Assembly (NCBI GenBank): GCA_016748015.1
Contig: JAAOMT010000011.1
Coordinates: 62,001-126,000 of the forward strand
Source of the DNA: Geosiphon pyriformis uo1
Taxonomy: Eukaryota; Fungi; Glomeromycota
DNA length: 64,000 nt
Direction of reading: 5' to 3'
Position 1 is the stretch's first letter. Each line of letters opens with the position of its first letter. Made by a program: the position numbers and the translations under genes. Below are positions 1-64,000 of this stretch, one piece after another. The notes beneath the pieces were generated by a model. That model saw only the letters and a program-made list of their open reading frames with translations. It searched no databases and was not told the origin of the DNA.

Positions 1-13692: not shown

Positions 13693-14290
13693 AAAAGGTT
13701 TATTTTTTTTTTAATTAGTTCAATTCAAAAATTGAATTTTTTTTGCCCACTTGTATTTTTTATTTTTTTTAAAAAAAAAAAAAAGTTACCCGTGAAAAAG
13801 ATAAGTCTCGAAACTCACCATTAATGGTAAAATTTTTCAAAACGAGAGATTTCCTCCCAATTAACTGGTTATCTCGGAAAATAGAAATTTTAACATAATC
13901 ATAAAACTCTCCTAATACTTTTTTTTTTTTTTTTAAAAAGTTTCACCGAGAAATCGCATCAAAAACCAAAATTTTTGATGATCGAGAAAATTATAGATAA
14001 ACGTGTATTGATTTTCCCTCAAATAGGATCATCCAGTTTTATCAGGACTAAATTAAGTATCTTTTTTATTTATTATTTTTTGTTAATTTTTTTAGAATTA
14101 GATTTTGTAAAATGGGACATATTTAAAAGGATATAAGTTAAAAATTAATAAAAATACTATTTATTTTTATTTTTTATTTTTTTTTTTTTGATTGGAGAAA
14201 AAGGTTTTTAATAAGGTATTTTTCAAGGCAAGTTTATTAGAAATCCCCTATAAAAAAAAAATTATTCATTTTTAAATTTTAAGTGTATTT

Positions 14291-14291
<1 letters not shown>

Positions 14292-14343
<52 letters not shown>

Positions 14344-14372
14344 ACACACACATATATACACAAACACACACA
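14292..14372 (+). repeat. (CA)n/(TA)n compound microsatellite
   Basis: Direct reading. Confidence 0.85.
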
Positions 14373-14610
14373 CTTCCATTAAAATTTTACATATATAATG
14401 ATTTAAACCAAAAATCATGATAATCCTTATAAAATATTTAAGCTTTTCTACTCTAGAAATTCTTCTATCTAGATAAAATCAATAATACTTTTGATTTTCA
14501 AAAAATAACAATGATTCTTTGTTTAAAAAAAATAATAATAATAATTAATAACTAGCATCATTTCAAAATATTCATGATTATGTACGTCGTTCTCTTTTTG
14601 ATGGTTTTTA

Positions 14611-14727
14611 CCAAACTCCCCTAGTGAATGCTGACCAAACTTCTTTAGTGAATGCTGATCAAACTCCCCTAATGAATGCTGACCAAACTCCTTTAGTGAT
14701 ATTGATCAAACTATCTAGTGATGCTGA
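14611..14727 (+). repeat. 24-bp minisatellite, 5 units (24, 24, 24, 23, 22 bp)
   Basis: Consensus CCAAACTCCCCTAGTGAATGCTGA. Confidence 0.85.
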
Positions 14728-15365
14728 CCAAAAAATAATCTCGAAGTTGGTTTTACACATCGATTTGCTTTTCGAGCTCGAAAAGATTTTTCACGTTTTA
14801 ATTGCAAATTATTACTCATTTTCAGATTAATTGAATCTTCTCGATTTGGAATAAATTCAAGTAAAAAATCATATTCCTTCTCATCAATCTCAATATTAAT
14901 TGATGGTGTTGGTGTTGAAATGTTGAGAAATTGAAATTTTGTGTTTGGTTCGGTGATTTCATCATCTTGTTTTGAAGGTGTATGAGATTCTTTCAAGGTG
15001 GTGTTAATATTTGATGATAATGATGATGATAATGATGATGGTGATGGTGATGGTGATGATGATGATGATGATGATGTTAATAAAGGTAATGAGGAAGGTA
15101 ATTCTGAATCTCCTTTGACTAATTCCGGTATCTTTGTTGATAAGGTACAATCTGTAATTTTAATCTCAGGTATCGTCATATTGCAATTATTCTCTTCATT
15201 TTTTCCGATGCTATTGTGATTATTATCCTTTTGTAAATTTTCATCGACATTTTTCTCGTTTGATGATTCTTGTTCAAAATCTTTACTTGGTTTTTTTACA
15301 AGAACATATTTCTTTGAAATATTTTCTGTGGGAGTTTGATAACTTTTGAAAAAAATCATTTTCAT
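14715..15365 (-). CDS. Hypothetical low-complexity Ser/Glu/Asn-rich protein (216 aa)
   Basis: Long open frame in AT-rich surroundings; no recognisable domain. Confidence 0.4.
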   Translation of the reverse strand: MKMIFFKSYQTPTENISKKYVLVKKPSKDFEQESSNEKNVDENLQKDNNHNSIGKNEENNCNMTIPEIKITDCTLSTKIPELVKGDSELPSSLPLLTSSSSSSSPSPSPSSLSSSLSSNINTTLKESHTPSKQDDEITEPNTKFQFLNISTPTPSINIEIDEKEYDFLLEFIPNREDSINLKMSNNLQLKREKSFRARKANRCVKPTSRLFFGQHH

Positions 15366-15788
15366 CTTTTTTGTTTTTAAATTTAAAAATTCTGTTTATG
15401 ATAAGTTTTATATGTAAATATGAAAGTGGAATTGGATAATGAATCGTTATTTTTATAAGGAAAACTTGAAATTTAAAAAAATACATTTATTTTTAAACTA
15501 TAATAAAGGATAAATTTAAAATGATACATCATTATTTTTTAACCTTAACTATAGTCCTTATTCACACTTTAAATATGTGCTATGACGAATTTTTGATGTT
15601 AAAATGACGATTTGGAAATTAAACTCTCTTGGCAATTTGATGATAATCATTCAATCTTTGTCGTTTTATTACAAAAGGGAAAAATCTCATGAGTTCATGA
15701 TCATATCAATGACGATATGAAAATACAAAAATAAAAATAAAAAATGACTCCGTTCTTTTTTGTGTTTCGTTTTAATATATACGATACT

Positions 15789-15830
<42 letters not shown>

Positions 15831-15842
15831 GCTGGTAGTAAA

Positions 15843-15881
<39 letters not shown>

Positions 15882-15971
15882 TTATTTTTTTAAAAATCTC
15901 ATTCGGAATAATCTCTAAATCCGGAATTAATGATACAAAATTATTTTATTTTATAAAAAAAAATATATATA

Positions 15972-16170
15972 TGTATATATATATATTATTTTTGTATACA
16001 TATATTATTTTTGTATATATATATTATTTTGTTATATTATTTTTGTATATATATATTATTTTTGTTATATTATTTTGTTTGTTATATTATTTTTGTATAT
16101 ATATATTATTTTTGCTATATTATTTTTGTATATATATATTATTTTTGTTTGTTATATTATTTTTGTTATA
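15972..16170 (+). repeat. AT-rich minisatellite (G(TA)nTTATTTTT units)
   Basis: Direct reading. Confidence 0.75.
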
Positions 16171-17048
16171 ATCATTTTACTCATACATAACAAACATTTT
16201 ACCAAAAAAGAAAAAAAAATTTTTAATCCCGAATGTAACATATCAAAAAAGTTAGGTAAAATGCATATAATTTATATATATATATATATACTTATAAAAT
16301 TTTTTTTAATTTCAATATTAAAAATATATTATGATATTTGATATTTTTGAAATTTTAAATAAATAAATAAATATATATAAATATATGTATAAATATATAG
16401 ATATATAGATATATATAGATATAAGATTAATGTAATTATAACTGTATTTATTTAATGCAAAAAATTTAATTAAAATAAAACCAAAAAAAAAAAAAACTTT
16501 TTTATTTTAAATCTATATGTTTGAAAAATAATTTCTTGTTTTTTCACCAGATCAATTAATTGCTTTGTTATTAAGTGTTAAAACACATTTAATTAATCAA
16601 AATCAATCATCATATATTTTAATTTTTTTTTTCTGCCATAATAAAGGGATTCGAGACTACCAATATGTAAAAGGTTGTGATAAATTACGTTCAGCATAAT
16701 CTATAGTTAGTACATGAAACTGCATATAACTACATACAGTAAAGTACATGTGAACACATGCCTAATCAGGTTTTCATTTATCCTGATATACAAACCAGTA
16801 AATGCCAAAAATTTATCGATTCTTAATTTCTTATTATCAAAATTTTATTTAATCATCACCGATTCCGTTTATCCGATTAAAGTACTTCTTTCCGTAAAAA
16901 AGCTTCGAGTCTTTAGAAATCTATGAAAATTCTAATGGATCAATAATTTAATTTATTTTAATTTAATTTAAATAGTTGTTTAGCCCTGGCTTTCTTTCCG
17001 GCTGTAAGAATTGAGAGCCATTCATTGGACATTAAAGAATAAAAGTGA

Positions 17049-18221
17049 TTATAGTGTTTTTTTGGGTCGACGTTCCCCAAATATTGTACTTCCAATACGA
17101 ATATTAGTCGAGCCGAGTTTTAATGCTTCTTCAAAGTCTCCGGACATTCCCATGCTTAGCTCTAAATCTATCCCTAACACTTCTTTGGCTCGGGCATAAA
17201 TCTTGACCAATTTCTGACAAAAAAAAATAAAAAAGTTTTTAGGAAAAGACGAGAAAAACGGGACAGAGGGTAAAAAACTTACAATGAAGGCTGGATTTGG
17301 ACCGTCAACAACTGAGACATGTCCGAGCACACCAATTGTCATTATACCTATCAATTCTAGCTTGTCACACTTTTCGCGAATATGTTGTAAGATCGGTATG
17401 CATTGTTCCTCTTCAACCCCACTTTTTGCTAATATATCACAAAAAGAATATGATAAAATTCGTAATAAAGAAAGAAGCAACTTGCACCCCTCCCTTCTCC
17501 CTTTACATACTTTTATCCCCGCTTGTATTTACTTGGACAAAAACTTTCAGAGAGGACTCTCGAGAAGCACATGCTTTATTTAAGGCATCAGCATTTTTGG
17601 CACTATCAATAGTTTCAACTGCCCATAAATTGGGTATAGCTAAAAAAAAGTTGTAATGAATTAGAAAAGATTTCCTGGAATCAATTTCAGAAAAAGAACT
17701 TGGGGAGAATTACCTGCTAAAATTTTACACTTATTACTTTGAAATGAACCGATGAAATGCCATTTAATATCCGAAGGAAGCTAAAGTTACATTAATAAGG
17801 ATCTGCTTTTTGTAATAAAAGTATTATGAACGCCTTCAAACCTCTTTACTTTTCTCAACCAATTCTTGTACCTAATAGCGTTAAAAATAAAAATAGCTCA
17901 GATCAAAATAGAAAAAAATTAAAAATGAGGCTTAATTACATACATAATTTTCACCAAAGTGTCTTTGACCTGCTTCATACGCATAAAAAATGTCCGAGCG
18001 GTGTTTAAATTTACTTACGGCGACGAGTCTTGCCTACGGTTAAAAAGGCCATTTGCAATTATTGAAAGCGATAAATTTTTGAATCTCGAAAGAAAAGGAC
18101 ATCTCAGATTTTTACTTGCCTCACCTTTGCCTTCCAGGGCACTGTGAATGCGTTGCTTCACCGTTCCAAGATTTTTTACTAGCTCCTGTCTTCTTAAGTC
18201 TATATCTATTCGAGTAGACAT
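17049..18221 (-). CDS. PLPBP: Pyridoxal-phosphate homeostasis protein (PLPBP/PROSC, YggS family), multi-exon
   Basis: Spliced reading gives RLVAVSK, AGQRHFGENY, VQEL, WHFIG..QSNK, VQVNTSG, GIMTIG, LSMGMSGDFEEA..GST.IRIGSTIFG. Confidence 0.93.
18034..18119 (-). other. GC-AG intron (PLPBP intron 1, 86 nt)
   Basis: Donor GAG|GCAAGT is phase 0 and matches acceptor TAG|GCA AGA CTC. The neighbouring GT donor would give a frameshift and stop. Confidence 0.75.
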
Positions 18222-18750
18222 TTTAAAAGTGTGAGAGCTAGAAAAAAATCTCGGGTGACAAGACTGTGAAAAAAAAAATCGCCAAAAACCATTGATCTGA
18301 ATTTCTATTTATAATGGTCTTACAAGAAAGTAATTTTTGAAGTTCGATCATGGTACATCTGTAGATCTAATTGGATAGTCCTTGATGTTGAGACTGTTCC
18401 CAAAAGGGGTACTTGAAAGTTTAGGCTTATCCTCGCGTGCCCACTCGATACGCCTAAACCTTTTTGACCAAAAAAAAAACTTGCGCAAGCATCGACATCT
18501 TTCATACTTACCTTATGCTGGAAAAGAAAACTTCTCTTTACACAAAGCTGAATATAGCAGAACAGGCCGTTAACGCCCGAACCCCGCTGTTTAAAATACC
18601 TGATTTCAACAACTGGTATTCTATAGAACCAAGTTTCTTCAGATAAACTTCTCGTTGAATCGGCAAGTTGCTTTCTTACAGAAGCAACAGAATTCAAGCT
18701 CGTCTTGTCTCATCTCGCTCTTTAACAGATTGAATAAAAAACCAGGCAGG

Positions 18751-21700
18751 ATGTCAAGTTCTATGCGTGGTTTGACGGTGTTCATCGCCGATATACGAAA
18801 TTGTATCCTTTTTTTGCATTCCTACAGTCGAAATTGCAGTGAAACTACTCGAAATTTATATCTTATTATACACTTGACTTTAAACGCGTATATAGGTCGA
18901 GTAAGAGAGTTGGAAGAAAAACGAATTAATAAAGAGATGGCGAACATTAGGGCAAAATTCAAAGGTAAGTTACCGAGTTTCTATTATTTCTACAATTATT
19001 TTTTTTCTTATACATCGGCAGGCTAATCCGTGTTTGAATTGGACATTCCTGCAATATTTTTCAAGACGGAAACTTGAATGGTTATCAAAAAAAGAAATAC
19101 GTATGTAAATTACTCTACATGTACATTCTCGGGTGGGACATTGATTTCGGACACATGGAGGCTGTTCATTTGATTTCCACCCCCAAATATAGTGAAAAAC
19201 AAATTGTGAGTGGTGTCGTTTCTCGAATAGTCATGGATTTATGCCATCCCAAAGCAATCAAATTAATTTTTTTTTCATTGTATAGGGTTATCTGGCGGTT
19301 ACGCTTTTGATGCACGAAAAGAGTGATCTCGCACGTCTAGTCGTCAATTCTATTAAAAAGGATCTTGACGAAAATAATGAGATATATAATTGCCTCGCGC
19401 TTCATGCGATTGCCAACATTGGTGGAAGGGAAATGGCTGAAACATTAGCCACTGATGTTCATAGGCTGTTAATTTCACCGTCAGTAATTTCAAAGTTCAA
19501 ATATTTGATTACCCTACTATATTTGGGAATTTTGGGAATATATATATATAAAATTATTTGCTAAAACTTCAGAAACTCAAAAGGCTTTGTAAAAAAGAAG
19601 GCGGCTTTAACTCTTCTCCGGTTGCATCGAAAACATCCTGATGTTATTCCTGCAGCCGATTGGGCTGAACGGCTTATTTTGCTGATTGAAGATCTCGATT
19701 TGGTAATATAGCTTGATCTATAATAGAGTAAATTATCCCCATTTTAACAAGATCGAGAACCATTATGATTTTATTAATAATAATAATATTATTATTATGA
19801 ATTTTCTATAATAGGGTGTTACACTGTGTGTTACAAGTTTGATCATGGCCCTGGCACAGGATAATTTAGAAGCTTATCTTGGCTGCTATCAAAAGGCCGT
19901 CAATCGGCTAAAGAAGGTTTTTTAAGTTTTTATTTTGTGGGAGAATACCAAAAAGAAGGGTCTTATATCTTGGAAACCTATTTATGGTTTGCTAGATCGT
20001 GGTTGAAAAAGATTTTTCAATAGATTATCTTTATTACAAAGTTCCCATTCCCTGGCTTCAAGTGAAACTTCTCCGACTGTTACAGTATTATCCAGCCTCA
20101 GGTATTTTACGTTAATGAATTTTCTTTTTACCAATTTTGGGTACTTTGTGAAAAGTTTTAATCATGAATCGTTGCCATCATTTTCTATTTCAACAGAAGA
20201 TCAAAAAACAAGAATGGACTTACATGATGTTCTTCAGACCATTATTAATAATTCTCAAGAGACCCCGAAGAATGTTCAGCACAATAACGCACAAAATGCT
20301 GTGTTGTTTGAAGCTATAAACCTTTCCATACATCTCGATACCGAATCACAAATTGTCAGTCAGGCTGCAGTTCTGTTGGGAACGTTTATCAAGTCAAAGG
20401 AAACCAATGTCAGATATTTAGGTCTAGAGACAATGGCTCATTTGGCGGCATGTGTAGATTCATTAGAGCCAATCAAAAAGCATCAAGATACCATTTTATT
20501 ATCACTTCGTGATAAAGACATTAGCGTACGCCGTCGAGGCCTTGATCTTCTTTACAGTATGTGTGATGTGACAAATGCCAAGGTAATAGTCACTGAACTT
20601 CTCCGCTATCTTAATATCGCGGATTATGCATTGCGAGAGGAAATGGTACTCAAGATTGCCATCTTGACAGAACGATTTGCGACTGAATACCAATGGTACG
20701 TTGACATAATACTACAGCTAATAAGCACAGCTGGTGACCATGTTGGCGATGAAGTCTGGTATCGAGTTGTACAGATTGTGACTAATAATGAAGAATTGCA
20801 AGAATACGCGGCAAGAACTGTTTTAGTTCATTTGCGTTCGCCCTCTTGTCATGAGAGTCTAGTCAAAGTTGGAGGTTATATTCTCGGGGAATTCGGACAT
20901 CTCATCTCCAATCTATCAGGCGCTAGTGCTATTGATCAATTTCACGCTATTCATTCAAAGTTTGGTCTATGTACACTGCAGACAAGAGCTTTACTATTGA
21001 CCACGTATGTGAAGTTTATTAATCTTTTCCCAGAAATCAAGGGTGATATTTTGTCGGTGTTCCATCAATATCGTCATGTTTTAGATGCAGAATTACAACA
21101 ACGTGCAGCAGAATATTTGGCAATTGCTACCATGCCAAATGATGAACTACTTCAGACAGTTTGTGAGGAAATGCCACCTTTCCCAGAACGAGAATCGGCA
21201 CTTCTTTCACGGTTGCATCAACAGCATTCTGATACAGAAGATAAACGGACATGGATCATTGGAGGCAAGGATGTAAACAAGGAGCGAGAATCTCTGCGAA
21301 TGTCATCATTGATAACTCGCAGCAACTCTTTGGGTAGCAAAAGGACCAACGGAAGCACCATCATAAATGGCCATGAAAATGTAAATGGAACTGGTAGTAC
21401 TAATGGAAATGGTCATGTAGAAGTTGATCTCCTTAGATTCGGAGATTTAAACATTCACGGTGAGATCACCGATTCACCAAAAACATTAACTCCCGTCACC
21501 TCCTTCAATGTAATAATACCCTCAGGTAGCATAACCCAGGGATCCGAAAGATGGTTTGGTAAATTAGTATATACTTCAGAAGGCGTACTCTACGAAGACG
21601 CACAAATTCAGATTGGCCTGAAGTCAGAGTATCATAATCATCTAGGTCGTATTGCACTTTTCTTTAACAACAAAACCCAGGCGAATATCACTTCATTCAT

Positions 21701-22348
21701 TACTGTTGTTGAACATATTGAAAATCTCACAATAACTACACCAGGGCCTCCTCCATCTGTGATAAGCCCTGGGAATAAAATTCAACAATTATTTCATATT
21801 GAGTGTCAAAAAGTATTCACTGGCACACCAAATGTTCGTGTCTCATTTACTGCTGGGGCACCTCTACACACAGTGGCACTTCGATTACCTATTGTGATAG
21901 CAAAATTTATGGAACCTATTGAGTTCAACGGATCGGAATTTTTCGCCCGTTGGAAACAAATCGGTGGTGGGGGTCGAGAATCACAAAAGGTCTTCAAGTC
22001 AAGACATCCAATTAATGTCACTCCAAGTGGTATAAGGACGCTGGTGGGCGGGTTTCGATTTGGGGTATTAGAAGGGGTGGATCCAAATCCTAACAATGTT
22101 GTAGGAGCTAGTGTGTTACATACGATACAAAATGGTATGATAGGATGTTTGATGCGTTTAGAACCTAATATTGAAGCACAGGTAAGAGACTTCTGGTATA
22201 CTTTATTATTATATTTCGTTTCGAAATAAAAATTCTAAATTACAATCTCAATTAGATGTATCGATTGACTGTGCGCACAACTAATGAAACGGTTACCGAA
22301 GAACTATGTACGTTAATAGAGGATCGGCTGATAAATGATGAGCTGTAG
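18751..22348 (+). CDS. APL3: AP-2 adaptor complex alpha subunit (alpha-adaptin), ~9 exons
   Basis: [86 protein letters not shown], appendage GVLYED..IQIG and C-terminal MYRLTVR. Confidence 0.96.
18803..18895 (+). other. Putative U12-type (minor spliceosome) GT-AG intron, alpha-adaptin intron 1 (93 nt)
   Basis: 5' splice site GTATCCTTTT matches U12 consensus RTATCCTTT; ACTTGAC branch-like motif ~20 nt before AG with no pyrimidine tract; splicing restores [13 protein letters not shown]. Confidence 0.75.
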
Positions 22349-22933
22349 AACATTTTAATATGTGAACAAGAACTTTTTGAAAGCTGTGAAGTTATTCACT
22401 TTTTTTTATTCGCAATTTTTTTATTCGTTTTATAATCTATATAGATGTGATTTAATTAAAGGGTGGGGATTACTTTGCATATAAGGTCTAAATGTATCAA
22501 CTTGCAGCGAAAGTGTGAGCCGTAAAAGAATATTATATATATATTTTCGTAACTTGCTCAGTTCTTACATGCCTATGTTTTAATACAATGCAAATTGCAA
22601 TGTGTGTTTGCTAAAATTATCACAAATCGATAAGCGACTTTAAATTAACAGCTACTGAAGTCGTTACCAAGAGCAAATCTCAAGTTTACAGGCGAAATGT
22701 CAGCATTAAAGGATTCCAAAGATGAAACTAGTATAATGATTTTTATGAATATTTCTTTGAATTTTTGTACAGAAGATTTACATAAACGTATATCTTTCTG
22801 CCAAATTATGCTATAATTGAATTATGTATTTATAAAAAGGTAACCATGCAAATATAAAATTGAAAAAAATATCCTTGGTGTAGCGATTAAAAGGACGCAT
22901 TAATTATTAGTTTTAAAGATGGGACAAATATTT

Positions 22934-24573
22934 TTATTTCGTCTTTCGATGTTCAACTTCGCCACCACCAGCAATTACACCAACACGTAGTAATGATAAA
23001 AGATTCCGAGCAGCGTTCGAATGATCGTAAATACCACCGTTGAAAGCAGTAGTCATGTCCTTACCTATCGAGGTGGTAATAAATGCAGTGCCGCCAGGAT
23101 GTTCTTCCATAAAGTTTGTGACGTCATGAATGATTCCCTCGATCAGGATCCAATTTTTAGTCTTTGATCCTTCTTGGACTTTTGTAGTAAAAGAAATGAA
23201 TGGGTAAGTTTAAGATAATATACAGTTAAGACCAAGTGATTATGCTTACATTCTTCAAAAGTAAAAACAGGTAATTTGTCCAAGGGGGTTCCCCAATTTA
23301 AAGTACGTCTTTTAGCGTCCAACTTCTTTTGTTGCATGTACAACTGACCCTTAGTCACTTCATTATCGGGGAATCGTTTGAGCTGCGAAGCTAGACCAAA
23401 GAACGAGAAAAACCTGATCAACCATTTAGTTGGATCGTATTGATAAAATTTAATGGCGTTTCGATAGTCTTGAGGAAATTCGTGGTGGAAGTTGTGATAC
23501 CCTTCACCCAAACTTAGGAGTGCGGTGATAAAATGATCACGTGGGGTGTGCTTGTCATCATAGGTGGTATCACCAAGATAATGAGCCAATGAGTTAACAC
23601 AGAAGGTGGCATGATGAACAAATACTAGACGGGCGATAGCAGCGAAAAAGAATCCACCCTAATTTTTTACCAATATATATATATATATAAATATAAATGT
23701 TTAATGGTGAAATTGAACAATAGAATGTAGATTAATTTGATAAATACCCTCCAATCACCCCAGCCAAGACCGGCAACCATCCATGGGAAAATCATTCCAA
23801 AAAACACAGCAAAGTATGGATAATATTTATGTTGAAACCGAATAAGAGGGTCAGCATTTAAATCTGAGATATCGGAGCGACCAAGACGTTCTGGATTTTG
23901 TTTCATGTACATCCAACCCAAGTGCGAGTATAAAAGGCCACGATGAGCATTATAAGGATCACGATCGGTATCAGTGTAACGATGATGAGAACGATGATCA
24001 CGGCACCACCAACGAGCTGAACCTTCTACAGCCGCTGAAGCCCATGCAATAAGTATTAATTTTAATGGCTTTGAAGCAGTGTATGATCTATGAGCCCATA
24101 ATCTGTGATAACCTAATACATGCATGAAAGAGAAAAAGGTGAGTCTTTTTGCAGGAGATTTCCCAAAAAAGGATAGATCAACATGAAATTTATCAGTATA
24201 TAAAATTATGTATGATCATAATTTTCGCGAGCCTTTTTTTTTTTTTATTCTTTCATTGAAATACTAAAGAAAATTTACCTGCGGTGATACCAAGACCACT
24301 CATATAATAAAAAACTATAGACCAGATCAAAGTTTTTGTTTGGATTGGTGTAGAGAAGATACCGTAGAGGGCAATGAGTGGTGTCGAAGATAATAGAATT
24401 GCATGAAGCCAATTTACATGCTTATACCAATTCTTGAAGGTGATCGGTTCTTCAAGGATTTGTTGTCGTTTTACTTGTTTTTGTTGTTGGTGCTGATATT
24501 TCGTTTCGTTGCTGACTGATGATGGGTTCCTCTCTTTTGAAGCAGTTTGTGAGAGTGAAGTAGTTACTGCCAT
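22934..24573 (-). CDS. OLE1: OLE1-type acyl-CoA desaturase with fused C-terminal cytochrome b5, 4 exons
   Basis: His boxes HRLWAH, HRSHH, HNFHH; GITAGYHRLW; b5 motif EHPGG and [14 protein letters not shown]. Confidence 0.95.
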
Positions 24574-25876
24574 TTCTTTGAATGTTCTGGAAAGGAGATT
24601 GATGAGAATTTTCAACGAGGGACTTAATTTAATTGGGTGAGTGTTTTACGATATGTCTATGCTCTTCTGAATGTATGTCTTTGGTAGTAGAGAATAAGTT
24701 GTAAGAGATAGAATTTAATTTCTTCTTCAAGAAGAGGGTAATATTTGAGTTTATGAATATTAAAAATGTGTGCGCACGTATGGTAGCTTTTATATTACAA
24801 TTTTTTTCCAAAAAAGGGGATTGATAGAAAACGTAAAACTTGAATCAGTTGGTTTTTGGGGGGAATATTCACTTAAGATGTTAATGGATTGTGACAAAAA
24901 TATCCTCAAATTATGGTGAGAACCACCTTTTGAAATGGATGCCTTTTTTTTTTTTTTTTGATTCAGCCCGTTTTTCTTGAAACAAAAAAATCTTAATTGG
25001 GTCACTAGAAATATGAATTTATAGAATTTTTAGAAATCGCGGTCACTTTCAAAAATTTTTGGGGAATTAAAAAAAATGTTTGTTAGCCAAGAAATTAATA
25101 ATTGAAATGAAAAGTTTATCACGGGAAAAGGCTTGTTTACATCATGGAAACCATGTCATTGATTGTTCCTCATTGTAAGTATTATTTTTTTTTTCGGTCG
25201 GGTCAAGAACAAATTATTAATCGATAGCTTAAGATTAACCTGATCTTGAACGTATTTCCCCGCGTCAACAAGAAATTGGGCTTCCCAAAATTCTTAATAA
25301 CGCATATCAAAAAGAACGCGTCAACATAGTGGTCTGAATGTTGGGGCGGTTAAATCACGTATAAAAAAATCGATACTGTATTTCTTTGGGGCTGAAAACA
25401 AATCTGTATCGAAAATCTTTAAAGAGTTTCACTCTTAAAAATTCATAACACAAGTTACGTTATTAATTCCAGGGTACGACTTAATTACCAAGTTGAATGG
25501 GGTTTGATTTAACTCTTCAATTTTTTGAAGATGAATTGAAAAAATTTGTCATTCTACCCCAACAGACTATAGAATAGATAAAGAATATGCATAAAGTAAA
25601 AATATCAAATGGAATCGCCAACAAAATAATATTTGATGCGTAAATTTCACCCCATCCTGAGCCTTATCCACTTTTGTAATTTCCCCAATTTATTTAATGA
25701 CAATTTTATACTAGCCAAAGGATAAAAAACAATTTCCCATGTGTCTGTCATCGAAAATATTTGTAAAGTGGGACTTTATTTTTGCGTCTTTCTCGGGGAA
25801 TTTTAAACATTACATTACAACTAATTACCTGCATTTAGAAAAAAATTCCCAACCTAACAATTATTACTTGTCTTGA

Positions 25877-25892
25877 AACTAACTAACTAACC

Positions 25893-25926
<34 letters not shown>

Positions 25927-25948
25927 TCTATCCATCCATCTATCTATC
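25877..25948 (+). repeat. (AACT)n microsatellite followed by (ATCC)/(ATCT) units
   Basis: Direct reading. Confidence 0.85.
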
Positions 25949-26351
25949 TTATCATCCTGCGCTCTCTTCAAAACCCCAAGAAAATTTTTTAACAATGAAA
26001 TGATTTTGTTGATTAAAGGTGTCTCTTACGTCACTTGAAAAATAATTCGGCTTATAGTTTTGCCTAATGAATGGGGTCAATGTTTGTAAGCCAAAATTGA
26101 GCGAGATCTGGCAAAAAGATGACTATCAATGATTCAGGGTTTTACTACTCATAAATAATATAAATATAATAATAGGCATGTTTTAACAGGAAAGAATCGA
26201 TTTTGTCCCTCAAAACCCTGTCATTTGATCGACTTCTCTATTTTCCCAGTGAACTTCTTCTTCTTGATCATCGTTAAAAATCTGATAATACAATACACCA
26301 ATTTTAAAAAGGATTATTTAAATTAGTTAAGCATTGGATTTCGAGTAAATA

Positions 26352-27442
26352 ATGTGTTTATTACTCTGGGCTCTAGATTATCATCAAAAATATAAGTTGT
26401 AGGTACATGAGTCGGAATTTTTTTTTTTAAGCTATTATTTCTCCCAATATATTCTAACTTTTCTCACGATTGAGCGCAGTATTTTCGCTGGGAATCGGGA
26501 TGAATATTTAGCAAGACCAACAGCTGTTGCATCATGGTGGCATCCGGACATATTGAGTGGCCGTGATCTGTTAAACCCTGATCATGGCACGTGGCTGGGT
26601 ATTAATCGTAATACTGGAAGATTTGCTGCGATCACAAATTATAAAGAGCATGTACAATCACCCAAAATCAATGGCACTACTCATGAAACTGCAAATCAAG
26701 GATTAATATCTCGTGGTACTCTTATTAAGAATATTCTCCTATCCAAAATACCTTTGATCCAATTTATGAATGATCAGGTCGTAAACTTTGCTCAAACATA
26801 TGGTGGTTTCAACATAATTACTGTGGATCTCAACTCGAATATCAAAGAGTTTAACGATCCGGCTCTTAACGAATCTCGTGTAGTTTATTTTGCAAATAGA
26901 AGAAAAATAAAATTACAGTCATTGGACAGTGGCAAGATCTATGGATTATCCAACTCGATTTTAGAGGATCCATGGCCTAAAGTAAAATTAGGCAAAAAAA
27001 AATTACAGTCGTTGCTTGAAAATTGGGATCAAAGGTTACTAAGCCCCAATGACCACAGTGCAGATGCCGAGAACGAGTTGATTGAACAATTATTTCAATT
27101 GCTTAGGTATTAACTTTTTTCGGTTTTTTATTGGTAGAATGATAATTTTGTATATAAAATATTTGATATAAATTTGGATTTTTAAATAGTTCCACAGAGT
27201 CCTTGAAACCAATCTCGATAGAAAGTGCTGATATGCACCCAGACTTACCATTCACCATTCGTATTCCGGAATTTCAGACAAGTAAAGGCGCTTCTTATGC
27301 TACACGTACTAGCACCGTTATGTTAGTAGATTATCAAAATCGAGCAGTATTTGCGGAAAGGACATTGTTCGATGACCAAGAAAAGGTCTTGGATAGTGAA
27401 AATACCAGAATTTTCGGATTTAAATTAGGTGAATTTGAATAG
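26352..27442 (+). CDS. TANGO2: TANGO2/NRDE-family protein, 3 exons
   Basis: N-terminal MC; intron 26399-26479 joins to FIFAGNRDEY..RPT; SGRDL, GTWLGI, SRG, YGGFN, LSNS.L..PWPKV, YATRTSTV. Confidence 0.92.
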
Positions 27443-27829
27443 TTACTTTAAGAAAGAATTAATACAAGTAAATTATTCTTGACTCGTGTGAAAAAGAAAT
27501 TTCTTGATTTTTGAATTAAAGTGAAATTACTAAAATAATGGATATTCTCCTTTGAATTGAACTGACTTAATGAACTTTCTCTTTTTAATGATACAAAACT
27601 TTTGAACATTGAGATTCCCACGTTTAGAAATACCAAGCCATCTGACCGTTCCAATTTTACGATGGTACATGTCAGAAGGCTTAGTATAGTTTAGTTAATA
27701 AATGATTTCCAAATCCCTTCTTTATCTTGCCAAACCTTTCCAAAATAATATCGATAACAGTTTTTTAAATTTTTCAATAAAGAGTCTAGTTCGTGATAAA
27801 CATTTTCATAACATAAAAATCATAAAGAC

Positions 27830-29280
27830 AAATTTCAAGAAAAAATTTATACAAATAAAATTTTAATTATGATTTTAAAATTTATTATATTAATTTAAAT
27901 TGAAATTATCGACAATTGACTAACAATAAATGTATATAATATTGTTAATATATAGAGTGTTGTTTTAAAGAAATTCTTTAAAAAAAATTATTAAATTATT
28001 ATTTCAAAATAATAAAATGAAATTAATTTAATAGGAAATATAAATTTTTTACTAAATTAAATAAATATTAAATAATTTTAAATTGTTTAATATTTTATTT
28101 TTATTTATTTTAAAATTATTAATAATTTTTTATTTTTTATTTTTTATTTTTTGCTTAAACAAACAAATTAAATTTTTTAGCATATTATTTAATAATAGTT
28201 TTATTAAAATTTTAATTTATTTGATTATTTGATTTTTTTTATTAATATAATTAAATGTTTTAAAAAAAATAGTTTAATAATAATTTTAAAAACATTTTTT
28301 AATCTTTCTATAATAATTAATAAAAATTTAAATTAAATATATATATTTAAAAAAAAATATAGCTTTTATAAAAAAAACACAAAAATTTATTTTGAAATTT
28401 ACTTATCAAAACTTTTAAAAAGCAAGCTTTATAAAAAATATATATAATATTTACTTTTATTAACATTTTTTTAAATATAATAATATAATAAAAACTTTCA
28501 ACAATATTTTAATAAACTAAATAATAAATACATCTTAATATATAAATAATTTTATATTGAAAAAAACACTTAAATAAAAAAAAATTACAACTCAAAATAA
28601 TAAATTTTTATTTCAAAATTATATAAATACAAATACATAAAAAAATAGCTTTATATTATCAATTTAACATATATTATTATTTTATAATTTACCAAAATAA
28701 TTTATTTTAGGTTTGAAAAATAGTTTTACTTACAAATAATAATTTAAACAACTTTACTTTAAATTTTTTATATTTAATGTAAAGTAACTATAAAAAATTA
28801 AAAATAAAATCAGCTTTAAAAATATTAAAAACACAAAGAAAAATTTTTAGTAACAATGCTATTTATGAAAAAGAAATAGCATTTTTTTTGAATCTATTTT
28901 AATTGAATTAATTAAAATTAATAAAACAATTTTATAAAATAATATTTATAATAATATTATACTAATTTTTTAATAAAATCATATGCTTTTGAGCTTTCTA
29001 ATAATATCTTTTTTATATAATTTGGTACATTAGTTAAAATGTAATAATTATTTTCTAAATCCAGTTTTTTTTGTTCTATTGTGTATTTAGTTTCATGTAA
29101 ATAGGTAACAGTTAACCAATATTTTAATCAAAAAAATAATTTTAAGCTTTATTTAACAGATTGAATACTTTTAAAAAATAAAAAATAAAAGTTTTATTCT
29201 TATTATTTAAAGATGTTTATATGTACGTATAAAATAGGGTAAAAATAACTTGTTATTTGTCATGTATTTTTTATAACAAA
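27830..29280. other. AT-rich block, probably eroded repeat
   Basis: Very low C/G, no ORFs, between convergent genes. Boundaries approximate. Confidence 0.5.
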
Positions 29281-29283
29281 TGC

Positions 29284-29636
29284 CGTATATGACCGAAAAT
29301 AGGTAACCCTCGAAAATAAGAAACTTTTATTTGTAGAAAAAATTTATAAAATAATAATAAGTATGAAAATAAGAAACCTTTAATTTTTTTTAAAAATTTA
29401 TTAATACTCAAAATAATATCTTAATATACTATTTTTCTTATTATATTCAATATTTAATTTTACTATATCTATATTTTAATTATTACTTTTTAATTCGTTA
29501 AAATGAATCTGAAATATAGAAAAGGTAAATAAGAGAATTTTTTTCCTGTATTACTATATAGGCAAAAAGATTCGAAAATAAGAAATTTTCCATTTTAGAA
29601 TCACAAAGATAGGTTTCTTATTTTTGGTCATATACG
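29284..29636. mobile_element. Non-autonomous DNA transposon/MITE, ~350 bp, Tc1/pogo-like TIRs
   Basis: Left CGTATATGACCGAAAATAGGTAACC; right end reverse complement CGTATATGACCAAAAATAAGAAACC; internal GAAAATAAGAAA repeats at ~29312, ~29365, ~29574. No clean TA TSD. Confidence 0.75.
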
Positions 29637-29737
29637 AACAGAATAAAAATTTTGCAAACTTAATATAATGCAGCACGAATTCATAAGCAATTTAAACACA
29701 CGTTTTGTAATCGTAATTGTGTTATTAGCTATAATAT

Positions 29738-31871
29738 TCAATATAAGGTGGGGGTTATTCCACTTTTCAAGACGATTAAATCATCTACTTTTACATTTTT
29801 TGTTTCAGAATATTTGGTTTCGAGTTCCTCTCGAGGGAAGCCACAAATTCGCATCATCAATCTTTCAGCACCCAATATAAAAAACATGTTGATCAATATT
29901 ATAGCAATATGCACAACGAAATAGTTAAGTTTCCAAACATAAAGGGAATTTCGCAAAGATAAAAGAAGAAAGGGTACGATGAGATAGTGGACAGTGGTAT
30001 GTGTAACAAACCAACCAAACAGGTCGTAAGCACGTTTGTATGGAGCCAATTTAGGAGTGAGAAAGAAAGGGCGAATTTTGCGACGGATTGCTATTATTTT
30101 ATGAAATTTGTGAGCATACATGGCAAAAAGGTGAAGAATATAACGTCTTCTTACTTGCCTTTATGTGTACTCTGAACAAAGGCACCACTGATAAAGGTCA
30201 CTAAGAACATAAATAGCATAAATATTGATACTCAGCAGCGACATCTTTTTTAAATTACTTACGATAATACCCAGGATAGAAACCATGCCATAAAGCGCTG
30301 GTAGTAAAAGTGGCAAAGGTTGCAAAAAACGCTCCCCTCTTTCCAGGAGGTGTTATACGAAGGTAAACGTGGTTTTTTAACCATTTGTTTGTATTTATAT
30401 TCCAAGCTTCCAAAAGAGTTTTTATGTTGTCGGCAGTTTCGTACGCAAAGACATCGACATTTGTGACGCGATCCCTACACAAGACCAAGTCAAGTAAATA
30501 TTTAATTAAAATTAAATTGAAAATTGGGAAAGTTACGAACCACTTTGCATTGCCATCTTCATCATATCCATTGAAGCCCAGTCCTGATAAGATGCATGCC
30601 CCCTCAGCCAAAATCCAAACTAGATAATATTTAAATCGGGCGCAGAATGCCGCTATTTGAAGATAAAAGAACCTGGAAAAAAGAACTTAGGATAGGTAAA
30701 ATTTTCGAGGGTTGGGAATTTATTTACTCTTTTCAAATTAGAGTTTTACCATACCTATATAGGAATGGACTGTGCTTATATTCTTCACTTAACGTCCATT
30801 CGAAGGGAAAGTATTTTGCCAAAGTTGCCTCGAGTAATAACCAAAATAAACCAATAGCCAATTTCTGCATTGCAGGATAAAAACTATCGGATACAAAGTA
30901 CTGCTTTTCGTCCTCATTGGCTTTCGGGTCATCTTTGGTATGATTCACGAGATTAAAGTTATTAGAATAATCCCTTTCGAGATTATGTTTGGAAATAAGT
31001 TTAGTCCGATGAATTTTTTGATCAGTTATTTTAAATGACTCCATCGTTGTGAAATCGTTATAATCCCTGAATTCGAAAGCTGGGCCTACTAAAACTCCAC
31101 CAAAGAAAAACATGTATCCAAGAAATTCAAGTATCGGTGGAATCTTAATGATGCGTTTTCTCTTTTGATAAGGCGTTAAATCCTATATAAGTCAGTTGAT
31201 TTTTGTCACCCACCAGTTTTCAAGTTTATGAAGCATATTTCTCAAATGATGGTTACATACTTGAATGGGCCTTTTCCCATCGTAAACACTAAATGCAAAT
31301 GAGACTAGCTTTATAACGAGAACCATTTGCGGACCCGTGAGGTCATATCTGTCCGTTGAAACAAGATTTAACTGGCGATAAATGTGACTAATGCAAAAGA
31401 CAAATAAAAGGATGTGTTAATTTTGGGATCGACAAATACGCAAAACGCGTATTTCTATAAATCTGAAATGTTACACGGATCAGGTGGCATTTTTCTTGAA
31501 AAAGAGACACGATTCGTGGGTGTCTCTTAATTAAAAAGAATATCATACCTAATGCTCAAATGCCCCATTGCAATCAAAAACACTAATCTAGGTCCCCATA
31601 TGCCTTGAACATAAAATGAGACGGCATAACACACTAAAGAACTCAAAAACAGCATATAGAAATCACGCGAAAGATCGAATACTTCTAAAAAGACAAATGC
31701 TGCAAACGAAATGCTGAATAAATGTTTCACTTTTTGGTTTTGTGGAGGCAATTTTTTGAAGATAACCGCTAAAGGATAAGCTAAGAGTAATATAATCAGC
31801 AAGCGAAGGTGATCAGGAGGGACACCGGTAAGCGTTGAGAGTTGTATAAAAGAACCATTGAATATTGGCAT
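29738..31871 (-). CDS. ALE1: MBOAT lysophospholipid acyltransferase (Ale1/LPCAT3-like), multi-exon
   Basis: DLTGPQMVLVIKL, FFFGGVLVGPAFEF, EGACILSGLGFNG, WNINTNKWLKNHVYLR, catalytic SALWHGFYPGYY. Start codon uncertain. Confidence 0.92.
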
Positions 31872-32432
31872 TTTGAAAGCCTTTTCTTATAATGTTCTTA
31901 AATATTTGGTTATCCCTGACAAGGCTCTGACAGTTCCCAAGTAATTGGAGATGATAGAATGGTAATCGACAATCCATAATCTGTGATTTATCAAAAGATG
32001 AATGCCAAAGGCAAATTGTGAAAGGATAATTGTAGATGTCATCCAAAAATTGTATCAAGCGATAAATTTCATTCATTTCATTTTATAGTTAGTATTTTTA
32101 TACTTGTGTTTAAGATCTCTAAAATTGGAGACATCGGCCAACGTGGATAAATTTTGTACAGTGAAGAGATTTTAGCCTTTCGATCATTCCTATATTACAA
32201 TCAAGAGTTTCAATAGCCTTAAATAATCCATTTTGATTTTTTCAAAGTATCCAAAAATTGGCATGAATAATACACCTCACAGTAGATTATAAAACAATAA
32301 TAAATATTTATCAACCATAAATGTATATTGTAGAATTCAAACATCCTTTTAAGAGTTTTAATCATATTCCAATCTCGGCTTTGTGCAGATCTTAAATATC
32401 TTCGGATTGTCTCTGATTAACTTATTTTTCTT

Positions 32433-34048
<1,616 letters not shown>

Positions 34049-34344
34049 TATATTGGATTCCGTTGAAAGAATAATGGATTGGAAAATGACGAATGTGAAT
34101 ATGACTTATAAGAACTTGACAGTCAGTTTTTATACTGGTAGGATAAGAAAAGTTTATTATAGATTTGTAGTACAGGAGTTAGACAAGAAAAAAAAATCGG
34201 GTGAGTGTCTAAACTTGGGGTGCGCGCATGTCAAATTATCGTAATTGTGTCGTAAATTATTGTTTTGAAACTTGTTTGATGGCCACCGATGAAAATAACG
34301 CCTATCAATAAAAATACTATCAGGTGCTTAGTAATGCTTATTAT

Positions 34345-34625
34345 TTCCACCACCTCTACGCCCGTATCTTTAATGCAAAGCAAAAAGAGGACCTCGAGCG
34401 ACAAAAACAACTCCGCCCGATTTCCAACGTACGAACTTCTCAGCGATATCGGGTCAGATATCGGAAATTGTGGTTACCCACCGTGATAGACTTTGTAGAT
34501 TTGTCTTCGACCTACATTCTGAAAGATTCGTGGTTCTCTTGGACGATGCGACCTCCGACAAGCATGAACTCAGAAGGCATTCATTTTTGGCGCATGCAGG
34601 GAAGGAGAGCTGCCTGCCATTAATG
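34345..34625 (+). pseudogene. tnpA: IS607-family TnpA serine recombinase remnant
   Basis: YARIFNAKQKEDLERQ (cf. YARVSSxxQxxDLxRQ), FPTYELLSDIGS and IVVTHRDRLCRFVFDL in successive frames. Confidence 0.8.
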
Positions 34626-34699
34626 AGAGCGTCAGAACAGGCGAAAAGCGCAAGGGAAAAGCGATAGCAGCTCGTTGCAAACGTCAGAAGTTGGAAGAT

Positions 34700-36255
34700 A
34701 CTCTCAACCGTACACTATTAATCAAGATGTATCCGAACCATCCTCAAAAGTGGTTCTTGAAACTTGACGAGATTTGCTCACAATACTGTTGTCGACATTG
34801 CCGTTTCTATACCAAAAATCTCATAGCAATAAATCACAACAGGCTTGGATAAAGCCTCAATCCATCAAAGATAAACTAAGGTTTACACAAATGTCCGGGC
34901 AGGAGAAGACCCTAATGAACACGAAGACAGGAAACTCCAAAAAGCTGCAATATGGGCGAGTGCAACTTCATGTGAACTGTTGTGTGTCTCGGAATGTTAC
35001 TTCGGAATATGCACAGCAAAGCGCCCGCGAATATTGTCAATAAGGCAATTGATGGAGCATGGAATAAGTAATTGGGCACAATTTAAATCAGCAAATTTAA
35101 ACATGAATTAAGAAGGTACAAACGCGAATCGGCAAGGTCTATCACCACGCTCTATCATTTCGATCTCGAAAAGATCTGTGAAATTCACATGGAACCGACT
35201 CATCTTCATAATCCGTCAATGCTGCTATTTGCACTCCAATCATTCCAAATTAATTTTTATTTGGTTTAAAAACTTTGCAAACATAATAAATAATATCATT
35301 GATTTGTAAGTCTTTTTATTTAACAAGTTTACAAATTCAGAATTGAAGATTGTATTAATTTAAATATATTCGAAAAAAGATAAAAGTTCTTTTACAATGT
35401 TTGAAATTTTCTCTTCAAATTTTTTCAAGTTTTATTGTGAATAAGTTTTTGGGGTAATATATTCTGGTAATTATGACCAATGAAATTTAATATGAATTCT
35501 TGATATATTTTTTCAACTTTTGATGTAAAAATAACACGCTGCTATAAATCTAACACCTTTCTGTATAATGACAAGTGTGCTTTGTGGCCTCTTCGTTTCG
35601 AGAAAAAGAGGCATAATAATAGGTGGCCCGTTCCTCACAAGATAATTTTGGATGGCAAGCTCACCTACTATCACGAGACGCAAAATCCAAGCTGATGGCT
35701 TTGTTCATGCAGTTTCCATTCATCCCGACCTTTTACTCTCCCACGAAAGGATTGGCGAACTTCTATTGGACGTATAGTTCGTATTTGCAAGTACTTGGAT
35801 AATCTCATCTCCCAAAGGATAATTTAGTAGTATCCTCCTCAAAACTTAAGATTAAGATGGCCGGGTGACTCCATAAGACGATTTCTCGGATGCGGCGAAA
35901 AGTTATACATCTGGAAGGTGAAATTCACCGGAAATCAGTTAGATTCTTTACCCGCGAATTCGACGGAATTGTTAGACATGCTGAATCACAAAACAAGAAA
36001 TACTACACGAAAACTGACCGGAAAATGCTTTGTTGGGCGCATTATCGCTTCCGACAACGTCTAATCATCAAGGCCGAGGAATTAGGGGCCCGTGTTATTA
36101 TCCAGAACGAAGCTTATACACCCAAGACTTGTAGTCAATGTGACAACATCCAAAGAATTGGAGGACCCGCAGTATACAACTATTGTGGGATTGTGATAGA
36201 TAGAGGTGAATATGGCGATCCTCTGGGATTGCTTTGCCCTACAATGACCATGTAG
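34700..36255 (+). pseudogene. tnpB: TnpB/Fanzor2-type RuvC nuclease remnant
   Basis: IKMYPNHPQK and RFAHN (N-terminal), FRSRKD, VSIHP (RuvC-I DP position), TFYSP, RICKYLDNLIS, EIHRKSVRF, MLCWAHYRFRQRL, NEAYTPKTCSQC, CGIVIDR. Confidence 0.85.
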
Positions 36256-37228
36256 GAAATAAAAGGTGTTACATAACAATGTTAGTATTGACGTGTTACA
36301 CACGAAATGAAGTTGAATCATATGCAATTTGAATGAATCTTGCGTATTCTACAAGTTTTTTGGTTACTACCACTCATTATCTTCTTTTTTTACTGCTTCC
36401 CATTCTACCCAGTACCCATCACTTTCGTCTCCTAATACGTTGAACATGGAAAGGTTACTCGGTCATTCTATTAACCTCCCCCTCTTTTACGGGTCGTCAG
36501 TTGTCTGAAGGTATTAATCCGAATTTTACCGTACCTACGTGGCTCATACTCCTCTGGAAAACATATTTTATTTCCATTTCCTCAACGCCCACCGAGATAT
36601 TATTTAAGGCGTTCTCGCCGTTTGGGAGAATTTGGATTGCTCATAGACCCAAGTGGGAAATCACGTGATAACTGAATATTCCCCAGTGGAAGGGCAACTC
36701 TCGGCACCCAAGTAGTTCATCCAAAGTGTGATATTACTTCCATATTTTTTTTGTGATATGAAGTAACTGGAATCAGGTTTACTTCTGCTAATCAATGTTT
36801 AGGCTTTGGGAAATTTAACGGTTTGCAACTCTTACACAATATTCGTAATAGCTATTTATTAAGAAAATATTTAATAATTGGAGTTTCGACTTGCAGGAGA
36901 TTCCCAAATCCAGTTCACAATTTCAATATAGTTGTAAATTTTGGCACAAATTCATTCAAATAGTGTTACTTTCAAGACTTCCGTATTTTGACAACTCAAA
37001 TAAGAAAAAAATAATTGTCATATAATTCAAAAAAAACTGATATTTTATCTTTTAAAATCATTTAACATTAGTTGGAAAATAAAATTGTTAGATTTCATAA
37101 GGCTTTAAATAAACTTGTGATTATAGATCTTAAACAACCAATAAGCTGTTAGGATCTGATAATTTTTACTTTGCAACACGCTTTATATCAAAAGGGGTTA
37201 TCCTCCAACTTTTTATTTTTTATACAAG

Positions 37229-38840
37229 ATGGCACAACCAAAAGTCACTAAACTGTTATCTTCACATCCTTTGATGTCTCTTAAGGTTCTTTCTTTGGGT
37301 TATCTTAGAAATTATGCCCATCTCACTCCACATTTACCTCGTTTAAACTTGGCATTCTTGCATTCCAAAACCCATCGAGGTTATTCTGTTATGCTTTTAA
37401 ACACAAAAAATTACCCCGGAAAAGTATCAACGGGTCAACAACAAGCCTCGAGTTCTCGTAAATATTCGAACCAACCCCTTATGAAACTAGATGATTTCGG
37501 GATAATAGGTGAGATTAAATGATAGACGAATCCAAGGATTCAAGTTTATCACAAATGCTTTACACTAGCCTGTTGGTTTATTGATAACACTAGCACTATA
37601 ATCATTCACTATTTCAATTATTGATTAATCTTTCAAAGCTTTGTAAACCCGAGGCAATATTTAATTTCCAATTCGATTCAAATATATCTCAAGATGCTTA
37701 CGCTCCGCCAACAAAAATGCCATCACCATTCACTCGGCTATTTTATTGGATTTTACATCAACGACATAAGAATTTTTGGAAGAACTGCTTCAAGTACACA
37801 AACTTCTCTTTTTTTATCCAAGTATCTAGTTATAAATAAGTATTCTCAATCTGAGTACATAAATTCTACAAGTGTCGGACTAATCAAGTGGTCAGAGAGA
37901 AAGGCGCTTAAATTTGAGAGAGGGGAACCTTGGAATGTTGGCCACTTCAAGAGCAAGGCTATCGATATGTACAAAGAGATGAATTCTTTATTTGCCGCGT
38001 AAGGGTCAACATTAGAATCGAACAAAGACAATTGAAGATTTTTTCAATTACTAATACAAATATTTGTGTTTCCTATCATAGAGGGAACCTTAAACCATTG
38101 CATAGGATTTGCCATGACCAAATGATATATGTTAGTATAATCAGTCTGTGCTGAATTTTTGGTTAAGGAGCAAAGGAATGCAATATTTTTTTCACCTGTT
38201 CTCCCGTATCTAGACAATGAAAAGCCAACTGAAGTCCCGGACCCCAGGTAAATATGCGTGGCAATTTCATGGTATGGTTGATAGACCAAAATGTGTGAAT
38301 ATAAGGGCAGTTCAGATTGCTATGTTACCCGATCACTGGTTGCAACAAATAACATTGAGAATTCATTCACGGCAGGTAAATAGAGCTTTTCAGTTTCACC
38401 ATTAATATTTCGTTACTTGATATTTATCTCATCTATGACCAATTTAGAGTCTAGCAGTGTACAACGATTCCGGAAAACTCATTGGTGGTGGACCAATGCG
38501 AATTTACAGAGTACTGGAACATGTTGTATTTCAACGTTGCCTTTGGGAAAATGAAGGATGGCTAATTTATGGTTACTATAATCCACCAATCGAATTATTT
38601 TCCAGCAAGGGAGTAGATGTTGGTCACACTGAATCTTCAACACTAACACCAAGCACCGCAACTACGGCCTACAAGAATTTCTCCAATGCCCCAAAAAAGG
38701 AGGCGACGATAGGGGCAGCGAAATCCTCAAAATTTGATGCAACGACTGCTCAGAAAAAGACTACATTTTCATCTGGTAACACCCCCCAAGAGGTTACAAC
38801 GAAAACAAAGCGGAATCTTCGCCATGTAAAGCCGAATTGA
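37229..38840 (+). CDS. Mitochondrial Tim44-domain protein (Mba1/mL45-like), multi-exon
   Basis: Basic/hydroxylated presequence-like N-terminus; AIDMYKEMNSLFA, WQFHG, QITLRIHSRQ, VLEHVVFQR..W...WLIYG. Confidence 0.72.
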
Positions 38841-39510
38841 GTAGAAAAAAGAACAATTAAAAAGCACTAATAAAATTTCCGATGAGGACAAATACGCCCA
38901 ATATTTTTAATGAGTCGCGCACTCAAATCCAGGCAATTCGATTTAAGAAAATTCTGAAATACTTAGCCCCACCAGCGAAGTGGGTTAAAAGTTAATTATC
39001 TCCAGCTTGAAAATATATGTTTGGACCTTGGTGATAGGTTCATGAGAACAATAGCTGTTTTATACCTTATTTTAGGCTACTATCGATTTGGTTGGCTGTT
39101 CACCTGTTTTATTTCTTTGAGATTTGTGCAAACAAAATATAGAAAATATATTAAGCCAAATGCCCAATAACTATATTGTAGCTATAAGAAAATAAGTGCC
39201 AGTGTGTTCTCAGAAATTTCGAATTCTTTGGAAAATCGACAATTTAATCAATCCGCGTTGCCATCATAGCACAAAATCTAAAGTGGCTAATACAACTGAT
39301 GAAGCGTATTGCGCCACGATATTAACTGTCCTCTGCACCTCCGTCCTATTGAAATGGTTTTAATTTCAAGGCTGATTCAACGGGTGAAATATTTACAAAA
39401 ATGAAAATTTCCTTTTTTAGAATTTATTCTCGCTATTTTTTTGATCTAGAATAGATTAAGAATTATAACCATAAAAGGGGATTCTTGTTCATAAAGTGGT
39501 TAAATTGTCC

Positions 39511-42500
39511 TCAATCATCATCGCTGTCGCTGCTATCACTACCATTCTTTTGTTCGCCACCTCCTGCAACAGCAGCAGCCAATCCTTGTTCGCGCATCAA
39601 TTTCATTTGTCCGGCAATACTATCTTCATCAGGTTCCGATATATCATCATTTATTGGATCTTCAGGAGGAAGGGCGTCAAAGTTCTGCACCTCTAACTAT
39701 TTGAGAAATATAAACAAATTATGACTATGAATTTAATTAAATCACGATATCTGAATCAGTACCTTTATATCCTTTTTGATATCACTCCCAACATATGAAT
39801 CACTCTTGATCTGCAAGATATAACTGTAAAATCCTGGATTAGGAGGTGCTTGGAATTGTACACGTATTGTTCGTCCCTCGTTGACTCCTGATATCTTCAC
39901 AGGATTCACAATAATTCGATCGTCCTTTTCATCTGCGATAAAAACATACCAAAATGCGCGCTTATGAATTGGGAAATATGGTGCATGTATCCAGCTATTT
40001 TGTGCTTCGTGCTTTGTCTTCAAAAATATTGAATTCTCGTTGTCCATTTCACTGTCTGACGAATAATAGCCGTTAGTTGCTGCATTTTTATTTGCCTTTT
40101 TATTGCTTTTTAGTTGGTTCGTCTTTCCTTCGACTTCAGTGTCATTTTCGGATATTGAATGATCTAATCCATTTTCTTGTTTATTCAATGGAAATTCAAT
40201 TAGTCTAACTTTCAGGATAAAGGTGACAATTGATCCTGGTGTTACAATCTCATCCCCAGTAACTAATAATATTAAGAAAATCAATTTTAAATCAGATTAT
40301 ATGTTTTCAAACACCTCTCTTTAAAAATTACATACCTTTAAAATAGGCGCGCACAATTTCTAAGATTGGATAGGATTCAGCAATTCGTTTCACATCTTCA
40401 TACTGCGAGTCTGTTAAAGTGCGCAACAAAATTCTTGAACGTTGAAAACATTAATTAGTTAAAATATCCATCGGAATTCTAGAACAATTTAAAGAGTACC
40501 GGCTTACTTTCTATCCCCCTCATTCATTTCTCTCAGTTGAGCCACACTTCGGATATTTCGTTTTTTACTCTTCATCGCTCTAAGGACATCATGATTAATA
40601 TGTGGTAATTGTACCAGGGGATTTTCACCTGGCCACACTGCCTGCACCAAAAGTTGGCGAAGTTCCATGCAATGAATGGTTGGGGCTAACCATTGATGTG
40701 CAAGGGCTACATCAAGAATACCGTTAAGGAGATTCGCTGCTTTTTCAACTATGAATATTTGGTCTATATGTAGAAGAAAATTTAGTAAGCGATCAGTGAA
40801 ATGATTTTATGCTTAAAATGGAACAAACCTCTTAACAATACTTCTTCAGTGACATTAATTCGCAGTAAATGAGCGTGAAGAAGCGCGTTTGCTTTCTGAC
40901 AATAAGGAGCATTATACTAATAAATTGTTAATTAACTGAAATCAGTCTGTGCCAGCAGATTGGTTGTTAAGGGTATAAAGAAAAAGAAAAAAAAATTGTA
41001 AAATTTTTAATCAAAAACTTACCTACCTTTTTACTTTTGTCGAACCTCTCTCCAAATCTTCTATCTAATTCATCCTTTATAGAGGATACAATTGGTGGTA
41101 AGACTAAAGCATCTGAAGGACGTTGTTCGACTAATTCAAGAAATTCCATAGAAGCTGACAGAAGCTCCAGTATATGTTTAGTACTAGATTTATCCCTCAA
41201 CTCTTTGAAAAATAATGCCATCGTGTGGGTTCGAATTTTATCCTTCGTGTAACCATTTGAACTATACCACCAGCGTCCCTAATGTATTTAAAATCAGAAA
41301 TCTGATTGGATTCAAAAGATTTTAAAATTTAGCAATATCCCATACCACAAAGAAAGGCAGCAATATTCCAAATACAATTCCATAGACCCCTAAAACAAAA
41401 ATGTTATTCTTGGATTCGACCAGCCATGTTGGAAGAGCAATACCCAAAGAATATGCTTGAAGGAATAGTATAAGTTGGATGAGAAAAAATCTTGATGAAA
41501 GAAATAGTAATTTTACTTGAGAGTTCATACCTTGTTTCCCATCAGGATGGCCCCATTCTTCGTAATTCTTTCGTATATCATCATCGGTAAGTCTATGATA
41601 TGTAAAATTTAGGATCTTCAACAATTATTTCATACCATAACTAACATCAAAAATCAGGCAAACTATCTCTGATACCAACACTTTGTAGGCTTTTGTGATA
41701 TCAATGAATTTAACTTCATGTTCAGTTTTTTGATCTTCAGGTGCTTTATCCGGATGCCTTTGATAAATCAAGAAATGACGATTAATCCAAGTTGATTGAA
41801 CATTAAAAATTGGCGTACATTTTAAGTTACCATAGTAAGCTAAGCTTTTTATAAACTTTCTTGATATCTTCAATAGTAGTACCCTTGAAAGATGAAAGCC
41901 GGGAATTTTACAGAGAAAAGAACAGTAGTAATCGATGTTTTTCAAAATTATCGAAAAATATTTTTTAACATCCCACACAATCATGAGTAGAAGGAAAAAT
42001 AACCTCTGAAATTCCCAATATCTGATAAGGATCCCAAATCTCCACATCAATCTGCACAGTAGAAACTCGATAAGTCAAATAAGCGAATAGGATCCAGCCG
42101 AGAGCCACCCCCACAGCTCTAGAAATTATAATAAGTCGATGGAATGTAAGCAGGGACGCATAGAGAGCCATTTGCATAAACAATTTAACGAATTACAAAC
42201 GTTTTGTTGATACGTGAAGTGGATGATGGGGCTTTGAGTGAGGCAATACGAGTTTCTTTACGATTGCAAGCTTCACAATAGCAATTCGATTTTCGACCCT
42301 CTTCTTCTGTTAAATATATTTGGGGTAAAAATTATGACATCGTTAAACAATTTTTTCCATTGAAGTAATAAGCTGAAGGATATATATTTTATCCCTTTAT
42401 TGGACCCCAAATTAGTAATTTACGCGATCTAAAAAATTAGAAATGATTGAATCTAGATTTTTCTTTTCCCTTGTATATTGTATCAAACACACCCACACTC

Positions 42501-42713
42501 ATTCATAAAAGTTTTGTCAACTAAGCACAAATCATTTAGGTTGTTTATTTTAAATGACCCTTTCACCTAGGTTTTTCCGCTAAAAACATCAAACTGACCG
42601 TTTTTCCTTGATTTCAAGGGTAATAAAAAGGTCGTAGGTAACAGAAAGATAGCTAAAAAGGTCAAAAGGAAATAATTAAAAGTGACACCCTGTTCATCGT
42701 AAATGTATTGCAT
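39511..42713 (-). CDS. SEC63: Sec63 ER translocon J-domain subunit, multi-exon
   Basis: MQYIYDEQG start, WDPYQILG, HPDK J-domain, NYEEWGHPDG, IALPTWLV, HAPYFP, SDSYVG, acidic tail DDISEPDEDSIAGQM. Confidence 0.95.
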
Positions 42714-42868
42714 ATTTTATTTGTGATATATGGCAAAAAAGAATGCACAGAAGAAAATAAACGAAAGGAGATATAAAAATTATTCTGAAACTCGAAGTTT
42801 GTTTGATTTTGATCAATTTTCATAGTGGCATAAAGCTGACTGACCTAACGTGGTTTAAATTAATTGGC

Positions 42869-42941
<73 letters not shown>
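42869..42941 (+). repeat. (AAT)n microsatellite
   Basis: Direct reading. Confidence 0.92.
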
Positions 42942-42944
<3 letters not shown>

Positions 42945-43181
42945 GTTTGGTTTTTTCCAAACTTGCAATATTTCGAAACTTTCCTGTTCTCAAACTTTTG
43001 AAATATCGAATACCTGTCTATATTTTCTAAAGCAGAGAGGAACCGATATTCCAATAGATTAATTTTATCAACTTAAACATTAGATTATATATGTATATAA
43101 TTAGTCCATTTCCTTGGAAAAGTAATATGTTTTCGATTTCTTTTTGGTAGAAAAACATTTAGAAAAATTTAGTTTAGTTTT

Positions 43182-44178
43182 TTATTTCGTAGATTTCTTA
43201 GGACGAGATCCAGGTGTGCGTCGACCACTGCTGGGAGTAGAGGTTTTTGAAGGATCTGCTGGTCTTCCACGACCTCTTTTGACGGGAGTTTTGATATTAG
43301 GTGTATCGATTGTATCTGATTTTTTGAGTTGTTTTGAAGTCCTCCTTGATTTTTTGGGAGTTTCTTATTGAAAATTGATTTCAATGGATAAATAAATGTA
43401 TAAAAGAAAGTGAAGAAAAATATCTTGATAAAATTTACGCAGACCTTCAAGCTCGGGCGATGATGCGGTTGAACGTGTACTTGTCGGTGATTCAACCACA
43501 TCCTTTCGCCCACCTTTTTGGCTTTTGACAATTGGTGTCGGTGAGTCACCATACGATGAGCTGGATTTACGATGCTCAGCCATCAGCTGATCATAGCCCT
43601 CCATAGGCAAACTAAACTCTTTTATTGGCCGGTCATCATTTTCTTCTTCAACATAGTCAAATTCCTTAAAATAGGCAAGATATTTGAAGCCCCTTTATCA
43701 AAAAGGGAAATGATTTTGCAGTTTTGCTCACCATTTCATCGAGGGCTTCCAGGTCGAAAAAATAACTTAACCGTTCCCATAACTGCTGTATAGTACATTT
43801 TACTGGGCTATTCGCGTTATAATCTCTGGCAATATGTATCATATGGAAATGCTTATGCACTCCTAAAAATCAAAGGGATCATTGAGAACAGTGCTTTACA
43901 GATCGTCTCAAAAGATTCAATGTAGCAAATGGTTTACCAACAGGTCTACTTTTCATAACCGCATTAAATAGAGCGATATCCATTTTTGTGTCCCACTCTA
44001 TGTGCCATTCTTGCGAATTTGGGGTGTCGGTTATGGGAATTGGTGGACTAGTCTTAGTGGGAACTAATTCACCACCGCCAGGCGAATTTCCGTGATCATG
44101 GCTGGGCACTTGGGACCGTCCCGGCTTTTCACTAGCTATCTCTGAAACTTGACTAAGACTAAACTTTGAATCTGCCAT
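43182..44178 (-). CDS. EAF7: Eaf7/MRGBP (NuA4 subunit), 4 exons
   Basis: W...DIALFNAV..RPVG|VHKHFHM..I...LWERL..FFDLEALDE, EFSLP; C-terminal AT-hook-like KRGRGRP. Confidence 0.85.
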
Positions 44179-45253
44179 TTTATGAATTGAATGTTTTCTT
44201 GTATGAAAAGGTAGAATTCTATTGAATTCGGAAGGCTTCTGTCATCAATTATTTATCGATAACAGATAATTTCATATGTCATTTCATATGACACATGTAA
44301 TACTTTAATATTACATAATTACTAAGTATGGATAGATTCACCATGTTTAGATAATAATTGCAAAAATTAATTGCATAATAGTCAATCTTCATATAATGAT
44401 TTTTCAAAAATCAAAAATTCAAAGTTAAAAACTTGGCTGTTATTGTAAAAATAATAATAAAAATGTTTTTATAAAACAATATTAACAAAATAAATTGTTA
44501 AAACATATAACTTTTAAAAAGTTATATTAATACAAATTTATTATTATTGTTGTTGTTGTTGTTGTTGTTTTTATTGTTATTGCTATTATTATTATTATTG
44601 TTGTTATTATTTAATATATTATAAAATATAAAAATATAATTAAATTAACTTAACTAATTATTTAATTAAATTTACAACTTAAAAATAATTATATATTATA
44701 TATTATATATGTATAATATTTTGTAAAAATTTAATAAATTATTAATGTTATTTTTTTATAATAATACTAATTAATATATCACAATTTAAAAAAAATGAAT
44801 ATATTATATTATTACAAATTAAAATAATAAAATAAATTAACTAAAAACAATAAATTAACTTAAAAATTTAACAATATAAATTTTATAAATTTTATATTTA
44901 TATTTAATAAACAAATTTTATTTTTATATTGTTTTTAATAATATAACTTATTAAAAATTTAATTATAAAACACTTAAATAGTATTTTATTTAAATAATAA
45001 TCAAATAAAACATAAAACATATTAAACTTTTTTTTTCTCTTATTTTTATAACCACAATTAGAACAAATAATAAAAAAGTTTCAAATATTATTTTTTCTAT
45101 AGTAACTAATAAAATTTTTTTTTTTTTTTTTTATATTTTAACGAGTGAGATCCAAACGCAACCTAGTGCTATACATTATACAAATGATCTAAACTAGGTG
45201 TGAATCATGCGCTTTCTACACGTGACCAGCCACTCGGACCAGTCAGGACTACA

Positions 45254-48200
45254 CTATACACTTATATGCACAGAAACCGAATCTCCAATACCTGAAAAAA
45301 ATGGACAAAATTTACAAAACCCAAAACCACCCCCAGCAATCTGACCACACCAGCTGAAAGCACCTTAAGCAAACCAGAAACCGAAGCAAGAATAGAGCCA
45401 TCACTTGGAATCAAACCATGCTTCTCCATAAACACTCAGTGTTTGGCCCGGACCAACCAAACATCATCCCAAAATGCTAAACAAAACTCACACACAAAGC
45501 TCACAATCCTTTTAGCACCCTCCTTAGAATCTTTAAAGACTGAGATAGACTTACAAAACCATTCATCGAAAACAAAACCCTTACACAGAGCAACACTAAC
45601 TCCAACCTCAGAAACACAAGAAGCTAAGGCCTGTAAGACACATGAAGAAAAGCGAGAAAGGCCAGAAAGAGCCTCCCAAGTTGAAGCATGTGCGCCCAAC
45701 AAACGAGCACGGCCAACGGCATCCTGAGGACACGAAAAGACATGATCCGAGGTCTCAACATTACCACAAAACAGACAGACCACACTGGGGTAACTCCTGT
45801 CATATAAACGCTTGTACACAGCAACAGGAAGCCGATGATGGAGAGCCTTCATAAAGTAAGTACGACATCCCGCCATGCACATGCTAGTAAAACCGGATGC
45901 CAAGTGAGAATTGGGGTGCCACACCATAGAAGACATAGACCAATTGACATCAGCACGCAAACTATCATCCATAACACGAGAACCCACTCCAATCTCCCAA
46001 CAAGCTTGGTAAAATGACTGGAAAACATCACAAACAAAGTGTCTAGAGTTACCAGAAACCACCGTGCCACCAGCACATAGAAAACGTTCACTGACTAAAT
46101 GAGGTAGGCGCCAAGCAGAGCGAGCAGCACCCTTGGCAAGTGCATCAGCATGCTCGTTGCCTGAGACACCTAAATGACCTTTCACCTTAACCCAATTCAC
46201 ATCCAAATTCTTATGATGAATGACGGTGGCAATGTAATGACGCTCGATCCAACAGCGGTTCCTGAAATCCGGACGAACCAGTAAAGACTCCGACCTACAT
46301 GCATCTAAAGCAGCCTGGCTATCCGAGAACAAGTCAATCAAATGAGAAAAAGGAATACACTCAAGGGCCAAAGCTATGGCCTGCAGTTCCGTCAGAGTAG
46401 AAGAAACCAAACCAGACACCTCAACACCCAAACCCAAGTTAATGTCTTCAAAAAAAGCGGCAGCACCTGCTTTCATGTCAGCAGTGCTCAGACCAGAAAG
46501 AGACCCATCCATATACACAGAAAGGTGGGCAGCATCAATAGTTGGCAAAGTGTCACGAATCACACCAAAATTATGAGAAAAACAAATATCAGACACAGCT
46601 TAACCATCTACTAAAGAAGAACTTGAGGAGAGAGGAACAACACCACCAAGAAAGCGAACGGAAAGATCAAACCAGAAAGGAACTGGGCCACGAGGGTTTA
46701 GCCTCTTCCAGCGTTTGAAGGTACCCCAACTGAAAACATCACCATTATGGTCACGAAGCTGTTCCACAAAAGCAATTCCATAACACCTGAATGAAGGGAT
46801 GCACTTGAAAAAACAGGATTCACCAAGAACCAAAGACATAGGAGTACCACACCGACGACGAAAAGCACAATCCAGAGGGCCTCCCAAAGACAAATTACAC
46901 CCAGAAAAAATGCGAACCACACCCGCCAAAAAATTATCCGAGAGACTGATACCAACACGAACTGGAAACAGCAAAAGATGACAAGGACGCCAGCTGAGAA
47001 CTTGGAGGTCATGAGACCTATGAGAAAACAAGCGACCCAAGACACCAGTAGAATTCACAAAAGCAACAACGGAGGCCGATTTACTCTCAGCCTGTATCTG
47101 TTTGAAAGTTTTTAAATTGTACAAAGAGGGGTGATAAAGTGCGTCACTGAGGAAATCACGTGGCAATCCAGACTTGGACTTTAAGACCTTGCGAACCAGA
47201 GCATCCCATTTACTACAAACACCAACAGAAACAAAACTGAACTGAGTCCTGTAGCTAATGATAGGGAAAAAAACTGCAGACACCAAATATGTACACTGTT
47301 TGTCCGAAATTGCCTTTCTTAAAACAAGATTCGCAAAGAACCGTACATCAGCCTGGGCCTTAGCCAAGCTGGGCTTCGAAAGACCCTCAGAAGACAAAAA
47401 AATACCCAAATAGCGATGAGATTCCCCTCTCTTGGCAATAGAAATAGGTGCACCACTAATAGTCAAATGAGGATTCAGCACCTGGCAATTGATGAGAATA
47501 GTCACCGTTTTGTTATTGTTGATAGAAATATTATTAAACCTAAAAAACTCGCTAGCAACATCAAGGATGCGTTGTGTAGCAGCCTGGCTGCTACCAACCC
47601 AGATAGTATCATCGACAAAAGCGCCAGCAGTAAGAAACGAAGACAGCCCAGCTCGAGAATCCACCCGGCCAGTCCTTGATATGAAATGAGAATTCAACCT
47701 ATAGCCATACACACTATCCTGTCTCTTGACCTCACACAAAAGCGAATCATAAAAAATACGCCAGAGAAGAGGCGAAAAAACTTCCCCTTGATCCAGCCCA
47801 TTGTGGACACAATACCCATCAGTCAAGCCAAAGTCGGTCATTACTTTGTTGACGTGACCATTGTGAATACTGCCAAAAAATCTAATAAACCTGTCACACA
47901 TTTTGATTCTGACCAGACTCCTCCTAAGATGTTCTCAACCAACCGAGTCATAAGCCTTGCGCATGTCCTGTAAAACCAGCCAAAGTTCATGGTTCTTTTC
48001 CAAGGCATCTTCAACCACAGAACCAATAGCAAAAATGGGAGATTGAGTCGTCGTACCCTTCAAAACCAAAAAATTGTTCTTATGAAGAACATCAAAAGTG
48101 CTGCAAGCCAGAGAGATCCTATCCGAAAAGATCTTGGAGAGAATCTTGCAGGCCATTTCAATTAAAGCTATAGGGCGGGTGTTCATGAGAACTCCCTCCC

Positions 48201-49923
48201 ATTCATATGGTTTAGGAATCATCAAAACCCAAGCTTCTCTCCAAGGCCCAGGGACCGACTCACCAACCAAACAGAAATTCAAAAGCACCAAAAGCATATC
48301 CAAAACAGATTTGTCACAATGTTTCCATAATTCATTGGAGATACCAGAAAAACCAGCCGCTTTTCCATCAGGAAGATCCTTAACAACAGCTAACAACTTA
48401 TCAAAACTAATTAAACACATGACATCAGAGAAAGCACGATCGAATACGTAATCCAAAGGCCGATATTGACAGGCCCAATCCTCAGATAAGTTAGACACCA
48501 CCTCACATTTTCTGGTCCATCCCTCCATAATTTCGTCCACCTTAGACTTAACCAAATCAGGCTCTAAAATCAACTCATCTTCTACAACCAAATAATCCAG
48601 GACCACCTTGCGAAGAGGACGCTCCAAAACACTCCTAATGGTGTGACCCTTGTTCAGCTCAAAACTCTCTATTCTTTTACCAATAGCTTGCTTGATCGAG
48701 GATTCCTCAGCACACTTGGATTCCGCTAACTTGAAGGAGCGGTATGATTTTCTAGCTTTGGCCAGTGCAGAGCGAATAAGATCAAAATTAAAACCTGAAA
48801 GAAACAGAGACTTAACCACTAATGCACCAGGGGAGTCGAGTCTGTGCCATACCTCTAACAAAGAAGCAAAACCATTACTAGAAGCCAAACGTGAAGCCTT
48901 GACCAACTTAGAAATCAGCAGCTCTAGCTTGTGAAACCTAGAAGAAGTCTTGGTGAACACATCATCAAAACCTTTGAACCATTTTTTCTTAAATGTACCA
49001 CCTGCCGAAAGAACCATAATCTTGTGAACAATGTTCCACATAGCATCCACATCTGAAAATTTTACTGCCACACCGAAAGCATCCGAGAACATAGAGACAT
49101 TAGCAGCTGAGACATCTCTGAACTCCAACCACTTAGCTTCATTGGCACTTTTGACATCAAACTTCCAACGATCTTTATTCACTTGCTTGCGAAGAGAATT
49201 CAAACGCGTATCCAAGAGTCCACCCAGACCCAAATCCACTGAAACAGCTTGATGGTCTGTGTCAAAATGCTCACTGACATTCAAAATCTCACGATGCACT
49301 ATCGCATTGACAAGACTTGAGAAGACAAACACATAATCAATTGTTTTCTTAACACCTCTAGAATTTTCCCATGTGGGCATTTTTGCAGCCGGACTGCCAA
49401 CTAAAGAATTGACCAGACCCTGATCAAAGCATCTTTTGAAACTTGCATTTTTATGAGAGCTGTTTTCATTAAAATTGCCACCAAGAATGATGAAAGAAGA
49501 TTCGTTGACAGTCTTTGCAATGAAAGAATTGATTTCACCAGCTTGAGAAAACCAAACCACCAAAGAAGCACCAGCATAAAGCCCCAAAATTGACACAGAA
49601 AGTTTATTCTTAAAAAGTAATTTAATGGAAAGGAGCTGACCAGGCACCTCAGAAACCTTGCACACATGACGAGCCAAAGAAATGTCCATGATAACAGCAA
49701 CATCCGCACCCAAGTGACCAGAGTCCAAACCAGAAGTGAACACTCAGACACTGTCGAACTTGTCAGCAATCCACGAACAAACCCTACTCTTTAATTTTGT
49801 TTCAGTAACGATAGAGACTAAATTGTTCATTTCCTTATGCCACCTAATAATGTCTTCTTGCTTAGCAGGATTGTTCATGCCCCTGACATTGCACGTAGCA
49901 ACTTTCCAGACTAAACTGCTCAT
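45254..49923 (-). pseudogene. LINE-B ORF2: APE endonuclease, reverse transcriptase, RNase H, CCHC
   Basis: ATCNVRG, GGNFN, TDH; RPIALIE, LQDMRKAYDSV, QGEVFSP, AFVDD, YLG; YMDGS, ELQAI, DSQ, VKGH...GNEHAD; CLFC...DHVFSC. Segments are in one frame separated by four stops; one frameshift near the C-terminus. Confidence 0.92.
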
Positions 49924-52540
49924 TGAGTAAGAGGTAGAGATACCGAAAGCGCACCTAAACTGTCCACTTTGGCTGAAAGGCCCAGAACTGTTTCCATTGT
50001 TACCAGTAGAATTTTAGCTATTAATTAGCATGAAATTTCCTTTATAATTCCTATCATTAATTAGCATATATTATTATCGTTTCGAATTTTACTTATTATT
50101 TAATCAAATTAGCAATTATCATCATTTAATCAATAACCCGATTTGGACCATAGAAATTGAGATGATCAATTTACACAATACCCTGAACCATATAACATAG
50201 CCAAAATTCGCCGAAATTAATGAAAATTGGCCGAAATAATTCATAGTTCAGCGAAATNNNNNNNNNNNNNNNNNNNNAAATCACTTTTTACATATCTCAA
50301 ATAAAAATTAAATATTCGAAAACCAAATCCTTTGATTATTACACTTGAAATTCTCTCAACACAACTAACATTTTGAAATTGATTAGCTACCAATTTCAGT
50401 AATCTGTTAGTGACTCCAGGCCTGGATAGAAAACGTTTCCTTGACAAAATTCTATTTCTTTACGTTTCTTTTATTTTTCTCTTTCTTTTCTTATCATAAT
50501 CATTTGGGTAGCCTACAGACGAGATTCCTGTAGAAGAGTTGACTTTCACAGCAAAGTAACTACACATTTTTTAGTGAGCTTCCAGACAAGCAATTCCTGG
50601 GAAAGAGTTGACGTTTACTACAACGTAACTACATAAAGTAACTGGCACGGAATTGGCCATTCCACTTATAAGCCCAGCGGTTCAAATTATAGGAGATAAT
50701 TTGAAGATAAATTCAGTTACTGGAGGTTCAACCACATCCAGAAAACGTGAATTCACAGCAAACAAGCATCAACAACATTTAAGAAAAGAGACCAAAAACC
50801 TCCGGTAACACCATTAGACACTTTATGCTGTCTTCCAGCTTAGACACTGAAGACATATCAAAAGACACCGCTCCCACGACATTCTCACCACTAGTGGACA
50901 CACTCAAACCCTCACTTATCACTACATCTGCCTCTTGATCCTGTGATGAAGGGGTCACCAATGGCTGACATCCAGGGCTAGGCTGGGAAACCATTGGCCC
51001 GAGTGTATCCAACCTCTTAGCCAGCTTACCAACTTGCTCCGCGAGGCTGGCAAGACTGCGCTCAAGAGCGGCGAACCTATCGTTGACTTCCATCGTAACC
51101 GGTTGGGACAGCTTCATTTCTGAAGAGGAGCCATTTGTTACCACAACATTCTGACTAGAGAGAGGGAGCGAAAAAGACCTGCGAGCAACCTTTGCCCAAG
51201 AGAGACCACCAAAAGAGACTGGATAGGCAACTGGAGCCGAGCGTTTGACATAGATGGTTGCCAGTCTGCTTTTATCCATATCCGAGAAAACCCTACACAG
51301 TGAACTACTAGAAGACAATTTTCCACCAACTGCACAACCCAATGACGTGTGACCCAATTTCTCATACTTGGCGCATTTTGCAGAAATGAGGCAAGACCAG
51401 TGGAGATTGGTGTTCCTGAGTACTGGCGTGGTCCCCACAGCAGCATCCAATAATTCAGCAGAGTCGAAACAAACAACAGCACACCTGGCCTGAGCATACA
51501 TAACAGAATAACGATCAATGATGCACGTTTTCCCACCCACAGATCTAACAAAGTCCCAGATATCATGAGCATTGGTTCCCATCAGTAACGTATAGAGCAG
51601 CGCCCTATGTTGGTCCCTAATATCCCACACTTTCTTGTCTGAATCAGCCCTAGCCACACGCACAGCATTTTTCCTGATTAAGATGGACCACTTAGCTGCA
51701 GCCAAATCAGCCTGATCCGATCGTTCAAATTTCACCACCGCCTTCTGCCACAGCCCGATTAACTGTATCTTGATTGTCCTAATAACTTCAAACTTGGATA
51801 GCGCAGCACGCACAGCCTCAGACGATGTTCCAACTGGAATTTCTTTCATGACCACAGCCCGATCTGATTGCCCAGATGCTTTTTTGAGATCGGCGTTTAC
51901 TAAAATCTTCGCATTCACAGCTTTATCAGTAGCTTTCACTAGACTCGATTCGGAAGTGAACGTCACCCTGATGATCCCTGAGAATTTTGAGGGGGTAGAT
52001 GCCCCCCCAAAACCATTGATTCCAGAAAACAACTTCCTCACCACCACAAGTTTTTCCTGAGAAGATTTGCCAGCCACTTTATCCAAGCCAATATCCAATG
52101 CAAATGATTTCCTGACTGAAACATTGACCAAATTTTTCACAGAAGAAGGGAGCTCAAGAGAAGCATCCAAGAGAACACCATCATCACTACCATTTTTTGA
52201 GAAGTCAATTTTCCCCAATGGCTTGCCCAACGCCTTTTTGGTTTTAACCTTTGAACTTGTGGGCGTCTGATCATAATCTCCACCAGCCAGAGCTCCACCT
52301 TCACCATAATCAAAGCTGGTTTTCTCCACCAGACACTCCTCTTCCATATCAACACTTTCAGACTCAGTAGTGTCTCCAGTCTCCAAACCCCATGAACAAA
52401 CACCAGGAACTTCAGCAACAACCCTTCCGTTATCAACACCCTCTGCCAACACACCTCCCTTCCTCTTTTTCCTTGATGCAACTGCTTTAAAACCACTCTC
52501 AGAACCAGAAACTTTAGCAGTCTTTTTTATAACAGCAATA
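49920..52540 (-). pseudogene. LINE-B ORF1 (RRM-like regions plus zinc knuckle), interrupted near its C-terminus by an LTR
   Basis: Long open frame with CAKYEKLGHTSLGC; removing the LTR and one CCAT restores ...SIKCLM-ETVLGLSAKVDSLGALSVSLPLTQ*. Start approximate. Confidence 0.85.
49998..50810 (+). mobile_element. Apparent solo LTR (same family as 1537-2508) with 4-bp TSD CCAT
   Basis: TGTTACCAG...CCGGTAACA; CCAT at 49994-49997 and 50811-50814; internal 20-N gap at 50258-50277. Confidence 0.9.
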
Positions 52541-52683
52541 ACAGAGCCAACAGTGGCCTTGTAATCAAAAAACAGTTTTGATTTATCGTACTGAATGGTA
52601 AAAAAACTTCTTTCAAAAAAACTTTTGACTCTTTTTTGGGAATTTTGGACGAAGGAGAAAAAGAAGTTTTTCTAATAAAATTT

Positions 52684-53720
52684 CAATGAAAAAAATTTTT
52701 CTATTATTAAAACAGCTAAACAAAATATTTTGACACTGTTTTTTTTAAATATTAATAATAAAAAACTGTTTTTAGCAGTTTTTAAAGCATTTTTTATCTT
52801 TAACTGATGATTTTTTTTAATCAAAATTTTTTCTAAAAAACATACTCAAATTAATTTTATTTTTATTTTTATTTTTTTTAAGAGTTTTAAAGTATTTAAA
52901 AACAGATCAATTAACAAACTAGTATTTTTTACTATTATTATTAATATTATTATTATCTTTTTGCAAATAGCCAAAAAGATCAAAGAATTAAAAAAATAAT
53001 TATTATTATTTATATTTGCTATTTTTATACTGAATTATTTTGTGGTTTTAAATAAGATCTTAAATAAAAATTTTTAGCAGCAATCAGTTTTTTTTTAATA
53101 TGAACAACAATAATAATAACACATTTTTTATAATAAATTAAGATTAACTATTGGCTGTATTATTAAATATGGTTTTTTAGCAGATTATTATTGGTTTTAA
53201 ATATAAAACAACTTATTAAATTTTCTAATCTTAAGAATTGAATTGATCAAATAAAAATTGAATTAATTTTTGTTCTTTTGTTTTTTGGTATTGTCTTTAG
53301 TAATATTTCGAAAACAATTTTTAGTTATTAAAAATTTTTTGGGTAAATGGCTTCTACTTTAATATTTGATGTTATTTTCAAACTCAAATTAATCTTAATA
53401 AATACTTTATTTTATTTTTTGTCTGGTTTTATTGAACTTAAGTTAATTTTTAAAAACAATATTATGTTGTTTTATGTAAATTTTGCTTTTAAGATTTCTT
53501 TGGTTATTATTATTAAAATTTTTATTGATAGTTTTTTTTTGACTATACTTAAGATTGTAAAATCTTCTATAATAACTTTTGGTTCTCTTTTTTCTATTTT
53601 TATCACACTTTATAATGTTTTTATTAGTATATTTTTTAATAACATAAAAAATACTTTTGGTATTTTTGGTGTTATTATTTTGTTAAATTAAAGTCTACTG
53701 GTTTGTGACAATATATTATT
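52684..53720 (+). repeat. AT-eroded repeat relic, copy 1 (probably LINE ORF1)
   Basis: Colinear with 59040-59950; ORF 53347-53691 aligns with ORF 59656-59919. Confidence 0.65.
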
Positions 53721-55340
53721 GTCAATTTTAAGAGATTTTTTTAAGACCAAATTAATCGATTTTTCTTGGTTGTACTAACTTTAAAATTAATAATATGATT
53801 TCTTAAGTTAGTGGCTATACTTGATTTATTCTTTGTTTTTTGGATTTTTATTATTATTAATGCTTTGTTATTATTACTTTTAAATTTAAAAAAATACTTA
53901 AGCTTGCTATAATAAAAACTAATATTCTGTATAAATATTATATTTGATAGAAAACTCTTAAATATTACTATTACTATAAGTATTAAAGTCTGAATTACTT
54001 GTTTGCTAACTGTATAATATTGTTACAAATTAGAGTAACAAGCTAATAGATAATAAAGAAGAACAAAATTATAGAATAATAGAAATAATTAAAAAAAATT
54101 CAACTTTAAGAAACAAATTAAATAAGTATAGATTCAATATATGAAATTAGTTTTATAAAATATTTTAGTTGTTAATCTTTTTAAAAGATAATTAAAGAAT
54201 CTGAAAGTAGAAAAATAATTCATATTGTTAATAAATAATAACATACTAATATAATTCTATGCTTTATATTGACACTTTTAAAATTTAATATTAGATATTA
54301 AATATATTCTTTAATTATGTTTTATTTAATAATTTTTAAATGTTACAATTAAACAGATCAAAAAAAAGTAAGTAAATACCAACAAGTAATTTTTATTCTA
54401 AAATATTCAAATACTTGAAAGTAAAGAATGGAAAAAAAAAACAAGTAATAAGAAAAAAATTGAATTAATAGATATTGTTTTATTTTTTTGATTTTTTATA
54501 TATATTTTTTTATCTAAAAGACTCATTGTTTATATAGTTATTGAAAATAGTTAATAACCAGATTATTAATTAGATTAATAATTAGATTAATAATTAGATT
54601 AATAATTAAGTTAACAGTCAAATTAATGATCCAGTTATTGATCAGATTAATAATTACTATTTAAAAATAAGATGGCAAATTATATAACATTAGTGGCTAA
54701 TATATATAATAACTAATAAAAATTATGAGTTTCAACTATAATAATATTATTTTTATATTTGTAATTGGCTTTAAGTTTTTTATGTTATTTTTTGTTGATA
54801 AAAAAACTTTTGTTAAGACTTTTGTTTTTTTGGCTCTTCTTTTTGCTGTTTTTTCAGTTTTATTTTTTGTTGATTTTTTAATTAAGTTTAAATTAAATTT
54901 TTTGAAATTTGAAATTTTTAGTTTGATTATTTTAATAAGATTTATTGTTGAGTTTATTAATTATTTTGGTTATTTGTTTTTTAAATAAGCATATTAACAA
55001 AATTTTTTGAATGAAAAAAAATTTGTTTGCTGTAAGTTTTATTGTTAATAAGTTTTTTAAGTTTCTAATTGGTATTTTCAAAGACTTTGTATATTTTAAA
55101 ACTAAAGTTAATTTTAATAAGATAAACTATAATAAAATACCAGTTGTAAAGTTTTTTTTGTTAAGTAAAAATACTATTAAGTATATTATTGCTTTATAAT
55201 ACATATTAAATAATAAGATTAGTAATAGTATTAAAACAACTAAGTTGTTTTTTAATATTTTTAATTTTAATTTTAGAAATTTGAATAGTATTATTAAAAA
55301 AATTGTGAATTAGATTTATTTTTAGCTCTTTTTGTTTTAA

Positions 55341-55429
55341 TATAATATTGTCTTAACTGGTTTGAGTAATTGATTACATATAAAAAGTGCATAATTTATA
55401 TTTAGTTAAGATTATTTAGTTTAATATAT
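55341..55429 (+). repeat. AT-eroded LINE 3' UTR relic, continuing at 58333-58378 beyond LINE-C
   Basis: 55341-55417 aligns without gaps to the reverse complement of 45182-45258. Confidence 0.85.
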
Positions 55430-58322
55430 ATATTTTTTTTTATTATGTTTTATGAGTGAGGTCCAAACACTACCTAAAGCTATATACCAAAGAAATGATA
55501 TAAACTAAGTGTAAATCATGCTTTTCCTACACGTAACCAGCCACTCAGACCAATCAGGACAACACTACACAGTTATATGTACCAAAACAGAATCACCAAC
55601 ACCAGAAAAGAAAGAACAATGTTTACGAAAGCCAAAACAAATACCAAGTAGCCTAACAATGCCAGCCGAAAACCTAGAAGCCGAGCCAGGGACCGAGATA
55701 GAAACTGAACCATCAAGTGGGATGAGATTATTTTTTTTCATAAAAGCACAATGCTTAATCCTAACCAACCAAATATCATTCCTAAAAGCAAAACTAAGGG
55801 AATGCACAAACTCAACAATTTTCGAACTAGCAGCCTTGTGACATTTGAAAACAGAGATAGCTTCACGAAGCCACTCAATAAAAACAAACCCTTTAGAGAG
55901 AGCCGTAAACACAGAAACATCAGAGACACTAGAAGACAGCAATCGCAGCACACAGGAAGAAGAGAAAGACAGGCCAGAAAGCACCATCCAAGATTTTGAA
56001 CATGTATCCAGTATCTGAAGATGTGCAAAGACATCAGCCTTGTAAAAGAAAACATTATCTGATGTCTCCACCTCACCACAATATAAGCACAATACACTGG
56101 AGTATTTTCTGTCATACAAGTGTTTATGAACAGCAGCAGGCAGCCAATGGTGCAATGCCTTCATGAAAAAACTGTGCACATCTGCTGTGGGCTTGCTAGT
56201 GTGGCCAGTGGCCATGTGTGAATCAGGATGCCATACCAGTAAAGAGCAGGACCAATCTACGTCTGCGAACAAACTGGCAGGCAGAAATTTAGAACCAGAA
56301 CCAATCTCCCAGTGCGCATGACTAACAGAATGAAAAATATCGTAAACAAAATGCCTGGAATTGCCAGAAACAGCCCCACCGTCTGCCAACAAGAAGCGCA
56401 CATGCGATTGGAAAGGAAGGAACCAGCCCGAGTGAGAAGAAGCATCAGCTATAGCATCAGCACGTTTATTTCCAACCATACCAGAGTGGCCTTTTACTTT
56501 GTGCCATTCAACCAATAAGTTTCTGCCATGAATAATGTTTATAATATGCAGGCGTTCGACCCAACAACAGTTGTGAAAATCCAGATGCACCAGACCCAAT
56601 TCCGACTTGTAGGCATCCAGAGCAGCTTGACTGTCAAAAAACAAATGAACACAACTAGAATGGGGGACACACTCCAGTGCCAGTGCAATAGCCTGCATTT
56701 CCGCCAACGTAAAAGACAGCAGACCCAAAACTCCAATGCCCAAACCCAGATCAATGTCACTGAAAAAAACACCAGCCCCAGCCATGCAATTCTTGGTACC
56801 TAGGTTTGTCAGAAACCCATCCGTATAAACAGAAATGCTACTAGGAAGTACTTGGGAAAGCTGATCATGAACCAACACAAAGCCAGGAGAGGTGAAAATA
56901 CTCTGAAGACCCATACCAGCCAAAGCAGGAGAAGGGGCATGAGGAGAAGACGTATCAGACAGGAACTTGACAGAAAGCATGAACCACTCAAGAGTTGGGC
57001 CACGGGAGTTCAACCTCTTCTACTGCTTGAATTTGTACCAGTCAAACACGGCTCCATGATGATCACAAAGCTGGTCAACAAAGGCGATGCCATATCGTCG
57101 GAGTGAAGGAAGAAGCTTGACAAATTTAAACTCACCGAGAACGGCAGACATGGGTACCTCACCACAAAGCCAAAATGGACTACCAAAAGACCCACTCAAA
57201 GATAAGTTGCAATCGAGGAGAACACAAATGGCACCCGCTAAGAAGTTATTCAAAGGGCTGACTCGTACACAAACAGGAACACTCAAAGAATGAATAGGGC
57301 ACCAGCTCGAAACCTGTAAGTCATGAGACCTGTGGAAAAACAGGCAACTCAGGATTCCCACTGAGTTTGTAAAACAAATAAGGAAAGCAACCTTACTTTC
57401 CGATTGAATCTGGATAAAAGATTTCAACCCATAGAATGAAGGATGATGGATTGTGTCACTAAGAAAATCAAGAGGCAATCCAGACTTGGATTTCAAGCCT
57501 CTACGAATCAAAGCATCCCACTTATTACACACACTGACAGGAACAAAACTAAACTGAGTTCTATAACCGATGATGGGGTGGAGAACAGCTGACACTAAAT
57601 AAAGAAATTGTTTGTCCAATATGGCCTTTCTTAGAACCAAGTTAATAAAAAAACAAATATCTGAATGGGCTTTTGCCAGGCTGGGCTTTGACAGTTCCTT
57701 AGAAGACACGAAGATACCCAGATAATGATGAGATTTGCCTGGCTTAGCTATAGAAATAGGGGATTCACTGATGAAAAGAGAAGGTGCACTAGCACGGCTA
57801 TTAATTGGAATGGCCACTGTCTTATCATTATTAATTGAAATATCATTGATGCGAAAAAACTCACTAGCCATATCAAGAATGTGTTAAATGGCAGACTGAC
57901 TGCTATCCATCCAGATCGTATTGTCCACAAAAGTGCCTGCAGTGAAGAAAGACGACAAACCAGCCTGAGACTCCACACGGCCTGTCTTAGCAACAAAATA
58001 AGAATTTAACCTGTAACCACACACACTCTCCTGCCTTTTAACTTCGCACAAGAGAGGATCATAAAATATATGCCAAAGAAGAGGCGAAAACACCTTCCCT
58101 TGGTCCAAGCCATCATGTACATGATACCTATCCGTCAATCCAAAATCAGTCATAATTCGGTTTGTACGACCACCATAAATATTACCAAAAAACCTAATAA
58201 ACTGGCAGCACATTTTTATCCTAATCAAACTTTTCTTAAGATGATTCCAACCGACCGAGTCATACGCTTTCCGCATGTCTTGTAAAACCAGCCAGAGCTC
58301 CCGGTTTTTTTCAAGAGCGTCC
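55430..58322 (-). mobile_element. LINE-C: 5'-truncated LINE (RT, RNase H, CCHC, 3' UTR, A-tail) with 10-bp TSD
   Basis: MRKAYDSVGW, YLG, VYTDG, KVKGHSG..GN; 3' UTR homologous to LINE-B; TTTAATATAT at 55420-55429 and 58323-58332. Confidence 0.9.
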
Positions 58323-59039
58323 TTTAATATATTATATTAAATTATAGTTAAGTCTTATTTATTAAATTATAAAAAAATAAAAGAATAAAACAGTTTATAA
58401 TTGTAAAAAAAACAGTATTTTTGTTTTTAATTAAAATAAAATTTTGGTTTTTTTTAATGTTTTTTTTATTTTAATAAATAATAAATTTTTTGACTTAAAT
58501 AATAACAGTAGTAATATATTTGCCAAAATTTAACTTAATATAACAAATTTTAAAAACAAAAAAAATTGTGTCTTAATATAATTTTATTTAATTATATTAT
58601 TATATTATTTATTACGAAAATTAAATTAATAAAATAAAACTAAAATATTTTTTTAAAAAAATTGTTAATTTTAATAATATTATTAATAATTAAAAATTTT
58701 TTGAATAAGTAATTTGCTTTAATACTTAATATTATTATAAAAATTAAATTAACTTATATTAAAACTGTGTTTTAGTTTTTATATAGTCTTATTAATATAA
58801 AAATTAATTATAAAAAATAATATTAAATTAATTAAATTTTTATTTTTTATTACTTTTAAAATTGTAAAATTTTGTTTTATTTTTATTATTATTTTGCTAT
58901 TATTTTTTTTACAATATTTTTTTAATTATTTTTACTAATAATATTAAAAATTATTTTTAATAAAATTTTTAATATTAAATTAAAATATATTAATTTATAA
59001 CAATATATTATTATACAAACAAAAAATAAAAAAGTTTTA

Positions 59040-59950
59040 ACAAGAAAAATTTTTTCTGTTGTAAAAATAATTAAACAAATTAATTTTTTAAATATTAATA
59101 ATAAAAAGCTGTTTTCAATAACTTTTAAAGCATTTTTTTATCTTTAGCTAATAATTTTTTTTCAGTCAAAGTTTTTTTTAAAAAATATATTAAAATTAAT
59201 TTTAATATTATTTTTACTTTTTTTAAAAGTTTTAAAGTTTTTAATAATAATTTAATTAATAAATTAATTTTTTTTGTTCTTATTATTATTATTATTATTA
59301 TTACTATTTTTTTGCAAATATCCAAAAAACCAAAAACTTCAAAAAATATCAACAATTACTTGTATTTATTATTATTATATTAAATTGTTTTGTGATTTTA
59401 AATAAAATTTTAGATAAAATTTCTGTAATAATATTTAGTTTTTTCTTAATATAAATAATAATAATAACAGTATATTTTTTAAAATTTAAATATGTATTTA
59501 AATAATTAATTTATTGAGTTATTTGATTTTAAAAATTGAACCAACTAAATAAAAACATAATTAACAATTTATTTATTTTTAGTATTGTTTCTAATAATGC
59601 TTAAAAAATAATAATTAATTAGCAAAAATCTTTTGAATAAGTAATTTTTATTTTAATGTTTAATATTACTTTTAAAATTAAATTAGTCTTAGTAAATTTT
59701 TTGTTTTATTTACTGTTTAATTTTGTTAAGTTTAAGTTAATTTCAAAAGACAATATTAAGTTATTTTATATAAATTTTGTTTCTAAAACTTTTTTAATTA
59801 TTATTATTGTTAAAGTTTTTATTAATAGTTTTTTTGTTTTGATAATACTTAAGATTATTAAGTTTTTAATAATAATTTTTATTTTTTTTTATTTTGTAAT
59901 ATTTTTTTATATCTGTTAATAATATTAAAAATGTTTTTGGTGTTATTATT
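59040..59950 (+). repeat. AT-eroded repeat relic, copy 2
   Basis: Homologous to 52684-53720 and further depleted in C/G. Confidence 0.65.
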
Positions 59951-62416
59951 CAATAAAAATTAACAAAAATTAAAAATAATATTATTATAATATATTAATT
60001 AATTATTAAATAATAGTATAAATAGCACAAAACAATAATAAAATTAGAAAATATAATATACATAATAGTATATAAAATATACACAAATATATCCAATTTA
60101 ATATAATCATAAACAAGTAAGCCAAAAGGCATTTACAATCAAATAAAAAGCCCAATAGCTTAATAATTACTTACTAATTAATTAAAATAAACACAATTAT
60201 ATATAACTTAAAATATATATATATAGAATAGTTTTCTAATTAAAAAACAAAAAAAAACAAGAAGTTAATTGGACAAAAAAAAAGAAAAAAAAAGAATTAA
60301 ATTATAATTCCAAGAAAAACTAAAAAGTATGTTTTTTTAACTTTGTATTATAATACTTACTAATACTAAAATCAGTAAAATTAAAAATTTTTCTTTTTTA
60401 TAATTTAAGCTTTTAATAAGAATTCTAAAAAAAAGATTGTTTAATCTTTATTGCTATTTTTTATTAATGAAAACAATAAAATACCTAACACAATAATAAA
60501 ATATAAATGAAATCCAAGCTTAACAAAATTAAGAACATGTTAAAAAAATATTAACTATATGTAATTACATAGAATTTATTTGTAATAATATTTTGGCCAA
60601 AATTAACAGTTAATTTAAATATTTAGAATAATCTCTTTATGTCTTGGAAAAATAATTTTTGATCAAGAATATTCTTAAATACCAACTTTATTGACATTCT
60701 ACTTTAATTTTTTCTAAATTTATTAAAAATAAAATACCACTTTATTATAAATAAAAAAATACAAATATTTGGTATTAATACAAAATAAAAAAATATTTCT
60801 GTGAAAGTTTTAAGAAAAAACACAATTAAAAATATAGAAATATGACAAAAATTTTTAAAAAACAAACATAACAAGAGTTATTAACAGCAATTTTAACAAA
60901 AATATTATATAATATATTAAATTAAATAAAAATACATTTATTAAAAAAAATTATTTAATATTTACTAAGAATTAGGAAAAACTCATTAAGCTAATCTTTA
61001 AAATTTTAAATAACTAAATAATAATAATTTATTAAATTAGAACACAGTATTAATTAAACAATACTTATTAAGACTAATATATTTATTAATATATAATTAT
61101 AATATAATTATAATATTATTTAATTTAGAATATTCAAAAAAAATTAACCTAATTCTATTACCAAGTTTGTTTCTATTATAATAACAAAAAAATAACCTAT
61201 AATACTAGTTTTTTTTACTATTATATTTTTTAAATTCTTAATATTAAATATTTTATTAATGCTGTTTTTCTTATTTTTAACTTTGCTGTTTTAGAAATAA
61301 TATATAATTATATTATTATCTTTTAGTACATCTATGACCAAAAAATTTATTAATAAGTTCATAACTTTAGACTTAACAATAAGCTTTTTAGATCTTTTAT
61401 TTGAGTTTTTTAAAGTATAAATATGTATATTTTAATTTTTTTTAATATTAAAATAATTTTTTACTTTAATTTTATTAGTATTTACAATTTTAACTAAAAT
61501 ATTAGCCAGTCTTATAATTATAAATAGATTTGTGTCAAAAGAAATAGTTAAGTATAAAAACAGATAAAAAGTCTTTTTAATTTTATTATAAATAAGAAAT
61601 TAATAAGACAAAAATTTTTTTTTAATATTATTATCATCAATAATTTTTTGAATAATTGTATTTATAAAATAAACACAAAATTTATTTTTAATATCTGATT
61701 TAAAAAAATTTAATTGTTTTAAGCTAATTATATATTATTTATAATATAATTTATATTTAATATATATTTTAAATTACATTTGTAATAATATAAAACAATT
61801 TTTTAAATTAATTAATATTAGATATTATAAAATTAATTAATTAATTATATATTTAACAATTTATTTAATATTTTTAAAATTAATATTTTTTTTAAAAAAT
61901 TTAACAATAGTAATTTAAAATTAATTACATTAATTAAATTTAATCTATATTTAATATGTTTTTTTGTTACAATTTTTTAAAGTTGAATTTATATTGTTTT
62001 TAATTTTTGTCGTTAACATAAATTTATAAATATTAATTTCTATAAAACAAATTTGGTATAACCTGTATTTATTAATTTAAGATTGATTGAATAATAAATA
62101 TTTGAAAATAAATAATTGTTAATTAAAATCTTAAATACAAGGATTTTTATAAATTAAACAAAATTTTTATTGATTATAGTTAATCATTTTATTCATTAAA
62201 GTTAGTTAAAAAACAATTAAAATACATTATCATATGATAATAATGATATAAACGATCATAACGGTAAAACATACATTCTTAATATTTAGGAGTTTAGTTC
62301 TCTAAAGAAATGAAAGTCAAAAAACAACCAATCGTCCAAAATAATAATAAGGAAACCCTTTGCAATTAATAACTCTCTCGCTTAGAGGAATAAAAATAAC
62401 CATTTTTTAAATCATC

Positions 62417-64000
62417 TTAACTAAAATAATGATTGCAAAGAGCCGATTCTTCATCTGTTTCAAACCATTTTATAGTTAAATATCAATAAAAACAATTAAA
62501 ATCATTATTAAAACAAATTTAAAGTGCTTACTGATTTCGTTAATTTTATTAGAACTTAGATAACTTGAGCTATTGGAATATTCCGAATCTGAAAGAAAGC
62601 GTTTAAATTAAAAAAGCTTTTTACCTGTTAAAACAATACTAAATAAAAGACTTACCATATATATTTGAGTTTGATTGACTTCTGTAACTTATCATATCAC
62701 AGGTAACTCTTTTTTTAGGGATAGGTTCCTCTAAGTTACAGTTATCGCGAGCAGCAATAATTCTTTGTTGAAGTTCTTCTGCAGTATCACGACAATAAGG
62801 ATCCTGATGCCAATTTTTTTCAATTATTTCTTGAATCCATTGAGGTGTATGATTTTCGATTGTGGGGCGCTTTCCACAAATTACATCGTACGTAGGATTT
62901 TTAGTATCATTCCAAGGTCTTTCTCCCGAAATTATTTCCCAAGAAATGATGGCAAAAGCGTAAATGTCGCTATATTTGGTATGAGACCATAAGTTAAAAA
63001 TTTCGGGCGCTAGGTATTGGACAAGACCATAAACGTTGCCAGATTGTGGAGAGTCATTGACAGAACGACATAATCCTAGGTCAGCAATGGCCACTTTTAA
63101 GGGGTTTGTTTTTAGAACAAGGATATTTCCAGGATGTAAGTCCCCATGCACCAGTTCTGATTCATGTATAAACCTTAGGCCACTAGCGATTTGAAAAAGA
63201 ATACGAAGAAACATGCCCCAAGTAAGAGTGTTTTTGTTATTCTTGAGAAAAGCTTTAAGGTCCCCGTGCTCCGCAAATGGCAAAACCATAATAAATTCAT
63301 CGGTTATGATATCTTTGGTTATTCCATAGCATTCAAGGATATATTTGCAAGAAGCACTTTTAAGATGCGCAATAAACTATTGAAATCCGTTTTCTAGTGT
63401 TAGAAAGAAAAACCAGATTGACAAAATCACACAGATTTCTTAAAAGGAAATACCTCATCTGAATTAATAAAATCTATTCTTTGGCTATCTTTAAGATATT
63501 TCAAAGCAACTTTTGTAGCGCCACTCCGTTCATGTTTTTGATTTTTCTCGTCCCAAAATAGAATTTTGCCTCTCGCCCAACTACCTTTTTTAACAACACC
63601 AAATCCTCCCTCTCCCACCTTATCTAAAAATTCAATCTCGTTGGGAGAAATCCATTCCAGGCAGCTTCTGGAACTTTCAGACCATGCCTGTGTATAATAT
63701 ATATACTGATCAATATTATTATTTCCACTACTCCATGTTCCCGAACTCTTTGAAAATCTTGAAGATTCACAAGAGTTACACCAAAGTGGATCTTTTATTC
63801 TATCATAGCATTCTGAACATTTCGGCAACCCGGCTTTAAAGTTATCATTACTCTTATCAGTATCACAAAATGGACATATAGGAGATCCAATAATGATTAT
63901 CAAGTTGCCACATCTAAGACACTTGAATTCATCTGAAAGCTGGTCAAAGAAAGCTTCAAAGTCTAAAAATTCTCCTCTAGAATTATTTGGGTTTTTTAAA
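62417..64000 (-). CDS. Tyrosine-kinase-like protein kinase with Cys-rich N-terminal region; 5' end beyond window
   Basis: C..C pairs, WSSGN..ID, LEWI, GEGGFG, VALK, HGDLHPGNIL, IADLGL, YLAPE, SDIYAFAI; two short 3' exons inferred. Confidence 0.9.

Follow-up and report, generated by a model that had tools for sequence, protein, structure and literature searches.

Positions 34289-36304 of the window (the whole stretch of 64,000 nucleotides that was analysed), on the + strand and between a PCT1-like and an Mba1-like gene, are very probably a dead copy of a eukaryotic IS607-type DNA transposon of Geosiphon pyriformis, encoding the recombinase TnpA and the nuclease Fanzor2. The homology, the element ends, the copy number, the decay, the support of the junctions and a spliced joint were all computed here, and the way in which the element would have worked is inferred from characterised IS607 and Fanzor2 systems. 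The element is an additional member of an already known kind of transposon, that is, an ordinary fossil. A first-pass annotation had proposed an IS607-type TnpA and TnpB/Fanzor2 fossil in a fungal chromosome, and this proposal is now supported by Pfam, by tblastn, by genome searches and by structure comparison; moreover, all the motifs quoted at that time have been found on the + strand and in the order given.

Extent and coding remnants of the element

The whole element, from the left to the right end, was delimited by alignment with 20 other genomic copies (21 copies in all) and by end motifs. Beyond 34289 and 36304 the similarity to these copies is lost, and the 21 copies have common left and right ends and unrelated flanks; the span first suggested, 34290-36300, is close to these limits. 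No terminal inverted repeats were found at 34289/36304. The left-end region (34289-34346, +), recognised by copy alignment and an end-motif search, contains one copy of a subterminal motif of about 21 nt that is present in two copies in the family, with a related copy near the right end, and about 150 alignment columns are missing from the window copy at 34347. A CCG directly precedes the left end in several copies and the right-end terminus is also CCG, a candidate for the short G/C core of a recombinase crossover site but a signal blurred by decay. On the other side, the 3' non-coding tail (36256-36304, +) is conserved in the family alignment up to the terminus, and its short motifs CCATGCAGGAA and AATCCATCCG are also found in the divergent intact element L043. 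This tail is the predicted end of an omegaRNA scaffold as well as the putative TnpA-binding end. A search of 34000-36700 against Rfam with a permissive threshold gave no match. RNAalifold on 20 copies, applied to the last 250 or so columns (228 kept, the majority string covering the last part of the nuclease gene and some of the 3' tail), gave practically no consensus structure (-1.25 kcal/mol), and the folds of single sequences were unremarkable (z of -2.4 for the window copy and -1.3 for L043). Since copies that decay neutrally cannot show covariation, the fold result speaks neither for nor against a guide RNA.

By tblastn, intact TnpA matches 34452-34761 and the Fanzor2 relatives match 34462-36246, all on the + strand and in the order typical of IS607, with an overlap at 34589-34761 in different frames. 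The TnpA and nuclease motifs are distributed over three frames, which implies at least two frame changes in tnpA and at least six in the nuclease gene.

The tnpA remnant (34354-34761, +), defined by tblastn with intact TnpA and by motif positions, includes YARIF, SDIGS, VTHRDRLCRF and a basic C-terminus; it runs through three frames and has a deletion near 34460. In particular, YARIFNAKQKEDLERQ lies at 34357-34404, SDIGS at 34442-34456 and VTHRDRLCRF at 34473-34502. The catalytic-core motifs expected of TnpA (Y-A-R-V-S-S...Q; D-x-G-S-G-x-N; V-x-H-x-D-R-L-x-R-F) are present in order with the exception of the catalytic Ser, replaced by Phe in YARIF, which stands in the place of YARVS. Searches with the intact TnpA from L043 and L044 gave E-values of 3.7e-12 (a metagenomic IS607 TnpA, over 34452-34761) and 1e-5. 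The Pfam Resolvase profile remained below threshold on the piece 34374-34664 (E 0.11), and it passes its cut-off at only 3 places genome-wide (31.8-40.2 bits for these paralogues); therefore, intact relatives are the basis of the assignment to TnpA. An N-terminal MerR-type helix-turn-helix is not recognisable in the window copy, in which residues 1-48 of intact TnpA are unmatched; only 2 of the 109 genomic TnpA matches reach these residues, and the 5' region of the family is devoid of a readable helix-turn-helix.

The remnant of the Fanzor2 N-terminal domain, KLWLPTVIDF...DSWFSW, occupies 34462-34617 (+; tblastn with residues 97-134 of P0011 and 87-145 of P0155), with the motif stretch itself at 34465-34542 and motif columns that are invariant in 16 relatives. 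It is followed by the frameshifted N-terminal half of the protein (34589-35221, +; residues 155-307 of P0011), which holds a basic stretch resembling a nuclear localisation signal and then the HTH_OrfB/WED region, with KMYPNHPQK at 34724-34750, RFAHN at 34770-34784 and FRSRKD at 35158-35175. The C-terminal half (35534-36255, +), identified by Pfam PF07282 and tblastn, contains RICKYLDNLIS at 35780-35812, MLCWAHYRFRQRL at 36025-36063, NEAYTPKTCSQC at 36106-36141 and IDRG from 36196. Intact Fanzor2 relatives match 35707-36246 with E-values of 4e-25 to 2.7e-31, and PF07282 (Cas12f1-like TNB) matches an open piece of 128 aa at 35869-36252 (E 1.1e-10, 41.9 bits, cut-off 26.3), a site that also came up in a whole-genome PF07282 scan. 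The broken pieces were searched separately and as they stand, with no joining, full-length consensus or frame repair; among the stop-free ones only the C-terminal piece passed any family, and Pfam HTH_OrfB_IS605 gave no match. Elsewhere in the window, a weak TnpB-like match at 45730-45807 was judged spurious; it lies in a long open reading frame with a C-terminal CxxC...H...C, taken to be a putative retrotransposon remnant.

Catalytic positions of the nuclease are lost as well. RuvC-I (35706-35729) reads HPD instead of DPG; given that DPG is present in the paralogue L002 (SIDPGIH) and invariant in all relatives, the motif has been lost from the window copy by mutation. The shifted Glu of RuvC-II is kept in NEAYTPKTCSQC, in which a Glu is followed by six residues and the first Cys, in agreement with the relocated catalytic Glu of Fanzor2, which lies six residues ahead of the zinc finger (PMC13565253). 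Of the two zinc-finger pairs, the first CxxC is preserved and the other has been removed by a 6-nt deletion (36175-36189, YNYCG; copy alignment), and RuvC-III (36196-36216) has DRG in place of DRD. Together with the Ser to Phe change and several deletions, these lesions bear out the earlier view that this copy is dead, and it belongs to Fanzor2 by descent only, not as a working enzyme.

Furthermore, the nuclease gene is interrupted by a foreign, AT-rich insert of 312 bp (35222-35533), with a GC content down to 0.29, missing from the 20 other copies. It has 87-90% identity to two other places only (C366 and C635), which share flanks with each other, and on this ground its interpretation as a MITE was rejected; it appears to be part of a longer sequence present in few copies.

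Copy number, decay and transcription

More than 100 decayed copies of the family are present in the genome. With the E-value limits applied, the census of the 128-Mb assembly returned 118 PF07282, 109 TnpA and 96 TnpB matches, the TnpB searches having scored the best 92 of 367 (protein) and 86 of 529 (profile) first-look candidates; a DNA search found over 40 places with 64-78% identity to the window element. In the alignment of 21 copies the median pairwise identity is 0.78 and each copy differs from the majority base of each column at 10-26% of positions (13% for the window copy, a divergence like that of the others). Transitions outnumber transversions by a factor of 1.9, with 45% of the changes being C>T or G>A; a strict RIP context was not seen, C>T being raised in every context with a mild CpG excess.

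The expectation of the first-pass annotation that intact paralogues of this genome might provide candidate nucleases is not supported: among the best-scoring matches to the Pfam family, the TnpA protein, the Fanzor2 protein and a profile of 69 sequences there is no full-length stop-free paralogue, and every high-scoring fragment in the profile, protein and DNA searches (hundreds of fragments) is partial or contains stops, with the proviso that a census scoring only the best candidates could have missed an undamaged copy. The ORF listing did not bear out an 'open frame 439 aa' reported at C699. Intact relatives were found in metagenomic contigs and, as annotated proteins that may be intact, in Diversispora epigaea.

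IS607 and TnpB are chiefly elements of prokaryotes or giant viruses, and the segment, as already observed in the first-pass annotation, has no introns, unlike its neighbours; both features would be expected of bacterial or viral contamination, or of a chimeric assembly joint, lying outside the fungal chromosome. This origin is nonetheless extremely improbable. In fact, the related remnants, more than 100, lie on numerous large contigs of this assembly, the GC content is similar to that of the adjoining genes and the pattern of decay fits a long genomic residence. Moreover, the left junction is bridged by contigs of the public runs X1 (33616-34723) and X2 (34204-34532) and the right junction by a contig of X1 (36078-37200), in all cases with zero mismatches, and the element is present in the run X3, from a second study, where it differs at 4 single bases. 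The chromosomal location originally claimed, as opposed to a chimeric contaminant, is thereby upheld.

The element is still transcribed and spliced, within a non-coding or mis-annotated transcript corresponding to the gene model KAG9307024.1, an exactly matching annotated protein by which the organism is identified. A GT..AG intron (36281-36412, +), defined by spliced contigs, connects the 3' half of the fossil with the flank; the joint 36280^36413 occurs in contigs of X2 and X3 (two studies) and is absent from the DNA run X1, and the spliced transcript ends near 36904. The existence of a gene model of 165 aa and of RNA-derived contigs from two studies, covering the 3' half and spliced from the element into the flank, could be taken to indicate a domesticated locus in which either the protein or the transcript has a host function. 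This is very unlikely, however, because KAG9307024.1 fuses two out-of-context fragments, the open piece has no RuvC-I Asp, half a zinc finger and no RuvC-III Asp, and a representative search gave no close protein match besides KAG9307024.1 itself (98% identical). In addition, the divergence of the window copy, being like that of the other copies, gives no sign of constraint. KAG9307024.1 is better regarded as a pseudogene fragment, and its recognition as such aids the annotation of the repeat-rich genomes of Glomeromycotina.

As for the dead transposon itself, its mode of action may be sketched by analogy with the characterised systems. In the active element, the serine recombinase TnpA would have excised and inserted double-stranded DNA, with no need of inverted repeats and no duplication of the target, and the Fanzor2 nuclease would have used as its guide an RNA encoded at the 3' end of the element; like IS607 TnpB, Fanzor2 may have cut the empty donor site, with repair restoring the element. 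In the Geosiphon lineage the family grew beyond 100 copies and then decayed neutrally, mainly through C>T and G>A changes. The window copy has lost the TnpA Ser, the RuvC-I Asp, half of the zinc finger and the RuvC-III Asp, gaining frameshifts, deletions and the 312-bp insert, and can neither move nor cut. The fossil mainly records a past expansion, to more than 100 copies, of a recombinase-bearing IS607/Fanzor2 family in the deepest-branching arbuscular-mycorrhiza-related fungus; it bears on the history of fungal RNA-guided nucleases, and the Geosiphon genome seems to offer no ready-made compact nuclease.

Overlap of tnpA and the Fanzor2 N-terminal domain

A lead that matters more than the fossil itself came from the relative position of the two genes. 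VTHRDRLCRF had been correctly taken as a recombinase motif, but the nuclease gene does not simply come after that of the recombinase, as had been assumed: the same stretch of DNA, read one frame over, gives the conserved Fanzor2 motif KLWLPTVIDF, so that tnpA and the Fanzor2 gene overlap rather than succeed one another. The window fossil retains both readings. Of 38 non-redundant intact elements, 35 keep the Fanzor2 frame open through tnpA, and the open stretch matches the Fanzor2-specific N-terminal domain. It is likely that the domain setting Fanzor2 apart from ordinary TnpB is encoded within tnpA, in the +1 frame, and that this arrangement is ancient, being shared by a cyanobacterial IS607, giant viruses and the Glomeromycotina clade; in Fanzor2 genes that lost tnpA, the overprinted stretch would survive as an ordinary N-terminal domain. 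Accordingly, the same DNA would specify both the conserved core of a serine recombinase and a structured part of a nuclease.

The solved structure closest to an intact relative is the mimivirus Fanzor2 9b0l, aligned with residues 12-521 of the P0106 model (Z 24.2). In the mimivirus structure, the N-terminal domain completes the RuvC fold and contacts the guide RNA. The N-terminal region of the P0106 model aligns to 9b0l from residue 53, and TnpB/Cas12 structures align only from about residue 122 of the model; a sequence-only alignment of the N-terminal motif to the mimivirus Fanzor2 failed, and the link is by structure comparison only.

A Fanzor2-specific N-terminal domain has been described (PMC11832414), and it has been reported that IS607 orfA and orfB 'often overlap' (PMC6188088); in the literature searched, no account was found of the extent of this overlap, of its conservation, or of its identity with the Fanzor2 N-terminal domain. 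If the dual coding is real, the domain arose by overprinting on tnpA, the evolution of transposase and nuclease is tied to the same nucleotides, and bacterial 'pro-Fanzor' TnpBs may, as annotated, lack part of their N-terminus. From a practical point of view, a rule would follow for picking full-length Fanzor2/TnpB open frames for genome-editing tests.

Relatives and known systems

The closest named relatives belong to other Glomeromycotina (Diversispora, Cetraspora and Gigaspora) and cluster with the Geosiphon copies in a tree of the C-terminal region. In this tree, which follows up the phylogeny of the RuvC region suggested earlier, the Geosiphon copies fall with Glomeromycotina and soil sequences and not with viruses, the Glomeromycotina sequences forming a group of their own, apart from NCLDV, with support 95/66. 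The separation bears on whether the copies could be pieces of integrated giant-virus (NCLDV) DNA carrying IS607, rather than products of transposition within the fungal genome. Giant viruses are enriched in Fanzor2/IS607 (PMC10530073), relatives were found on eighty giant-virus contigs, and one solo relative lies inside an NCLDV-like insert. Nevertheless, beside the tree, the identical left and right end points of 21 copies with unrelated flanks and the ordinary intron-bearing fungal genes flanking the element in the window make a viral origin of the copies very improbable, and transposition within the fungal genome is the preferred reading.

The giant-virus elements ISvMimi, ISvAR158_1 and ISvNY2A_1 (structure 9B0L) have, as here, a serine recombinase followed by Fanzor2, and giant-virus IS607 Fanzor2 elements likewise have neither inverted repeats nor target duplications; chlorovirus-sized contigs are among the relatives found. 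The relatives share with giant-virus Fanzor2 the DPG of RuvC-I, the N-terminal domain and a Glu placed six residues ahead of the zinc finger. Unlike these elements, the Geosiphon one resides in a fungal chromosome and is both high-copy and completely decayed; its protein identity to the viral proteins is only about 25-44%.

The same architecture is seen in the bacterial IS607 with a 'pro-Fanzor' TnpB, such as that of Moorena producens or, in the literature, ISXfa1; Fanzor2 has been described as arising from this clade (bioRxiv 10.1101/2023.08.09.552727). The TnpB frame of Moorena is also open through tnpA, with 547 codons versus the 394 annotated, and encodes PYW...LLLP...SWF. These sequences have a prokaryotic host, however, and in the C-terminal alignment they fall outside the Glomeromycotina group, together with part of the viral sequences.

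Among fungi, the 'transposase' proteins Glove_688g24, Glove_55g58 and Glove_40g20 of Diversispora epigaea and those of Cetraspora pellucida and Gigaspora rosea belong to the same Fanzor2 clade, and Glove_688g24 (P0166) shares the N-terminal motif (YWND...LWLPT...SWF), the basic stretch, EAYTSK-CxxC and CxxC...DRD. These predicted proteins are long and may be intact, whereas every Geosiphon copy examined is broken. Ascomycete yeasts (Ashbya, Eremothecium, S. cerevisiae EC1118 and Torulaspora) have single-copy Fanzor2 genes (Bao and Jurka 2013, PMC3627910), with one family per genome, and are absent from the list of serine-recombinase-bearing elements in the same paper. Both the yeast and the Geosiphon Fanzor2 genes are fungal; the Geosiphon family is recombinase-bearing, exceeds 100 copies and resides in an early-diverging fungus.

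The decayed element and its place in the chromosome

The segment 34290-36300 (+ strand) had been read in the first-pass annotation as the fossil of an IS607-type element, pairing a serine recombinase (TnpA) with a TnpB/Fanzor2 nuclease, and this reading proved real and rightly interpreted. In a three-frame translation of 34200-36400 all the motifs it listed were found on the + strand, in IS607 order and spread over three frames. The longest open piece of the element (35869-36252, 128 aa) is matched by the Cas12f1-like TNB domain of Pfam (PF07282; E 1.1e-10, 41.9 bits, cut-off 26.3), and the match of the Pfam Resolvase profile to the piece with VTHRDRLCRF is sub-threshold (E 0.11). The recombinase identity is settled by intact relatives: the intact IS607 TnpA of metagenomic contig L043 matches 34452-34571 and 34579-34761 (E 3.7e-12), and matches to intact Fanzor2 relatives cover 34462-35059 and 35579-36246 (E down to 2.7e-31). 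The lesions that had been claimed are all present too: YARVS has become YARIF in tnpA, DPG of RuvC-I reads HPD, DRD reads DRG, and the second zinc-finger pair has been removed by a 6-nt deletion. About 150 alignment columns are absent at 34347, with another deletion near 34460. Frame changes number at least two in tnpA and at least six in the nuclease gene. The fossil is a dead member of an already known kind.

The element is flanked on one side by a PCT1-like gene (minus strand, start near 34048) and on the other by a Mba1-like gene (+ strand, start near 37229). A chimeric bacterial contaminant, the alternative raised in the first-pass annotation, was not seen when contigs of public runs were aligned to 33400-37200. 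In the DNA run (X1), contigs cross both junctions with zero mismatches, the left one at 33616-34723 and the right one at 36078-37200; a further run (X2) bridges the left junction (34204-34532), and in a run from a second study (X3) the element is present with four single-base differences. Contamination and a chimeric joint can, in practice, be excluded. X2 and X3 carry two spliced joints lacking in X1, one at a PCT1 intron (CT..AC) and one, of GT..AG type, at 36280^36413, and for this reason both were taken as RNA-derived. The 3' half of the fossil (approximately 35612-36280) belongs to a + strand transcript that is spliced from within the element to the flank and ends near 36904, short of the Mba1-like gene. 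The GT..AG intron (36281-36412), found in two runs from two studies, has its donor in the 3' tail of the element and its acceptor side in the host flank; the fossil therefore supplies an exon and a splice donor. A search of a representative library returned a 165-aa protein 98% identical to the open piece, which exact look-up identifies as the hypothetical protein KAG9307024.1 of Geosiphon pyriformis. Its gene model joins two fossil fragments by splicing; a pseudogene annotated in error is the best reading of it.

Two other features of the surroundings were recorded. About 5 kb upstream of the element, 28000-29500 is extremely AT-rich (GC 7-16% in 500-nt windows). Downstream, 45436-46596 on the minus strand holds an open frame of 386 aa whose C-terminal CxxC...H...C stretch and other features resemble, by eye, the RNase H-like/zinc-binding end of a non-LTR retrotransposon; a weak TnpB zinc-finger match in this frame is spurious.

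The family in the Geosiphon genome

Searches of the 128-Mb, 792-contig assembly, in which the window contig is C456, gave matches on many contigs with every query: 118 with PF07282, 109 with the intact TnpA of L043, 96 with the Fanzor2 relative P0006 (92 of 367 first-look candidates scored), and 127 matched pieces with the element DNA (64-78% identity, more than 40 places). When the window copy was aligned with 20 further genomic copies, the similarity ran from 34289 to 36304 and the flanks were unrelated. The ends are IS607-like: no terminal inverted repeats were found there, and two copies of a motif of about 21 nt lie close to the left end and a single one close to the right. CCG stands just ahead of the left end in several copies and also forms the right terminus, an IS607-like trait that decay blurs. 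The median pairwise identity among copies is 0.78, and the distance from the per-column majority is 10-15%, with a maximum of 26% (13% for the window copy). Transitions exceed transversions 1.9:1. C>T and G>A together account for 45% of the changes and are seen in all sequence contexts, with a mild CpG excess.

Intact paralogues, which the first-pass annotation had proposed as candidate programmable nucleases, find no support in this genome, because no match of any own-genome search is both full-length and stop-free; with a 69-sequence profile (86 of 529 first-look candidates scored), at most about 240 of 501 positions were covered per match. The family is large and, as far as the scored matches show, dead, and nothing in this genome points to a usable nuclease. 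Another TnpB/Fanzor subfamily, distinct from this one (L001/L132, G000:C701:384105-387644; L003/L133), has the top TNB-domain scores (72.9 bits); it differs in its N-terminal region and is stop-interrupted too.

The window copy also contains a 312-bp AT-rich stretch (35222-35533) missing from all other aligned copies. It could be read as a MITE, a reading rejected on the grounds that 87-90% identity was found to only two other genomic places, on C366 and C635, which have flanks in common with each other; the insert is a fragment captured from another sequence of low copy number. It was recorded at window 35222-35533, L020 (about 1500-1812) and L050; on its minus strand starts an open frame (MIGVQIA...) that is carried on in C366.

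Overlapping frames of tnpA and Fanzor2

The full-length relatives P0011, P0155 and P0012 (637-648 aa) carry about 190 residues ahead of the canonical TnpB start. In one frame of their DNA (L042, L043 and L044) lies an intact IS607 TnpA with helix-turn-helix, YARVSS, DxGSGxN and VVTHRDRLxRF, and in the +1 frame the Fanzor2 open frame begins 43-124 nt after the tnpA ATG. The window fossil has the same two frames over one stretch, VTHRDRLCRF at 34473-34502 and KLWLPTVIDF at 34465-34494. The loci compared for this layout are L042-L044, L047, L051-L131 and window 34465-34502. It is likely that tnpA carries the N-terminal domain of Fanzor2 in its +1 frame, and five lines of evidence argue that this second frame is real.

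When synonymous tnpA codons were permuted in the three elements, the +1 frame was stop-free in 0.3%, 1.6% and 4.7% of trials. A 16-sequence alignment, used to scan IMG/VR, matched at 80 giant-virus loci. A same-strand tnpA is present at 49 of them; at 44 of the 49 the stop-free Fanzor2 frame overlaps the tnpA frame by at least 150 nt (usually 420-720 nt), and wherever there was any overlap it lay at +1 (45/45). Among 38 non-redundant intact tnpA genes, 35 have no stop in the +1 frame from the catalytic Ser to the end, where synonymous permutation expects a median of 3.6; the +2 frame is stop-free in none (median 10 stops). For divergent pairs, +1-frame identity was above the TnpA-only prediction in five of six comparisons (z 2.4 to 8.4). 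The motif encoded in this frame, FW-x7-S-x2-LW-x-P ... WF, is invariant in 16 proteins 24-56% identical to one another, a conservation equal to that of the catalytic residues, and is retained in solo Fanzor2 genes whose -1 frame lacks any tnpA (L045/L046, in an NCLDV-like insert, and L048). A bacterial IS607, that of Moorena producens, is built alike: its TnpB frame stays open over 547 codons (394 annotated), extends at +1 through tnpA and has PYW...LLLP...SWF in its translation.

An AlphaFold model of the relative P0106, built on a 69-sequence alignment, has a mean pLDDT of 85 and is confident over the motif region (75-95 by block). Its residues 12-521 align to residues 53-518 of the mimivirus Fanzor2 structure 9b0l (Z 24.2, rmsd 3.5 Å, 412 residues), whereas every TnpB/Cas12 structure aligns only from residue ~122 on. 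Residues 12-121 of P0106 are encoded at nt 513-842 of L047, wholly within the tnpA frame (119-868). The published Fanzor2-specific N-terminal domain comprises residues 53-130; starting at 53, it includes the RuvC-R part and is in contact with both RuvC and guide RNA (PMC11832414).

Solo Fanzor2 P0052 (L045/L046, contigs of GCA_016307145.1) lies among densely packed short genes, including an Evr1/Alr sulfhydryl oxidase; the locus resembles a stretch of giant-virus DNA integrated in a eukaryotic genome whose assembly is very fragmented.

Relatives and known systems

With the intact relative P0155 as query against PDB sequences (phmmer), 9b0l, the ternary complex of the mimivirus Fanzor2 'TnpB-like protein L79', ranks first (E 6.8e-18). 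A homology search with P0006 led to proteins of Diversispora epigaea (680, 613 and 400 aa), Cetraspora pellucida and Gigaspora rosea as named relatives, with TnpBs of cyanobacteria (Moorena) and Chloroflexi next in line. In P0166 (Glove_688g24), the Diversispora protein of 680 aa, the N-terminal motif is retained together with the catalytic and zinc motifs; the 613-aa protein retains only the N-terminal motif. Within the P0166 model about 100 residues spanning the RuvC-I region occur twice in identical form, either through an assembly/annotation artefact or as a real tandem duplication. In a maximum-likelihood tree of about 170 C-terminal columns, three Geosiphon pieces, four Glomeromycotina proteins and six metagenomic proteins form one group (support 95/66), with bacterial and giant-virus sequences outside it; the window copy groups with two soil-metagenome proteins (97/92). 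The tree suggests a Glomeromycotina Fanzor2 clade, at which it hints rather than proving it, since it is unrooted and its rows are short and partly degenerate.

Homology of both genes, element ends, copy number, decay, junction support, the spliced joint and the overlap of frames are direct observations. By analogy with characterised systems, TnpA would cut and rejoin double-stranded DNA at a short G/C core, Fanzor2 would be guided to the vacated site by a 3' RNA, and translation of the N-terminal domain in vivo would start within tnpA. No guide-RNA structure emerged for this family from an Rfam search or from RNA folding.

IS607 orfs are known to 'often overlap' (PMC6188088). The tnpA overlap is not mentioned in the Fanzor2 structure paper, the pro-Fanzor paper or a 2026 review, and the novelty of the dual-coding reading is uncertain, literature coverage being partial. 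Fanzors have been surveyed across all GenBank eukaryotes (PMC10530073); our literature search found no paper linking Fanzor with Geosiphon or Glomeromycota. The fossil is chiefly of value for drawing attention to the Glomeromycotina Fanzor2 clade that the tree suggests and to the dual-coding layout of the intact relatives. The relocation of the Glu to six residues ahead of the zinc finger (PMC13565253) and IS607-type elements with Fanzor2, in eukaryotes as well as giant viruses (PMC3627910; PMC10530073; bioRxiv 10.1101/2023.08.09.552727), have been described; the kind is known, and the Geosiphon fossil is a new example of it.
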